Source: a virus | Reading direction: 5' to 3' (one strand) | Virus record (IMG/VR): IMGVR_UViG_3300043411_000952 | Span: 10,194-74,193 of that record | DNA length: 64,000 bases | Shown: piece after piece, positions 1-64,000 of the stretch | How the letters are laid out: each line of letters opens with the position of its first letter | How positions within the stretch are numbered: the first letter of the stretch is position 1 | Program-made: the position numbers and the translations under genes | Notes under the pieces: model-generated | Told to the model about the DNA's origin: nothing | Seen by the model: only the letters and a program-made list of their open reading frames with translations | Database searches by the model: none

Positions 1-41
1 GCAGAGTAAACCCAACAGGCGTCACCCGCCTAGGGGTACTG

Positions 42-63
42 GGGATCTTCGGATCCCTTTTTT
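42..63 (+). terminator. Intrinsic terminator
   Basis: GGGATC-TTCG-GATCCC hairpin followed by T6. Confidence 0.85.
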
Positions 64-88
64 ATTTATCCGATATAACGCTATATCT

Positions 89-108
89 TGTGTTATATAA
101 ATTTGTAC
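89..108 (+). promoter_or_regulatory. Phage promoter motif copy 1 (TGTGTTATATAAATTTGTAC)
   Basis: Near-identical 20-mer recurs at 8 intergenic sites, always upstream of a + strand unit. Confidence 0.8.
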
Positions 109-140
109 GCACCGGAATTATCTAGGACGTACTTAAACAT

Positions 141-2138
141 ATGTTCTTACACATCAAGCAACAAGTACAGAAGCGCTTTAATGAGCTTCTGCAAAATGGT
201 CCCGTATTTTGCGTGGCCGTAGATAAGGAGAAGATCTGGGAAATGTACCTCGCTGCATTCCCGGAACAATATAAACAGGAAAACACCTGTAACTGCTGTA
301 AATCTTTTATCCGTCAGTTCTCAGGACTGGTCGGTATTAAAGATAACAAGGTCCTCACTATGTGGGACTTTGAATGCACAGATCCAGAATACACTGACGC
401 GGTTAAAGTCATGCGGGATTACATCCTCTCCTGCGAGATCGATTCAGTTTATGTCAATTCGTTCGCCAAGTTGGGGACGGATAAGACTCCTGATCCTAAG
501 CGCTCCGTAGTTTGGGAACATTATTTTGTCGCCCTTCCAGGTAACATGGTTAAGCACGAAGCTGATATCGGACCGCACCAAGGTAATGCCAGGGATAATA
601 AAAATGTTCTTAAGCGTTCTCTGGATGAGATCACTGATGACGCGGTTAATACTGTGCTCGAATTGATTTCGCAGAATTCTCTTTATCGTGGTTCTGAACA
701 TAAAGCTACACTGACTGAATTCCTTAAACTTAAAGAGGAGTACAAGAAGGTACCTAATGCTCTGCGTGACAACTTCTGCTGGGTGCAGAGCGTTAAGACT
801 CACGCGGCGGTTTGTCGCATCCGTAATACGTCCATCGGCACGCTGCTTGTGGACTTGTCTGAGGGGCGTGATCTGGATGGCGCTGTAGCTGCGTTTGAGC
901 GCGTTGTGGCTCCTGCTAACTACAAGCGTCCTACTGCGCTGGTTACCCCAAGGATGATCGAACAGGCGCAGCAACGTCTGACTGAGTTGGGTATGCTAGG
1001 CTCGCTAGAGCGGCGCATTCTGGACAGCCGCGATCTCAATGTCAACAATACGTTGTTCGTGCATCGCCCATCTGGTAGTGGAGTTTCTGATGTCTTTGCC
1101 GACCTGAAGAAGGACACTGTCGTAAATCCCAAGAGTCTTAATAAAGTTGAGGAAATCAACATCCAGGATTTTGTGGATAAAGTTCTACCCCATGCCAAAG
1201 CTATTAAAGTTCTCGTGGAGAATATCCACATGCCAAACTTTGTGACTTTGGTTGGAGCCAAGAATCCGGCAGATCCTACCATGTTTAAATGGGGAAACAA
1301 TTTCTCCTGGGCTTACACCGGGGATGTGACTGACTCCATCAAAGAGCGAGTGAAAGCCGCTGGCGGTAACGTCACTGGTGTCCTGCGCGTCAGCTTGTCC
1401 TGGCATAACCATGATGACTTGGACCTGCATATCATTGAGCCGAATGGTTATCGTATTCATTTCGGTAACAAACGGCAATTGTCGCCTACTGGCGGCATGC
1501 TGGATGTCGATATGAACATGGGCGGTGGCAAAACCCGCACGCCTGTAGAAAATATCTGCTGGGCGCAAGCTCCAAAAACGGAAGGTAAATATTCCGTGAT
1601 TGTAAATAATTATTGCCGTCGTGATAATCAAGACGGTGGCTTCGAAGTTGAGATTGAGTATAACGGTGAAATTGAAACATTCACTTCTAACACCAACGCG
1701 GCGACAGGTAAAAATTTCCCTATTGGTGAGTTTAATTACACCAAAAAAGATGGTGTCCAGTTTATTAATTCTAGCGGTAAATCCAATATAGCTAAATATA
1801 ACTCCAGAGAGAAGTGGGGCGTTAAGACTGGGCAGTTCGTCCCTGTTCGCGCTGTCACGCTCTCGCCAAACTTCTGGAATGCTGCCGCAGGAAACAAACA
1901 CTATATGTTCCTGTTGGAAGGTTGTAAATCGGACGAAAAGACTCGGCCATTCTTCAATGAGTTCCTCACACCAGAGCTCGACGCGGACCGTAAGGTCTTC
2001 GAGGTTCTGGGCAGTAAGGTAAATGTAGACAAAGCAGAAGATGAGTTGTCCGGTATCGGTTTCTCCGACACCGCGCGCAATCATGTTTTTGTTGAAGTCG
2101 AGGGCGCATTCAAACGCGTCGTCAAAGTTAATTTCTAA
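141..2138 (+). CDS. Conserved large-phage protein with YfaP/DUF2135-like domain
   Basis: 665 aa ORF; LRVSLSW..HDDLDLHIIEP and LDVDMN...VENI motifs typical of YfaP-like domains; N-terminal CNCC. Confidence 0.6.
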   Translation: MFLHIKQQVQKRFNELLQNGPVFCVAVDKEKIWEMYLAAFPEQYKQENTCNCCKSFIRQFSGLVGIKDNKVLTMWDFECTDPEYTDAVKVMRDYILSCEIDSVYVNSFAKLGTDKTPDPKRSVVWEHYFVALPGNMVKHEADIGPHQGNARDNKNVLKRSLDEITDDAVNTVLELISQNSLYRGSEHKATLTEFLKLKEEYKKVPNALRDNFCWVQSVKTHAAVCRIRNTSIGTLLVDLSEGRDLDGAVAAFERVVAPANYKRPTALVTPRMIEQAQQRLTELGMLGSLERRILDSRDLNVNNTLFVHRPSGSGVSDVFADLKKDTVVNPKSLNKVEEINIQDFVDKVLPHAKAIKVLVENIHMPNFVTLVGAKNPADPTMFKWGNNFSWAYTGDVTDSIKERVKAAGGNVTGVLRVSLSWHNHDDLDLHIIEPNGYRIHFGNKRQLSPTGGMLDVDMNMGGGKTRTPVENICWAQAPKTEGKYSVIVNNYCRRDNQDGGFEVEIEYNGEIETFTSNTNAATGKNFPIGEFNYTKKDGVQFINSSGKSNIAKYNSREKWGVKTGQFVPVRAVTLSPNFWNAAAGNKHYMFLLEGCKSDEKTRPFFNEFLTPELDADRKVFEVLGSKVNVDKAEDELSGIGFSDTARNHVFVEVEGAFKRVVKVNF

Positions 2139-2163
2139 GCACAAACCCAAATCACACAACACA

Positions 2164-2562
2164 ATGTCAATCGAAGCAATCGTCATCAAAGCCGCGCGTA
2201 AGAAGTGGCGTTTCGCAACCACCAAAGGCCACCTCAGCTTTGAGGATCTTTGGGATCTCAGCCTGGAGGCGCTCGATAAGATCGCCGTCGCGCTGGATGA
2301 GAAAATCCAGAAGGGAGGACGTAAGTCCTTCATCACGAAGAAGACCGAGAGCATGACCGAAGAGCAGGGCATGTTCGACCTCGTCAGCTTTGTCATCGAA
2401 ACCAAGATGGCAGAGGCAGACGCCGCCAAAGATCGCGCCGCTAAGCGCGGTCAGCGTGAGTTCCTTGAGGAGCTCAAGAAGAAGAAGCAGATCGCCTCTC
2501 TCGAGGGTCTGTCCCTTGAGGATATCGATAAGCAGATCGCCGCACTCGGAGCAACCGAGTAA
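2164..2562 (+). CDS. Conserved phage hypothetical protein (coiled-coil C-terminus)
   Basis: ATG at 2164 after an AC-rich leader; RF.T.KG.LS.EDLWDL motif; strongly GC3-rich codons. Confidence 0.75.
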   Translation: MSIEAIVIKAARKKWRFATTKGHLSFEDLWDLSLEALDKIAVALDEKIQKGGRKSFITKKTESMTEEQGMFDLVSFVIETKMAEADAAKDRAAKRGQREFLEELKKKKQIASLEGLSLEDIDKQIAALGATE

Positions 2563-2574
2563 AACCAAAACCAC

Positions 2575-2608
2575 GCCGTCAGGAGTTAATTCTCCTGGCG
2601 GCTTTTTT
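2575..2608 (+). terminator. Intrinsic terminator
   Basis: GCCGTCAGGAG / CTCCTGGCGGC stem followed by T6. Confidence 0.85.
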
Positions 2609-2676
2609 ATTACGCGCATCTCTCAGGTTTTTCCTAGAAAAAAGCCGAAAAATTCTTTTGCAACAAGTTACCTTAG

Positions 2677-2696
2677 TGTGTTATATAAATTTGTAC
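2677..2696 (+). promoter_or_regulatory. Phage promoter motif copy 2
   Basis: TGTGTTATATAAATTTGTAC, identical to 89-108 and 51161-51180. Confidence 0.8.
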
Positions 2697-3150
2697 GGGT
2701 AGTAATATCTGTGCTATAATCCAACACAAGTTGGCGCAGATACGTAAAATAGTGTAATGCGTATTCAAGAAAATAAACTAACACTAGTTACTCCCTCCCG
2801 AGGTTCTAACCCTCGGGAGGTTAGATAATTGCTCTTAAAGCGCCCTGAATCTCCTCACGGGTTCAGACGGTTACAAGGCCGAATGCCCAGCCTGGGCCGA
2901 CAGGCGAAGCTGCTCTGCCTCTTTGCAGAGAACGTTGAGTAAGAGCAATCTGGATCTGATATGACAGTCATACTTAGACTGAGCTAGTATATGGTCACTC
3001 TGCAATGATCATAGTATTAGCCTTATCCAGGAAACAACCCCCATCCATTAAGACATCAACCGCGCGGCTCAGAGCTGATCTGACATGGACCAAGTTGTAG
3101 GGAGGCGCGAATATTTACAGAGATGTAAATTATTCGCGCCTTTCTTTTAC
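2697..3150 (+). ncRNA. Putative ~450-nt structured non-coding RNA
   Basis: No ORF of 60 aa or more; bounded by promoter motif and terminator; many nested helices (2794-2803/2811-2820, 2828-2837/2940-2949, 2950-2955/3025-3030). Confidence 0.65.
3101..3150 (+). terminator. Intrinsic terminator
   Basis: AGGCGCGAATA / TATTCGCGCCT stem followed by TTCTTTT. Confidence 0.8.
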
Positions 3151-3267
3151 ATATTATGTAATATAAGGGTCTACCAAATAAGGACGACCTTGAGGCGAGA
3201 ACGTCCAGGCTCACACGCGAGCCGGGGCGGAAACCTCCGCTGAAACAACTGACTCTCTACCAAAAAA

Positions 3268-3522
3268 ATGAACTCTAATACTCCAGAAAGCCCGGCTCGT
3301 TGTGTGCAGCCTGCTTGTTCGGCCTTCTTGCGCACGATCAATGGCGATCTCTACACTAAGCCTGTCTTCACTGCCCTGGATGACTGCTATGAGCAGGGGC
3401 AAGCCGCAAGCTCACAGGGCTACCGCCGCGACCAAAATCCGTATCCCAAGGGCACCGCTCAGCGGGAATGGTGGGATGGCGGATACTGCAACGAAACCGA
3501 CGAACTAACTGGAGAAGCATGA
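3268..3522 (+). CDS. Rmf/CrpP-like small protein
   Basis: CYEQGQAA..G.....NPY......REWWDGGY resembles the ribosome modulation factor pattern. Confidence 0.55.
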   Translation: MNSNTPESPARCVQPACSAFLRTINGDLYTKPVFTALDDCYEQGQAASSQGYRRDQNPYPKGTAQREWWDGGYCNETDELTGEA

Positions 3523-3830
3523 GCACGGGAGAAATCATCATCAATGCAGTAATTCGCGCTGCCGCTGTCGAATCTGCTGTAATCACTGAGGGCAGAACCG
3601 TCTTTGTGTGGGCGACAAATGCCGCAGAGCAGATTGAAGCCGCGATTGCAGAGGCAGGCTACGAACTGAGGCCGAACATGATGTTACCTTCGCCTTTGAT
3701 GTCCCTTATATTCACTGGTCCTTTAGTAGTTTGCATACCCGCAGTATTCGGTAAACCTCCTGCTCTGAAACTTCCAAAGCTTTTAGCCTCAGGTATAGAA
3801 ACGCGTTCTGGGTTTAGTGTAGACTTTTGA
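3519..3830 (+). CDS. Hypothetical protein; 3' part reads antisense into the kinase-like gene
   Basis: ATG overlaps the previous stop (ATGA); composition changes near 3670. Confidence 0.45.
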   Translation: MSTGEIIINAVIRAAAVESAVITEGRTVFVWATNAAEQIEAAIAEAGYELRPNMMLPSPLMSLIFTGPLVVCIPAVFGKPPALKLPKLLASGIETRSGFSVDF

Positions 3831-4264
3831 AATCTCTGAACGAAATCTAGCCACTGTTTTTTATTACTGGAAGGTAGTGACAAGATTTCCTTCAATACAT
3901 TAGGTTTAGGAGGTGCCGCGTTTAATCTTGGAATTGCATAGCCTCTCCCACCTCTGATCGTAGACAGAATCTCCGGGAAAATGGACGAGGAAGAGAATAA
4001 GTTCTTTATGCTCTCTACTCTTTTTTCAGCTCTAGGTGATCCTTTTTGAGATATGAGCTTTAAGGCGGAAGGCCCGTGCTTTCCGGTAAAGCTTTCGTAA
4101 ACTTTACCTTCTCCGCCGCCGCCTAGTAGCTTTGGTTTGCCCTCTACATTTTTCAACAGCCTTGTTTTATTTGCCGGAAGACCTGCAGTTAATTTTTCTA
4201 TACTTTTAGGAGACAGTCCTTTAGCCAAAGCGCGAACCCAAGCTGGTGTCGCTTGCTTATTCAT
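3659..4264 (-). pseudogene. Protein-kinase-like ORF, apparently C-terminally truncated
   Basis: LGGGGEGKVY Gly loop, SALK lysine, IRDIKGEGNIM catalytic loop, then a stop with no DFG; likely start MNKQAT at 4264. Confidence 0.55.
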
Positions 4265-4324
4265 ACCACTAATTAAAGTTAATGTCTCTAGATTCACATA
4301 CATACAGTAAACCATTAAAACAAC

Positions 4325-4540
4325 ATGACAATTGTAAAAGCACGTATCACTGAACAACCTAAATCATTATTTGATCCTATGCCTGAGGTGTGGGTTACAT
4401 ACGACGACGGAGAAGAAGAGAAACTCTTTTCTTACTACCCTGACGAGATTTCGTTTGATGCTGATGAATTTATAGGTTTAACAAGGGGCGGCGCGTTCAA
4501 GCTTTACCACAAAAAAGACGTGGCGTATTTAAAGGCATAA
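4325..4540 (+). CDS. Conserved phage hypothetical protein
   Basis: 71 aa ORF with MPEVWV...LFSYYPDEISF...EFIGLT; abuts sbcD. Confidence 0.7.
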   Translation: MTIVKARITEQPKSLFDPMPEVWVTYDDGEEEKLFSYYPDEISFDADEFIGLTRGGAFKLYHKKDVAYLKA

Positions 4541-4541
4541 T

Positions 4542-5684
4542 ATGATTAAAATAATTCACACAGCCGATTGGCATTTACGCGATATGCAGTTTGGAAAGAC
4601 TGCGCGCGCTCAAGACTTTACTGATTCTGTTTTCCGTATCGTGGATATCGCAGTTCAGAATCAAGTTGATTATATTTTATGCGCTGGGGACATTCTGAAC
4701 TCTAAACGCCCTAGTAGCCGTAACATCGCGGATCTCATTCGTCTGAACCAAAAGCTTCTGACGAATAAAGTTAAGTTGTTCGTCATCACAGGCAACCACG
4801 ATAAATGTCATCCTTCGTGGATTAAGGTACTACAGGAAGAAATGCAGGAGAATGGGCAGTGCGCTATTTACGATATTGATTTCCAACTCTTCAGTATGAA
4901 AGCTAGAGATGGAAAAGAATATACAATCTACGGCGTACCTGATATGGCCCCGGATGATTTCCGGGAAAAGAGCGTAGATTTTCCTGAAGCTGACTTCATG
5001 ATGTTCCATGCCTTAATTAAGGACTTCGCCGCCTTTGACGCTGGAGATAAAGTCTTGAAAGTTGAAGACTTACCTACAGATAAGTATAAAGCTATACTAC
5101 TAGGTGATATTCACACGCATAAATACATCGATCTGGAAACATGCGTCGTAGGCTATCCCGGCTCTACCGAGTTGTGTTCGCGTAATGAGAGTACAGACAA
5201 GTATGTAACGCTATTCACACTACATGATAATGGTGAGCTACAAAGAGACTCTATTCCTCTTACATTAAATAAACCAATCATTGCTGAAGATATACGCACG
5301 GTTGATGAAGCCAACGACTTGCTTCTTAAAATTAATGAAGTTAAGGACGAGCATCCTACGATTCTTGTACGTAAAGATCCATCATTCACAGATCTCTATA
5401 TACGCATCGCGCGAATCGTAGATACTAGTAAGTGTATTATCAGGGTTACAAATTTACAGCAGGCTGGATTTAAACTTATTAATATTGTCAGTCGTAGAAC
5501 TGATAACCCTACAGGTAAACAACCTGTAGATTTTGTTTCGGACTATTTCCCTAATGGTTCTGATATATTTGAATTAGCCCAAGCCCTTTGTGATCCGCAG
5601 GCTGCTGCTCCTCACCTGATTGAAAGTTTCATAGATAAAAGACTATATGCGAATAAAAAAGCTACTGATAAAAAATTTGGGTAA
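4542..5684 (+). CDS. sbcD: SbcD/Mre11-like metallophosphoesterase nuclease
   Basis: HTADWH, AGD, GNHD and LGDIH motifs. Confidence 0.9.
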   Translation: MIKIIHTADWHLRDMQFGKTARAQDFTDSVFRIVDIAVQNQVDYILCAGDILNSKRPSSRNIADLIRLNQKLLTNKVKLFVITGNHDKCHPSWIKVLQEEMQENGQCAIYDIDFQLFSMKARDGKEYTIYGVPDMAPDDFREKSVDFPEADFMMFHALIKDFAAFDAGDKVLKVEDLPTDKYKAILLGDIHTHKYIDLETCVVGYPGSTELCSRNESTDKYVTLFTLHDNGELQRDSIPLTLNKPIIAEDIRTVDEANDLLLKINEVKDEHPTILVRKDPSFTDLYIRIARIVDTSKCIIRVTNLQQAGFKLINIVSRRTDNPTGKQPVDFVSDYFPNGSDIFELAQALCDPQAAAPHLIESFIDKRLYANKKATDKKFG

Positions 5685-8184
5685 ACATAGACATTTAGAG
5701 GCAACTCTAGATGGATCTGTTGTAGGATTGATGGGACCTAATGGTTCAGGTAAATCCACTATTCTTAAATTAATTCATTTTCTTGTTACTGGCTGGACAC
5801 CAGCTAAGGAAACACAAGAATCCTTTATTCGTAAGGTGGACCCGGAGATTGAGGCCGAGCCCGCCTGTGGTTCCGCTGAAATGGAATTCTACGCGCAAGG
5901 AAACACGTATAGAATTAGTCGAAAGATCGGATCTCCCTCCTCCAGAAAGCTCGTAAAGCTGGATGCTAAAGGAAAGGAAATCAAAGACGAAACATATACC
6001 AGCGCAGCAGAGATACAGGCTCTTTTAACTGAAATCCTTGGCGCTGACAAGTATGCTATTGATAACGCTGTGTTTCCTGAACAGGGTGCATTGGATAAAA
6101 TATTATTTGGGTCCCAGGCGGAGCGTGAAGAGTTGCTGGTAAAGCTACTCCTGCTAGGGCATATGCAGAAGGTGGCGGATGTAGCGGCAGGTAAAATCAA
6201 AATACTGGCCTCTGAGATTCAGGACTTCTCGACTTTGCATGATGAGCTACAGGCGACCAGAAATAGCGCAGAAGTAGAGCTCGCTACCGCCGAGGAGCAG
6301 CTGGTGCGTACTCGCAGTTATGCAGCAGAAATTAAACTATATGAAGATTGGGAACGCGCAGTTAATGAGTTAACATCTAATTCATCTCATCTGCTGAGCG
6401 CCAAAAATGCCGCCCGCATTAATGAAGATAAAGTAGCCGCTGTTCTGGAAGAGCAAACTACCAAGTTAGGGGTAGCTATAAACTCACCTGAGGAATTAGG
6501 TAATTGGGTTGATAAACTCAAAAATAAAATTAAGGGCGCGCATCAGACGGTAGCCGCGCTACAAGACACCAAAGGTAAGGCAGCCCAGTATAAAAGTATC
6601 GCTGAACGTATAGTTAATTATAATAATGATCTGTTACTTCTTAAAGCGGATTGTCCTGCGCCTGTAGACCCTAACTTGATTTCTAGCCTGGATAAAAAAA
6701 TCAGGGATCAGAACCTCCGGGAGATGTACCGGTTGGAAGTTCAGGAGGCTACAGTTAAAGGAAAGGAAACTAGGGATAGAGTTGATAGACTTGTAGAGAT
6801 AGTTAAGGAACTAACTGAAGATTTAAAACGTGTCGAGGACGAGGAACAAACACTATCTAACGAGAGAGCGCTGTTCAAAACTATCGTAGATACGTGTAAG
6901 CTAGCGTTGGATAATAACTGTACCGCTGACTGCCCGGTGTGCGGAGAGAGTGTTTCTCACGAAAAACTGAGATCCAGACTCGAGACATATAATGTCAAAC
7001 TATTAGAAGCCTCTAAGAAGTTGCACGACATTAGTACTAGCCATGCGCAGACGAGTAAGCAGATGCGTGACATGCAGCATGACCTAACTCAACGGCAGAC
7101 ATTACTATCTTTGTACATTAAAAAATACAAAGATAACAAAGCGCTACTTGATGCAGGCACAGATGAAGACGTACAAGTTTTTAGGGATCAGCTTACTAGT
7201 CTAAATCACGCCACGGCTAAACGCGCGTCCGATATTAAAAGCATAAATAAAATTGAATTTGAGATTAAAACATTAGAGTTTTCTATTCAAGGTTACACTG
7301 AAGAAGAAGTTAAAAGTTTCCATGAGTTAGATATTACCGCTTTGGATAAAGAGGTAACCGAGCTCAAAGATAAGGTCGAGCACTGGAGCTCTAAGCTGGA
7401 TGAGTTGTCTAAAACTTATATTAACATTCAACAACTTATCTCGGCCAGAGAAACGGAGATTAAACGCTCCAAGGAATTTGCTGCTGCATGTGAGGGCTTC
7501 GCTCTAAAAAGGGATGCAATCTTTGACTCTTTTCCTCCGCAACTAAAGAAATTAGTTGAGCAAGGGGGTGAGACAAAAGACACTCTCATAGAGAACAATA
7601 AATTATATAATCAACTAGAAGCCAAAGCAGCGCAGCTTAAAGTCCAGGCCAACAGCATACGTAAACGGTTACGTGAAATTGAGGACAAAATTAAATTGGA
7701 TGAAGATAAACGCGCGGTGATACAGGAATTACAGCGCGTGGTGCATGCGTTCTCTAGACAGGGTATTCCCATGGCTTATGTACAACATAAGTTTGATAGC
7801 CTTGTCAGCATGACTCAGGATAACTTGGAAATTATGGATGCGAACTTCGCTATTATTCCGCATCCCTCTAAACCAGTTAGTCTGCAGTTCTACCGCGTAG
7901 ACGAGCCGGGGCAAGTATTGTTCGACCACGACAAACTATCTGGCGGTCAGAAGGTAAGGTTATCCATCGCCTTCCTTTTAGCTGTTCAGCAATTAGTAAT
8001 CCCGGAATTAGGCTTCCTAGTTTTGGATGAACCTTCTACGCATTTGGATGAGGAGGCTAGAGAAAATTTGAAAGAGCTCTTGCTAAATCTAAATCAACAG
8101 CTAGAAAGTACAGACACTCAAATTCTCGTTTGCGACCACGCAAGAGAGCTTGAACCTGCTTTTGTAAATGTAATTCAATTATGA
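5647..8184 (+). CDS. sbcC: SbcC/Rad50-like SMC ATPase
   Basis: Walker A GPNGSGKST, coiled coil with CPVC zinc hook, LSGGQ signature, LDEPSTHLD Walker B. Confidence 0.93.
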   Translation: MRIKKLLIKNLGKHRHLEATLDGSVVGLMGPNGSGKSTILKLIHFLVTGWTPAKETQESFIRKVDPEIEAEPACGSAEMEFYAQGNTYRISRKIGSPSSRKLVKLDAKGKEIKDETYTSAAEIQALLTEILGADKYAIDNAVFPEQGALDKILFGSQAEREELLVKLLLLGHMQKVADVAAGKIKILASEIQDFSTLHDELQATRNSAEVELATAEEQLVRTRSYAAEIKLYEDWERAVNELTSNSSHLLSAKNAARINEDKVAAVLEEQTTKLGVAINSPEELGNWVDKLKNKIKGAHQTVAALQDTKGKAAQYKSIAERIVNYNNDLLLLKADCPAPVDPNLISSLDKKIRDQNLREMYRLEVQEATVKGKETRDRVDRLVEIVKELTEDLKRVEDEEQTLSNERALFKTIVDTCKLALDNNCTADCPVCGESVSHEKLRSRLETYNVKLLEASKKLHDISTSHAQTSKQMRDMQHDLTQRQTLLSLYIKKYKDNKALLDAGTDEDVQVFRDQLTSLNHATAKRASDIKSINKIEFEIKTLEFSIQGYTEEEVKSFHELDITALDKEVTELKDKVEHWSSKLDELSKTYINIQQLISARETEIKRSKEFAAACEGFALKRDAIFDSFPPQLKKLVEQGGETKDTLIENNKLYNQLEAKAAQLKVQANSIRKRLREIEDKIKLDEDKRAVIQELQRVVHAFSRQGIPMAYVQHKFDSLVSMTQDNLEIMDANFAIIPHPSKPVSLQFYRVDEPGQVLFDHDKLSGGQKVRLSIAFLLAVQQLVIPELGFLVLDEPSTHLDEEARENLKELLLNLNQQLESTDTQILVCDHARELEPAFVNVIQL

Positions 8185-8663
8185 GCGATGTAGCTACTCT
8201 GTATAATGTGAAGATCAAATTGACTTCTTCCTGGCTGGGCAACCAAAGAACTCGGGAGAACGTTCGTCGTTTTCGTCGGGATCGGGAGGGTAAGCTTGCT
8301 GTCGATATGGCTCAGTGGAGCTGGACTTTTCAGCAAGCTGCCGAAGCCCTGCATATGGTAGATATCGATACGGATACTATTCGTCCTCAGATGAATATCG
8401 ATCCTCCGTCTTTAGTTTTATACAGACGTAACTACACTCATAAGAATAAACAGCAATGTGAAATGTTTGAAGCTATTCGCGAAAACTGTGTTTTGACAAT
8501 ACAGGTCTTAGTAACAGCTACAGACAAGCAGGATAAGTTTGCTCCAGATCTGGCTAGGCTCAGAGACATATTCAGATTTACAGGTATGTTTCTGGGTCTA
8601 AGCCCGTGGGGCGGGCAATATGGTTATGGTCGTTTTGATGTAGAGGAAATCACTCCTCTTTAA
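8181..8663 (+). CDS. Stand-alone RAMP-superfamily (Cas7/Csm3-like) protein
   Basis: N-terminal strand YNVKIKLTSSWLG, RDREG.....W...F...A helix, FEAI....VLTIQV strand, C-terminal Gly loop GMFLGLSPWGGQYGYGRFDV. Confidence 0.55.
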   Translation: MSDVATLYNVKIKLTSSWLGNQRTRENVRRFRRDREGKLAVDMAQWSWTFQQAAEALHMVDIDTDTIRPQMNIDPPSLVLYRRNYTHKNKQQCEMFEAIRENCVLTIQVLVTATDKQDKFAPDLARLRDIFRFTGMFLGLSPWGGQYGYGRFDVEEITPL

Positions 8664-8770
8664 TTTAGTTATCAGAAATAAACAATTTGTATGAGACAGT
8701 CAAATGACACGAAAAGAAAAACGCATCAAGTTAGCCGCCTACGAGGCAGCAAATAAAGTAAAACCTTAAT

Positions 8771-8965
8771 ATGAATAAAAAAGTAAATAAAAGTAAAGAC
8801 GGCAGGCCCGCTCACGTGCCTATTTTGTCTTTGCGCTGTGCTGAGTGCGGTACCATAGTTACGAATCCTGAGAAGTTAGCGTCACCAGGCGCAGTGAAAC
8901 TGGGTTTTGTTCTGTGTTCGTTTAAATGCGCGCAGAGCTGGACCGCCGCTACCGGGATGGTGTAG
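8771..8965 (+). CDS. Small zinc-finger protein
   Basis: CAEC ... LCSFKC. Confidence 0.55.
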   Translation: MNKKVNKSKDGRPAHVPILSLRCAECGTIVTNPEKLASPGAVKLGFVLCSFKCAQSWTAATGMV

Positions 8966-9002
8966 ATAGTTAAGTGTGTTCAAAATTTTTAGAGATTTAT
9001 AA

Positions 9003-10445
9003 ATGAGTAAAGAAGTTCACCTCATGTGGGATGATTCTGTACTGACTATTGCCCCTTCCAGTCCTGCATTGGAAAAGTTTCTGACTTATAGGGAAAAGAA
9101 GTTGGCTCAGGATCCGAATTGCCCATGGAAAAAAGTTACTAAGGTAACTGTAAATCCTTTATACAAAGTCATAAATCAGCAGAATGGATACAATGTTATC
9201 CAGACGATGCAGGGTATGTGGTTGAAAGTAAAAACATTTTTAGAGGATAAAGGCTACGACGTAAAGTTCTACGACATGCGTTTAGCTTTCCCTAAACCTC
9301 GCTTAGACCTGATGTGCGGATTTAGATTTAAACAAGAAGAACTCCTTACTTCCTTTTTAAGTACAAATTGTAGCGGACTATTAGGTGCGCCCACTCGGTA
9401 TGGGAAGACGGTCCTAATCAAAAATACTATACGTGCGTATCCAAATGTACACACAGTAGTCACTGCTCCCGGTGCAGATTTGGTAAAACAACTGTATGAA
9501 GACATTAAAGAAGCGTTACCTCATAGGGAGGTAAAACTAATAGGCGCAGGTTCTACTAAGAGTCCATGCGATGACATTAATGTCGTAAGCATGGATAGCT
9601 TGCATAAGTGCGATGCCGCCGCTTGTAGATTATTATTAGTTGATGAGCCACATGCGTGTGTCACAGACAGTCGTTTACCTGAGCTAGCCAAATTCGATAA
9701 GGCACGTCGTATTGGGTTCGGTGCTACTCTTAAAGGTAGATTTGATCAGCGCGATATTCTTATTGAAGCGCTGCTTGGTCCGGTTATTGCAGAGCGCACA
9801 TTCCAAGAAGCTGTAGCTGAAGGTGCTGTGTGCCCTCTTATTGTGTACATGGTCGTGATGCCTTTAGCAGGTAATTCGGATGACCGTGATCGCGCATACA
9901 AGACGCATCTATTTAAAGGTGAGCGCGTAGCTAAGGCTGTGCGCTGGATTTGTCATGAGCTTCTCCCTCAAGACTGGCAGACCTTGCTCTTTATTAAAAA
10001 TGAAGACCAGGCTGAATACTTTCTAGATTGGGTTGGGCAGGACGGTACTATCGCCATGGCCAAACGCATGACCAAGAAGGAGCGAGAGGAGTTAATGGAA
10101 AGAATGCGTGGCGCTGAAATCAAACGCTGCCTGGCTAGTGAAATATATGCACAGGGTGTGACCTTCAACCATGTGCGCGCTCTTATTAATTTAAGTGGCG
10201 GAGGCGCTAACACATCCACAATTCAAAAACCTGGCAGGCTTGCGGAAGTACGGCCAGATAAGAAGTGTGGTGTTGTGTTTGATTTCTTCTTCACTCCGGG
10301 AACAGGTAGGGGGAACGGGATTCAAGCTTTATATCGCGAGTCCCTGGCTCGAGTTAAAGCATACACAGAAAAAGGTTACGAAATTATTTTCGTAGACGGG
10401 TATAATGAACTCGAGTCCTCGTTTAAATCCAAAGCCATATCTTGA
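9003..10445 (+). CDS. Superfamily 2 helicase (UvsW/Rad25-like)
   Basis: APTRYGKT, VDEPH, GAT, QGV and QKPGRL motifs. Confidence 0.88.
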   Translation: MSKEVHLMWDDSVLTIAPSSPALEKFLTYREKKLAQDPNCPWKKVTKVTVNPLYKVINQQNGYNVIQTMQGMWLKVKTFLEDKGYDVKFYDMRLAFPKPRLDLMCGFRFKQEELLTSFLSTNCSGLLGAPTRYGKTVLIKNTIRAYPNVHTVVTAPGADLVKQLYEDIKEALPHREVKLIGAGSTKSPCDDINVVSMDSLHKCDAAACRLLLVDEPHACVTDSRLPELAKFDKARRIGFGATLKGRFDQRDILIEALLGPVIAERTFQEAVAEGAVCPLIVYMVVMPLAGNSDDRDRAYKTHLFKGERVAKAVRWICHELLPQDWQTLLFIKNEDQAEYFLDWVGQDGTIAMAKRMTKKEREELMERMRGAEIKRCLASEIYAQGVTFNHVRALINLSGGGANTSTIQKPGRLAEVRPDKKCGVVFDFFFTPGTGRGNGIQALYRESLARVKAYTEKGYEIIFVDGYNELESSFKSKAIS

Positions 10446-10502
10446 CTAAAGCCTTACTACGTGGAAAATAAGTGTTTCACTACAAACTGAGGAAATATTT
10501 AA

Positions 10503-10739
10503 ATGGGACGTAACTCTAAAAAATTACTGGAAGAAAAACCTAGATGGTTAATGACCACCGAGGAACTGGATCATGCGGATGGTTGGTTCATTTATCGCAG
10601 GTTTAGAACAAAGATGGATATGGCTGTCTTCGTAAATGATCCTGGTAATATTGTAGAGTTGGATATGCGCTACCCCATAACCGATTATAGACGCAAGTTA
10701 GATATAGATAATAAATATATTGCTATGTTGAGACGCTAA
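10503..10739 (+). CDS. Hypothetical protein
   Basis: 78 aa ORF, stop overlaps next start. Confidence 0.6.
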   Translation: MGRNSKKLLEEKPRWLMTTEELDHADGWFIYRRFRTKMDMAVFVNDPGNIVELDMRYPITDYRRKLDIDNKYIAMLRR

Positions 10740-11377
10740 TGAATGACGATCGCCTAGACGCTGTAGCTAGAGAAATTCGCAATCATTACATAGAGAGAAA
10801 ACGCCCACTATACAATAATACCTATAAACTTGGTGCTGTTGATTTTACTCATTGGCAAAAAGCGGCTAGATTATGTGAGGAGCTGAACGCTTCTCCGGAG
10901 GTATTTGTAGATGCTGCTTTCTCGCAGTGTAAGAGTTCGCTTGGTCCGTTCCCGAACGCCATGTATGGGCCTGCTTGCCGTAACTGGTACAGAGCATACA
11001 CAGACACACGGACGGCTTATAGGCAAGCTAAAGACGCAGCAGAATTAGCAGGAAGAGACCCTATGTTTGATGCTGAATCCGATAGTAATGTTGTTGATTT
11101 AAAATATGAGATTGATTTTGTTGAAAGATCCTTACTCCGGTTAACCGGTACTAAAAAGATTAATGCTGTTACAATTGAATATGTGAACAGTTTAACCACC
11201 AGCTACCCGGCACATGTGCGTGTCTTATTGGGTTACGGTAATGATAAGGTGAAGCTATTCTTCGGTGAGGCCGCCTTAGAGATATACAACACACGTCCGC
11301 AAATGTATCGCGCGGCTCAAACCCTTGGTTACCCAATCAAAGAAATTTTGCTATGGCTAAATGCCCGAAACAATTAG
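10739..11377 (+). CDS. Hypothetical protein (replication cluster)
   Basis: 212 aa ORF overlapping the helicase start. Confidence 0.7.
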   Translation: MNDDRLDAVAREIRNHYIERKRPLYNNTYKLGAVDFTHWQKAARLCEELNASPEVFVDAAFSQCKSSLGPFPNAMYGPACRNWYRAYTDTRTAYRQAKDAAELAGRDPMFDAESDSNVVDLKYEIDFVERSLLRLTGTKKINAVTIEYVNSLTTSYPAHVRVLLGYGNDKVKLFFGEAALEIYNTRPQMYRAAQTLGYPIKEILLWLNARNN

Positions 11378-12867
11378 AAATTTACATAGACAAAAATTAC
11401 AAATGGTTTGAACAAGCCATTGTAGCTGTGTGCAGGTCTGATCTTAACAGTTTCAAAAAGTTTAGCCCTGTGCTTTGCCTGAAGTCTGGGTCAAAAGATA
11501 AACACTCAGACGACTTTGAGGAGCATAACAATAATATACTGTATGACGCTATACGCGGTTATAACAGTTTATTCGAGGGAGCCAGCGAAAGAATATTTAG
11601 ACCTATAGGTACTACGCAATTACTGTCGATGCTTAATGAGCGCGCTGGTAAGGGTGAAATGGTGAGCTTCTCTGAAATTCCTGAAATCGTTAAATACTTT
11701 GAGGAGGTGATTTTACCTTTCACCGTCGGTGAAGACACCGAGTATTTAGTTAACACAGGTATACCTTATTATCTTAAAAGTATACGCGCTAAGAAGATCA
11801 TCAACAGTGCTTCTTTACTCGGTATAAATCTAGATGACCTAGCGTTAATATGCGAGACGGATGTAGAGTTAATTAATAAGCTAGACGACGGAGGCAAGCT
11901 CCTGCAGAATGTCCCGGATAGAATCGAGCTATCAGATATAGATGAGTTCGATGATCCTAATAAAGTTCTAGTTGAAACCCTAGACTGCGATATTCCTAAA
12001 CTGAATGAAACTATTTCCTCTTTCAGAAAAGGACATGCCTATTTATTCATAGGCGGTACTGGCTCAGGTAAGACAATCGTAGCGTGCCAACTGGCCTGCG
12101 CGTTCTCTTACATCAATGGTGCGTCCGGGCTGTATATTTCTACGGAGCAGAAGCACGATGAACTATATCGTCGTATTATTTCTAATAAGTGTAGTATCCC
12201 GCATAGAACGATTAACCAAGGGATATTTAAGGACAAACTTACTCCGAATGAACGACAACGTTATTTGGAATTTAGAAACAAAGCATTTAGTTTAAATTCT
12301 GGAGATGCGCAGTTTATTAACTGGGGCAACTTTCAAAAACAGAATGATATAAATATAATTAAGAAAATCGAGGATGAGATCGATACATACGAGAAGGAGA
12401 GCGGCAAGAAAATCGATTATGTCATCCTGGACTGGATTGGTGGTGCGTTAGGATCAATGGCGGAAGCTGGGGATAAGACGCGGCACATTTACCAGGCAGC
12501 GGCAGATGCACTAGAAGAGCTTTGTCGTAAAAGAAACTTCGTGGCTATAGCTTTTGCCCAGGCCGTACCCGCTGCTGTGAATAAAGTTAAAATAGACTCT
12601 CAAGATCTTTCTGAGTGTAAAACCATGGGCAGAAACTATTCTGCCATTATCGGTATATCTAGCTTGTACTCAGAAGAGTATGCTAAGCAGGTAGATCAGG
12701 AAAAGAATAAGAAACGCAAAGACTATAGAATAGGTTCAGAATTGGATGAGGCCGCTACGTACTCTATCAAGCAATTCTTTTTTATTTCAAAGTCTAGGTT
12801 TGGTGATCCAAAAGCGGTACCGTTTAAAAGAGAATACGAATATCAGCGTGTTGCTCCTTGGGTGTGA
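11353..12867 (+). CDS. dnaB: DnaB-like replicative helicase
   Basis: GGTGSGKT, YISTEQ, VILDW, AFAQ, and KSRFG arginine finger. Confidence 0.85.
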   Translation: MAKCPKQLEIYIDKNYKWFEQAIVAVCRSDLNSFKKFSPVLCLKSGSKDKHSDDFEEHNNNILYDAIRGYNSLFEGASERIFRPIGTTQLLSMLNERAGKGEMVSFSEIPEIVKYFEEVILPFTVGEDTEYLVNTGIPYYLKSIRAKKIINSASLLGINLDDLALICETDVELINKLDDGGKLLQNVPDRIELSDIDEFDDPNKVLVETLDCDIPKLNETISSFRKGHAYLFIGGTGSGKTIVACQLACAFSYINGASGLYISTEQKHDELYRRIISNKCSIPHRTINQGIFKDKLTPNERQRYLEFRNKAFSLNSGDAQFINWGNFQKQNDINIIKKIEDEIDTYEKESGKKIDYVILDWIGGALGSMAEAGDKTRHIYQAAADALEELCRKRNFVAIAFAQAVPAAVNKVKIDSQDLSECKTMGRNYSAIIGISSLYSEEYAKQVDQEKNKKRKDYRIGSELDEAATYSIKQFFFISKSRFGDPKAVPFKREYEYQRVAPWV

Positions 12868-12923
12868 AAAAAACTCACATTTGTGTTGCGCGTGCCTTGC
12901 GCCTTGCTAGCATCGCGACTCTT

Positions 12924-14393
12924 ATGCTTTGGAAACCTTGCGCCTTCGTTAAAACGGAAGAAAGACCTCGCCGTCCTATTGCTCACAACACGTTGAGTAT
13001 ACCTGAACATATGGTGATAGCTGGCGAGAGCGACATCCCTGTTTTGGCTGTCAAACTTAACTTCAAGTCTATTGAGGATAAAACTAAAGGCGAGGTGTTA
13101 GCCTTGATCGAGCATATGAATAAGCTCGGTAAGTTTGTTTCTAAAGAGTGGGTATTTACGCGTCTTAATTTTAAAGCACGTAAAGCCGACGACATCTTCA
13201 CCGAGCTCAAGAGGGAAGGTAAAATTGAAGATTTCTTAGCCGTGCGCGGTATACGCCAGCACGGAACGTATTGGCGTATTGCCGGTAAGAAGGCTCAAAG
13301 AGAGATGCAGTTAGCGCATGCTTCGATGCGTCGCGCGCTCCGCGCTTCTTTTTTGGAGAGTATTAACTCTCCTGAAGGTTCTCTGAAAACCAGAGAGGAA
13401 GACCAAACAATTTCTGCTTCCGGGAATGATGCAGAAAAAGAATTTGAACCTGTAGAAAAAATATCATTGCGTCATCAAGCTGTTTCCCGGAACCATGAAG
13501 ATGGTAGTCCGGGAAATGGCTTGGAAGGTACGCATTACACGGAGGCAGGATGTTTTGACCGTCTGTCAAACCCGGAAAATAACCCGGTTGAGTATGCGCT
13601 CATGGAGCGTCTAGCGGAGGTATCTGATGACAAAATGCTTACCCCGGCAGCAGCTAGAAGCGCAGCTAGAAGGCTGGATTCCGGTGTCATAAATAAAATT
13701 ACAGTAGCTAAGATTTGTAAGATTATTGAATCTAAACAGTTGGCTTTCAGCTTGTTAGATCTTATTCGTAATTTTGATGAGATTCTCAAAGAGCATTGCG
13801 AAACCATCAGACCCGGCGAGATTGATTACATAAAGGACCAGATTGAAGAGATGTCTTCAGGAACCTCGGAGAGTTATGTTTTCAAGGAAATCTCGCTAGC
13901 TTCCAAGACGCTTAGAGAACTTGATTCTAATGTTGAAAAACTAACTTACACTGATTACTATAATTTTGTTAAATCTAATGCAATTCCTGTTTATGCTAAA
14001 CTTGTAGTCCTTAGTATGTCTAAATATTATAAACCAAGTATACTTAAGTTGTTAGCTGTTGAGTTTGAACAAACTTTATTTGCGGAAATTACTGCTAACT
14101 TGGCTGTACATGATTTTTTACTTAACTTTAAAAAGTTTAACTTTATTAACTGGGCAGCATTTGCCGCCCATCGTCGCGATGCTGTAGATAACTTGAGATG
14201 TACATTGTTCATAAATAAAATACGTAACAGGAAGCTGGATATGTTCGCGCATCAATTGCATTTCTTTGACCACCTTTATGACGCACACGGAAGTGAATAC
14301 AACGCAGGGGTTACCAACGAGTACTATTCCGAGAGAAGTCCTGCTACTTGCGGAAGCGCTGAGTCGCCTTCACGGGCCTGCGTTAATTCGTAA
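12924..14393 (+). CDS. Hypothetical protein between helicase and primase
   Basis: Long ORF; ATG 12924 follows a TTGCGC-N16-TAGCAT promoter-like element; alternative start 12858. Confidence 0.65.
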   Translation: MLWKPCAFVKTEERPRRPIAHNTLSIPEHMVIAGESDIPVLAVKLNFKSIEDKTKGEVLALIEHMNKLGKFVSKEWVFTRLNFKARKADDIFTELKREGKIEDFLAVRGIRQHGTYWRIAGKKAQREMQLAHASMRRALRASFLESINSPEGSLKTREEDQTISASGNDAEKEFEPVEKISLRHQAVSRNHEDGSPGNGLEGTHYTEAGCFDRLSNPENNPVEYALMERLAEVSDDKMLTPAAARSAARRLDSGVINKITVAKICKIIESKQLAFSLLDLIRNFDEILKEHCETIRPGEIDYIKDQIEEMSSGTSESYVFKEISLASKTLRELDSNVEKLTYTDYYNFVKSNAIPVYAKLVVLSMSKYYKPSILKLLAVEFEQTLFAEITANLAVHDFLLNFKKFNFINWAAFAAHRRDAVDNLRCTLFINKIRNRKLDMFAHQLHFFDHLYDAHGSEYNAGVTNEYYSERSPATCGSAESPSRACVNS

Positions 14394-15546
14394 TGAATCT
14401 AACGGCTTCCATATTTATTTACCTTCTCCTGAATGTTTAAAAACAGATGGACGCAAGGAAATACAAAGTAAGCATTTAACTGTAAATGCTTCTAGATATA
14501 AGCAGACAGATGACTGGGTTAGCCATCGCGGACATATAGTAGATGAACTAGTTAGAGACTACAGTGCTGTATGTCACAAAACTAATACCAAGTATAAGGT
14601 ATCTGATTTACTAAACGAGAGAAAGTACCCCACGCTGGAAAAGAGGGGTTTACAGAATATTTCATCTAAAATCATTCAGGCGGCGACGCTGAAATCTGCG
14701 AGTTTAGTTGATGACGGTAAAGGAAACCTAGTTCCCATGGACCCGGGAGTAGTCACTCCAATTACTGGTCTACCTCCATTTCATCCTGCTGTAGAATATT
14801 TAAAAAACAGAGGTTATGATTTGGATCTTCTGTATAAACAATTCAAGTGCTCGTATTGTCTTCAAGAAAATCCCGAGAATGCAGAAAAGGGTATTTTCTA
14901 TAAAAGACTGCCGCTTGATTTCAAAGATACTCCACAAGGGAGAATAGTATTCTATTCTTTTATTAATGGGGTTCAAGTAGGCTGGCAGGCGCGTATTATT
15001 GAAAAGGTTGAGAACGGTTTGAAATACTATTTTCACCCTTACAAAAATAACTGGGTAGCTGCTGAGCAGAAGAATACTACAACAGGTAAATGGGAACCTC
15101 TACCTGGGATAGAGATTAAATTAGAGGGTTACGCTATTGAGTGGAAGCCTTCAAAATATAAGACTGCATTTGGTATGGCGCGTAATGATACCCTTATGGG
15201 TATAGACGCTGCGGTTGAGTTTAATCAAAAACTTAATTTACGTAAACCTACCGTATGTGTTGTAGAAGGTCCTTTAGACGCCGCGCGTATAGGTCCTGGA
15301 GCCGTAGCGCTTCTTGGTAAATATATGAGCGAGCGTCATGCGGACTTACTAGTTAGAAAATTTAAAAAGATAATAGTCGTTGCCGATAATGACAAGGCAG
15401 GACAAGAAATGGCTAAAAGAATTAAAGAGTTAATGAGTGAGAGAGGTATGGAAGTAGTTTTCATTGATATACCTGAACAATACAAGGATGTCGGTGATAT
15501 GCCTTACGAGGCAGCGATAGAATTAATATTTAAACACCTACACTAA
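14278..15546 (+). CDS. DNA primase (Toprim)
   Basis: YLKNRG, GWQAR, SKY, VVEGPLDA, ADNDKAG and KDVGD motifs. Confidence 0.85.
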   Translation: MTHTEVNTTQGLPTSTIPREVLLLAEALSRLHGPALIRNESNGFHIYLPSPECLKTDGRKEIQSKHLTVNASRYKQTDDWVSHRGHIVDELVRDYSAVCHKTNTKYKVSDLLNERKYPTLEKRGLQNISSKIIQAATLKSASLVDDGKGNLVPMDPGVVTPITGLPPFHPAVEYLKNRGYDLDLLYKQFKCSYCLQENPENAEKGIFYKRLPLDFKDTPQGRIVFYSFINGVQVGWQARIIEKVENGLKYYFHPYKNNWVAAEQKNTTTGKWEPLPGIEIKLEGYAIEWKPSKYKTAFGMARNDTLMGIDAAVEFNQKLNLRKPTVCVVEGPLDAARIGPGAVALLGKYMSERHADLLVRKFKKIIVVADNDKAGQEMAKRIKELMSERGMEVVFIDIPEQYKDVGDMPYEAAIELIFKHLH

Positions 15547-15552
15547 ACTGGA

Positions 15553-16818
15553 ATGAGCACACAAAACACACACACCACATATACTATTGGACAAATTAAT
15601 CACCGCGTTCGCAGCGGCGGCATTTATTGGAAACAGTGCCTGATCGTAGCAGACAGTGCGTGGTATTTAGTATCCGAGGCTAAACTAGGCGACGCCCTAC
15701 ATCCTAAGTGGTTAATTTCTAATACTAATTTAGCTAAGCTTCTTCGCGTTAGCGCAAATAATTTGGCTAGTTACTATCAAGCTGTGATGTCTGTACCGTC
15801 GCATGCTATTTATCATGATGACGCTCCTGTGCATTTCGTTCTTGATGACGGCAAACCTATTAGACGCACGCGTCAGTTGATGTGGACTCTATCGGGTGTG
15901 AAGTTTATTATCAACTTATCCGGTATACGCATCGATGCTGCAATTAAATCTAGTATTCGCGCCTGGATTTTGGCGCAATCTTCTGTTTACGGTGTTGAGT
16001 TGTCGCCTTCCTTCGCGACGCGCGCAGACCCCGTTACTGTTACTAAAGTTAAAGATTTAAGTATTACATGTGTAGCGGATGCGGTGCAAAATATCACAGC
16101 GTCTGTCCGTTACGTCGCGGGTATTGTAGACCAGCTTTGTCTGGAGGTTAATAGACGCAAAGAACTGGAGGAGGAGATGGCGACTCTACGTAAACAGGTT
16201 ATGGCGTTAACCGGTAATTTACCTGGGCTACCAAGCAAGTTACCAAATAAAATTGATGCCGCACGAAAAGCGGACAAACCTGCTGTGCAGTTCACACAAG
16301 CCCCCAAGGCTGATAGAGGTAAGGCTATGGTATTCGCTATTGGTAACAATGGAAGTGAAAATGAAAGCCTGCACCAGTATATTGCTAGAAGAGGAAATAA
16401 GCATCATAGAGCAGAAAATCTTACTCGTATAGGTTTGCTGAACAGTGATCAACTGTATTCTCTGTTTGCGGACTCATGGATTGACCCTGCTACTAATAAA
16501 CTTATCAAAAAAGATAAGTTCCAGGAGCTGCTTCGTCGTACGTTCCATGTGGCGCATTCCAGCCACCGTACACCAATACTCAAGTCTGAAATGATTAGAG
16601 CTAATATGGCTGTTGTGTGTCAGGTGCTTTGCAAGAAGAAGCCTAATCCTACAGACGATAATGGAAACCAACTTGAGCTCGATAATCCGGCTTATGTTTC
16701 CAGCGCAGAGCCTTGTGTTCGATTCCAGACGCGTTATACAGCGAAAGCTATTGACTACTTGAAGGACAAATGGCATATGATCCTGGGACAATCCAGTGGA
16801 CAAAAAATTAAATCTTAA
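15553..16818 (+). CDS. Antirepressor-like DNA-binding protein
   Basis: N-terminal domain, coiled coil, C-terminal QTRYTAKAIDYL resembling KilA-C/ANT. Confidence 0.45.
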   Translation: MSTQNTHTTYTIGQINHRVRSGGIYWKQCLIVADSAWYLVSEAKLGDALHPKWLISNTNLAKLLRVSANNLASYYQAVMSVPSHAIYHDDAPVHFVLDDGKPIRRTRQLMWTLSGVKFIINLSGIRIDAAIKSSIRAWILAQSSVYGVELSPSFATRADPVTVTKVKDLSITCVADAVQNITASVRYVAGIVDQLCLEVNRRKELEEEMATLRKQVMALTGNLPGLPSKLPNKIDAARKADKPAVQFTQAPKADRGKAMVFAIGNNGSENESLHQYIARRGNKHHRAENLTRIGLLNSDQLYSLFADSWIDPATNKLIKKDKFQELLRRTFHVAHSSHRTPILKSEMIRANMAVVCQVLCKKKPNPTDDNGNQLELDNPAYVSSAEPCVRFQTRYTAKAIDYLKDKWHMILGQSSGQKIKS

Positions 16819-17017
16819 GCTTACAACCAGGCTGGCTCATCTTGAGAAATTAAAAGATGAGCCAGTCATGGAAGATTTTGATGCTGGGCTTCGCGCCGCG
16901 CGTTACGACGAGTATGTATTTATAAAAGAGGTATTGAAAGTATATGGAGAATCAAACGAAGGACAAGGTAGTACCTGTTCCAGACTACACTCTCCCGCCG
17001 TTACAGTATCTCGATAA
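16796..17017 (+). CDS. Hypothetical protein
   Basis: 73 aa ORF overlapping both neighbours. Confidence 0.45.
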   Translation: MDKKLNLKLTTRLAHLEKLKDEPVMEDFDAGLRAARYDEYVFIKEVLKVYGESNEGQGSTCSRLHSPAVTVSR

Positions 17018-20000
17018 GACAGGGACTGTTCGCGGGCATAATGGTGTTACATTTGTTTCTGGGGAAGGCATAAAGCCAGCCGATATAATGTTTATTACTT
17101 CCTGCGTATCCCCGCAGGAGGCTAGTAAATTTCTTAAAGGCAGAGACGGAGGGCAGGGCGTCCGGGTGCAGCCTCGTTATCTGAGGTCAGACGCCGGTGT
17201 TATGTTCTCTGATATTTTTAATCAGGAGGGTATCGATCTTTATAAGTGCTACTACACAGCGCTGGTCAAATGGTTGCTGCCCAAGAATGAACGCATTAAG
17301 ATACCGAAAGATGTAGTGGCTTGGGCGCTTCCCTCACTAGAAGAAGAGATAGCTCTCGTAAGCCCTAAGATCATTGTATGTATCGGCAAACCTGTCTTTG
17401 ATCTTCTAGCAAATATAAAGCTGTCTTTGAGTGACGCCAAAAGCGGTTGGTTTTATAGCGAGAAGTACAACGCTAAAATATATCTCCTCGATGATACATA
17501 TAAGCTTGTCTCTAACCCGGAGTACATTGGAAAGTTCCAGGTAGAAGCTAGAGAAATTAATAGGATGTATAAGGAGATATGTAATGTATCCACCGGACGC
17601 ATTCCTTTAGAGTATGAGACAATTACTAATTCCTCTGATCTTAAAAGAGTAGTTAGCAATTGGAAACAGAATAATTTTGATGTAATTAGTGTGGACTGTG
17701 AGTGGTCTGGTAACAACCATATAGACGGTAAATTACGCAGCACGCAATTTTGCTGGGCCCCCGGTAAGGCATGTTATGTCCGCTGGATGGATGACAAGGG
17801 TAATTACACCTTTGATATTTCGTATAAAGAAGCAGGCGCTATACTTTCAGAGTGGTTAGATTTAGAAGATGTAAAATACATCGGGCATCACTTTGCTGCT
17901 GACGCCCCATGGTTGCATCATGTACTAGGACTTAATTGGTATGAGAAGTGTATTTTCGATACCGAGTTTGCGCAACAAACTGCTAATGAGGCCGAGGACC
18001 TTTCCTTAGAGCGAATAGCCCTGAAGTACACGGATTTAGGAAGGTATGACCTAGATCTTGTGTTGTGGGTTAAACAGAACAAGGCATTAATGGTGGATGG
18101 TGGCTACGGCGCTATTCCGGATGAGATTCTTATACCTTATGCGTGTTTACGCCAAGAAAGTTTAGTACAGCTAGGCGATGGATCTTGGTGTAAAATTAAA
18201 GATCTAGTTAACAGTAAATATGCAGGAGAAGTTAAGGCTGTATTAAATGGTAAAGTACAGAATTGCAAAGTTACTAACTGGTACAAAGTCAATACCAGAC
18301 AAAAAGTGTGGAAGAGGTTAGTAACTAAATATGCACAGAGAGGAAAGCATGGTTACTTAGGTCCGGTATTAACCCCTGATCATAAGGTAATAACGCAGAG
18401 AGGTAAGGTAGCAGTGCAGGATATTATACCTGGAAAGGATAGTATTTGTACGTCTTACAATACTTTTACGTCTACACAATTATCTGTATTTTTAGGTTGT
18501 CTACTAGGCGATGGCGGCATCGCGAGGAGAAACAAAGCGCACGCTGGTTTAGTTATGAGCCAGTGTGAAAAACGCGCTGATTATTTGAAGTGGAAAGTTA
18601 ATGTACTTTTTGGTGACCCTGAAAATGTAGAATCAAAAGGTTCTTTATGCGCTTATAGATCCAAGTACACTCCATACATTGCCGCGTTATCGGATACATG
18701 GGAGAGAAAAGAGGCCTTGGCGCATAGTAAAAGAAAATTATTAATTACTGAAAATTTACTAGACCATCTTCAAGCGCCGGGAATAGCTGTCTGGTATCAA
18801 GATGATGGTAACCTAACTTGCGGTAACGAGGTACGTATTACTATTTACCATTTACAAGAGCAGGAGCTTGCCGCCTTACGTTCTTGGTTTAGAAGCAATA
18901 TGGGTGTGTATGTTAAATATAGAAAAAATCAGAATCATATATGCTTTTCAGTTAAAGATTCTGTTGTTTTTTTAAATTATATTAAAGATTATATACATAA
19001 TGATTGCGGATATAAAACCAATGTTCCGTATAATTTGAAGGTCAACGCGCATATACCAGGTCCTTTGTACTTTGAACCTATTGTTGGTATTAGTGACGTA
19101 CCGGTCAAACCTTGTAGCGGTGATGGTATTCGTTACTGCTTAGCTGTAGATAAAGCGGAGAACTTCTTAACTAAGTCTGGTTTTGTTTCTAACTGCAAAG
19201 ACGTAGATACTGTCTTTAGAGCATGGCCAATTATTCAGCGGAGTCTGCAGGCTCAAGATCTTCTAGACTATTATAATAATATATTTCATCCGTTTGTTAC
19301 GGATGTATTTGTGAGTTTCGCCTTGGTTGGCCTTCCTATGGATGTAGCCATGATGGACGAGCTTAGAGTTTTATACACGTTTGCTAGAGACAAAATGGAA
19401 GTTATCCTGCGTGAGGAGATTCATGTAGAGGCTAAGAACTTTGTTTTAATGGCATTTGCAACTAGGTTACCTCCTGAGCTTGCTACTGAAAAATATTTAG
19501 AGTTCATTTCTTTAATAGCTAATTCAGAGCATATGGAGGCCTGGGCGGTGCTTAAAGGATCCGCTAAAAAGCCTGATGATGTACCTAAACTTAAACATAT
19601 ATTCGACCACTTTATTGACAGCGCGCATTTCAATATTAGATCTTCAACACAGTTAAAACGCTGGTTATTTAATGTTAAGTGTTACGAGCCTGTAAAGTCG
19701 ACTGGTAATAAGGAGAAAGGGCTACCTGCAACATCATGGGAAAAGATTAAGTCCATGCCGCCAGAGGCCCAGAAGAATTATAATCCTGCTGTTGATAAAC
19801 AAACGCTGCAGATTTTATCTGAACAGAATAATGACGCGCTGCTTCGTAGGTTATTACAATTGAACGCTGTAGGTAATATATGTAAAGCTTTCCTTAAAGA
19901 GGCCGACATAGATGCTGACGGTAACGTTGTAAAAGAGAACGGGCTACATTTTTACCTATGCAGCGATAATCGTGTGCATGGGCAAATGAGTACCACAGAA

Positions 20001-23000
20001 ACCGGAAGACCCCGGTGCGTCCACGGTGACACTTTAATACGTTGTTTTGATGGTTTTAAACGTATAAGAGATATTAAAATTGGTGACCTTGTCTGGACAC
20101 ATTTAAACAGATGGAGAAAAGTAGAGGATACATATATTAAGCCAGCGGCCCCCATGTATAAGGTAAGTTTTGAAAATGGGGAAGTACTGTTATGTACTGA
20201 GGAACATTTACTATTGACCGAAGCTGGAAAGTGGATATCTGTTAGAGATGTCTGTTTGCAAAAAGCATTTAAACAATCCGGAACTGAGGAAGAAAGTTGT
20301 TTCTCTTTACCGAGAGTCCTTGAGCACCGCCGAGCAAGTAGCGGAGATTTTGAATATAACTCCGCATACTACTTATCGAATACTTCGTCTAGAGTTAGGC
20401 GAGGAAGAATTCAAAAAGCTCAAAGCGATAAAATACTCGAGCTCAAAGCTGGGAGAGAAGAATCCTTGGAAAGGGAAGAGGGGGGAAGAGGCCGCGACCT
20501 GGAAGGGGGATTGCGACGATGGTTACGGTTATTTAACACGCCTAATAGATGGCCAACGTTACTTCGTACATCGTATAGTCATGGCAGAGGCGCTGGGTAT
20601 ACATCCCTCGCAGTTGCCGGATCATCTAGCTGTGCATCATATAGATCAGGATCGGAAAAACAACGCACTAGACAACTTAGCGCTCTGCACCACATCCGGG
20701 CACAGAGGTATCCACGAAAGATACAAACATACCGATCAGGAATTAAAATTAAAGGGGTTGTCCCTTGCGGAAGCTATCCAGTATATGACATCTCCGTAGA
20801 GGAGGATCATTCCTACGAGGCGTCCGGTTGTTTTTCGCACAATTCTTGGAAACCAAACTCGTTGAATTGGCCTAGCTATGTTAACTCCATGATTTCTAAT
20901 GGTATAGCTGGTCTTTTTGGTAAACTAAAAGAACGCGGAGAATTACCAGAAGAGTTTGAGAAGTTTATTATTAAAAATGATAAGGGGGAATACAAGAGTG
21001 AGGTACCTTCTATACGCAGTTGCGTTAAAGCTCCTGAAGGTTGGTGCTTTGTAGAGTCCGATTATCAGACTGCGGAAATTAGAGGACTAGCCTTTGTATC
21101 AGGGGATAAAAACCTAATTGATATTGTTTGTAACCCCGATTTAAATTTTGCGGTTACTAAAGATGATAAAAAAGTTCGGCTGGCTTTTCCTCCTGAAGTG
21201 TTTCCTCCTTCCACACAGGAAGAGTATAAACACCTCCTTATTTCCCCGGATGATCCATCCTTAATAAGAAAAGATGACGGTTCTTTGAAACATCCTAAAC
21301 AGGACCTACATTGGTCTTTGGCTGAGATGGTTCATATTAAACCTAGAGAAGTACTTGACGAAAAGAAAGACCGTGGTGCTGCTAAGGTAGGTAACTTCAG
21401 CTGCGTTAATAAATATACAAAAATACGTACAGAAAAAGGTGTTCTAAGCATAGAAGACGCGATAATTTATGGTTGTACTTATGTATGGGATGGTTTAGAT
21501 ATGGTGTCTTATGATTCCATACAATACCAAGGAAATAGATTCACAATTAATTACCAAGGACTGTCCGCAACCCCAGACCATGTTGTCTGGCTCTCAAGTG
21601 GAGAAAAGTGTTGTTTCGGAGAAGCTGCCTTGCGAGGTCTCAGTATTAAATCGTATAGCGGCTTTGAATTGGATACGGCTGGTAGCAGACACAAGAACAA
21701 TAGAACGCGCAAGAAAAGGCATCATATTTATGGTGCGGTGTCAAAGGTGTCAGAAAACAACGCGCAGGTGGTTACACAACGTGGAGGCGGGCAAAGGTCT
21801 AAAATGTCGATGCCTGTCTCCTTTGCGATACAACGACCCACGCGCGCGCACACTAGGCGCAAGGTATCAAGCTATGCGTCAAAGGTGTTTTCTAGACAGC
21901 CATGTCAGCAGCTACAATTACAAGGGGCGAGGCATAAAACTAATATTCAAAAGTCGCAGAGAATTTATTTTATGGGCGCTTCAAAGATGGCCGGATACAG
22001 ACTTCAAAGGTTTGGATTTCGACAGAATAAACAACGATGGCCACTACTCGAAGGGCAACCTACGTTTGGTCACAAGGCAAGAAAATTTAAGAAATACGAG
22101 AGCTTCTCGCTGGTCCTACCGCGTACGCGCCGAGAAGTTATTAAAAGACAACCCAGGTGTGAGTGTCTCTATGAAAACGTTATGGGGCATGCTGCAAATG
22201 GGGTATTCGGAAGAAGAAATACTTCTAAGGATAAAGTCTGGAGAAATAAAGAGCCGGAAGGCAATATTAGCAAATGCGAAAGTATTGCAAGCCAGGAATT
22301 TAATAAGATTAAATCCGGGCTTGGTTGTAGGAGAGAAACATATAATGAGTCTATATCGGAAAGGATTAACCGATCAGGATATAATAGAACATGTGGCGAA
22401 GCACGAAGAGTTAACTTTGCGTATTCGTCAGGCGAAGCAGCGCAGAGAAAACTCTTTGCAGCGATCGGCTCGTATAGGTATAGGCTTCGCGGCCAGTACT
22501 ACAAGAAAGATGATACGAGAAGGTCTATCCGACGAGCAATTGCTGGCGGCGTGGGAAAAATCGTATGTAAAGTCAGAATCAATCAGGCAGAAGATAGAGA
22601 GGCTTGGCTTGAAGCTCAGCGTATCTACTACGCACAGGTTGATGAAGCAGGGCATGTCGGACGCGCAGTTAGAAGAATATTCGAAGAAAAGGGTTTTAAG
22701 CTCACAAAAGAGCCAGTATACGATATAATAAACGCAGGACCAAGGCATAGATTTGTTGCCAGTGGCTTGCTTATATCTAATTCGGCATACGGCGCGTCCG
22801 CCTCAACCCTGGAACGCAAAATTGAACAGGATACAGGTAAGAAGCCAGAAGAAGGTACAGGTCAGCGGTTATTGAAGGCGCTTGAAAAACGTCAGCCAGT
22901 AGCACAAGACTTTTTAATTAAAATGGAACGTGTACCAGAGAAGCCCGGATATTACCGCGCAGCATCTGGAAGAATTCGTCATTTCGCTTCCCATGATCCA

Positions 23001-23387
23001 AAATACCTGGATGACATTGACGAGCATTTGACTATGGGCTTGTTTAAGTCTATGGGTAGAGAAGCTCGCAATTTCCCGATGCAGGAGAGTGTAGCTGCCA
23101 CCGCTGCGCGAGCAGGTAAATGGCTGCTAGATGCTTACATCAAGTTAAATATGCAGGCTAGACCATTGATTATTTTATATGATTCCGTTGTTACTCTTTG
23201 TCCACTTGAAGAACGATTTAAGGTTGCGCAATTGCACCAGCTCTTTATGACGGATGAGAACACATGGGAGTACCATGGAAGAAAAATGTCGTACCCTATC
23301 GACAGCGACTTCGTATATCGTTGGTCGGCTAAACCTGATAAAGATGATAAAAAATTGCTAGAAGATAAAACTTACAAAACCAACTGA
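16944..23387 (+). CDS. polA: Family A DNA polymerase precursor: UDG-like N-terminal domain, 3'-5' exonuclease, polymerase, three inteins (mature ~1061 aa)
   Basis: ExoI VDCE, ExoIII YA|CKD, TETGR, motif A DYQTAEIR, motif B R.AAK.GNFS|SAYG, NFPMQ, motif C YDS; N-terminal YYTALVK...EEEI..VSPKIIVCIGK. Confidence 0.93.
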   Translation: MENQTKDKVVPVPDYTLPPLQYLDKTGTVRGHNGVTFVSGEGIKPADIMFITSCVSPQEASKFLKGRDGGQGVRVQPRYLRSDAGVMFSDIFNQEGIDLYKCYYTALVKWLLPKNERIKIPKDVVAWALPSLEEEIALVSPKIIVCIGKPVFDLLANIKLSLSDAKSGWFYSEKYNAKIYLLDDTYKLVSNPEYIGKFQVEAREINRMYKEICNVSTGRIPLEYETITNSSDLKRVVSNWKQNNFDVISVDCEWSGNNHIDGKLRSTQFCWAPGKACYVRWMDDKGNYTFDISYKEAGAILSEWLDLEDVKYIGHHFAADAPWLHHVLGLNWYEKCIFDTEFAQQTANEAEDLSLERIALKYTDLGRYDLDLVLWVKQNKALMVDGGYGAIPDEILIPYACLRQESLVQLGDGSWCKIKDLVNSKYAGEVKAVLNGKVQNCKVTNWYKVNTRQKVWKRLVTKYAQRGKHGYLGPVLTPDHKVITQRGKVAVQDIIPGKDSICTSYNTFTSTQLSVFLGCLLGDGGIARRNKAHAGLVMSQCEKRADYLKWKVNVLFGDPENVESKGSLCAYRSKYTPYIAALSDTWERKEALAHSKRKLLITENLLDHLQAPGIAVWYQDDGNLTCGNEVRITIYHLQEQELAALRSWFRSNMGVYVKYRKNQNHICFSVKDSVVFLNYIKDYIHNDCGYKTNVPYNLKVNAHIPGPLYFEPIVGISDVPVKPCSGDGIRYCLAVDKAENFLTKSGFVSNCKDVDTVFRAWPIIQRSLQAQDLLDYYNNIFHPFVTDVFVSFALVGLPMDVAMMDELRVLYTFARDKMEVILREEIHVEAKNFVLMAFATRLPPELATEKYLEFISLIANSEHMEAWAVLKGSAKKPDDVPKLKHIFDHFIDSAHFNIRSSTQLKRWLFNVKCYEPVKSTGNKEKGLPATSWEKIKSMPPEAQKNYNPAVDKQTLQILSEQNNDALLRRLLQLNAVGNICKAFLKEADIDADGNVVKENGLHFYLCSDNRVHGQMSTTETGRPRCVHGDTLIRCFDGFKRIRDIKIGDLVWTHLNRWRKVEDTYIKPAAPMYKVSFENGEVLLCTEEHLLLTEAGKWISVRDVCLQKAFKQSGTEEESCFSLPRVLEHRRASSGDFEYNSAYYLSNTSSRVRRGRIQKAQSDKILELKAGREESLEREEGGRGRDLEGGLRRWLRLFNTPNRWPTLLRTSYSHGRGAGYTSLAVAGSSSCASYRSGSEKQRTRQLSALHHIRAQRYPRKIQTYRSGIKIKGVVPCGSYPVYDISVEEDHSYEASGCFSHNSWKPNSLNWPSYVNSMISNGIAGLFGKLKERGELPEEFEKFIIKNDKGEYKSEVPSIRSCVKAPEGWCFVESDYQTAEIRGLAFVSGDKNLIDIVCNPDLNFAVTKDDKKVRLAFPPEVFPPSTQEEYKHLLISPDDPSLIRKDDGSLKHPKQDLHWSLAEMVHIKPREVLDEKKDRGAAKVGNFSCVNKYTKIRTEKGVLSIEDAIIYGCTYVWDGLDMVSYDSIQYQGNRFTINYQGLSATPDHVVWLSSGEKCCFGEAALRGLSIKSYSGFELDTAGSRHKNNRTRKKRHHIYGAVSKVSENNAQVVTQRGGGQRSKMSMPVSFAIQRPTRAHTRRKVSSYASKVFSRQPCQQLQLQGARHKTNIQKSQRIYFMGASKMAGYRLQRFGFRQNKQRWPLLEGQPTFGHKARKFKKYESFSLVLPRTRREVIKRQPRCECLYENVMGHAANGVFGRRNTSKDKVWRNKEPEGNISKCESIASQEFNKIKSGLGCRRETYNESISERINRSGYNRTCGEARRVNFAYSSGEAAQRKLFAAIGSYRYRLRGQYYKKDDTRRSIRRAIAGGVGKIVCKVRINQAEDREAWLEAQRIYYAQVDEAGHVGRAVRRIFEEKGFKLTKEPVYDIINAGPRHRFVASGLLISNSAYGASASTLERKIEQDTGKKPEEGTGQRLLKALEKRQPVAQDFLIKMERVPEKPGYYRAASGRIRHFASHDPKYLDDIDEHLTMGLFKSMGREARNFPMQESVAATAARAGKWLLDAYIKLNMQARPLIILYDSVVTLCPLEERFKVAQLHQLFMTDENTWEYHGRKMSYPIDSDFVYRWSAKPDKDDKKLLEDKTYKTN
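18144..19193 (+). mobile_element. Intein 1 of DNA polymerase (350 aa) with in-frame LAGLIDADG endonuclease
   Basis: Starts CLRQESLV, block B LTPDHKV, LGCLLGDG and WYQDDG, ends FVSN followed by Cys; sits in ExoIII. Confidence 0.92.
20016..20843 (+). mobile_element. Intein 2 of DNA polymerase (276 aa), endonuclease out of frame
   Basis: Starts CVHGDTLI, block B CTEEH, block F VYDISVEEDHSY, ends SHN followed by Ser. Confidence 0.92.
20248..20799 (+). CDS. HNH endonuclease (HTH + NUMOD-like + HNH) nested in +1 frame inside intein 2
   Basis: GEKNPWKG, VHRIVMAEALG, VHHIDQDRKNNALDNLALCT..GH..IH. Confidence 0.85.
   Translation: MSVCKKHLNNPELRKKVVSLYRESLSTAEQVAEILNITPHTTYRILRLELGEEEFKKLKAIKYSSSKLGEKNPWKGKRGEEAATWKGDCDDGYGYLTRLIDGQRYFVHRIVMAEALGIHPSQLPDHLAVHHIDQDRKNNALDNLALCTTSGHRGIHERYKHTDQELKLKGLSLAEAIQYMTSP
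21402..22781 (+). mobile_element. Intein 3 of DNA polymerase (460 aa), endonuclease out of frame
   Basis: Starts CVNKYTKI, block B ATPDHVV, block F VYDIINAGPRHRF, ends ISN followed by Ser; sits in motif B. Confidence 0.9.
21511..22728 (+). CDS. HNH-family endonuclease with C-terminal tandem helical repeats, nested in +1 frame inside intein 3 (true start probably TTG 21664 or ATG 21730)
   Basis: Cys pairs, YQAMRQRC...Y.GRGI, DFDRINNDGHYSKGNLRLVTRQENLRN, then four G(Y/L/M)(S/T)(D/E)xx(I/L) repeats. Confidence 0.82.
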   Translation: MIPYNTKEIDSQLITKDCPQPQTMLSGSQVEKSVVSEKLPCEVSVLNRIAALNWIRLVADTRTIERARKGIIFMVRCQRCQKTTRRWLHNVEAGKGLKCRCLSPLRYNDPRARTLGARYQAMRQRCFLDSHVSSYNYKGRGIKLIFKSRREFILWALQRWPDTDFKGLDFDRINNDGHYSKGNLRLVTRQENLRNTRASRWSYRVRAEKLLKDNPGVSVSMKTLWGMLQMGYSEEEILLRIKSGEIKSRKAILANAKVLQARNLIRLNPGLVVGEKHIMSLYRKGLTDQDIIEHVAKHEELTLRIRQAKQRRENSLQRSARIGIGFAASTTRKMIREGLSDEQLLAAWEKSYVKSESIRQKIERLGLKLSVSTTHRLMKQGMSDAQLEEYSKKRVLSSQKSQYTI

Positions 23388-23388
23388 C

Positions 23389-24969
23389 ATGTCATTCGTT
23401 CCTACTGATTATTCTGAAATTCAAAGACAACTGAAAGCTGAAAAAGAAAACAGCTACTGGGGTGGTTATTACAAGCCAGGTATTTATGGCGGCACACCCA
23501 CACAAAAGAAAATGTTCTCCGGTAGAATTTTACCGGCGTTTAATTATGCCTTATCCCAGGCTGACGCGGATTTCCAGTCTTCCTGGATGCCGTATCGTAA
23601 TGCAGATAATATCGACGCGGAAACTAATCAGCCGGTACTCAGCGCTTTCTTCGCTGTTGTGGCTGCTTACTCCTGGTTCGGTAATAAACAAGTATCGTTC
23701 CTGAGCCCTTCAACATTGCGATTCACTCACAGTATTTCGCGCGGCCCTGAGCTCATCGATCCTGTGCAGGATATTCGTAACTTCGCCAAGAAGCATGACG
23801 ATCCAGCTATACGCGCTTTAACTGAACGCCCTGAAAATAAGAAAGACGCTAAAATTGTCATTCCTTATCCTCAGCGTCGTTATGTGTTTAACTTCTTTGG
23901 TACTGCAGGTACAGACCGTAATGTTAGAAATTATTTAGTCGATGTATCTCAGAAGGCCTTCGAAGACCTAGCCGGTAAGCTGTCCGAGTGGCGTCCCGCG
24001 CATGAGCAGACTATTGATCCTAACTGGCCTCATTATTTATATGGTGATATTACTGATCCGCAAAGCGGTGTTATGGTTGAGACTACCCCCATTCCCTCGA
24101 CCCCACAGCCTTTCAACGGCTTTGTGTTTACATCTGGATCTCATAAGTCGCTAAAAGGTGTGCGTCAGTATCCCGTCCCTCCAGAAGCTATGACTGGACG
24201 TTATCACCTTTATGGTGACAGCTCCGCCTTTAAAGTTATGGGCGCGCAGGAAATTATTGAGTTCCTCGTAGAGGACGGCGCAATTCCTTATCATTTGATC
24301 GAGGAGGTGTGTAGTAACTACGCACATATTCCGCCAAGCCCAAGTAGAGCCAAGGTATTTCCTGGTTCCAATTCGGAAGAAGACTTAGATTCATTCCGCC
24401 CTCCAGTGGCCAATCCGTTTGCGCAGAAACCCGCAGCCGTGCAGCAGGCCGCTCCTTATAGGCCCCCTGCACCTCCAGTGCCTGTCCAACAAGAGACCCC
24501 TCCATGGGAAACTCCAGCAACCCTTTCGCCTCCGCCGCCAGCCATGGTAGCGCCTGAAGAAAGGTTCTGGGTGTCCATGAATGGTAATACTGAAGATGAG
24601 CCTATCACTCGGGCAGAGGTGCAAAGCCTCATCAGTACGCATACGACTAGTACGTTTATGATCTGCGGTACAGGCACAAAAAGTGTTTGGCAGACTCCTG
24701 CCGAGGCTGGATTCGTGGTACAGGCTAACAAGCCTAAACCTCCAGCCCTACCGCAGCCAGCCCCCGCTCCTTCATCACTACCTAGCATAACCGCCACACC
24801 GCCCCCAGCGGTAGTCGTGCCAGTTGCTCCGCCTTCTACCTCCATTCTCACGGATGAGGAGAAAGTGGCGTATGATGAATTAAAAGCTAAGTTTGACGCG
24901 GGCACACTCCCAACTTCAGAGTTGATGAAGTTTGTGCAGTTCGTCAACCGTATCGAGAAGAAGGCTTAA
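23389..24969 (+). CDS. Hypothetical replication protein with Pro-rich linkers (possibly ssDNA-binding) and a GYF_2-like domain
   Basis: Position between pol and recA; N-terminal globular part; FWVSMNG...EP...W.TPAE between Pro-rich tracts. Confidence 0.5.
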   Translation: MSFVPTDYSEIQRQLKAEKENSYWGGYYKPGIYGGTPTQKKMFSGRILPAFNYALSQADADFQSSWMPYRNADNIDAETNQPVLSAFFAVVAAYSWFGNKQVSFLSPSTLRFTHSISRGPELIDPVQDIRNFAKKHDDPAIRALTERPENKKDAKIVIPYPQRRYVFNFFGTAGTDRNVRNYLVDVSQKAFEDLAGKLSEWRPAHEQTIDPNWPHYLYGDITDPQSGVMVETTPIPSTPQPFNGFVFTSGSHKSLKGVRQYPVPPEAMTGRYHLYGDSSAFKVMGAQEIIEFLVEDGAIPYHLIEEVCSNYAHIPPSPSRAKVFPGSNSEEDLDSFRPPVANPFAQKPAAVQQAAPYRPPAPPVPVQQETPPWETPATLSPPPPAMVAPEERFWVSMNGNTEDEPITRAEVQSLISTHTTSTFMICGTGTKSVWQTPAEAGFVVQANKPKPPALPQPAPAPSSLPSITATPPPAVVVPVAPPSTSILTDEEKVAYDELKAKFDAGTLPTSELMKFVQFVNRIEKKA

Positions 24970-24980
24970 TTAAATAATAC

Positions 24981-25017
24981 GCGTGCTGCATGGAAACGTG
25001 CAGCACGCTTTAATTTT
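24981..25017 (+). terminator. Intrinsic terminator
   Basis: GCGTGCTGCA / TGCAGCACGC stem with T-rich tail. Confidence 0.75.
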
Positions 25018-25031
25018 AACTTTAATTATTT

Positions 25032-26651
25032 ATGTCCACAGAACTTCCAATTAAGCGCAGAGGTCGCCCACCGGGCTCCGCCAAAAAAAATACAGCGGTA
25101 CATACTGCTGTCGAATCTTTAGTAGACAACGATGTTATAGAATCCCCTCCAGCCCAATTGCCTGGGGTTAACATAGATTACGGTTTTCATTTTCTAGATA
25201 GCGAAGAAGACTACGGCGACAAATTTAAAGTCGCATTAGACGGCGCAGTTTCTTCTAGAAAGAATCAGAGTGTAAGCTTTAAGAAAATGTCTGAGATACA
25301 GGAAGGCTTCGCTTTCCCTTTTCGGCATTTCTTATTGCAGTATGCCGTAGGGCAGTATGGCGTACCCTCTCAGAAAATTATAGATATTATTGGTGCAGAA
25401 GGCATTGGTAAATCTACCCTGGTAATGGATATGCTAGGGAGTGCCATGGATGTTGGTTGTCCTGCGTTATACATAGAGTGCGAGTCTAAACAGATTCCAG
25501 CGCCTAGAGTAATGCGTGCGCTACATCCAAGTATTACTCGAGCGTATAAAATGCTTAATCGTCTACGTGTTGAGCCAGTTAATTCTCTGGATCATATGTG
25601 GCAGGCGATGAAAGATTTTGTGTATATCGCCAGAGGCACTAAGGGCACAAAGGACACGCCCCGTGTTCCTATGCATGTACCTATTGTTATTGCTGTAGAC
25701 CCCTGGTCTAAGTTACTAAATCCCGACGAGGCCGCAGGGTTTTACAACTATGGCGACAACATGTCTGATGCTAAGAAGAAAAAATTCAAAGAGATTAGTG
25801 AGGGTTCTAATCTAGGCCACGCTAAATGGGCACACAAGTGGTGCCGACTTCTTCCTGCATTCCTGAAACAGTTCAATGTTGTACTTATTATTGTACACCA
25901 TCAAAACGATAAAATTGACATGGGCGGTGGCGGCGCGTCGTTTATGACGCCGGAAGCTAGTGCGCTGTACAATAAGACTCGCATCGGAGGCAAGGCGCTA
26001 CACCAAAATACTGCGCTGACATTAATCCTGTCGCGTAGAGGGTTGGCGAAGAATGGTTCAGGGGACATTACCGGGAACCTGATTAGTTGTCGTGTAGCAA
26101 AGAACTCTCTTGGTCACGATAATATCAAATTCTTCTATGAGCTACGCACCGGTTTCTATAATGATACTTTGACGTATATGGATTCAGCAATCAATTTCAA
26201 TATTGGATTCGCTACTATGTGCGCGGAACAGAAATGGATGAGCACGTCCGTTAAAGGTTCCAAATTCTCTAGCCCGGTGCTAGGAGTTACTGAAGTATCT
26301 GCTGATGAGTTTTACGAAGCATTTAATGCTAACCAGGAAGTTAAGTCTAATCTTGGTAAGCTACTAGGTATCAACGGTTATGTTGATGTTGTTGATAATA
26401 TTAAAACTAACATAGAAAAGAATTATCATGCTGAGCATGACGATTCTATTGAATCTGAAGTTGAGTTAGGTACTCAGCTGGACAGGGAAGCGCTTGAAGC
26501 TTTGCGGCAGAAGATGGAGCAGAACTTTCCAGTTTGCGCTGACGTTGCTGATCATCCTGAGCAAGATGCGCATCTGCTGTCTGTTATTGAAGATATAGAT
26601 ATGAATCAAGAAGAAAATTCTAATGAGGACATCCCATCCCAAAACGAATGA
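25032..26651 (+). CDS. RecA/UvsX-like recombinase
   Basis: GAEGIGKST, YIECE, IAVD, GGKAL, V.KN motifs; N-terminal AT-hook RRGRP; acidic tail. Confidence 0.85.
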   Translation: MSTELPIKRRGRPPGSAKKNTAVHTAVESLVDNDVIESPPAQLPGVNIDYGFHFLDSEEDYGDKFKVALDGAVSSRKNQSVSFKKMSEIQEGFAFPFRHFLLQYAVGQYGVPSQKIIDIIGAEGIGKSTLVMDMLGSAMDVGCPALYIECESKQIPAPRVMRALHPSITRAYKMLNRLRVEPVNSLDHMWQAMKDFVYIARGTKGTKDTPRVPMHVPIVIAVDPWSKLLNPDEAAGFYNYGDNMSDAKKKKFKEISEGSNLGHAKWAHKWCRLLPAFLKQFNVVLIIVHHQNDKIDMGGGGASFMTPEASALYNKTRIGGKALHQNTALTLILSRRGLAKNGSGDITGNLISCRVAKNSLGHDNIKFFYELRTGFYNDTLTYMDSAINFNIGFATMCAEQKWMSTSVKGSKFSSPVLGVTEVSADEFYEAFNANQEVKSNLGKLLGINGYVDVVDNIKTNIEKNYHAEHDDSIESEVELGTQLDREALEALRQKMEQNFPVCADVADHPEQDAHLLSVIEDIDMNQEENSNEDIPSQNE

Positions 26652-27054
26652 TCATAGGTTGATTTCTCACATAGCTAAACATTTTAAACTAGATCCGACA
26701 GACTATGAAATTCTGTCGGATCTGTTTTCTGCGGTAGATGCGATGTGCGCTAATTTGCCCTTGAGATTTCGTGATTTATTGTGCGTCTACGAGACGTTCC
26801 CTGCATTCGGTGAATTTATGTTCCCTAAGAATAGAAGTCATTTGTGGCAGCTTGTTGAGTCTACCGATTCTCCTTTGTTGCTGACTGACTCTCTTGTTTC
26901 TGGTAAAGAGGGCCTGTTTATTTGTCAGGCTATTGATACCGCAACAATGCCTGCGGCGGCGGAAAGAATTCTCGAAAAATTGTCTAAACCTACGATGTGT
27001 ATTAATCATCGTAACGACGTGTCAGCCTTGCTTTATCCTTTAATTTCTATATAG
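26623..27054 (+). CDS. Hypothetical protein
   Basis: 143 aa ORF in a tightly packed operon. Confidence 0.6.
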   Translation: MRTSHPKTNDHRLISHIAKHFKLDPTDYEILSDLFSAVDAMCANLPLRFRDLLCVYETFPAFGEFMFPKNRSHLWQLVESTDSPLLLTDSLVSGKEGLFICQAIDTATMPAAAERILEKLSKPTMCINHRNDVSALLYPLISI

Positions 27055-27512
27055 TGAGTAATATGTCTTCGAATACGGAGTGTATCAATGGGTGGATCGA
27101 ATTATTACATTTTAAAACCGATCCTAAGAAAATACATATGGCTAAGCCTTTACTGAAAGGTACTGACTCTTTGGAAAATTTCAAAGAAGATCACTATCAG
27201 ATGGTGGGCAGTCATATTCCCCTTTGTGAATACTACTCCGCAATTGAAGTGTACAAACAATTTGTTGTACCGATAGATAAAGAATTTAACATCCCAAGAC
27301 CTTTAGGAGATTTTGATGCAATGAATTTGTGCATGCATGATCCTAAATTTGGGCGTAAATTTTTAACATTTGTATTCTATCCTAAAGGGGCGCATCACTC
27401 TGTTAAATTTAGGGAGCAGCGCGTTCAATATCATCCTGATTATCCGCATGTTCTTTTGATCAGAAAAGAGCCGTTTAGATCGTTCATGCGCACACCTGAA
27501 AATCCTTCCTAA
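27054..27512 (+). CDS. Hypothetical protein
   Basis: 152 aa ORF in a tightly packed operon. Confidence 0.6.
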   Translation: MSNMSSNTECINGWIELLHFKTDPKKIHMAKPLLKGTDSLENFKEDHYQMVGSHIPLCEYYSAIEVYKQFVVPIDKEFNIPRPLGDFDAMNLCMHDPKFGRKFLTFVFYPKGAHHSVKFREQRVQYHPDYPHVLLIRKEPFRSFMRTPENPS

Positions 27513-28057
27513 TGTTTGATCAAAACTTCTCCATCATCGCTTTCCTAAAAGAAACCGGTGATGGAGTTTCTTTTCCATTTCTTCCAGAACAAATCTGGGA
27601 TGACTCATACGATATTTATTGTATAAACTGTACCACGTCTAGCCCTACGGCGAGCACGTGTACTAGTGCTTGCGATGAAACTATTCATATACCTTCTTAC
27701 GAAGTTGCTAAGCAAGGCGGCGTCGAAAATATTATTGCATCTCTAATTCATTCCGAAGGCAGAGGTACAAGTCGTATATTTACCGTACATCCTAATAATG
27801 TTTTACTGCCCATTTACAGATGGTATTTACTTAAGCACGGAGCGTCTATATCAAATGTAGATGAGTATGTACAGCGCCTCTCCAGAGTTACTGTAGATAT
27901 ATGTGAGGCTTTTCATAAGCCGACCATATTGACACTTGACCGAAGGCAGAATTTTAATTATAGAACCATAGTTAGATGGCTAGAGCTTAACCCAGAAGGC
28001 GTGTCTAAAACAGAGCAGTGCCTTAGCACTTTAAAACATATATGTCAGAAGTTGTAA
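27512..28057 (+). CDS. Hypothetical protein
   Basis: 181 aa ORF coupled to both neighbours. Confidence 0.6.
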   Translation: MFDQNFSIIAFLKETGDGVSFPFLPEQIWDDSYDIYCINCTTSSPTASTCTSACDETIHIPSYEVAKQGGVENIIASLIHSEGRGTSRIFTVHPNNVLLPIYRWYLLKHGASISNVDEYVQRLSRVTVDICEAFHKPTILTLDRRQNFNYRTIVRWLELNPEGVSKTEQCLSTLKHICQKL

Positions 28058-30642
28058 CTCCTACGAGAGAGTCCAAGATTAACATGGACGTTCTGAAACG
28101 AGGGTATTCTCAATTACCTAATGCCTTAAGTGTAATGGGGTTTTCTCAGTTACGCCCAGGGCAAGAGCCGGTAATCGTAAATATTATGGCGCAGAGAGAT
28201 ACTCTATGTATTCTCCCGACGTCAACAGGAAAGACTGCCTGCTTTGTAATTCCGACTTTATGTCTTGGTTGGCGGTCTATTATATTTTCGCCTCTGGTCG
28301 CGCTTATGCGGGATCAAGTCCAAAGCTTAACAGCTAAAGGGATTAAGGCGCAAGCTATATCCTCCATGCAGACAGAAGCGGAGAACCAAGCAGCCATGAA
28401 ACGCTGGGCGGAAGGAGAGCTTCAATTTATTTATGTAGCGCCTGAAAGGCTGCACAATGAAACCTTTAAAGAAGCCATGACTCGCGTACCTCCGGACGCG
28501 GTGATAATGGACGAGTGTTTTACGCCTGATGTAGAAATTTTAACTGAAAATGGTTTTGTTCGTTTCGATTCTTTGGAAGAAGGAGTAGAAGTAGCACAAT
28601 TTAGCACGGTTAACAATAGTATAAGTTTTGCAAAGCCTGTTGAATATATTTGCAGAGAGCATTCAGGTCGTATGATTCGTTTACATTCAGATCGCCTTTG
28701 CGATTTGGATATGACTCCAAATCATGAGCTTGTAGCTAGATACGTAGGCGGATTTAAGAAAGAATCTGTAGATAATATAAGTCTAAATTCTTATAAAAGT
28801 TTACCAGCTTCTGGTATTTCGTCTTTTGAGGGTCTAGATGATCTGACACCTGAAGAGCGATTAATGATCGCTTTTCAGGCTGATGGTAGTTTTCATGCAG
28901 AGAAAAAGTCAGGTTTGCATACTTTATCTTTTTCTTTTAAGAAGAAACGTAAAATCGATAGATTCTTGCAATTAATGCAAGATGGTGCATTTAAATGGTC
29001 AGAAGTAAAAACTAAAAATAACTATAGAAGATTCTTAGTTTTTGATATTGCTAATGCTTCTAAATATCTTAAAGATAATTTTTCCGTAAACAAATTTAGT
29101 TATAAAAAGGCTGTAAGGTTTATAGAAGAAGTAGTTGCGTGGGATGGCTCTAAATTGACATATAATACGCATTATTATTCTTCTAAGGTTAAAGATAATA
29201 CTGATTTTGTACAAAGTATTTGTATATTAGCTAATTATAAGTCTAATAATATTGTACAGGAAGATAAAAGGAAAAAGACTTTTTCCACCATGTACAGATT
29301 ATTTATATCTATGTATGTATCTGATATTGGCGCGCAACAATTGAATAAAACTGAATTTAATTATACTGGTAAAGTATATTGTGTGCGCGTACCCACTGGC
29401 AATATTATTGTGCGGCGTAAAGGCAAGCCTTTGGTTGTAGGTAATTGCCACTGCCTTTCTCAGTGGTCTGATAATTTTAGATCTAGTTATTGCCTTGTGG
29501 GTGATTTCATCCGAGAAAAGAACCCCAAGGTTGTAGCCGCATTTACAGCCACCTGCCCGGATGAAGTCGAGGCTGATATTCGGCGCGTTCTACATTTGGA
29601 GAATGCGCAGAAACTCGCGTACTACGCGCGCAGATCTAACCTTCACCTGAAGAGTGAGAATATGCTGAGCGAGACACAAATTGCGGATTTTGTATCTGGT
29701 GTGGACGGGCCTGTTATTGTTTACTGCGCTACTATAAATAAAGTAGAGCATACAGCTAAGCAATTAATGTCTGCACTACGGGAAGATGTAATTATTTTCC
29801 ATGGAGAGCTGGCACCTACGGATAAACGCGTTAATCAAGACATGTTCATGAATGATAAGATTCGTGTTATGGTTGCGACTAATGCTTTTGGTATGGGAGT
29901 GGACAAGGGTAATATACGTGGTGTAGTCCACAGGGATATTCCCGGGTCACTAGAAGCGTTAGCACAAGAAGTTGGACGCGCAGGGCGTGATGAGAAGGAT
30001 TCTGTTTGTAAGACTTTCTATTCTCCAGATAGTTACAATACACAGAAATTCTTTATAGAGTGCAGTTATCCTTCCAGGTCTGAGATTAATTCTGTTCTGC
30101 GCGTACTTAACCTCGCGGCTGATAGTAATGGTATATCACAACTCACCATTAGCGATATCGCGAAGAAGACTAATTTATTTAGTCGTAAAGTACCTGCCAT
30201 TCTAGAAGTTCTTAAGTCTAATAAAATTGTAGAACGAGAAAAGAACGGCGAGAAAATCGCTAAGATCAGACTAGACGAGAATACACCGGAAGATGACTCT
30301 AGATTTGATTTATGGTGGAATACTATTCTAGAGTATGGTATGGAAGAAGATGGATTTTTCCATATTGATTTGAATTGGTTCTCAGACCACATAGGGTTAG
30401 GTTATCAAACTGTAACTAACCATTTTAAGAAATGGGACGAGCAATCTGTAATTAGATTTGTTCCTCCGTATCGCGGCTCGGCTACAAAGATTATAGGGTC
30501 TATAGATCAAATTGACTTTGATCGGCTTTCTATTAAAGCAGCAAGAGCACACGAAAAGCTTGACCAGGTGTTGGGATATATTAAAACACCTGATAATGAC
30601 AAGCACAGTTATTTAGAAACATACTTTCAAGTTATTAATTAA
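28042..30642 (+). CDS. recQ: RecQ-family helicase with intein
   Basis: LRPGQ, LPTSTGKT, SPLVALMRDQV, YVAPERL, DE|CHC, SQW, TAT, ATNAFGMGVDK, QEVGRAGRD. Confidence 0.92.
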   Translation: MSEVVTPTRESKINMDVLKRGYSQLPNALSVMGFSQLRPGQEPVIVNIMAQRDTLCILPTSTGKTACFVIPTLCLGWRSIIFSPLVALMRDQVQSLTAKGIKAQAISSMQTEAENQAAMKRWAEGELQFIYVAPERLHNETFKEAMTRVPPDAVIMDECFTPDVEILTENGFVRFDSLEEGVEVAQFSTVNNSISFAKPVEYICREHSGRMIRLHSDRLCDLDMTPNHELVARYVGGFKKESVDNISLNSYKSLPASGISSFEGLDDLTPEERLMIAFQADGSFHAEKKSGLHTLSFSFKKKRKIDRFLQLMQDGAFKWSEVKTKNNYRRFLVFDIANASKYLKDNFSVNKFSYKKAVRFIEEVVAWDGSKLTYNTHYYSSKVKDNTDFVQSICILANYKSNNIVQEDKRKKTFSTMYRLFISMYVSDIGAQQLNKTEFNYTGKVYCVRVPTGNIIVRRKGKPLVVGNCHCLSQWSDNFRSSYCLVGDFIREKNPKVVAAFTATCPDEVEADIRRVLHLENAQKLAYYARRSNLHLKSENMLSETQIADFVSGVDGPVIVYCATINKVEHTAKQLMSALREDVIIFHGELAPTDKRVNQDMFMNDKIRVMVATNAFGMGVDKGNIRGVVHRDIPGSLEALAQEVGRAGRDEKDSVCKTFYSPDSYNTQKFFIECSYPSRSEINSVLRVLNLAADSNGISQLTISDIAKKTNLFSRKVPAILEVLKSNKIVEREKNGEKIAKIRLDENTPEDDSRFDLWWNTILEYGMEEDGFFHIDLNWFSDHIGLGYQTVTNHFKKWDEQSVIRFVPPYRGSATKIIGSIDQIDFDRLSIKAARAHEKLDQVLGYIKTPDNDKHSYLETYFQVIN
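28516..29445 (+). mobile_element. Intein in RecQ DExH motif (310 aa) with LAGLIDADG domain
   Basis: Starts CFTPDVEILT, MTPNHE, AFQADGS and AWDGS, VYCVRVPTG, ends VVGN followed by Cys. Confidence 0.92.
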
Positions 30643-30644
30643 AT

Positions 30645-31055
30645 ATGAATCAGGAACTACCTGCAGTAGCACAACAGGCATTTAGGTTATTGAGTAGCCT
30701 ACCTCCTCCCACTGAAGTTATAACTTCTATCACGCATTCACCTTGTGTAGCGTGTGGCAGGCAAAAGCATCTGACCGATTTTAAAATTTATGATTCTGGT
30801 GTCGTCACTAATGTGATGGAGCCGCTTTGTAAGCTTTGCATTGGTACATATAAAGAGTGCTCTAAGATAGTATGTTGTAAGTGCAGGATGGTTATGGGCT
30901 GGCTAGATCCGCACCATGATAACGATGGTTTTACTTTTGAAAAAAATCATTCTTATCATATTCAAGCTTGCCCTAACTGTACTCCTGGTTTATTGAAAGC
31001 TGACTTGATAGAAAAAATTATTTACCTTCAAAGAAAACAAAAAGGACTTATATGA
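30645..31055 (+). CDS. Cys-rich zinc-binding protein
   Basis: Four CxxC pairs. Confidence 0.65.
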   Translation: MNQELPAVAQQAFRLLSSLPPPTEVITSITHSPCVACGRQKHLTDFKIYDSGVVTNVMEPLCKLCIGTYKECSKIVCCKCRMVMGWLDPHHDNDGFTFEKNHSYHIQACPNCTPGLLKADLIEKIIYLQRKQKGLI

Positions 31056-31639
31056 GCACACGCGTATCCAGTATACAATCTCCAGGCGCATTGATTAAAC
31101 CAAAGCGCGAGAACATTAAGAAAACCGAAGCATTCAGCATGAAGCCGCCTCTTGTAGAGGCCGATCCTGAAGGCGGAGACAATCATAAATATTTATGTAA
31201 ATTTGTTTCAAACAACTACCGTGAGGTAAAACAAGTTTGTACTTTTGATGTATGGAAAAGATGTGAAGGCCGACAGACTCCCGGTAGAGTACGGGACGGA
31301 CTTGATTCTAGATTGCATAATGACTTTGTAATCATTCAGGACAAGGATGGTAAAGTCATCGACATTGATGTTATTCCTAAAACTTATTATGCCAGTAAGG
31401 CAGTACTTCCTGATCACTTACAAGGTAAGGAAGATATAGTTCTAAAGGTAAATTCCAAGACTGGCGGTGTTGAGGTTACTCAATGTCCTGCTGGTGTTAA
31501 TAAGGCTAATATATTGAAATTAATTAACTCCATTGATGCTGTTGATTCTGTTTCTACTGGTGACTCCCTCCCAGGCGGGTTCGAGGTTTTGAACGTGTCT
31601 GGTAACCAGGTTTCTGTTGTTTCTACCGCCCGCAATTAA
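31052..31639 (+). CDS. Hypothetical protein
   Basis: 195 aa ORF, ATGA overlap. Confidence 0.65.
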   Translation: MSTRVSSIQSPGALIKPKRENIKKTEAFSMKPPLVEADPEGGDNHKYLCKFVSNNYREVKQVCTFDVWKRCEGRQTPGRVRDGLDSRLHNDFVIIQDKDGKVIDIDVIPKTYYASKAVLPDHLQGKEDIVLKVNSKTGGVEVTQCPAGVNKANILKLINSIDAVDSVSTGDSLPGGFEVLNVSGNQVSVVSTARN

Positions 31640-31659
31640 TTTGTAATACGACGTCATGT

Positions 31660-31679
31660 TGTGTTATAAATAATTGTGG
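31660..31679 (+). promoter_or_regulatory. Phage promoter motif copy 3
   Basis: TGTGTTATAAATAATTGTGG. Confidence 0.7.
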
Positions 31680-31705
31680 ACCGCTCACATATTATCACCA
31701 CTTCC

Positions 31706-31824
31706 ACGGGTGCAGTTACTCTTGCAGTAGCTGCACCCGTCTTCATTTCTTTTATCGGCCTAGTTTCTACGCTATGGCCGATAATACCAATTTTAACCGT
31801 GGGCTCCATCTGGTTCGCGGTTAA
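31706..31824 (+). ncRNA. Three tandem strong hairpins (structured leader or small RNA)
   Basis: Stems 31706-31720/31726-31740, 31752-31760/31776-31784, 31793-31804/31813-31824. Confidence 0.55.
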
Positions 31825-31835
31825 CAACAAAGGCC

Positions 31836-32753
31836 ATGACAACAACAACAACAACAAGGGCGGGCAATCCCCCGCAGAAAAACAAGGTAGAGGAGACCGT
31901 GCTTAGCCACGCTCCTTTGCAGAGGCAGGGGAAGGCACAGCAGGAATGCTGGGCTAACTTCGGTCTGTCGTTCCAAGCGCAGGGAGGTAAGGCCTTCCTG
32001 CAGCCAGGTCAGTTCTTGCCAGTGTGGAGTCGCACTGGTTCTCAGTGGCGTTGTAAAACGCCGTGCCGTCTGGATGTTGTGTCTGCCTTCGTCATAGAGG
32101 GTCGATACATGATCCGTGGTGGAGATAGTAAGTTGTCGTCCCACCCTGAAATTCAGGACTGGGGAGATGACACGCCTCCCGTAAGGGGGCAGGCGTCGGA
32201 ACTTCGCTTTCCGGGCGGCGTCAGGAGAGTTAATCCCAGTAATCTACCCATGCTTGCGTCAAACGCGGGCAACTACGAAGGCCGCGCCATAACGGCAAAA
32301 GCCTTCCACGATGGGTTTAACTCCGCAACCCTGTATACGGGCTGCCCGATCGAGCTAGTTTGTCGCTTTGACCAAGTGCCAAACAACCTACCTCTTACTG
32401 CGCGCACCATCATCGATGTTGTACGCGGCGATACGGCTTGTGGGTGGTCATTACCCATACCCATGGTGCTGTCCAACGAAGAGGAAGTAGTCCTAAAAGA
32501 CTACCCTCAAAACTGGACAAAGGCGCTGGAGGTTATGCTGTCTTACTTTGGCGTTGCTGAGGTGGGTATCATGTACACAGCATCGGGCGAGGAATTGGTA
32601 GAGGACATCAGCCACGACAGACCGAACGAGGTCTATCGTAATGCCCTCATCAAAGGAGACTTGGGGTTCAGCACGCTGGATCCTAGCCTGTATGAGCGGA
32701 TGCTGCCGTTCTCTACGGGCAACTTCGACGCTTCACTCATCTCAGGAGTCTAG
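31836..32753 (+). CDS. Hypothetical protein (accessory cassette)
   Basis: 305 aa GC-richer ORF between promoter motif and terminator. Confidence 0.65.
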   Translation: MTTTTTTRAGNPPQKNKVEETVLSHAPLQRQGKAQQECWANFGLSFQAQGGKAFLQPGQFLPVWSRTGSQWRCKTPCRLDVVSAFVIEGRYMIRGGDSKLSSHPEIQDWGDDTPPVRGQASELRFPGGVRRVNPSNLPMLASNAGNYEGRAITAKAFHDGFNSATLYTGCPIELVCRFDQVPNNLPLTARTIIDVVRGDTACGWSLPIPMVLSNEEEVVLKDYPQNWTKALEVMLSYFGVAEVGIMYTASGEELVEDISHDRPNEVYRNALIKGDLGFSTLDPSLYERMLPFSTGNFDASLISGV

Positions 32754-32761
32754 CGTTATTA

Positions 32762-32801
32762 AAGAGCTCGCGGATAACCACCGCGCCTCTTTTTTACCTA
32801 T
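32762..32801 (+). terminator. Terminator ending in TTTTTACCTAT
   Basis: Imperfect AGAG..CGCGG / CCGCG..CTCT stem plus T run. Confidence 0.7.
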
Positions 32802-32829
32802 TAGCCCTGCAGGCGATAGCTATACTTAT

Positions 32830-32849
32830 TGTGCTATATATAATTGTAA
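32830..32849 (+). promoter_or_regulatory. Phage promoter motif copy 4
   Basis: TGTGCTATATATAATTGTAA. Confidence 0.78.
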
Positions 32850-32885
32850 CCCCCTATTTACATACAATGTGATTCGGGGATTTTC

Positions 32886-32912
32886 ACAACAACAACAACA
32901 ACAACAACAACA
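32886..32912 (+). repeat. (CAA)n tract in 5' leader
   Basis: About 8 CAA units ending about 10 nt before ATG 32923. Confidence 0.85.
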
Positions 32913-32922
32913 CATTAGTATT

Positions 32923-33135
32923 ATGAAATTCGTAGTAACATTTGTAGTATTGGTCGGCGTCGTCTACGCCATCGCGTACAGGAATGCTCTGGCCGTGGGC
33001 ATAACCCACGAACAAGCCGTGGCCTTCTGGAAGCTTCAGGTCATGTGGGTCATGGGCATCGCCGCCACTTTTATTGTAGGCGCGACAGTCTACGCCAAAA
33101 TAAAAAGCAGATCCAGCAGATCAAAGGCAAAGTAA
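32923..33135 (+). CDS. Small two-TM membrane protein
   Basis: Two hydrophobic stretches and a basic C-terminus. Confidence 0.65.
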   Translation: MKFVVTFVVLVGVVYAIAYRNALAVGITHEQAVAFWKLQVMWVMGIAATFIVGATVYAKIKSRSSRSKAK

Positions 33136-33146
33136 AAGCCTCTACG

Positions 33147-33176
33147 AGGAGACCTTCGGGTCTCTTTTTTACCTAT
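33147..33176 (+). terminator. Terminator ending in TTTTTACCTAT
   Basis: AGGAGACC-TTCG-GGTCTCTT plus T run. Confidence 0.85.
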
Positions 33177-33222
33177 CAGTTTTTGCTTTTTTTTAGATAT
33201 CAAGTAAATTATCTTTCACTAT

Positions 33223-34911
33223 ATGCAGCAAAATATTGAGCCAGAAGAAGAGTTACCAAAAGGAGTTATCCTGCGCGACTTTGACGACTTCACCACACTA
33301 CGCAATCAAATTTTTGATGGCGTAAAGAATTCCATGATTAAATCATTTCCTGTTAATTATGGAAGTGTCAGAATGGAATTACACGATGTGGACTATGATG
33401 ATAGAGATGACGTGCCTGTGTCCGAGCAAAAGAAAAACTTACTTGAGAACAAATACATAACTAAAAAATTGAGAGGCACATTAAAGTTATTTGATAATAC
33501 TAATGATCAGATGTTAGAAGAGAAGCGTATTTCATTAATGAAGGTACCGTACCTTACTAATAGAGGTACATTTATTCACGGAGGTAATGAGTACGCATCG
33601 ATCATGCAGTCTCGCCTTCTTCCCGGTGTGTATACGCGCAGGCAGGAGAATGGAGAGCTTGAGACGCAGTTCAATGTTAAGCCAGGCACCGGTATAGGTT
33701 TTCGTGTTGGATTTGAACCTGAGACTACTCAGTATAGAGTAAAGATTTCTCAAGCTAATCTGCACTTATACAGTCTATTAAAAGATCTCGGTACAGATGA
33801 CAAAGAGTTAGAGAAAGCTTGGGGGCCTGAAATTTTACGTGCGAATCAAATGAAATACGACACACGCGTATTTGATAAAGCTTATGATCGCCTTGTTTCT
33901 GCGCGTCAAAAGAAGGTAGATAAGACGCGCGAAGAAAAAGTTAATTCTTTAAAGAATGCTTTTGAAGCTGCGCAGATTCATGCCCGCGTAGCGCAAAAGA
34001 ATCTACCTAATATGTTTGATCCTAAGGTGGCAGCAGAATGGGAAGCTAGATGGTATGGTAAACAAGCGGCGGAAAAAGTTGTTGATGAAATACCTTTTGC
34101 GCCTGACTTAGAACCTGAACAGGTTTATGAGAATTATTTTGATGAGGATACTGGTGTTAAATCAGCGGCAGACATGCACGCATTAATGCAGGCGAGAAGA
34201 CATAGCTCGCAGGCTAAAGAAGAATATAAAAAGAAGACGGCTATTATGGCAGCAGCTTTAGCTAGGTATCCAGATGAGTTCATTGTGGATCAGAACGGGC
34301 GTATGTCCGGTATTACTCATTTACCTACAGGCTTTAGAATTCATGTACCTAGAGAAGTAATTCCTCAAGGTGTTAGAAGAGTTTTCCAGGAGGATGAAGA
34401 AGATGACGATCCTGAAGTAGGCAAGATAGCTACCGCATTAGCGGAGGCTGGGGCATCTGTGCCTGTTAAGGAGAAATTAAAGGATGCTTATATAATTAAA
34501 GGTAATCCTGAAGTCATGGGTAAAGACATAGGTAAGTATGATGAATTTTACAATGCTGTAGCCAATGTTTTACAGCAGAAAGGACTGTCTGTAGGTTTTG
34601 ATGCTGGCTTACCGCACACGTTACCGCCCGGAGGTAAGTATTGGATTGGCCACAGTAGAGGTATAGGGCGTTTGCGGTTCGCGCCAGAAGGAGTTAAAAC
34701 TTTAAGGCTAGATGACTTCGAACCAGAGGAGACGCGCCTGGCTAACGAGGCGGCAGCAGCCGCCATAATGAAAGAATTAGGCGTCAGTAGCTTTGCGGAT
34801 GTACCGGTAGAAAAGCGTAGAGCCCCTGGTCCTGAACATTATACATTAAATGACGAAGCCATAGCGGCATTACAGGCCTTAGTAGACCAGGAGGATGAAG
34901 AAGATGAATAA
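33223..34911 (+). CDS. RNA polymerase beta-like subunit, N-terminal fragment, with unrelated C-terminal extension
   Basis: KVPYLTNRGTFIHGGNEYASIMQSRLLPGVY matches the beta motif IPLMTxxGTFIINGxERVIVSQLxRSPGV. Confidence 0.8.
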   Translation: MQQNIEPEEELPKGVILRDFDDFTTLRNQIFDGVKNSMIKSFPVNYGSVRMELHDVDYDDRDDVPVSEQKKNLLENKYITKKLRGTLKLFDNTNDQMLEEKRISLMKVPYLTNRGTFIHGGNEYASIMQSRLLPGVYTRRQENGELETQFNVKPGTGIGFRVGFEPETTQYRVKISQANLHLYSLLKDLGTDDKELEKAWGPEILRANQMKYDTRVFDKAYDRLVSARQKKVDKTREEKVNSLKNAFEAAQIHARVAQKNLPNMFDPKVAAEWEARWYGKQAAEKVVDEIPFAPDLEPEQVYENYFDEDTGVKSAADMHALMQARRHSSQAKEEYKKKTAIMAAALARYPDEFIVDQNGRMSGITHLPTGFRIHVPREVIPQGVRRVFQEDEEDDDPEVGKIATALAEAGASVPVKEKLKDAYIIKGNPEVMGKDIGKYDEFYNAVANVLQQKGLSVGFDAGLPHTLPPGGKYWIGHSRGIGRLRFAPEGVKTLRLDDFEPEETRLANEAAAAAIMKELGVSSFADVPVEKRRAPGPEHYTLNDEAIAALQALVDQEDEEDE

Positions 34912-35635
34912 AAAAAAGTATTATCACGGCTCTCCAAATAAAGGTATAGAAGTTTTAAGAGAGGGATCCTACATTACTCCAGATATGTCCATTGCTAGGT
35001 TGATGGGGCTATACCATATGGACACCGGCAAAACCTGGGATGATTCAGATTTAGAAGAGGCGCACTTTTTAGGTACTGAACCAAAATGGAAGAAAGAACC
35101 AAAAGGTGAACCTGATATTTATGAATTGGAATTAGACGAGGAAGATATAGATACTTTGGATAATCCTTACGAGCACAAATTAAAAAAAGAAAAGCGTGTG
35201 ACTAAACATAAAAAAGAAGCGTCCACAGCAGATTTCATACCAGACTATAAACCTGAAGATATCCAGGATTCATACAACGCCATATACGGGCACTACGGTC
35301 CCAGGCTAGCATCCATGGATAAATGGCCAGACGAGTGGATTAATAAAGATGTCGACAGTATGGGCTGGCTCCAATGGTACGAGCAGTACAAAGCTGGTCG
35401 TAGAACAGAAGATGACGACAGACAGATTAAAAGATGGAAATCATTTAAAGCCAGGCATGGTTCCCAATTTAAAAAGAATCCAACTCCTCGTCGGGCTTTC
35501 GCGTTACGTAACTGGGCTATAGACCCTCTTAAGTTGATTGATGACGAGGAAGTACGTGGACAACTAGCTAAAGCTATGGAAACTTATAAGCAGACAGCCT
35601 GGGATAAGTACAATAGTAATAATTATATCACATGA
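34895..35635 (+). CDS. Two-domain protein: YHGS ADP-ribosyltransferase-like N-terminus plus GWxQWY/RQIxRW domain
   Basis: KKYYHGS...SYIT.D...A; SMGWLQWYEQYKAGRR..DD.RQIKRW. Confidence 0.5.
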   Translation: MKKMNKKKYYHGSPNKGIEVLREGSYITPDMSIARLMGLYHMDTGKTWDDSDLEEAHFLGTEPKWKKEPKGEPDIYELELDEEDIDTLDNPYEHKLKKEKRVTKHKKEASTADFIPDYKPEDIQDSYNAIYGHYGPRLASMDKWPDEWINKDVDSMGWLQWYEQYKAGRRTEDDDRQIKRWKSFKARHGSQFKKNPTPRRAFALRNWAIDPLKLIDDEEVRGQLAKAMETYKQTAWDKYNSNNYIT

Positions 35636-36765
35636 TCACGACAGCATTATCATTAATGGGAGGCCCTCCTGCTATATCTGATGCCGGGATTATGCCACCT
35701 TTATTAGGAGCTGCTGGTTTATTTACTATGGCTCCTGCGCTGACTGCCCAACCGTTACAACATTACGGACAAGGACAGGAGATTAAAAGTTTTGATGCTT
35801 TCAAGCGGCTGATGCGCCCTGGTGATATTTTAATATCTGGAGATAAAAAAATTCTTCCTATACCCACTGGAGTTAATTTGGTCACTGGTAATCCTAACGG
35901 TCAACATGTTAGCGTTGTACATAACGCGCGAAAAAACTGGGATATAGACTCACACCCTTATTACGGATTTAATAGTACAAGCGGAAATATACATAAGGAT
36001 CATAATCTGCAAATATTGAGATTTAATGATGCGGCGACTAAGAATAATGTTCTTAGGGGTATGCGTAGAATGGAGCGCTCGGTAAATATTTTTGAAGAGG
36101 AAGTTAAAAAAATGTTAATAAATAAAGGTTGGCCTAGCGCTGCGGCTACAATTCAGGCCCAGTCCGCAGCGTCCGCTTTATACGACACACCCGCAGGGAT
36201 AAAGGCGGGGTTAAAGGATTTGTTCCTTCCTAATCTTTCGTCCGCTGCTTCTATTAAAAATTTAAATAATGAAAATTTCTCTGGGACTAGAAATTTCATG
36301 CAGAACGCAAAATCGTATGCTCATGCTATGGCTGATCTAATCGATACAGACCCGTCAGGTAATAAATTAAGCATAGCGGATTTTAGAAAGGTTTTACCTA
36401 AATATTCTGGCGGTGTTTGTTCCTCTATGCCCGCTATTTTAGGTAAGGCCGACATAACACCAGGCACGGCTGCCCGAGATATACTTACGTCTGATTATTT
36501 AAAATCGGATGCCTTGACACCTATAGCTAGATATATGGGGGGTAAGCCGGAAGGTTTTTTAAATAATGCGTATTTCGCTATGATGGCCAGAGCGCCTAAA
36601 ACTCTCCGCGCTTTGCCTGGACTAGGTTTACTAGGAACTGGTTTAGGCTTAGCATTTGCCAACCGAAACCGTAGACTAGAAACCGATATCTTAAATAATA
36701 ATAATCTCAAGAACACGGCTGCGCTTACCGCTCTTCTAGATAACATTAGGAATGCTAAATCTTAA
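35632..36765 (+). CDS. Permuted papain-like (YiiX/NlpC-P60-type) protein
   Basis: MRPGDILIS, QHVSVVH (His first) and VCSS (Cys later). Confidence 0.55.
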   Translation: MITTALSLMGGPPAISDAGIMPPLLGAAGLFTMAPALTAQPLQHYGQGQEIKSFDAFKRLMRPGDILISGDKKILPIPTGVNLVTGNPNGQHVSVVHNARKNWDIDSHPYYGFNSTSGNIHKDHNLQILRFNDAATKNNVLRGMRRMERSVNIFEEEVKKMLINKGWPSAAATIQAQSAASALYDTPAGIKAGLKDLFLPNLSSAASIKNLNNENFSGTRNFMQNAKSYAHAMADLIDTDPSGNKLSIADFRKVLPKYSGGVCSSMPAILGKADITPGTAARDILTSDYLKSDALTPIARYMGGKPEGFLNNAYFAMMARAPKTLRALPGLGLLGTGLGLAFANRNRRLETDILNNNNLKNTAALTALLDNIRNAKS

Positions 36766-36766
36766 C

Positions 36767-39592
36767 ATGAAAAGATCTCAAGTAGACGAAATACTTTCCA
36801 AAGTTAAAAAGCAAGCTTCAGCAGTTGCTAAGGTTCGTTCTATCTTACCTAATCGTAAGGTAGACGCTAATAATAATGGTATTCCTGACGACGAGGAAGA
36901 GTATGTGCCTGTAGGAGTTAAAGGACTGCTTTCAGCATCTCAGAAATTGCTGGCTATTAATAGGGGGCTAGACGCACCAGACGAACGTGATAGTTTACTA
37001 TTCAAAAGAATACTAACTACAGATCGGCTGTTATCTGAACGTGTTCGTTTAGATAGTGATAGGGTGCGCGGATCAATGCTTCCGCTCATTGCCCGGCATA
37101 AGAATCTTAAGGCAGTAGGTCCGTTTGCCTTTGATTCCTATATGGAGAAGTTCCTTATTGGGAATCCTTTGTCCTCTCCTTTGGAAGAAATTAATCCTCT
37201 ACATCTATTAGAGCAGTCACGTAGAGCTACGCAGATGGGACCTGGCGGTATTGGTACTGACAATGCTATAACAGAAGGTATGCAGTGTCATGACGCTGAT
37301 ACGGAAGTCTTCACGCGCGCTGGTTGGAAAAGATGGAATGAGGTTAGCCTAGAAGACGAATTGGCTTGCAAGCTAGATGAGCGGCTGGAATTTCATAAGC
37401 CTTCCTCTTTACATAAATCTTTTTATAAAGGCTTGATGTATGGGGTTGATTCTAATACAGTAAATTTTTTAGTAACTCCTAATCATAGAATATGGACCGC
37501 TCCTTCGGTACGCACAAAAAAATGGGCATTCGAGAGCGCGGAAGAGCACTACGGTAAATTTAGAGTTTACTCTGCTGCTCACATAGCATACGCGGGCAGT
37601 GATTCTTCTGACTATTTTGAATTAGCCCCTGCGCCGCGCGCGTCTACTGGGGATAGACCACGTATTATCCCTCCTATTGACATGGGTGATTGGTGTGAAT
37701 TTTTGGGTTGGTATATGGCGGAGGGTTCTTGTTACAACACAAAGAAGCATCATTACACAGTTACCATCACTCAATGCCCTATAGCAAATCCTGAGAAATG
37801 TAAAAAAATAACCGATTTACTATCTAAACTACCTTTTAAGTTTAAACAGTATGGCAGAAATTTTGTAACAGGCTGTAAATCTTTATATTTATATTTAAGT
37901 GTATTTGGTTATTGCGGAGATAAATATATTCCGGATTTTTTATTTGAGGTTAAATCTGAGTATAGACGCAGATTCCTAGACGCTTTTTGTTTAGGCGACG
38001 GCAATAAAAACAGAGCAGGTGCGAATATTTTCTCCACATCAAGCCATAGATTAGCAGGCGGGTTAGCCAGGCTTTTAACTTTGGCTGGCGCTTCTGTATC
38101 GTTAGGTAATAATTGGACCGGTAAAAATAGAAAAGGCGAGGTGAGTTGTACTATGCATCGCGTTAATGAGCTGACCGTTAGAATCAAAGAAGTTAAACCC
38201 CATAATCATTGCAAGGTCGAATACGAGGGTTACGTATACTGCGCCTCAGTTCCTGGCGGTCTACTTCTGACTAGGAGGAAGGGTAAGCAGTTTTGGTCAG
38301 GTAACTCAATTAGGACAGACCAGTTTGGGTTTATATCAAGTTTGGAAGGACCAGAATGTATAGGTAAAGGTACTAGGGTTTATACCTATACTGGTTGGCA
38401 ATTGTGGGAGAATGTAAATTCTGATACTGAGTTTGCTTGTAATATAGATGGTAAGTTAGAATTTCATAAAGCTTCGGCTATACAAAAGTACCATTTTAAG
38501 GGTGACTTGATTAGAGCGGAGCATAAGAATATTCTGATGCGCGTTACACCACAACATAGAGTTTACTACTCTGCAAAACCAGTTGATAATTGGCAGCAAT
38601 ACAAAGTTGCTTTTGCGGATAATCTATACGGTAAGACTATACGCGTACCCTGCTGGCACCTGCCTTATGAAGGCATTATGAAAGACAAAAGTCATTTTGA
38701 TATGCCTGGTGTGGGCGTTGTTCCAATAGAATCATTTGCGGCTTTCATGGGTTGGTTTCTATCTGAAGGTAATATCACGGCGGAAGAATCTATTAATTCG
38801 CATGTGTGTATTTCACAGTCTTCGCTGGCTAATCCTGACTGTTTTCAAGAAATTGAAGAATTGTTAAATTCTATGTGTATTAAGTTTACGTATAGAAAAT
38901 ATGGACCCTCTGCTGGAGAAGAAAAGTCAGGTGTAAAAAATGGTTTTTTAATTTACAATCCGCAGTTGTATAATTTTCTGCTTTCTTATGTACCTGCCGG
39001 AAGGTTGTGTCATGAAAAAGGATTTCCTGCAGAGCTTTTGGAATTTCCAGTCCACGCGCGCGAAGCGCTACTATACGCCTTAATGCAAGGTGATGGGCGT
39101 ATTAATAAGACGCATAATGCATATTGTACAACATCTCCGTTACTGGCTGAAGGAGTAGAGAAGCTAATGATTTCTCTGGGACACCCGTGTCGTATCAGAC
39201 TAGAGCCTGATAAGCGCCCACATGTAAAAACGATGAATTATGCGGTGAGCCAGTTTAAAGTTAAAGAAAAATCTATTTGGGGTAAAAGTTACAAACACAA
39301 AAACTATCCAGGTAAGGAGTACGGAAGTCACTGGTCTAAAGAGCCATATGATGATTTGGTTTATTGCGCTACTGTCCCGGGCAGTAAATTGTTTATACGC
39401 GGATCTATGGAGACACAGCCATTCTGGTCTGGTAACAGTGAAAAGATAGGAATCGACAGTAGAATGGCCTGGGGGTCTAAAATAGGTTCAGACGGTAAAC
39501 CGTATCAAAGATTCTATAATCGCAAAACCAAAAAGGTCCAGTGGATGAGCCCGGAAGACCTGGATGGGTTAACTGTTAAATTACCAGATTAA
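36767..39592 (+). CDS. RNA polymerase beta-like subunit, central fragment, with two inteins (mature ~240 aa)
   Basis: EINPL..LEQSRRATQMGPGG ... FGFISSLEGPE|SEKIGI matches beta NPLxEITHKRRxSALGPGG...YGRxCPIETPEGxNIGL; alternative start 36752. Confidence 0.85.
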   Translation: MKRSQVDEILSKVKKQASAVAKVRSILPNRKVDANNNGIPDDEEEYVPVGVKGLLSASQKLLAINRGLDAPDERDSLLFKRILTTDRLLSERVRLDSDRVRGSMLPLIARHKNLKAVGPFAFDSYMEKFLIGNPLSSPLEEINPLHLLEQSRRATQMGPGGIGTDNAITEGMQCHDADTEVFTRAGWKRWNEVSLEDELACKLDERLEFHKPSSLHKSFYKGLMYGVDSNTVNFLVTPNHRIWTAPSVRTKKWAFESAEEHYGKFRVYSAAHIAYAGSDSSDYFELAPAPRASTGDRPRIIPPIDMGDWCEFLGWYMAEGSCYNTKKHHYTVTITQCPIANPEKCKKITDLLSKLPFKFKQYGRNFVTGCKSLYLYLSVFGYCGDKYIPDFLFEVKSEYRRRFLDAFCLGDGNKNRAGANIFSTSSHRLAGGLARLLTLAGASVSLGNNWTGKNRKGEVSCTMHRVNELTVRIKEVKPHNHCKVEYEGYVYCASVPGGLLLTRRKGKQFWSGNSIRTDQFGFISSLEGPECIGKGTRVYTYTGWQLWENVNSDTEFACNIDGKLEFHKASAIQKYHFKGDLIRAEHKNILMRVTPQHRVYYSAKPVDNWQQYKVAFADNLYGKTIRVPCWHLPYEGIMKDKSHFDMPGVGVVPIESFAAFMGWFLSEGNITAEESINSHVCISQSSLANPDCFQEIEELLNSMCIKFTYRKYGPSAGEEKSGVKNGFLIYNPQLYNFLLSYVPAGRLCHEKGFPAELLEFPVHAREALLYALMQGDGRINKTHNAYCTTSPLLAEGVEKLMISLGHPCRIRLEPDKRPHVKTMNYAVSQFKVKEKSIWGKSYKHKNYPGKEYGSHWSKEPYDDLVYCATVPGSKLFIRGSMETQPFWSGNSEKIGIDSRMAWGSKIGSDGKPYQRFYNRKTKKVQWMSPEDLDGLTVKLPD
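37286..38305 (+). mobile_element. Intein A in RNAP beta fragment (340 aa), LAGLIDADG
   Basis: CHDADTEV, VTPNHR, LGWYMAEG, FCLGDG, VYCASVPGG, ends WSGN followed by Ser. Confidence 0.92.
38357..39436 (+). mobile_element. Intein B in RNAP beta fragment (360 aa), LAGLIDADG
   Basis: CIGKGTRV, VTPQHR, MGWFLSEG, LMQGDG, VYCATVPGS, ends WSGN followed by Ser. Confidence 0.92.
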
Positions 39593-39593
39593 T

Positions 39594-40277
39594 ATGAATA
39601 GTTTAGATAAGTTATTCCTTAGCTCTTTTATAATTAAGAAATCATACACCGCTAATACAGCGCCAGTACCTACATCGGGTATACTTGGACCAGCTGTTTC
39701 TTTACTAGACTCAGAAGTGCCGAAGGCTATACCTGTTGCTGCTCCTAAGGTCACACATAAACCAGCTCCTGTATCTTATGCATCTCACTATCAGCCTATA
39801 CTAGATGTAATAAGAAAGGGAGAGGCTAATGTTGCTGGGTATGACACTATGGTAGGGAGTAATAAACCATTTGGCTTAACTAAAAAAACTTTGCAACAAG
39901 TATTAGATTTACAGAGTCAGCGGCTTAAAACTCATGGCGGTACGGCTGCAGGTGGTTATCAAATATTAAATAAAAATTTAATGGATTTAGCTAAGCAGCA
40001 TAAACACGATCTAAATAAAACTGTGTTTGATCAGAATACACAGGATACGTACGCTAAAAGTTTGATTGATAGAAGAGGATTTAAAGACTATTTATCTGGT
40101 AAAATTAATGCGGAGCAGATGCGGATTAATTTAGCTAAGGAGTGGGCAGCGCTCCCGGCTAAAGGAGAGCAGTCATACTACCATGGTACAGGTAATAACG
40201 CTGCTAGAGTTTCATCCTCAGAAATAAATACAGCCATACAGAAAGCTTTAGAGCTTCATAGAAAAGCTGCAAGATAA
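39594..40277 (+). CDS. Lysozyme-fold muramidase/lytic transglycosylase (lambda R/GH104-like)
   Basis: LDVIRKGEA..GYD, AAGGYQI, FD..TQD, LAKEWAALP. Confidence 0.8.
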   Translation: MNSLDKLFLSSFIIKKSYTANTAPVPTSGILGPAVSLLDSEVPKAIPVAAPKVTHKPAPVSYASHYQPILDVIRKGEANVAGYDTMVGSNKPFGLTKKTLQQVLDLQSQRLKTHGGTAAGGYQILNKNLMDLAKQHKHDLNKTVFDQNTQDTYAKSLIDRRGFKDYLSGKINAEQMRINLAKEWAALPAKGEQSYYHGTGNNAARVSSSEINTAIQKALELHRKAAR

Positions 40278-40321
40278 GTTGACTTAAGACTCGCAATGCC
40301 TTTTATTAGCGTACGAAATTT

Positions 40322-41347
40322 ATGAACTTTTTCGAAAAACTTTTTCTGTCTGCCTATTTAATCAAAACTGCGGGGATTCCGGGAGGACTCTTAGCTAGAG
40401 GAGTAAGAGGAGCTGCGCGAAATACCGGCAGTAAAATAAAATATAAGCCTAAGCCTAAGCCTAAGCCTAAGCCTAAGCCAATATTGTCGCCAGGCGAGCA
40501 GGCTGTTGCAAACGCGCGCAGCAATCTTTCCCCAATGGAAAACGCAGCTCGTACGCAACATGTCGTAAACAAGCACGTTAAAGGGCTTGCGCCGCAAACA
40601 CCATCCGTGGCACCTACACGTAAACCCATATTAACTAATGTGCCTGATGGTGTGCCGACTATTCCAGCCGCTAGCGCCATGGCATCCGCTCCCATTGCTG
40701 CTGTAGCGCCAGCCGTCGCAGCCGCTATGCCGACAGGTTTAGGCTTGGCGCGACAAGGTCTTGGGCAAGTAGCTACCGGGGCAAGACAGGCCTTAAGTAG
40801 CGGTGCCGCCGCAGCGCGCGGTGGTTTAATATCAGCAGCTAGAAATCCTTTAGCGCAGGCTGGAGGCGTTGGTCTTTTAGGTGGTGCTGTAGGTGCTTAT
40901 GGAATGAACAGATTAATGGGGGGCAGCGCTGCCGCGCAGCCAGCCACGCCTCAGTCATCAGGCGCAACTACCCCCAGCATGGCTGTTACGCCAGCACCAG
41001 CGGCTATCCCCGCGCCAGCTCCAGATTACGCAGCTATGGATGCAGAAGGTATGGAAGATATGCAGGCCCCCAGCATGGCTGTTACGCCAGCACCAGCGGC
41101 TATCCCCGCGCCAGCTCCAGATTACGCAGCTATGGATGCAGAAGGTATGGAAGATATGCAGGCCCTGGGCGCGGAAACTCCTATCGATTACAATGCCGCT
41201 TTTCATAAATACATGGGGAGCAACTACAATAATAATTCCGCGCTAGATCAAGCCAAGATGCAGTATCTGAAATCTTTAAGTACACAGAATAGAGAACTTA
41301 ACGCCGCCAACATCTATAATCCTGCGTACGGATACGGTAAGTGGTAA
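40322..41347 (+). CDS. Ala/Pro/Gly-rich low-complexity protein, probably virion-internal
   Basis: 341 aa; (KP)6 tract; Gly-rich hydrophobic segment; internal 32-aa duplication. Confidence 0.65.
   Translation: MNFFEKLFLSAYLIKTAGIPGGLLARGVRGAARNTGSKIKYKPKPKPKPKPKPILSPGEQAVANARSNLSPMENAARTQHVVNKHVKGLAPQTPSVAPTRKPILTNVPDGVPTIPAASAMASAPIAAVAPAVAAAMPTGLGLARQGLGQVATGARQALSSGAAAARGGLISAARNPLAQAGGVGLLGGAVGAYGMNRLMGGSAAAQPATPQSSGATTPSMAVTPAPAAIPAPAPDYAAMDAEGMEDMQAPSMAVTPAPAAIPAPAPDYAAMDAEGMEDMQALGAETPIDYNAAFHKYMGSNYNNNSALDQAKMQYLKSLSTQNRELNAANIYNPAYGYGKW
40445..40480 (+). repeat. (AAGCCT)n hexamer repeat encoding (KP)6
   Basis: Seen directly. Confidence 0.9.
40971..41165 (+). repeat. Perfect 96-bp tandem duplication
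   Basis: Copies start at 40971 and 41067; in frame. Confidence 0.95.
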
Positions 41348-41394
41348 AACTATTTCTTGATTAACTAATAAAATTCGCTACAATCTGATACACT

Positions 41395-41583
41395 ATGCCA
41401 AACGAAATCACTCCTGAATTAGTCCGTCAAGCTAAGTATGAAGGCTTTATCCGCCATACTTCAGCTATCCACGACGACAAAGCCACCTCGCAAAAATTTG
41501 CTGATTATGTTGAAAAAGACAAAGCCAGAGAGAATAAATTTGTAGAACTTCGCGGTAATATCCTGGAAGGATTAAAGCAATAA
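41395..41583 (+). CDS. Hypothetical protein
   Basis: 62 aa; preceded by TTGATT-N17-TACAAT; followed by a hairpin terminator. Confidence 0.7.
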   Translation: MPNEITPELVRQAKYEGFIRHTSAIHDDKATSQKFADYVEKDKARENKFVELRGNILEGLKQ

Positions 41584-41599
41584 TCTGGTGCATTTTCTA

Positions 41600-41638
41600 G
41601 CCTCCATGGTAGCGTATGTCTACCGTGGAGGTTTTTTT
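41600..41638 (+). terminator. Intrinsic terminator
   Basis: GCCTCCATGGTAG / CTACCGTGGAGGT plus T run. Confidence 0.8.
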
Positions 41639-42028
41639 ATGCCCAAGCCCAAATCTAATTCAAAGCGCCCTGTATGCCGTAGGAATAAACTCAGGATTAC
41701 AGAGAGTAAGTTAGGTAGGCAGCAGGCCCTGGGTTTGTGGGAGAAGGTGAATGATAAAACATCACTGATCACTGTGGATGAGAGGCTGAGAGGATTTCAG
41801 CGGTTAATGATTGTGGTGCATGAGTCACTACATGAGACATGCCGGGACTGGACTGAGGAGAAAGTTGTAGCTGTGAGCGAATTTTTAGCTCGCGTTCTTT
41901 GGGAATGTGATTATAGACATGTTGATCATCATGGGGAGGCTAAGCCTAGCTACAAGACTCCTATAAAAAGGAAGAAATCGTCTACTGTCAAAACAAAGGA
42001 AATATGGGATACAAAAAACCAAAGCTAG
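41639..42028 (+). CDS. Small zincin-like protein
   Basis: VVHESLHE (HExxH) followed by EEKVV. Confidence 0.55.
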   Translation: MPKPKSNSKRPVCRRNKLRITESKLGRQQALGLWEKVNDKTSLITVDERLRGFQRLMIVVHESLHETCRDWTEEKVVAVSEFLARVLWECDYRHVDHHGEAKPSYKTPIKRKKSSTVKTKEIWDTKNQS

Positions 42029-42705
42029 GAACGTTCGCGACCCCGGCACAGACTCAACGTTGGATTAAATGTCTGAATAGTTGGGCTAAAGCTAACGATA
42101 AGACGCATACGGACATTTCAAATATGTTGGGCTACTCCAGTAGATCAGGGTGGTACCGTTTATTGCAGGGTGTTAATAGAAGAGCGAGGTTAGCTTTGAT
42201 TCGTTCTTCTACACAGCAACTTGGATTGGATTCCAATTTTATTAATGGTGTGTTTGATTTCAAAGCTAAGTTTTCTGAAGCGAGGAATATATTCACTGAT
42301 TTCAAAGAATCGTACGCTCAGTGTTTAGGTCAAGGCAATCAGTACCAGGCTTCTCAGATTGTGCGCAAGGCGGCTATGTTTCTTTATGAAACACTTGTAC
42401 CTAAAGATATGATTTTGGGGTTGGAGCTTACTAATAGAAAAAACGAGTATGAGTCTGCAAAGATTTATTGTAGTATTGATGAAATAAATATGTATTACAT
42501 AACTATATTTGGAGGTCCTATATGTGTTATGTTTTCGTTATGTAAAAAGATAAATGGTATGACTGTTCCTATTATGGAGGGTGATTTAGATATACATGCT
42601 GTCAGCGCAATTAAACATCAAGTGTCTACCGGAAAGAAAAAGCATTATAAATCACAGAAGAGTATTGCTAAATTTGAAGATAATGCTAAGCAGTTTACTT
42701 TATAA
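42004..42705 (+). CDS. Putative HTH-containing protein
   Basis: THTDISNMLGYSSRSGWYRLLQG resembles an XRE-type HTH. Confidence 0.5.
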   Translation: MGYKKPKLGTFATPAQTQRWIKCLNSWAKANDKTHTDISNMLGYSSRSGWYRLLQGVNRRARLALIRSSTQQLGLDSNFINGVFDFKAKFSEARNIFTDFKESYAQCLGQGNQYQASQIVRKAAMFLYETLVPKDMILGLELTNRKNEYESAKIYCSIDEINMYYITIFGGPICVMFSLCKKINGMTVPIMEGDLDIHAVSAIKHQVSTGKKKHYKSQKSIAKFEDNAKQFTL

Positions 42706-42707
42706 TT

Positions 42708-43304
42708 ATGTCTCAAAGCATTGATACTGGCGTTGAAAGAACACCTCCTACTGTGTCGGCCATGAGGAGTTTCAAAGAAAAGCTTTTACAAGGGCACAAG
42801 GTTAAGGCTTCTCAATTCGGCATTGAACTACCTGTTATGAAAATACAAGACGATGTCGCTTATGGGCCTGATGATGAATCGGATTCTACGGATAACTCGG
42901 AAGAAGATACAGGCGTTACAGATGTGTACCAAGATCCTGATGAGATAGGACCTACGGAAGACACAACCTCCTACACAACGCCTTATATAGGTAAAGCTGC
43001 TATGAAGAGAGATCCAGTACAGATGTTGGCTGACTATTTAGAACAAACACCTGCTAAAGAGGAAGTCAGGATTGTAGGTCCGTTTGGTAGGCTGGGTTTT
43101 AAGGCTTTAAACGTTAGCATTACAGAATTTGGAGTAGCCTTCATTATTAAAAGGGATGCTATACAATTCGAGCCGAACATAAATACAGAATTGACTATAC
43201 AATATCGAGGTCAGGACTATTCTGTAATTTATGCAGGAGGGTTCTTTACTTTCCCCAAAATACCTTTTACATTTGTATCCTTTCTGCGAATTCAAACTGA
43301 ATAA
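42708..43304 (+). CDS. Hypothetical protein
   Basis: 198 aa, acidic linker and beta-rich C-terminus. Confidence 0.65.
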   Translation: MSQSIDTGVERTPPTVSAMRSFKEKLLQGHKVKASQFGIELPVMKIQDDVAYGPDDESDSTDNSEEDTGVTDVYQDPDEIGPTEDTTSYTTPYIGKAAMKRDPVQMLADYLEQTPAKEEVRIVGPFGRLGFKALNVSITEFGVAFIIKRDAIQFEPNINTELTIQYRGQDYSVIYAGGFFTFPKIPFTFVSFLRIQTE

Positions 43305-43306
43305 TT

Positions 43307-43471
43307 ATGATTAAAGAAGGCGTTGTTAAATCAGACAAAACACCTTGCCCTGTTACAGGTAAAGTGTGTAATTGCTCGCACCCAGAGAACGAGTGCGAAC
43401 TTACAATAGGTAAAGTTGCCTCAGCAGTGGAACTGGGCAGTATGCTTGACGGGAAAGACATTAACGAATAA
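43307..43471 (+). CDS. Small Cys-rich protein (54 aa, not in ORF track)
   Basis: MIKEGVVKSDKTPCPVTGKVCNC... fills the gap between flanking genes. Confidence 0.6.
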   Translation: MIKEGVVKSDKTPCPVTGKVCNCSHPENECELTIGKVASAVELGSMLDGKDINE

Positions 43472-43480
43472 ATAATACTT

Positions 43481-45295
43481 ATGGTCAATTATCCCGGCGA
43501 CAATGACGCGTTTGCAATTTGGACAGGTAAGAACCGCACCTTTGCAGACCCCTTCCTACTTCCCAGTAGCACAGCTATCCCGACTGAATTACAGTCTGCT
43601 CTAGATTTCTGTCTATTTCTTTATTACTTAAACCCTCTTTATCGCCGCGCATCTACGCGAGTAATTAGTCATTTTGTTACTGATATTGATTTTACTGGTA
43701 AGGATGGCGATCAAGATGAACGTGATGAATTTAAAAGTTTCTTGATTAATGACCTGGATATTTTTGGAGCGTTACTTGAAGTGGGGCAGGAGTGGAGTGC
43801 CTACGGTAATGCGTTCCTTCGTCTACACCTTCCATTTGATCGTGTACTTGTGGATCATAGAGATGGTAAGTATAAAGAATACGCACTTCCTATGTTCGGG
43901 GCGGATGTAAAGTATGATTATAAGGCCATGAAATATGATGTGCCGGATCCTACTACATTTGATAAGCCCAAGGAAAAAAGATCTAGAATTAAGCTAGATT
44001 TCATCGACCGCCCTTCCCGGGATAAGTCACGGATTAGATTACGTAAAATCGATCCACGTCAGGTTGTTCTGCAGCATTCATTCATGAGTGGTAAGCAGCA
44101 AATGATTTATAGGTTTGAACCTGAGTGGGTTACCATGATTAAAAATAGTATCATGTACCAGGTTAATGAGACGCCAATGAGTATGCTCAAGGCTATTGCT
44201 CTAGAACAGGATTTTCTATTCAATGAAGGACAGGTTTTCCACTTCAAAGCACCCACTATTTCAGGTGTTTCTAATTACGGTTGGGGTTTACCTGAAACTA
44301 TTGCTAACTTCCGTCATATTCATCAGCTACAGGTTCTTCGTAAGATTGATGAATCGGTTGGGTTAGATTATATGCTACCTTTCCGTATGTTCCATCCTGT
44401 GCCGTCCTCGCAGGCTAGTGATCCTATGAATTATATGTTACTGAATCGTTGGGGTTCAGAAATTAAAGAAGTGATAAAGCGTCGCCGCCTAGACCCGTTT
44501 GCTATCCATGCTCTTCCTTTTCCAGTAACGTATCAAGAGTTCGGAGCTCAAGGTAAAAGCCTGGCTCCTAAAGAACTTGTAGAGTATCATAATAACGTGC
44601 TCCTTGATTCCATGGGATACCCGGCAGAGTTGTTTAAAGGTTCATTACAAGTTCAGCAGATTCCTACTGCAGTGCGTCTGTTTGAGAATTCATTCCACTT
44701 CATTCACCAGGGCTTTGATAGAATTGTTAAATGGGTGTCTGGTAGAATTTGCGACTATGTAGGTCAGCAACGTCTTGAGGCCTCCCTGCAGCTTCCTCGC
44801 CTTGCAGATGACCTAGAGCGTCAGCGCGTATACATGCAGTTGGCCGCAGGCGCAGAAATTCCTCGCTCCATCGCTTATGGTCCGTTTGGTATCAAAGATC
44901 CTGTTGAAGCGGCTAAACAGCGCGCACAAGAAGATATTGAAATTCAGAAGGAGCAGATGAAGCTGCAGTCTGACTTCCAAAGACAACAGGAAATAGGGTC
45001 TATGGACAACGTTCTGGCGCAGCAAGCGCAGCAAGGTGGCGCAGCAGGAAGCTCTCCTGCTGGTATGGAAGGCGGTATGGCTGGAGGCGAAATGAATCCG
45101 CTTGACATCCAGAACAAAGCTGCTGAAATGGCGCAGCAATGGTTGCAGTTGCCTGTCGGTGAACGACAGAAGCAAATGGCAGCTGTTCGCACATCAAATC
45201 CGAACCTCCACGCAATGGCCAAGCAAAAGATGGAAGAAATGAGATCGCAAGCTGAAAGCCAGGGCAGAGATTCCTTATCACAACCACCGCAATAA
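43481..45295 (+). CDS. Probable portal protein
   Basis: 604 aa; YGNAF, IDP..V, VFHFK and GWGLP elements in portal-like order; Gln-rich tail; structural neighbourhood. Confidence 0.6.
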   Translation: MVNYPGDNDAFAIWTGKNRTFADPFLLPSSTAIPTELQSALDFCLFLYYLNPLYRRASTRVISHFVTDIDFTGKDGDQDERDEFKSFLINDLDIFGALLEVGQEWSAYGNAFLRLHLPFDRVLVDHRDGKYKEYALPMFGADVKYDYKAMKYDVPDPTTFDKPKEKRSRIKLDFIDRPSRDKSRIRLRKIDPRQVVLQHSFMSGKQQMIYRFEPEWVTMIKNSIMYQVNETPMSMLKAIALEQDFLFNEGQVFHFKAPTISGVSNYGWGLPETIANFRHIHQLQVLRKIDESVGLDYMLPFRMFHPVPSSQASDPMNYMLLNRWGSEIKEVIKRRRLDPFAIHALPFPVTYQEFGAQGKSLAPKELVEYHNNVLLDSMGYPAELFKGSLQVQQIPTAVRLFENSFHFIHQGFDRIVKWVSGRICDYVGQQRLEASLQLPRLADDLERQRVYMQLAAGAEIPRSIAYGPFGIKDPVEAAKQRAQEDIEIQKEQMKLQSDFQRQQEIGSMDNVLAQQAQQGGAAGSSPAGMEGGMAGGEMNPLDIQNKAAEMAQQWLQLPVGERQKQMAAVRTSNPNLHAMAKQKMEEMRSQAESQGRDSLSQPPQ

Positions 45296-45304
45296 ATAAA
45301 TTAA

Positions 45305-45649
45305 ATGGAAGTAGAAACTAAGATTGATTGGGTAGCAGCTATGAACGATGTCGCATCTGATATTTATCAGAATGCGGCTAATAAAGGGTTTTGGGACAAG
45401 GAGCGCAATGACGGCGAAGCTATTGCGCTTATGCACTCAGAACTATCCGAAGCACTGGAGGCGTTAAGACACGGTAATCCTCCTGATGATAAAGTACCAG
45501 AATATACAGGTGTAGAGGCGGAGTTAGCTGATGTCGTTATTCGTATATGTGATTTAGCAGCCGGAAGAGGTTGGCGCGTGTTCGAGGCTATGGCGGCTAA
45601 GATGCAGTACAATACTACTCGGGAGAGACTGCACGGTAAAGAATTCTAG
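45305..45649 (+). CDS. MazG-like nucleotide pyrophosphohydrolase
   Basis: LMHSELSEALEA ... ELADVVIRI.D ... KMQYN..R. Confidence 0.85.
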   Translation: MEVETKIDWVAAMNDVASDIYQNAANKGFWDKERNDGEAIALMHSELSEALEALRHGNPPDDKVPEYTGVEAELADVVIRICDLAAGRGWRVFEAMAAKMQYNTTRERLHGKEF

Positions 45650-45694
45650 TATATTTGCGTTTGTCTTAACGTCCATGATATGTTAAACTGTATC

Positions 45695-45964
45695 ATGGAC
45701 GTTTTGACTAAATTAGCTGCTAGCTTATATCTGCTTAAAAGGGCAGAGCAAAGTCGCATTGACAACGGACAACCCGCCAATGTCAAAAAATGGGATACTA
45801 TAAAAGGCATTCCAGGCTCTGATGGTAATCAAAACTATACCGATCCTTTGTGTCCTAATCCTGATGATATGCCAACGGATCTTGGTATTAATAATAAGCA
45901 GCTGGTTACAGGTACTGGCGGCGGCGCATTAATCTACGGACGTTACCGTAACGGAGACAGATAA
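45695..45964 (+). CDS. Hypothetical (putative virion) protein
   Basis: N-terminus resembles those of ORFs 39594 and 40322. Confidence 0.6.
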   Translation: MDVLTKLAASLYLLKRAEQSRIDNGQPANVKKWDTIKGIPGSDGNQNYTDPLCPNPDDMPTDLGINNKQLVTGTGGGALIYGRYRNGDR

Positions 45965-45965
45965 G

Positions 45966-46955
45966 ATGACTCAAGATCCATCATTAACTCAGCTTTATAA
46001 GGCGATGGATCCTGCCGTAAAGGGTAAGATCAAGCATAAGATTCATGATCTTGCTACTTCTGACGGGCAGACAATAACAATGCCTGACCCTCTTTCTCCT
46101 TATAAGCAGGACACTATGGAGATGAGTCCACTACAATGGATGTCTACTTATGACGATAAGTTTAAAAGTCAGAATCCAGAGTATGCAGCATTAAACGCAT
46201 ACTATCATCCGCATCAAAGTAATCGGTCCTTTGGGTATGCTATGGGGGATAAGCTTAACCGTTTGTATAAAGGTTATGGTCCTGCTATTGGTGAAATATT
46301 AAACAAAGGACCACTCGCCGGGGGACTATTATCTATGGCTCCCGGGATGCTATTGGGAGCGGTAGGATCCGGGGCATTAAATATGCTTACAGGTAAAGCT
46401 ATGACCTCCGATATGCTAAGGAACGCCTTAATAGGCGGCTTAGCCACCGGCTCGTTAGGAGCGTACAGTGGGTACCTACGCAAATACAAACCCCAATGGG
46501 ACGCGCCTGAGGCAGAGCCAGAAAAATGGGCTCCAGATGAACTTAAAAATTTTAATACCAATGCCAAGGCTAGAGTTCTAGCCGCTCTCAGCAAGCAAGG
46601 TGCTCAGACCAAATCAGCGGCTATGGGTTCTGCGGAAGCTCAAGCTAGAGTAGTGCAGTTAATTCAAGCAGCCCCTGGTATGTCTTTTACAGAAAAAAGC
46701 CAGCTCATAGCAGGCGTATCCCAACTATCCAGCGGTGAAGTTTCGCAATTATCTAATTCACTAATAGGTATGGGCGGTGCTGCTGTAGGTGCTGTCGTAG
46801 CTAGATTTTTAATGAATAAAGGTTTGATTGGTACTGTATTAGGCGCTATTTTTGGTGGTACTGTTGCCAGGTCTTTATTCGGCTCAGCTGTTCCACGGAA
46901 CGATCTAGGTCAACCATCTTTTCAAGGAAGAACTCTATTAGGACAATATCTTTAA
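45966..46955 (+). CDS. Putative virion-internal protein with Gly-rich hydrophobic segments
   Basis: 329 aa, glycine-zipper-like helices. Confidence 0.6.
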   Translation: MTQDPSLTQLYKAMDPAVKGKIKHKIHDLATSDGQTITMPDPLSPYKQDTMEMSPLQWMSTYDDKFKSQNPEYAALNAYYHPHQSNRSFGYAMGDKLNRLYKGYGPAIGEILNKGPLAGGLLSMAPGMLLGAVGSGALNMLTGKAMTSDMLRNALIGGLATGSLGAYSGYLRKYKPQWDAPEAEPEKWAPDELKNFNTNAKARVLAALSKQGAQTKSAAMGSAEAQARVVQLIQAAPGMSFTEKSQLIAGVSQLSSGEVSQLSNSLIGMGGAAVGAVVARFLMNKGLIGTVLGAIFGGTVARSLFGSAVPRNDLGQPSFQGRTLLGQYL

Positions 46956-46956
46956 C

Positions 46957-47604
46957 ATGAATGATTCATCATTTTTTAATTTAGGCGCTAAGCTAGCTTC
47001 CGCCGCATTAGGTCGGGATCCGCAAAGTCTTGTAACTATATCTGGATTAGTTTCTACTATCGATAATCCTAAGGAGGCAAACTATGGTTTTGCGCAGAAG
47101 TTTGTATGCAAAGTTGCAGCAGATGCTTTTGCAGAAGCAGGACGTAAATCTGAACTAGAGTTTCATATTTTTGAAAAGCTTGCGCATACGCCAGTTTGGT
47201 ATGCAGAGTTTGACGCATACTCTGATGCTGCGCTGATGGCGATAGGCAAAATAGCAGCCGAGAATGAGCAGCAAATCAAAGAGGCTTCTTCCGAGGAAAT
47301 AGTTAAACAGGCGAATAACCTTTTGCCGAATTTGGTTTCCATGGCAGGCAAATCTACACCAGATATCGTTAAGAGTATTGCTACAGCGGGTGCTGTTGGT
47401 GGCGGTATTACTGGCGGATTATACTGGCTTCTTAATAGGCACTCGCAGGAAGACGAAGATGAGGCCGAAGTTGTTAAAGCCAAAATCGATTATTATAATA
47501 AGATTTCAGACGAAATTAAAAGACAGCTTGGTACTAAAAAGCTTGCGCCTTCCCAGATTGCGGCTCAAGTACAAGAGATAGCAGCTAGAGAAAACCTATT
47601 TTAA
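46957..47604 (+). CDS. Putative virion-internal protein
   Basis: Multiple K-x-A motifs and one Gly-rich hydrophobic helix. Confidence 0.6.
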   Translation: MNDSSFFNLGAKLASAALGRDPQSLVTISGLVSTIDNPKEANYGFAQKFVCKVAADAFAEAGRKSELEFHIFEKLAHTPVWYAEFDAYSDAALMAIGKIAAENEQQIKEASSEEIVKQANNLLPNLVSMAGKSTPDIVKSIATAGAVGGGITGGLYWLLNRHSQEDEDEAEVVKAKIDYYNKISDEIKRQLGTKKLAPSQIAAQVQEIAARENLF

Positions 47605-47610
47605 TTTCTT

Positions 47611-48045
47611 ATGATAAGTGCAGATGAGTTACAATCCATGATGGATCCAGGAGCGGCGGTTAGCGTGGATGCTAGCAAAATCTTGCCTATGTTCGCCTCC
47701 CCGGAAACACAAACAGCAGACGGGAATGACACAGCCGCTGATTCTGGATTTGAAGAAAATAAGGATCCTAAAGGAAAGTCAATTTGGATAAATACTCCTA
47801 CCTTTGAAGATCAGTATAAACGCTTTCCTGAGACTACAAGAATGGTAGGTCCCGTCGTAGCTGTGTACGATGCAGCCAACACAGAACAACTTAAAGAATT
47901 AAATGCTCTACTCGCGAAGCAACAACCAGAAGATGCTCCTTCTATTCTTATCGCCAGCCGAAAAGAAAATTTCCATGAAGGAAAATGGTTGATGCTTTTG
48001 GAATATTTTAGAGTAGAATACAAGCAACTTATTACCACTTCTTAA
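47611..48045 (+). CDS. Hypothetical protein
   Basis: 144 aa ORF in operon. Confidence 0.65.
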   Translation: MISADELQSMMDPGAAVSVDASKILPMFASPETQTADGNDTAADSGFEENKDPKGKSIWINTPTFEDQYKRFPETTRMVGPVVAVYDAANTEQLKELNALLAKQQPEDAPSILIASRKENFHEGKWLMLLEYFRVEYKQLITTS

Positions 48046-48046
48046 A

Positions 48047-49423
48047 ATGGAAAAGATAGCCTTAACTCCTCGTAGTAAAGAATTAATTAAAAATTACCTC
48101 ATTGGCGGTGCTGCTATTGGTGGCTCTGGTGCTTTACTGACTTCATTGGTTAATTATATTAATACACTGAAACAACAAGTACCTGCTGATGCTGAAAAAG
48201 AAGATGATGACACTCTTTATTTAAATGTAGGTAAGACTGCTAATGAGAGTTCAGGCGCTATGGATTTCACTGCTGGTGGTCTGGCCTTGACTGGTGGTTT
48301 ATTGTCTACCCTTGGTACTTATGCTTTAGTAAGAAAGCTTTATCAGAACGTTAAGCGTAAACAACTACAGGAGCAGTTGGATCACGCGCAGCAGTCGTTT
48401 ATTGAAAATGCTAATATGGAAGCGCAAGCTAAGAATGCTGCCGCTGCTCCCGGCGAGCCTATGGGTTTAACAGAGCTCGGCTGGTCTGCGCCTGTTGCCT
48501 TTGCGTTACTCAGCGCTATAGCCGCTGGCGCTTTAACTAACAAGGCTTTAGATAAGACCTTTCCAAGTATTAAGAAACCTAAAGATACAGCACCTAAACG
48601 TATTGTTGTGCGTAAGACTCCTGAAAAGGAACCAGCTGCGGAAGAAGAGAAGCTGGCCTACGATAAGGTAGCAGCATCAGAGCAAGCAGATGACGCTTTA
48701 GAATTCTTGGTCCACCTTTGCATGGGCAGTAAATCCGCTTCTCAATCTGAGTTAGTTGATATTGTGCATGCGGTTGCAGAAGGTAGAGGTCCTGACTTAA
48801 CTACACATATCCTTGAGTATGGTTTTGAATCTGCTATGGACACTATTAAAGGTGCTTCAGATTCCAGCCTTACACCAGTGCAGAAACAGTGCGCTATTGG
48901 TTATTGTGTCAAAAGCGCAGCATTAAACCCTATTGTGTCTTTGCTGGCAGCAGCGGAGTACATGGATATGGCTCCTAAATTCACCAAGATAGCTAGCTTA
49001 CAGACTGAAGAGTGCGTGGATACACTCCTTAAAATTGCTGGCACCATTGGTGCTTTGAATAGGAGTGAGACAGCCGGTGGACTTACGAATGGTTTAGAGA
49101 CCAGTGATACTGCTAATGAATTGTCCCTGGAAGATATACTGGCTTTGATCAATAAGATTAAAGGACAAGGGCTAGCGGATGGAGAACAAGTGGATGGCGA
49201 GCATCTGTCTGAAAATGATGACATTGAGCAAAATGAGGATTTTAATACGGAAGACAGTATTGACTCTGGTGAGGAGAAACATACTAATGACCGTAAACCT
49301 CTTGCTACCGGAGCTGCCACGCCAGATGTGATTGACGAATTATCTGAAGATGATGACTTGATTGATCAGGCAATGTCTGCTCCTGTTACTCCTGCCAAAG
49401 CAGTAGCGGCAGAAAACAAATGA
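48047..49423 (+). CDS. Putative virion-internal protein
   Basis: 458 aa; three hydrophobic Gly/Ala helices; about 9 K-x-A motifs; acidic tail. Confidence 0.6.
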   Translation: MEKIALTPRSKELIKNYLIGGAAIGGSGALLTSLVNYINTLKQQVPADAEKEDDDTLYLNVGKTANESSGAMDFTAGGLALTGGLLSTLGTYALVRKLYQNVKRKQLQEQLDHAQQSFIENANMEAQAKNAAAAPGEPMGLTELGWSAPVAFALLSAIAAGALTNKALDKTFPSIKKPKDTAPKRIVVRKTPEKEPAAEEEKLAYDKVAASEQADDALEFLVHLCMGSKSASQSELVDIVHAVAEGRGPDLTTHILEYGFESAMDTIKGASDSSLTPVQKQCAIGYCVKSAALNPIVSLLAAAEYMDMAPKFTKIASLQTEECVDTLLKIAGTIGALNRSETAGGLTNGLETSDTANELSLEDILALINKIKGQGLADGEQVDGEHLSENDDIEQNEDFNTEDSIDSGEEKHTNDRKPLATGAATPDVIDELSEDDDLIDQAMSAPVTPAKAVAAENK

Positions 49424-49890
49424 GTGTACCTCGAAATAAAACATCAGCGTCCAAGCTTATAGCGTTAATAAATAAGAGCGCAAAGGTTGGGCGTTATAAG
49501 GTATCCCCTAAAGAAGCCAGGACTTACAACGGTATTGTCTTTGATTCTAAATGGGAGGCTGAGACATATAAGTTACTACTTACTTTATTACCTGAAGGTG
49601 TAAAGATTCATAAGCAGGTTAATTTCCTTTTACAGGAAAAGTTCAAGGACTCTAATGGTAAGGCTGTACGGGAGATTAATTACCTAGCCGATTTTGTAAT
49701 TACCCGGGAGGAGGAGTTACAGGCTAATGTAATTCCTGAGGATGCCTTTGTTATTGATTCCAAAGGACACCTTACTGATATATTTAAAATAAAGAATAAG
49801 CTGTTCATGTATAAATACAGAGCCCTTATTCATCAGGTTAAATCTGCTAAAGATGTAGCAGTTGTTGTTGATTTATATAAGGCGCAATAG
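49420..49890 (+). CDS. DUF1064-like PD-(D/E)xK nuclease
   Basis: GIVFDSKWEA, QVNF.LQ, Y.ADF, IDSKG..T..F.IK.KLF. Confidence 0.8.
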   Translation: MSVPRNKTSASKLIALINKSAKVGRYKVSPKEARTYNGIVFDSKWEAETYKLLLTLLPEGVKIHKQVNFLLQEKFKDSNGKAVREINYLADFVITREEELQANVIPEDAFVIDSKGHLTDIFKIKNKLFMYKYRALIHQVKSAKDVAVVVDLYKAQ

Positions 49891-49900
49891 GGTATCCCCT

Positions 49901-49920
49901 TGTGCTATATATAATTGTAG
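49901..49920 (+). promoter_or_regulatory. Phage promoter motif copy 5
   Basis: TGTGCTATATATAATTGTAG. Confidence 0.78.
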
Positions 49921-50205
49921 CGGATAGCAGTATCTAATACATTTAGTTAAAATTTATACCACACATGGGACCAGATCAGGTCCAGGTGAAATTCCTTGAA
50001 ATACGTGCATACCCTAGTTGCCCTGGTCCAGGCAAGCAAGTATGTAAATAAGTTCAAGATGAAAACGCGTGGGTGTAAGTCCCACCACCTGGTAAGCGAG
50101 ATAAAAAAATTGGAGCAATCCAAGCCCATAAGAGGGCCGCGAAGTCAACATCTAACGAGATGCTCTGCAACCAATTCAGCCGAAAGGCAAACACGATAGG
50201 GTAGT
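49921..50205 (+). ncRNA. Putative structured RNA with tRNA-like acceptor/T-arm domain
   Basis: CCAGGTG 49982-49988 pairs with CACCTGG 50086-50092, directly after GTGGG-TGTAAGT-CCCAC; nested helices inside. Confidence 0.6.
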
Positions 50206-50237
50206 TGAAAACAACAAAACCAAACAAAATAAAGTAT

Positions 50238-50465
50238 ATGAGTACTAAAGTCGGAACCATACACACGCCCAACACAAAAAAAGGCGGATACCCGTATTAC
50301 GGGAATCCTGTAAACCTTTACCTTGGGGAAGGTGACCCAGCGGGCATGTGTCACGCTTGTGAAGAACCAGCTGAATTAGGGTTGCCAGAAAGCCACCCGA
50401 CAATCCGCCGCCCAGATCTGGGCGGCGGATTCTACATGGCGGCTCTTTTCCCAATCCCCGCATAA
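50238..50465 (+). CDS. Small hypothetical protein
   Basis: ATG after an AC-rich leader; CHAC; terminator follows. Confidence 0.55.
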   Translation: MSTKVGTIHTPNTKKGGYPYYGNPVNLYLGEGDPAGMCHACEEPAELGLPESHPTIRRPDLGGGFYMAALFPIPA

Positions 50466-50470
50466 GAAAG

Positions 50471-50511
50471 AAAGGGGGTGTGGCTTTGCTGCATCTCCCT
50501 TTTTTACCTAT
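50471..50511 (+). terminator. Terminator ending in TTTTTACCTAT
   Basis: AGGGGGTGTGGC / GCTGCATCTCCCT plus T run. Confidence 0.75.
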
Positions 50512-50539
50512 CATTTACACAGGCAATAGGTATAGCCCA

Positions 50540-50559
50540 CGGGTTATATATAATTGTAA
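50540..50559 (+). promoter_or_regulatory. Phage promoter motif copy 6
   Basis: CGGGTTATATATAATTGTAA (5' end diverged). Confidence 0.7.
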
Positions 50560-50601
50560 GCCCCCACTATAGCTGTTGGGGTAAAAAATAAATACAAAAT
50601 C

Positions 50602-51081
50602 ATGAAGACAATATATGCGTCGTTTACTCGCTTGTTGGCCGATCTTCGGCACGGCAATGTTACACTGCAAGAACTGGAAGGAGCTGATGCTTTCTTCGCC
50701 TTCGGATGCTCATATGGGCATGCACACCATCCAGAGGTCCCCATCGGAATAAACAATGACATCCTCAGTAATGAGGTGTCGTGGATGTGGCCTAGTGGTG
50801 TCCGCAACATCGCCTCGCCAGAGGGCTTCAAAGCACACACGCGCCTAATGGAGATCGTTGACCAGGCGGACGAAGAGTCCCGAGTTTTCTGGTTTATGGA
50901 TGAGCGCCTAGAAGGTGTCCCAACTCGTCTCAACATGTGCGGCCCCGCATTCCGCGAGAAGCTGCAACAGTTCATGGGCTGCGAGATTCCGGTTGAGCTG
51001 GAGGCATGGCAAAGTGGCGCTCCAAGTCTCGGAGAGCTGATAACAAAGGCCTGCTTGGATCTTAAGGTTCATGGTGCTTAG
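50602..51081 (+). CDS. Hypothetical protein (accessory cassette)
   Basis: 159 aa GC-richer ORF behind promoter motif. Confidence 0.7.
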   Translation: MKTIYASFTRLLADLRHGNVTLQELEGADAFFAFGCSYGHAHHPEVPIGINNDILSNEVSWMWPSGVRNIASPEGFKAHTRLMEIVDQADEESRVFWFMDERLEGVPTRLNMCGPAFREKLQQFMGCEIPVELEAWQSGAPSLGELITKACLDLKVHGA

Positions 51082-51160
51082 TGGTAATCAGAAAAATATG
51101 TGCTACCAATAGTGGCGCATATTTTTTATATATCCTTATGCATGTAATACGCGTAGTATG

Positions 51161-51180
51161 TGTGTTATATAAATTTGTAC
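51161..51180 (+). promoter_or_regulatory. Phage promoter motif copy 7
   Basis: TGTGTTATATAAATTTGTAC. Confidence 0.8.
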
Positions 51181-51224
51181 GGATAGCAATATCTGTTAAC
51201 AAACCAAGAGAAATAATACATCCT

Positions 51225-51494
51225 ATGAATAAAAACAAAGACATGAAGACATTCCTCTTGCGGCGAGCAAAAGGTTTAGACACTGGCTGGGTCACTGGCC
51301 TGCATGAACAACTGCGGTTGAGGTTACAGGAGAGATGCGCGCCGCCGCGTGACTTCTGTAGCGCTGCGTTTAGTTACAGCAGCGCCTTCGCGTCGCCAGG
51401 TTGGGTATCCAGGGAAGCAGTTGCCCGAGCAGCGGCTAAGGCTGCTAAGCCGAGAAACGTGTTGGGGAAAGAACTCCCCAGCCTCTGCTGCTAA
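51225..51494 (+). CDS. Small basic hypothetical protein
   Basis: ATG 45 nt after the promoter motif. Confidence 0.45.
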   Translation: MNKNKDMKTFLLRRAKGLDTGWVTGLHEQLRLRLQERCAPPRDFCSAAFSYSSAFASPGWVSREAVARAAAKAAKPRNVLGKELPSLCC

Positions 51495-51587
51495 CGCAGT
51501 AAACAAACACAGGTGGCACATGTGTTGTTGTTTGGTTCATGGCCTAGACCCGCGTCGTAGCCACCACGGCGCGGGTCACTTTCCTTT

Positions 51588-51944
51588 TTATTTATTGAAA
51601 ACTTGTTTGTATGCCTGGTTGTGCGTTAATTTGTTTTTGGTAATGAGATCGCACATTTGAGCAATATTTTTCAATGAGAGTTCTGGATTATGAATTTCTC
51701 CATGGCAGTTGTGGCATACCAAAGCGCACTTGCTAAGCTCTTCTTCAGCGCCACGCAGAGACAATGTAATCAGATAAGTTCCTGACAGCCTTGTAACTTT
51801 ATCTCTTATGTGGTGAAAAGCTAAACTCGAAATATTCTTTTTGTATCCGCATATCACGCACTTACCTCCTGCCTTTTTTATGAGACCGTACTTCCTTGTT
51901 AGTCTCATTACTCTATTTCTTTTTGAAGATGAGGGACTAGGCAT
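51588..51944 (-). CDS. Free-standing HNH endonuclease
   Basis: GGKCVICGYKKN..SLAFHH ... ELSKCALVCHNCHGEIH; ATG 51944 follows TTGCCG-N16-TATATT on the - strand. Confidence 0.82.
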   Translation of the reverse strand: MPSPSSSKRNRVMRLTRKYGLIKKAGGKCVICGYKKNISSLAFHHIRDKVTRLSGTYLITLSLRGAEEELSKCALVCHNCHGEIHNPELSLKNIAQMCDLITKNKLTHNQAYKQVFNK

Positions 51945-52091
51945 GATGTAATATACGGTAAGTGGCGTAGGCGGCAAGCCATCTTCAGAGCGTATCGTTT
52001 GCGTTCTTTGACCTCGAGTGAGGTTGACATGCATTTATCAAATAAACTCTTGCGCTAAGAGGGATATTGGTTAATGCATGGAATTCTCTTT

Positions 52092-52166
52092 ACCCGGTTC
52101 GTTCAAAGGATAGGACAGAGCTCTTCTAAAGCTTTAATAGGGGTTCGATTCCCTTACCGGGTACCA
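52092..52166 (+). tRNA. tRNA-Arg(TCT)
   Basis: ACCCGGT/ACCGGGT acceptor, GAGCT-CTTCTAA-AGCTT anticodon arm, GGTTCGATTCC, encoded CCA. Confidence 0.93.
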
Positions 52167-52190
52167 GTTCTTTGACATTATTTAATTTTC

Positions 52191-52265
52191 AGGGGTATAG
52201 CTCAGCGGTAGAGCGGCATCTTGATAAGGTGCATGTCGTAGGTTCAAATCCTACTATCCCTACCA
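52191..52265 (+). tRNA. tRNA-Ile(GAT)
   Basis: AGGGGTA/TATCCCT acceptor, GCATC-TTGATAA-GGTGC, GGTTCAAATCC, CCA. Confidence 0.93.
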
Positions 52266-52288
52266 ATTTTCGGCTCGTAGCTCAATGG

Positions 52289-52852
52289 TTAGAGCAGGGA
52301 ACTTAAAGCGTCAGTATCTAAGTTCATGTAAGGGTAGTGTTTCTCGGCGTGACAGTTAGCACATAATAACTCGCATTTCTCCATTTCTTCTTCCAGCCTT
52401 TTTAAACTGGTGTTGGATAGCGCTCTGGAGTCTATCGAGAATTTTTTTGTTTTACTATCTTGGTGGTGAAAGTGTAACGCAGCTAAATTTTTTTTGTAGC
52501 CGCAGCAATAGCACGCACCGCCTAGTAGTTTTATAAAAGCTAATTTTCTCGTTAACGCGCGCCCTTGTTGGTATGCATAATTGTTTGTTTCTGTTGCGCC
52601 AGTGCAAGATTTGGATTTGGATTTGCATGTTTTTGAACAGAATTTCACGGCGTTACCTTTCAAGTAGGCAGTACATATTTCGCATTTCGCGTTATTGTGT
52701 TCTTTACTTTTGGGTGCGTGTAGTTTTATTCTGTTGCCTTCTCCAAATGGGCTGCAGGTTAGGCAGTATTTTCTATTGCCGAAATTCCTGCACTTTCCAT
52801 TTATATGCACTTGAGTTTTAAATTCGGTTCCGCAGAGATTACATTTTTTCAT
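52289..52852 (-). CDS. Intron-encoded HNH homing endonuclease, antisense to the intron
   Basis: N-terminal Cys pairs; GGACYCCGYKKNLAALHFHH ... EMEKCELLCANCHAEKH. Confidence 0.85.
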   Translation of the reverse strand: MKKCNLCGTEFKTQVHINGKCRNFGNRKYCLTCSPFGEGNRIKLHAPKSKEHNNAKCEICTAYLKGNAVKFCSKTCKSKSKSCTGATETNNYAYQQGRALTRKLAFIKLLGGACYCCGYKKNLAALHFHHQDSKTKKFSIDSRALSNTSLKRLEEEMEKCELLCANCHAEKHYPYMNLDTDALSSLL

Positions 52853-53127
52853 ACCTTATAATATACATGAATATGATATTAGCGCAAGGGTCACTTATGA
52901 AGTAATTCATACTTGCATGTCGTCAAATTCGGTGGAGGCTTCTTTAATAAGATGTTAATACCGAGCCAAGCTTTTTAACGTCTTGTATGTTAAAAAGAAG
53001 GTGTAGAGACTTGATGGCGACTTCCCCACTTCAATTTAATGAAAGGGAAAAGGTAAAGTCCAAGACTCAAACTGAAAAGTGTTGAAAAACAATACTTACG
53101 TAAAGTGTTGATAATCAACGAGTTAAG
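52304..53127 (+). mobile_element. Group I intron (IC3-like core), 824 nt, inserted after U33
   Basis: Exon ends in U, intron ends in G; core elements AAATTCGGTGGAGG, AATACCGAGCCAAGC, GAAGGTGTAGAGACT, AAGGTAAAGTCC. Confidence 0.88.
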
Positions 53128-53196
53128 CATAATTCCTTGGTTGGGGGTTCGAATCCCTCCGGGCCGACTACTTTCGTTAGATAAACAAAACACAGA

Positions 53197-53616
53197 ATGA
53201 ATGTAACAAAATTAGTTGATCCCAATTGTGTCAGTCGTATGAACGTGAGTGACCTCACGGGTGCGTTAATTTACTGTCACTCTCCTTATAATGATCTAGA
53301 GGTTGAAGGTTCATATTCTGAAGATCCTGAAACAATGTTTTATGTAGGACTTGAGACTGATGACAATTGTCTAGCTGATCATCTCAGTATAAACGATTGG
53401 CTCTCCTCCATACCTGAATTTTCTAACAGTTCAAAGTATGAATTTGATTTTGGCGTGGCAGAATGTCTACATACTGTCAGAGTTAGAGTAGGCCCCAGTC
53501 TGGCGACTGCTGCTGAAATTGAAGTCGCTTTAAATTTCATTAAGGATGTGCTGACTAAGTATACTAATTCTCTTGGTATTCCTTTGTCCTACTCTATTGA
53601 TGATTCTTTACTTTAA
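53197..53616 (+). CDS. Hypothetical protein
   Basis: 139 aa acidic ORF. Confidence 0.6.
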   Translation: MNVTKLVDPNCVSRMNVSDLTGALIYCHSPYNDLEVEGSYSEDPETMFYVGLETDDNCLADHLSINDWLSSIPEFSNSSKYEFDFGVAECLHTVRVRVGPSLATAAEIEVALNFIKDVLTKYTNSLGIPLSYSIDDSLL

Positions 53617-53620
53617 CAAT

Positions 53621-53840
53621 TTGTCTTACGTGTATGAGGTAAGTCCTAAACACGAAAGCTGGTGAGGAACGGGTTAATATACGTCAGCCTCAGCCTAGCC
53701 AAGACAGCTAATTTGCCTATCGTGCCTGTGCTGGCCGATACCGATACCATGACGAGCGTAGTCCTCTGGACCGACATGCGGTAGAAGTGTAATAGAGCAC
53801 AAACCCGAGGGCTCCCAGGGAACTCTTACAGCGATAGGCA
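53621..53840 (+). ncRNA. Two adjacent self-closing structured RNAs (53622-53706 and 53714-53840)
   Basis: Closing stems TGTCTT/AAGACA and TGCCTATCG/CGATAGGCA with internal hairpins; each preceded by AATTT. Confidence 0.5.
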
Positions 53841-53849
53841 TTAATTTTT

Positions 53850-53972
53850 GCATGTGTGAACGAGCGGTTAAAGTTTGACACTAGGAAGAGCGGAAGGGTC
53901 CGGAGAGCTAGTACTCCATACATTTCGATGTTACCCTACCACCCGCAGGTTCGAATCCTGCCGCGCTCGCCA
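53850..53972 (+). other. Atypical or degenerate tRNA-like element
   Basis: GCAGG-TTCGAAT-CCTGC T-arm, CGCGCTC-G-CCA end, D-loop-like AACGAGCGGTTAAAGTT; no canonical anticodon arm. Confidence 0.55.
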
Positions 53973-54067
53973 ATTTCCCGGTGGTATCATACCTAGCACT
54001 AATTCAGCTAGTGAGTTTTTATATTGAACATGGAATAGTATTGAAGCCAAACACAACAGACATTAAC

Positions 54068-54853
54068 ATGAAAGCAGAACTCAAGACAATAACGCCCGAA
54101 TGGGCGCGTAAAACACTTAATGAGAAGAACATGGGCAACCGTGCCATGAATCTCAGATATGTAGATAAGCTAGCGGCAGAGATTTTAGCTGGACGCTGGA
54201 AGGTGAACGGCGATACCATTCGCCTTAACAAGGATCGTCTGATTGATGGACAACATAGACTCGCTGCGGTTGTGCAAGCCGGTATTTCAGTCCAATCATT
54301 CGTGGTAGAAGGACTCCCGTCCGATGTATTCGACACCATTGATGTTGGAAAGCGACGTAGCCCTGGTGACACATTGGGGGCGTTGGGCGAGAAGAATTCA
54401 TATCGGTTAGCTTCCGCGCTTATGCTGACAGATAAGTATATGACCGGTCGCGCAGATAAATCCGTGGAATATACTAACACGGAGCTTGAGACGTTGTTGG
54501 CGAAATATCCTGACGTTAGAAATTCCATTCAGACGTCCGTAGGAGGTAAAGGTATTATACCTCCATCCCTGGTAGATACCTGTCATTATATCTTTAGCCG
54601 CAAAGACAGAGCATTGGCTGATGAATTTGTCGTGAAGCTCATTAAAGGTACTGGGTTACAAGATGGCGATCCTTTCTATGCGCTCCGCGAGCGGCTCGTT
54701 AAGAACTCTGTTTCTAAAGCCAAACTATCAAAGGCTTATATGCTGGCGTTGTGTATCAAAGCTTGGAATTATACACGCAGGGGTATTTCTGTACGCTTCT
54801 TGCGGTGGCGTGATAGTGGTGATGTTGCTGAAGCATTTCCAGTAGCTATATAG
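54068..54853 (+). CDS. ParB/Srx-like N-terminal domain protein
   Basis: ITPEWA...N..NR, W.VNG, LIDGQHRLAA, TIDVGKRRS. Confidence 0.75.
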   Translation: MKAELKTITPEWARKTLNEKNMGNRAMNLRYVDKLAAEILAGRWKVNGDTIRLNKDRLIDGQHRLAAVVQAGISVQSFVVEGLPSDVFDTIDVGKRRSPGDTLGALGEKNSYRLASALMLTDKYMTGRADKSVEYTNTELETLLAKYPDVRNSIQTSVGGKGIIPPSLVDTCHYIFSRKDRALADEFVVKLIKGTGLQDGDPFYALRERLVKNSVSKAKLSKAYMLALCIKAWNYTRRGISVRFLRWRDSGDVAEAFPVAI

Positions 54854-54967
54854 TTTTACCTATATAGCCTCGTTATAATTTCTCGGTTAGGGGACAAGGG
54901 GCTCCATGCTCCGATCAATGGAGAAATCCTGCGACTTACCCTAACCGGGATTCCCCGCATCACCGAC

Positions 54968-55177
54968 ATGATATCTAATAAATCCAAAGTTCTGGCGGCA
55001 GTAGCAATTGCTGATAAAATTAATACGCTTAATCTTAAAAAAGCAGAATACGTAAAATGGAGGAATGAAGGTGACCAGAGTGAAGAAAATAAACAATTCT
55101 GGCGCGGGCAGATTAGCTATTTAGACGTGATTACTGAAGAATACAGAGAGGCGCGTAATGAAATGATTAACGGATAA
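54968..55177 (+). CDS. Hypothetical protein
   Basis: 69 aa ORF. Confidence 0.6.
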   Translation: MISNKSKVLAAVAIADKINTLNLKKAEYVKWRNEGDQSEENKQFWRGQISYLDVITEEYREARNEMING

Positions 55178-55206
55178 AGTCTGACGCTGGCGAGTTACGC
55201 AACATC

Positions 55207-55455
55207 ATGAAAACATATCAAAGTAAACTCGAAGCAGGGCAATTGGCCTGGCTTCTACGTGAAAACAAAGTCGTTAGTATGCCTGTCGGATCTGTGCGTA
55301 TAAAATCCGTGGCTGATGAAGAGGGTAAACCGTCGCATACAACTGTTACCTACTCGTTCCGCATTTACGGTGTGCGTAATGATTTCAAAGAATGGGAGGA
55401 GCATAAAGAATCTGAATGCTTCGCCACTAAGGAGGAACTGCTCGCGTCGCTGTAG
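55207..55455 (+). CDS. Hypothetical protein
   Basis: 82 aa ORF ending FATKEELLASL. Confidence 0.7.
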   Translation: MKTYQSKLEAGQLAWLLRENKVVSMPVGSVRIKSVADEEGKPSHTTVTYSFRIYGVRNDFKEWEEHKESECFATKEELLASL

Positions 55456-55475
55456 GCGGTGTGTGACGATTTACT

Positions 55476-55751
55476 ATGGCAACAAGTACTAAACTAGCAA
55501 TTATCAGTGTACTGGCTAATCTGCCTTTACTTATGGCTATCGCCTTCATGCTGAGCTGCAAGCCATCACAACAAGAAATTTTCGACCGTGTTTCAAACTA
55601 TGCGCTTGCATATGATAAAGCCGTCGATAAAGAGCAGTATCTGGAAACAATTTACGATGAGGTCAAAGACATAGATGAGGGCGTTCTACCACACAACCTT
55701 AAAGTCTTTGTAATCAAAGTAAAAGTAAGCCAGTTTGGTAAACTAGAATAA
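55476..55751 (+). CDS. Small membrane or lipoprotein
   Basis: N-terminal hydrophobic helix ending MLSC. Confidence 0.55.
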   Translation: MATSTKLAIISVLANLPLLMAIAFMLSCKPSQQEIFDRVSNYALAYDKAVDKEQYLETIYDEVKDIDEGVLPHNLKVFVIKVKVSQFGKLE

Positions 55752-55756
55752 GATAT

Positions 55757-55848
55757 GGCCCAGTGGCGAAACGGCTGAAACGCATGGGATTTAAAATCCT
55801 ATACCCTCGAGGTAAACACTGTCGGTTCGAATCCGACCTGGGCCACCA
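55757..55848 (+). tRNA. tRNA-Leu(TAA)
   Basis: GGCCCAG/CTGGGCC acceptor, TGGGA-TTTAAAA-TCCTA, long variable arm, GGTTCGAATCC, CCA. Confidence 0.93.
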
Positions 55849-55898
55849 TCATGGAATAGAACGCACAAGCGCTCTATTTCTTTAACTATCAAATAATC

Positions 55899-56165
55899 AT
55901 GTCAAACGAAACCGACTCCACAACCAAAGTACCTGAAGTTGAAGCAATTTTTAACCAGCTTAATGCTGTAGATTTTACCCTGGCTCAGCTTGCTATTGAT
56001 CTCAAAGATCCAGATAAGCGCCAAGAGATTGGCATTAGACTCATTGAGAATATTAACGATGCCTTCGCTAAAGGGCTCGAGTTCTCAGATATCAAAGTTA
56101 AAAGTAAAGCAGGTGTAGCTACCGTGTCGTTCAAATTCCCGGTAGCCTCGCTAGCGAAGAAATAG
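55899..56165 (+). CDS. Hypothetical protein
   Basis: 88 aa ORF. Confidence 0.65.
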   Translation: MSNETDSTTKVPEVEAIFNQLNAVDFTLAQLAIDLKDPDKRQEIGIRLIENINDAFAKGLEFSDIKVKSKAGVATVSFKFPVASLAKK

Positions 56166-56169
56166 TTAT

Positions 56170-56379
56170 ATGCATTACTTTTGCTTGCCACGTGAGATAG
56201 TGGAATCAATTCAGAATTTACCTCCAGTGAAGGGTATTTATCGTCCTGTGACTTTTGTTCTTAAAGATGGATCTATACGCACTGATGTTGTTGTTATAAA
56301 TTGTGAATTCTATGCTATGGACGAGACAAAGCATAAATACTTTGAGCCTGCTGATATTTCTATAGTCACTGAAAATTGA
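56170..56379 (+). CDS. Hypothetical protein
   Basis: 69 aa ORF. Confidence 0.6.
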   Translation: MHYFCLPREIVESIQNLPPVKGIYRPVTFVLKDGSIRTDVVVINCEFYAMDETKHKYFEPADISIVTEN

Positions 56380-56492
56380 AAATTTAATTTTTTCCACTTG
56401 CTTCCTTTAAAAATCTCGCCATTATTAAAATAATCCTGGAGATGACTTAGTCTAAATCCAGTACAGATCTAACCCAAAACCAAATAGTAGAC

Positions 56493-56747
56493 ATGAAGAG
56501 AAAGACACTACCTGAAATCATCAAGGGACTTGAGCCACTTGAAGCCAACATCAAACGCGTTCGCACAAAGCCTCGTAAGAGTCTGTGGGATGAATTCTTT
56601 GGTTCGCTTGAGAGCGGTGACTCCTTTGAGATTGACGCGCTGGAAGTTAACACCGTCAAGGCCCACGCTGAGAAGCATGGCTTTGATCTGCGCCATAAGA
56701 AGTCCGAAGGCAACAAGGTCCTGGCTCAGGTTCACACCGCTGCGTAA
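56493..56747 (+). CDS. Small basic protein, possibly DNA-binding
   Basis: 84 aa, GC3-rich codons, own terminator. Confidence 0.65.
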   Translation: MKRKTLPEIIKGLEPLEANIKRVRTKPRKSLWDEFFGSLESGDSFEIDALEVNTVKAHAEKHGFDLRHKKSEGNKVLAQVHTAA

Positions 56748-56769
56748 TAGCAGCAGTCAGTAATATCGG

Positions 56770-56811
56770 GGGCTACCACTTAATTGTGGTAGCCCTTTTA
56801 TTTTTAGCTAT
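56770..56811 (+). terminator. Intrinsic terminator
   Basis: GGGCTACCA / TGGTAGCCC plus T runs, ending TTTTTAGCTAT. Confidence 0.82.
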
Positions 56812-56827
56812 TAATTCACCGCACAAC

Positions 56828-57400
56828 ATGACAACAGACGAAATTAAAATTGAAATTGAGAAAGCATTAGCTGGAGACAGAACATTAATGCTTAAAGGTT
56901 ATAAGAGTTCAGATGGATCAGTGAAAGACTATGTAGTTCTTTTATTACCTGATGACGGATATAAACATCTGGTTAAGACCAGCCAAGAAAAGTTGAATAA
57001 AGAGGTAGAATTCTTTATGAATGAAATCCGCCCAGCTGACGCTGACATCGTTGAATGGGCTACGGCTATTGCGGAGCAGCATGACAGCTTTGTAAAGAGC
57101 TTGAGCGATAGTAAGCCTGCTAAATATATGCAGTTTAAGAATCCTACAGTCAAACAGGGTGGTATGCATTTTTACCAATCTGAATTTGAATCTGGAGCTG
57201 TACAGACTGTTATCATTAAGAACGTGCAGGTTCTATCTACTACCAATCATACTCCTGATAAGGAAGTGAAAGAACCCAAAGGTAATATACCTCGGTACAA
57301 GAATCTGATTAGATCTAAGCTTCCTATTAGTCAGTATGAAGGGCAGTTTAACCTATCCCCGGATAAAGTGGATATGGTTAAGTCCTTGTTTATGCCTTGA
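56828..57400 (+). CDS. Hypothetical protein
   Basis: ATG 56828 after an AC-rich leader. Confidence 0.7.
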   Translation: MTTDEIKIEIEKALAGDRTLMLKGYKSSDGSVKDYVVLLLPDDGYKHLVKTSQEKLNKEVEFFMNEIRPADADIVEWATAIAEQHDSFVKSLSDSKPAKYMQFKNPTVKQGGMHFYQSEFESGAVQTVIIKNVQVLSTTNHTPDKEVKEPKGNIPRYKNLIRSKLPISQYEGQFNLSPDKVDMVKSLFMP

Positions 57401-57415
57401 TATAAAAGGAGCTAG

Positions 57416-57435
57416 TGTGTTATATAAATTTGTAG
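57416..57435 (+). promoter_or_regulatory. Phage promoter motif copy 8
   Basis: TGTGTTATATAAATTTGTAG. Confidence 0.8.
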
Positions 57436-57468
57436 CGCAGCACGCTAATTATTACTAAACAACAGCTC

Positions 57469-58098
57469 ATGAAACTACAATACGCACATGCGAAGAGTTT
57501 CCTCCTTTTGGCCCATGAAGGTCATGAGACTGGAAACAGAATCTGTCAGGTTTTGACAGAGGTGGATGCTCAAAAGAGTGTTCATAAAATAAATCAAGGC
57601 AGGGATCCTGTGGTCACCTCTCACCGGGAAGATGATGATGGGACGATCGTGAGGCGCGCAACCTCAGCCGTAGTATATGCGGAGGACGCTGCTATGGAGC
57701 TCACTGAAGTGACTTATCGTCGCAAGATGACGGCTACTGAGGAGCATCTGCAGCTCATCATCAAGGCGCAGCAGTTGGGGGCAAGACTTTACAGAAATCT
57801 CTGGGAGGTTGCGCTGAACGCCAGCGACAAAAAGATAATGCGTAATCTGATTAAAAAGATTGCTCTTTTTTCTGTATGGGAAGACCTTCCAGCTACCATG
57901 CAGGGGCGTTCTTATGAGCGTGTTAGCAACGAGATGTTTGGCACCGTCGCGTATGAACATGTTTATGGTGTAACCTTCATGGAGTACAAGGCTGGTCAGG
58001 CCGTGTCCGGCTGGACCGTCCTTCGCAGCTCTTTAGAAGAGAGCATAACTGTCGCGCGCTCTAATGCTGCGCTCGCGGAAAAACTTCTTAAAACGTGA
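57469..58098 (+). CDS. Hypothetical protein
   Basis: 209 aa ORF behind promoter motif. Confidence 0.7.
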   Translation: MKLQYAHAKSFLLLAHEGHETGNRICQVLTEVDAQKSVHKINQGRDPVVTSHREDDDGTIVRRATSAVVYAEDAAMELTEVTYRRKMTATEEHLQLIIKAQQLGARLYRNLWEVALNASDKKIMRNLIKKIALFSVWEDLPATMQGRSYERVSNEMFGTVAYEHVYGVTFMEYKAGQAVSGWTVLRSSLEESITVARSNAALAEKLLKT

Positions 58099-58280
58099 GC
58101 ACATTAATAACCCCCCAAACACATAGAGCATTACGAAGGGCTGTCGCGGGTAGCGTGTTATGCGCTGCCCGCGCACATCCTGGTAAAGTTCATCCTGATA
58201 TAGCTGGTAGTATTGTTAAAAGGCTCACAGGCCAACTACTCGCACAATTTGATATTAAACCCAAAAGCCCCGCCCGCTAA
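58095..58280 (+). CDS. Hypothetical protein
   Basis: GTGA overlap with upstream stop. Confidence 0.55.
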   Translation: MSTLITPQTHRALRRAVAGSVLCAARAHPGKVHPDIAGSIVKRLTGQLLAQFDIKPKSPAR

Positions 58281-58287
58281 TCCCGTA

Positions 58288-59190
58288 ATGACATCCCTAC
58301 CCAATCCATTTACAGTCCTTCTGGATACGATCCAGAAGAAATTGGCATTTTCGCGTACCTTTATTGGTATTAGCGTAGACGAGAAAGGTCAAATGACTGT
58401 TCTTAAAGATGAAGCTACAGGTAAGTTTATCTGGTATCGCTCCTGCGCCTCTCTTCATACGGAGTTTGTTTCTCGCTTACAAAGTGACCCCACTAAATAC
58501 AAAGGTTGTGATTTGTATGCAGTAAACGGGGAGAGCTATGTAAATAACAAATTGCTTATTAGTTTATACAACACAACAAATATTAAAGTATCCCCTGAGG
58601 TATTTGCTGTGTTCAATGCTATTGAACTCGATTTCCATAAGAATGCAAACATAGGTATGTTCATGCCTTTGAAGTTTAATCTAGATAAACTTTATGCTAA
58701 AATCAAAGACGATCCTAGCCAGTTGTTTGCGGCTGCAATCCGGGCAAAGGATCTTGTGTTTAACGAGAGCAAGCCCTGTGTTTCTTGCGGTGTGTTGTGT
58801 CATGTACCTGATTTGTCAGATGAGCCTAATATTTCGGCTGCTGCCTTGAAGGAAATTTTAAACATGACAGAAGATAATAAAAATTTCTGCTTTGAGTGTG
58901 GCAGAACCATAATGGTCAATATGGCGAAGCATAAGATGACTGACTGTACTGATCTACAAAAAATCAGTACGGTCAAAGATTTGGTCATGGAGCTGGAATC
59001 GTGTGAGCTGTCAGACTTGAAATTCGATTTCGATAAAGCGCAAACCACCATGAAATCTTTAATGTCTTGTGTTAGTAAAACTCGCATGACTGTTGTTAAC
59101 AACTCAAAGGTTACAGAGCAAAAGCTTCATACACCTGTGAAGCCGACTAACTTAACTAAGCCTTCGGACATTTCACCCTGGATGAACTAA
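58288..59190 (+). CDS. Hypothetical protein with CxxC pairs
   Basis: CVSC ... CFEC. Confidence 0.65.
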   Translation: MTSLPNPFTVLLDTIQKKLAFSRTFIGISVDEKGQMTVLKDEATGKFIWYRSCASLHTEFVSRLQSDPTKYKGCDLYAVNGESYVNNKLLISLYNTTNIKVSPEVFAVFNAIELDFHKNANIGMFMPLKFNLDKLYAKIKDDPSQLFAAAIRAKDLVFNESKPCVSCGVLCHVPDLSDEPNISAAALKEILNMTEDNKNFCFECGRTIMVNMAKHKMTDCTDLQKISTVKDLVMELESCELSDLKFDFDKAQTTMKSLMSCVSKTRMTVVNNSKVTEQKLHTPVKPTNLTKPSDISPWMN

Positions 59191-59191
59191 C

Positions 59192-59530
59192 ATGAGCGTC
59201 GCCGACGAAATCTTTAACGCTGGAGAAGAGGTAATCCCTCTTGTGCAGCCAGATAACAAAACTTCCTTCCTTCTCACTGAGGATGAAGTCGCTTTTGTAA
59301 ATGTTATTAACATGCAGTCCGCTATGCTCAAGACTGTACTTTTCACGCTTGTGAAGCAGGTAGAGGATCAGATGGAACAGCAAATGCGTGTTCTCTCGGC
59401 CCTCAGGGATCAGTTCATTACGGCTGTGGCGAATAAGCACTCAATTAAAGCGCCCGCATCTAATGAGGGCAGTCTCGAGATCGATCTTGCTAACAAGCTG
59501 ATTACTTTGGTCACCTCTAAGGTGCCATAA
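59192..59530 (+). CDS. Hypothetical protein
   Basis: 112 aa ORF. Confidence 0.65.
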   Translation: MSVADEIFNAGEEVIPLVQPDNKTSFLLTEDEVAFVNVINMQSAMLKTVLFTLVKQVEDQMEQQMRVLSALRDQFITAVANKHSIKAPASNEGSLEIDLANKLITLVTSKVP

Positions 59531-59741
59531 GAATTTTTGACCGAGGTTTCAAGGTCAAAAACGGATAACTCGCGTGTGTTCGATAGGCTGTATAGCGTTA
59601 TGTTGCGTTATGGGGCGGCTCAGTGACATGCCTGGCTAACTGCGAGGTCACAAGTATCTTGAGAAATGCTTTAACTGCCCTGGTATGTGGGCTATAGGAT
59701 CGCGGGAGGCGGTCTAGATTCTCAAACCTCCCAACCTTTTT

Positions 59742-60017
59742 ATGATAAGACCAGATCCAGTTGTACAGTGTCAATCTTGCGGGTGGACGGGACCGCGCAA
59801 GTCTTTGCTAGTTGCTGTTAATCCCTTTGACGCTGAAGATAGAATTTTTGGTTGTCCCGAGTGCAAACAATGCACAGACGGTTTTGATCAATTGTGTTAC
59901 ATCGAAGGATGTACAAAAACAGTATGTTGTGGGTTTCCCACGACAGCACACGGATATTTATTTACATGTCACGAACACTCTAAAGAATATAATACTGACG
60001 GAATCAATACAAAGTAA
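59742..60017 (+). CDS. Small Cys-rich zinc-binding protein
   Basis: CQSCGW, CPEC, C...GC, C..H. Confidence 0.65.
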   Translation: MIRPDPVVQCQSCGWTGPRKSLLVAVNPFDAEDRIFGCPECKQCTDGFDQLCYIEGCTKTVCCGFPTTAHGYLFTCHEHSKEYNTDGINTK

Positions 60018-60313
60018 TGAAAATAATCAATTTCACCAAAAATATTTCAAAGGCTATTTTAACAGGCGTAAAAAAATTTTTTATTGTTGTGATGCAGCTA
60101 GGTATATTCGCATTTGTTGCGATCGTATTTTTCTCAATAGTTGGATATATATCTTCCTTATTTGGATTAGTCATAGGCAAGAGTGATAATACTTTTGCAG
60201 ACTATGCGTTCACAGGCTACGCCTGGTTTATCGGTAGTATTCTAGTTGCTATGCTCACTGGTGCTGTCTACAGCGCCTGCGCTATAATCAAGGATATTTG
60301 GAAAAGAAGCTGA
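60017..60313 (+). CDS. Two-TM membrane protein
   Basis: Two long hydrophobic stretches. Confidence 0.65.
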   Translation: MKIINFTKNISKAILTGVKKFFIVVMQLGIFAFVAIVFFSIVGYISSLFGLVIGKSDNTFADYAFTGYAWFIGSILVAMLTGAVYSACAIIKDIWKRS

Positions 60314-60327
60314 TCACGAACAAACTA

Positions 60328-60777
60328 ATGAGAGACGGCATAAAAACAGCGATTGAATTTATTAAATTTGTAATGGAGGACAAGTACTTCAAGTACTATG
60401 CCGTGTTGTGTCTTATTGCGTTTTCCATATGGTTGTACCTGTTGATCGTACGCCATAGTGTAATTGATGTGTTTCTCCAACCTTTAGCGGCTTACGCCGG
60501 TTACAGGCTGGGAGCGTACGGGCCACTAGGCCTTCTTCCCGGAGGTAAATGGTTAAGCCGCTGGCTAAGTGAGCATCATTACGACACAATTAAATATGAA
60601 TTTAAATCTTGGTACTGGTATTTCAGATTTATTAAAGAAAATACCTTTACTTTGGATTATATGTATATTAGCAAAGAGATGTTTAAAGGCGACCCGACAT
60701 CTGTGAGAGAAACTACTGGCGTTGGTGCTGTTACTTTCGGCTTCGGAACAAGACAATATATCTTTAACCTTCAATAA
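60328..60777 (+). CDS. Membrane protein
   Basis: N-terminal hydrophobic helices. Confidence 0.55.
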   Translation: MRDGIKTAIEFIKFVMEDKYFKYYAVLCLIAFSIWLYLLIVRHSVIDVFLQPLAAYAGYRLGAYGPLGLLPGGKWLSRWLSEHHYDTIKYEFKSWYWYFRFIKENTFTLDYMYISKEMFKGDPTSVRETTGVGAVTFGFGTRQYIFNLQ

Positions 60778-60783
60778 ATACAC

Positions 60784-61065
60784 ATGGATCAAACACTAGA
60801 GCCCTACATTAAGAAGCTATTGGATGGTGGTATTAAGACTGCCGAAGATGTAGCTAAGTTTATAGAAGTTCAGACACCTGAACTTGGAAAAGAAATCATT
60901 ACCTGGGGAGCCACATCAGAGATGGTCGCTCCTATATTTGGTTTAGTTTTGATAGCCGTGTCAATTTGGTTTCATGTTACTAACCATGAAAAGAAATGGT
61001 ATTGCGAAGGCTTGAACTGCGATCCGCCTATAATTATTTTTAATACTATAAATGCAATCAATTAA
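60784..61065 (+). CDS. Small membrane protein
   Basis: One TM segment; 3' end overlaps next gene. Confidence 0.55.
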   Translation: MDQTLEPYIKKLLDGGIKTAEDVAKFIEVQTPELGKEIITWGATSEMVAPIFGLVLIAVSIWFHVTNHEKKWYCEGLNCDPPIIIFNTINAIN

Positions 61066-61780
61066 AATTGAGCTGCGTAATTATGGTGTTGAGATAGCAT
61101 TATGGGATAGGAGTAGTACACATGGTGCCCGTACTCCAGCGACCATCAGAGAGCTTTTAAATACTGACGCTATTAACTGGATGGCAGCTGATAACCCAAC
61201 ACCATGGCGTGAAAAAAGGAATGGCGGGTTTGTCCGTGGTTTAGTATTTGATAGCAACCTGGATATTACTGTGAAAGACAGTAGTGGAGTTGTACTGGAT
61301 CACTTTAATGGATCTGACTGCTTTGATCTTGCTTATGTGTACAGAGAGTATTCAGCGGTAACGATCAGAGCGTGGAGGCATCAGCAATATGGAGGAAGAA
61401 TAACGGGAATGGAAGTGAGTAAGGAAGGGTTTTCGTGTTGCGACATGGATTTACATCACAGCCGATATTCCCGGGATAAACTTCATTTTGGTTTAAGTAA
61501 GGTTACACATTTATATGAGTATGATTCTAATGGATATTGGTTACACCATTCCGAGGCATTTGTATTAGACTCGCACTTTGCACCACCCATGCCTCAGACG
61601 CATTCACACATTAAACCTGTGAATGCGCGTGTTAATTCATTTTCCTTAAATGGTCCTCATATACAGAAACTATTTGTATCTGAGTATGCGCAATATCCGT
61701 CTAAGACATATAGAGAGGCAAATCAAAGAGACTGCGGTAGCCTGAATAAATACATCATAAGTAAGAGTGAATTTAAATGA
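61052..61780 (+). CDS. Hypothetical protein
   Basis: 242 aa ORF. Confidence 0.6.
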   Translation: MQSIKIELRNYGVEIALWDRSSTHGARTPATIRELLNTDAINWMAADNPTPWREKRNGGFVRGLVFDSNLDITVKDSSGVVLDHFNGSDCFDLAYVYREYSAVTIRAWRHQQYGGRITGMEVSKEGFSCCDMDLHHSRYSRDKLHFGLSKVTHLYEYDSNGYWLHHSEAFVLDSHFAPPMPQTHSHIKPVNARVNSFSLNGPHIQKLFVSEYAQYPSKTYREANQRDCGSLNKYIISKSEFK

Positions 61781-61872
61781 TAATTCCCTTGTTACTCATT
61801 CTTATAGTGCTAGTTACTTTAATTCTAGACGCCAAAAGAACCTCACTCAAACAAACAGAAAAACACATTACC

Positions 61873-62028
61873 ATGTCAGTATCCGTCCGTACCTGCACCT
61901 GCAACCACGCATCCCAAGATAATATGTATGGCTCCAATCAGAGATTGCATAACAAATGCGCAAAAGGTCACCGCTGCACTGTGTGCGGTAATATCAAGAG
62001 TTCGGGTGATTCCACCCCGAAAAAGTGA
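61873..62028 (+). CDS. Small zinc-ribbon protein
   Basis: CTC.H..QD..YG...RLHN ... RCTVCG; alternative upstream start 61777. Confidence 0.55.
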   Translation: MSVSVRTCTCNHASQDNMYGSNQRLHNKCAKGHRCTVCGNIKSSGDSTPKK

Positions 62029-62045
62029 TTAATTTGTAGCCATTT

Positions 62046-62080
62046 ACCCTTGGGTTGATTAATTTCAGCCCAAGGGTTTA
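62046..62080 (+). terminator. Hairpin terminator
   Basis: ACCCTTGGGTTGA / TCAGCCCAAGGGT. Confidence 0.7.
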
Positions 62081-62179
62081 CAAATAGTTTGCATGTCATT
62101 ATTTTCTGCCCATAGTTTATTTGACTGATAGATAAATAAAAGAGGCAGATTTAGTATAAAATTTTATATAATTATATTA

Positions 62180-63127
62180 ATGTTTAATTCTCCACCAGTA
62201 AATCCCTCATTTGCATTAATACGCAAAAACAAAGGAAGATTATATTCTGAGGATAGTGTATTGCGTGAATTAAATACCCGGTATAGGGAAACAATTAATT
62301 CAAGTATAGAACCTTTGGGAAAGAAAAACCTGGTGTATTTCACTATTAATTATAATAGAGAGTATATTGATTTGTTTCTGTACTGTCTTAGATCTATTAT
62401 TAATAAAGATGAATATGACGCATTTGATTTATTGGTGATATGTCCTGATTCGTTTGAGGATATAATTAATGAATTGATTTATGAGCGTAATATTGATTTA
62501 AAAGGATTTAATTTATTGTTTCATAATGTACCTGAGGCTACTGATGGTATAGAGGCTTCAATGAATAAATTGAAGATATATCAGTTCAAGAATATCATTG
62601 AGTATGGTAAGGTATTATTCCTGGATGTGGATATAATGGCTAAGGAGCCAATTAGTGAATTGTTTAATCTGGAATTAAATCCCGATAAGTTTTATTCAGC
62701 TATTCATAGTGCTTCAGATCATTTACATAATACCAAGTTTCATAAATTGGTAGATTATGATTTGAGTAAGATGAATGAGTTCCGGGATAAGGGGATATAC
62801 GCATTTAATGCTGGTCAGTATTTGTTTGTTAATAACATGAGGATGTTGCATCACATGTATAATGTAGACTGGATGACCAGAGCTTGGCCCGGTGAGTATT
62901 TCTTTGAGCAGGCGTTTCTAAATCATTATTTTAATTGGTATTGTCTTTCGGATGTGTATTTACTTGATAGGTATGTTAAATTCGTGGCTGTGCATCTATG
63001 GAATAAAGGAGATACGGCACATCAGTATAGACTGAGTTATTCTATTATTCATTTTGCAGGGCATGCATGTGATGCCCGCAAGAAGATAGAATACATCACC
63101 CATTTTCACCCTGAATTAATTAATTGA
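62180..63127 (+). CDS. Glycosyltransferase family 8-like
   Basis: KVLFLDVDI (DxD), FNAG, EQAFLN, IIHFAG. Confidence 0.85.
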   Translation: MFNSPPVNPSFALIRKNKGRLYSEDSVLRELNTRYRETINSSIEPLGKKNLVYFTINYNREYIDLFLYCLRSIINKDEYDAFDLLVICPDSFEDIINELIYERNIDLKGFNLLFHNVPEATDGIEASMNKLKIYQFKNIIEYGKVLFLDVDIMAKEPISELFNLELNPDKFYSAIHSASDHLHNTKFHKLVDYDLSKMNEFRDKGIYAFNAGQYLFVNNMRMLHHMYNVDWMTRAWPGEYFFEQAFLNHYFNWYCLSDVYLLDRYVKFVAVHLWNKGDTAHQYRLSYSIIHFAGHACDARKKIEYITHFHPELIN

Positions 63128-63128
63128 T

Positions 63129-63755
63129 ATGTCCAACTATATACTGTCACACTGTAATTTTATTCATATTCCAAAATGCGGAGGGACAGCGTTAAATACT
63201 GCTCTTTGGAGATTAGGAGTTATTACTGATAAACCTAATCAGGTTATTACTGAACCTGGGTATGGGCATTTATTTGCATCGCAGATGCCTGATAATGGTA
63301 AACCCTTTTTTAGTTTTGTTCGTCATCCTGTAGCTTGGTGGATGTCCTTTTACCATTGGAATATGAATCCTACTCATTCTAGGTTCTCTGCCCCGGAGAT
63401 CGCTACCACTTCATTTGATGAATGGATTCGTGATTATGGGCAGTTCTGGCTTGGACATTACACAGTATTGGTGCGTAGGTATTTAGGTAAAGACACAAAT
63501 TTTCCTACTAATAATAAAGTGGAATTAATTGGTCGCACTGAGTATCTTTACAATGACCTTCGTAACATATTAAATGTGGTAGGTCAGCCATATAAACTAG
63601 ATGTGATGAAGGATTTAATTTCAGGTAAAATACAATTAGCTCCTGTGTTATCTAATGTGCAGGACTATGACAGGAATAAAGTCTCCATGGAATCTCGGGA
63701 ACTGATACATCGCTGCGAACAATTTATGTATAGGACATTTGGATACAAACTATAG
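63129..63755 (+). CDS. Sulfotransferase family protein
   Basis: FIHIPKCGGT (5'-PSB) and FSFVRHP...S.Y (3'-PB). Confidence 0.82.
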   Translation: MSNYILSHCNFIHIPKCGGTALNTALWRLGVITDKPNQVITEPGYGHLFASQMPDNGKPFFSFVRHPVAWWMSFYHWNMNPTHSRFSAPEIATTSFDEWIRDYGQFWLGHYTVLVRRYLGKDTNFPTNNKVELIGRTEYLYNDLRNILNVVGQPYKLDVMKDLISGKIQLAPVLSNVQDYDRNKVSMESRELIHRCEQFMYRTFGYKL

Positions 63756-63757
63756 CT

Positions 63758-64000
63758 CCTGTTTGGGATTCTGTGAATGATTCTGTTAGTAATTCTGTTT
63801 GGAATTCTGTATATAATTCTGTTATGGATTCTGTTAGTAAATCTGTTTATAATTCTGTTATGGATTCTGTTAGTAAATCTGTATATAATTCTGTTATGGA
63901 TTCTGTTAGTAAATCTGTTTATAATTCTGTTAGGAATTCTGTTTATAATTATGTTTGGAGTTCTGTTTATAATTATGTTTATAATTCTGTTAGGAATTCT
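63758..64000 (+). repeat. 12-bp-period degenerate tandem repeat, running off the window
   Basis: About 20 units of (A/G)AT-TCT-GTT-NNN, translating as (N/D/K)-S-V-x. Confidence 0.9.

Follow-up and report, generated by a model that had tools for sequence, protein, structure and literature searches.

The endonuclease I-Ssp6803I, a PD-(D/E)XK enzyme, belongs to the tRNA-fMet(CAU) intron of the cyanobacterium Synechocystis PCC 6803. This intron is of the IC3 type and interrupts its CAU tRNA at a CU|CAUAA junction. It represents the class 'fMet.2Ug', inserted after the second nucleotide of the anticodon loop, which together with Leu.3Ug, Arg.5Ug and Ile2.5Ug makes up the four classical classes of bacterial tRNA introns; the survey that describes them adds 17 new cases and states that introns over about 400 bp may hold genes (Williams 2020, bioRxiv 10.1101/2020.01.27.920355). 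The class 'Ile2.5Ug' is that of the Azoarcus tRNA-Ile(CAU) intron, a bacterial element with an IC3-type core and a short P1, placed after U36 (CAU|AA) and devoid of an ORF. Endonuclease genes that run opposite to the ribozyme within a non-coding RNA gene are known from group I introns of nuclear rDNA (for example L2066), where they encode His-Cys-box enzymes (PMC9548176). In phages, T4 SegB and other free-standing endonucleases are encoded among tRNA genes and target tRNA gene DNA (PMC2330249). As for phage introns, all those known by 2014 were stated to interrupt protein-coding genes, despite the many tRNAs that phages carry (Hausner et al. 2014, PMC3984707).

The locus described here shares traits with each of these systems and differs from each of them. 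It lies in a window of 64,000 nt, the whole stretch of DNA that was analysed, which covers positions 10,194 to 74,193 of the 74-kb IMG/VR record IMGVR_UViG_3300043411_000952, estimated to be about 41% complete. Nearly all genes of the window are on the + strand, where they form a phage replication and recombination module with SbcCD, a DnaB-like helicase, a UvsX-like recombinase and an intein-bearing family A DNA polymerase. Within a group of tRNA genes, a tRNA(CAU) gene is split by a group I intron that holds an HNH gene on the opposite strand (see the table). Like the intron of I-Ssp6803I, it has an IC3-type core, a CAU tRNA as host, a CU|CAUAA junction and an endonuclease gene, but the host tRNA is Ile2-like rather than initiator, the enzyme is an HNH protein encoded on the other strand with a predicted promoter of its own, and the carrier is a phage. 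The insertion site itself had been recognised in a sequence-only reading of the window as one already known from cyanobacteria, in keeping with 'fMet.2Ug' as defined in the survey (Williams 2020). With the Azoarcus intron it has in common the tRNA species, the type of core and the short P1, unlike it in site, gene content and host. The nuclear rDNA cases are eukaryotic, are expressed by Pol II with spliceosomal introns, belong to another nuclease family and another intron subgroup, and have no overlap between promoter and guide sequence (PMC9548176). SegB is a GIY-YIG enzyme encoded outside introns, whereas the intronic nuclease of the window is of the HNH type. In the papers that could be searched, the text of Williams (2020) among them, we found no account of a phage or bacterial tRNA intron that holds an HNH gene in antisense.

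We consider it highly probable that the element is a mobile IC3-type group I intron of a phage tRNA-Ile2(CAU) gene, equipped with an antisense HNH homing endonuclease. Its anatomy and exact boundaries, the empty site, the covariation of ribozyme and P1, the family of the HNH protein and the conservation of the promoter are observed; splicing, DNA cleavage, the target and the Ile2 identity in vivo are predicted from sequence.

Table. Features of the split tRNA(CAU) locus and its surroundings, in positions of the window
Feature	Positions	Strand	Remarks
Free-standing second HNH gene	51588-52034	-	just upstream of tRNA-Arg(UCU); from ORF list and PHROG
tRNA-Arg(tct)	52092-52166		ARAGORN
tRNA-Ile(gat)	52191-52265		ARAGORN
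tRNA(CAU) 5' exon	52271-52303	+	positions 1-33: acceptor 5' strand, D arm, anticodon stem 5' strand, C32, U33
Group I intron, IC3-like	52304-53127	+	824 nt; 5' splice site, P1 loop with antisense ORF, guide sequence, P2-P9, terminal G 53127
HNH homing-endonuclease gene (predicted)	52289-52852	-	187 aa; N-terminal Cys-rich zinc-ribbon-like part and C-terminal HNH domain
-10-like hexamer TATATT	52860-52865	-	16 nt after the -35, 7 nt before the ATG at 52852
-35-like hexamer TTGCGC	52882-52887	-	adjoins the guide sequence; relatives read TTGACA or a near match
Internal guide sequence GGGU	52888-52891	+	P1 3' strand; alignment A3
P2 hairpin	52892-52915	+	GUAA (GNRA) loop; 8 of 10 consensus pairs form here, 9 of 10 covary in the family
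Catalytic core	52919-53060	+	the window's copy has 30 of the 31 consensus pairs of the core
P3	52919-24/53016-21	+	
P4-P5	52928-39/52954-65	+	
P6	52971-75/52993-97	+	
P7	53008-11/53057-60	+	
P8	53022-27/53044-49	+	
P9 region	53064-53127	+	GAAA-capped hairpin and lineage-specific extra hairpins; peripheral alignment less certain
tRNA(CAU) 3' exon	53128-53167	+	positions 34-73: C34 A35 U36, remaining anticodon arm, variable loop, T arm, acceptor 3' strand, discriminator A
tRNA-Leu(taa)	55757-55848		ARAGORN

Splice boundaries and identity of the tRNA

When the two exons are joined, ARAGORN (run on 52271-52303 plus 53128-53168) folds them into a canonical 73-nt tRNA(CAU) cloverleaf; CCA is not encoded in the 3' exon. 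With introns allowed, the program finds the same gene with its 824-nt intron but, as it imposes the canonical intron position, takes it for tRNA-Leu, while its default run misses the gene altogether, a double caution for the annotation of such loci. The U that ends the 5' exon (U33, 52303) and the G that ends the intron (53127) are the sole U/G placement that leaves a 7-nt loop, CUCAUAA, and the ligated product of the predicted splicing would read ...GGGAACU/CAUAAUUCC...

An uninterrupted counterpart sets the same limits. In a syntenic relative (L013, record IMGVR_UViG_3300044627_004253), tRNA-Arg(tct) is followed by an intact tRNA(cat), a conserved 115-nt element, a phrog_5931 gene and tRNA-Leu(taa), and this tRNA(cat) is identical to the joined exons at 72 of 74 positions. 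The blastn alignment of the window with L013 ends at 52303 and resumes at 53128, on adjacent bases of L013. Thus 52304-53127 is an insertion with exactly the proposed boundaries and the junction is CU|CAUAA, which upholds the insertion after U33 (CT|CATAA in the DNA) proposed in the sequence-only reading; the other elements described there are likewise present at the positions it gave. Since the flanking genes of L013 are 65-69% identical to those of the window, L013 is a distant relative and leaves recent mobility of the intron unproven. The 5' exon is also 100% identical, over 52278-52303, to two other intronless alleles (L003 and L033), and 43 viral contigs have the 25-mer expected from ligation in uninterrupted form. 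A joint of 52303 to 53128 was further seen in two contigs of the sequencing data (X10, with 27 nt on the shorter side); it is indistinguishable from the intron-less tRNA genes of other organisms and was discarded as evidence of splicing.

The intron belongs to a family. A metagenome scan with the HNH alignment gathered 80 loci, and in about 35 of them the HNH gene sits inside a split tRNA called by ARAGORN, mostly on the opposite strand. Once splice sites had been re-derived, at least 29 distinct metagenomic introns, the window's copy included, were found to have a tRNA(CAU) host, the CU|CAUAA junction and an antisense HNH gene, and their tRNAs are Ile2-like too. One member (L186) repeats the gene order of the window, with tRNA-Arg(tct) and tRNA-Ile(gat) ahead of the split tRNA(cat).

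From these sequences we conclude that the split tRNA is Ile2-like and not an fMet tRNA, as first suggested from its paired 1-72. C1 pairs with G72 and the anticodon stem reads GGGAA/UUCCU with G27.U43, which are not initiator features; the unpaired 1-72 and the three G-C pairs at 29-31/39-41 that mark an initiator are not found. The L013 allele was compared with 5,426 complete E. coli genomes, and among the matches listed the best one in every genome is a PGAP-annotated tRNA-Ile carrying CAT. The D arm, G27.U43, the anticodon loop and the variable region are common to the phage tRNA and E. coli tRNA-Ile(CAT). A tRNA-Ile2(CAU) reads AUA once its C34 has been converted to lysidine, and the acceptor pairs C4-G69 and C5-G68 are determinants for E. 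coli TilS. Both pairs are present in the L013 allele and in the family members with a GGGCCC acceptor, and the window's tRNA has C4-G69, with U5.G68 at position 5-68. Lysidine formation and charging with isoleucine are predictions for this tRNA, and the codon usage of the phage (AUA at 16 per 1000 codons, 28% of its Ile codons) and its other tRNAs, which include readers of AGA and UUA, fit a role as AUA reader.

Ribozyme and P1 helix

The Rfam model RF00028 matches 52868-53084 of the + strand with 59.4 bits (E 1.5e-12; gathering score 50). The core motifs GUCAAAUUCGG, CCGAGCCAAG and GGUGUAGAGACU are ones that we take to be common to this intron and that of Azoarcus. The sequence-only reading had rightly called a group I intron here, with a catalytic core confined to about 52915-53127; the ribozyme part in fact begins further upstream, at the guide sequence, which is followed directly by P2. 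A structural alignment from the guide sequence to the 3' splice site (alignment A3) compares the window's copy with 15 relatives. Standard pairs occupy 96.6% of the cells in its helices, versus 34-50% when the 3' partners are slid, and 34 of the 51 pairs show compensatory changes, versus a mean of 15.9 in shuffles; not one of 500 shuffles attains the score of the real alignment. The window's copy has 44 of the 51 consensus pairs, almost the whole of P3-P8 among them (see the table), and departs from the family consensus in P9 and P9a, where 3 of 7 pairs form. The omega G that precedes the 3' splice site is G53127, its boundary being set by the empty site of L013, and a 3-bp helix (53064-66/53122-24) adjoins it.

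The guide sequence, with an invariant GGG and then C or U, is found about 190-250 nt upstream of the 3' splice site. It lies 3' of the ORF, and so the HNH gene occupies the P1 loop. In the window P1 is short, with four pairs: G52888.U52304, G52889.U52303 (the wobble at the splice site), G52890-C52302 and U52891-A52301; the next nucleotide, A30, faces C52892 unpaired. The pairs made with intron position +1, exon position -1 (U.G) and exon position -2 form in all 29 members of the family. The -3 pair covaries: an exon A goes with a guide U (in the window's copy, read from alignment A3, and in L165, L189 and L218) and an exon G with a guide C. A local 7-bp hairpin, GAACUUA/UAAGUUC, in which U33 would pair with A, was tried as P1 and rejected, because it lacks conservation and its stability does not exceed that of shuffles; the conservation of UCUAAGU at the 5' splice site stems from the NLD motif of the protein encoded on the opposite strand.

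As a side observation, IC3-type cores lie inside split tRNA genes in 60 of the 119 core-pattern matches in viral contigs. Most of the viral tRNAs split in this way are tRNA-Leu(UAA), interrupted after U34, and the others include Arg(CCU), Arg(UCU), Thr, Ser and Lys as well as CAU tRNAs interrupted after U36.

The antisense HNH gene and its promoter

The antisense ORF seen in the 5' part of the intron is indeed an HNH gene. Its product matches PHROG 2255 'HNH endonuclease' over residues 1-181 (E 2e-32) and four more PHROG families with the same annotation, among them 3106, 4234 and 35854; 213 homologues were found at an E of 1e-5 or better. Eight residues are invariant across 42 homologues and make up the CxxC, HH, N and CxxCH motifs (C114, C117, H129, H130, C164, N166, C167 and H168). 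H172 is nearly invariant, as is C160, which lies outside the zinc site. When the AlphaFold model, confident at a mean pLDDT of 86, was compared with solved structures for the beta-beta-alpha-metal fold of HNH enzymes, it gave weak matches, with a Foldseek E above 0.5 and a VIA Z of at most 2.8; the best of these weak rows are mostly HNH nuclease domains (Cap5, Cas9 HNH, Gme HNH) along with T4 endonuclease VII. The 187-aa protein has no match to the Pfam HNH model PF01844 and no meaningful match in a sequence search of the PDB. The free-standing paralogue upstream of the tRNA genes, which is shorter and 35% identical to the intronic protein, scores 20.6 bits against PF01844, for a cut-off of 21.4. 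A scan of viral contigs with the HNH protein found no relative among the records available to it, and an exact 22-mer of the core had no match. Among isolated phages, tblastn gave only three weak or moderate matches; a tRNA-Leu-type intron is present in LR756501, and in LR756504 the HNH gene lies beside a tRNA(cat) that is intact.

The gene ends inside the tRNA. Read in antisense, tRNA positions 19-33 (52289-52303) encode the last four residues and the stop of the protein (SSLL*), and four relatives (P0001-P0004, 56-95% identity) all end in LSSLL*, so that the same exon would follow in them, probably at the same position, as judged from the C terminus only. The sequence-only reading had correctly noticed this overlap and proposed that the exon serves two functions. 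The stop codon (TAA or TGA) straddles the splice site in 18 of 29 members, where it consists of the antisense of U33 and of the first two intron bases; in only 4 of 29, the window's included, does the ORF run in a different frame 15 nt into the exon, to a TTA or TCA in the D loop. The overlap is a minority variant of the rule that the ORF fills the P1 loop completely, and its 'dual use' therefore looks incidental rather than functional.

A promoter-like element had also been attributed to this gene. A generic promoter and terminator scan of the region gave sites at chance level only, and the window's own -35 is weak, TTGCGC matching at 3 of 6 positions; the claim stands by conservation across relatives. 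Upstream of the ATG most of them have CCC-TTGACA or a near match, about 17 nt, TAnnnT, about 6 nt and then the start codon, and most are free of a Shine-Dalgarno sequence there. In 18 of 29 members the distance from the end of TAnnnT to the ATG is 4-9 nt, most often 6 nt exactly. On the + strand, the -35 box corresponds to the nucleotides that directly precede the guide sequence. A conserved sigma-70-type promoter thus probably drives the HNH gene, and its spacing from the ATG predicts a leaderless or near-leaderless mRNA.

Proposed mechanism, alternatives and significance

A model can be proposed for this probably mobile intron with its putative antisense homing endonuclease. The pre-tRNA would be transcribed together with the neighbouring tRNA genes, and the guide sequence would pair with A31-C32-U33 of the exon across a loop of about 580 nt. 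As the core P3-P8 folds, two transesterifications would excise the intron and join CU to CAUAA; the anticodon loop that TilS and IleRS act on would exist only after splicing. On the other strand, the sigma-70-type promoter would yield the leaderless or near-leaderless mRNA of a zinc-ribbon HNH endonuclease, whose most likely task is to nick or cut the intron-less tRNA-Ile2 genes of co-infecting relatives; repair of these genes would copy the intron in (homing). The antisense arrangement may keep ribosomes off the folding ribozyme and give the nuclease an expression of its own, and the nuclease mRNA may be restrained by the abundance of the sense RNA.

The HNH gene might instead be an independent endonuclease of the free-standing type that has lodged in the P1 loop and serves its own spread or competition between phages (marker exclusion in tRNA clusters), rather than the mobility of the intron as a unit. 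Enzymes of the same family do occur free-standing in tRNA clusters: at 51588-52034 of the window, in Bacillus phage Anthony and at many of the scanned loci, where they stand beside tRNA genes, and SegB provides a known precedent in T4 (PMC2330249). However, intron and HNH gene have been kept as a block at one site in 29 diverged members, and the stop codon is tied to the splice site as the promoter is to the guide sequence, which argues for long co-evolution as a single element and makes an independent nuclease an unlikely reading.

Still less likely is the regulation suggested in the sequence-only reading, by which splicing, and with it the availability of the AUA-decoding tRNA during infection, would be controlled from the antisense strand. 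Transcription of that strand would throttle splicing, or the HNH mRNA would do so by pairing with the P1 loop, with the 5' splice site and with 15 nt of exon. Full complementarity of the two transcripts does extend over about 580 nt, splice site included, the -35 box adjoins the guide sequence, and the phage is rich in AUA, as is the HNH gene of the window itself, in which all five Ile codons are AUA. But the exon overlap is limited to the 4 of 29 members noted above, and the AUA bias is not family-wide, with 20 of 121 Ile codons in relatives; a feedback through the AUA codons of the HNH gene was discarded for the same reason. tRNA genes are usually transcribed far more strongly than a nuclease gene with a weak promoter, and with such a difference the sense RNA is likelier to suppress the antisense RNA than the reverse. 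A coupled two-strand switch, by which transcription of either strand would set the output of the other, with a timed release of the AUA tRNA and the nuclease held down by the excised intron, seems to us equally improbable; if true, its regulatory logic would be one not described for any bacterial or phage intron. The least credible of the alternatives is a decaying relic, with a ribozyme that no longer splices, a tRNA(CAU) pseudogene and a drifting ORF: P1 is indeed short, only 3 of 7 pairs form in P9 and P9a, and a second tRNA(CAU) was not found in the 74-kb record (about 41% complete), but 30 of 31 core pairs are intact with compensatory changes, the U.G wobble and terminal G are present, the ORF is intact with all its invariant residues, and near-identical copies occur in independent samples.

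Near-identical intron-bearing copies come from sequencing runs of 12 studies of freshwater, wastewater and groundwater; four runs were compared, three of them labelled 'RNA-Seq cDNA' but probably DNA. A wastewater copy has 4 differences in 1005 nt and its flanks are replaced on both sides, and such near-identity within different flanks indicates that the element persists in nature.

Together with the other loci gathered here, this locus contradicts the statement of 2014 that phage introns are confined to protein-coding genes, as IC3-type introns are common in viral tRNA genes. They include a large sub-family in which a backwards endonuclease gene, with its promoter adjoining the guide sequence and its stop codon tied to the splice site, gives an unusually compact two-strand design. 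The family also supplies small HNH enzymes with a probable specificity for the DNA of tRNA-Ile2 genes, and it offers a natural system for understanding how a nuclease gene lives inside a non-translated, highly transcribed RNA gene.

HNH genes at the tRNA cluster

A second HNH gene lies close to the split tRNA(CAU), whose group I intron carries an HNH gene on the opposite strand (52289-52852). This free-standing gene (see table) shares 35% identity with the intronic one and belongs to the same family, and it forms a divergent pair with the tRNA-Arg(UCU) at 52092. Apart from the known intron, no further group I match is found between 51000 and 56000 of the window at E-values up to 1. In one of the wastewater variants, metagenomic contigs with near-identical intron-bearing copies but different flanks, bases 52009-52163 are replaced by 645 others. 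All five Ile codons of the intronic gene are AUA, versus 28% AUA in the long genes of the phage; among its family relatives AUA accounts for 20 of 121 Ile codons, and exclusive AUA usage is not common to them.

In four contigs with HNH genes of this family (L191, L195, L198 and L235), the HNH gene and a split tRNA called by ARAGORN are on one strand. The split tRNA of L198 looks like a CAU type, split after U36.

Features of the window discussed here
Feature	Position	Strand	Description
Family A DNA polymerase ORF	16944-23387	+	2147 aa
Second HNH gene	51588-52034	-	148 aa, free-standing; PHROG 2255, E 2e-16
Variable insertion	53175-53853		just 3' of split tRNA; missing from L013
ORF within the insertion	53197-53616		139 aa
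Non-coding element	53854-53968	+	115 nt

Variable and conserved DNA downstream of the split tRNA

Where the window has the variable insertion, the wastewater contigs have 69-101 nt. The ORF within it has no family match, and its high-GC part upstream of the non-coding element (53640-53850) has no ORF above about 50 codons. The element itself is 93% identical to its counterpart in L013, the syntenic viral relative with an uninterrupted tRNA(CAU), while identity is 65-69% for the flanking genes. Its 3' end is a perfect T arm followed by the 3' strand of an acceptor stem and CCA. Neither ARAGORN nor Rfam makes a call on the element, and its folding energy is not better than that of shuffles (z 0.21).

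Homing elements in the phage and in viral tRNA genes

The phage genome carries a heavy load of homing elements. Pfam matches in the polymerase ORF comprise UDG, 3'-5' exonuclease and LAGLIDADG, and an intein-splicing match scores 24.7 bits, under the curated cut-off of 35.8 bits; together they point to at least one putative intein. At 63759-64000 the DNA is repetitive, with many staggered blastn matches to two places in L013, and resembles a repeat, tandem or dispersed, that both phages share.

Among 119 viral contigs (L045-L163), all matches to a single core pattern, 60 have the IC3-type ribozyme core enclosed in a split tRNA gene. The majority of these genes are tRNA-Leu(UAA), split after U34. 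In Arg(CCU) and CAU genes the interruption follows position 36; further split genes are those for Arg(UCU), Thr(UGU), Ser(UGA) and Lys(UUU). In three cases the introns are about 700 nt long. Because half of these contigs have the core inside a split tRNA, group I introns appear to be common in viral tRNA genes.
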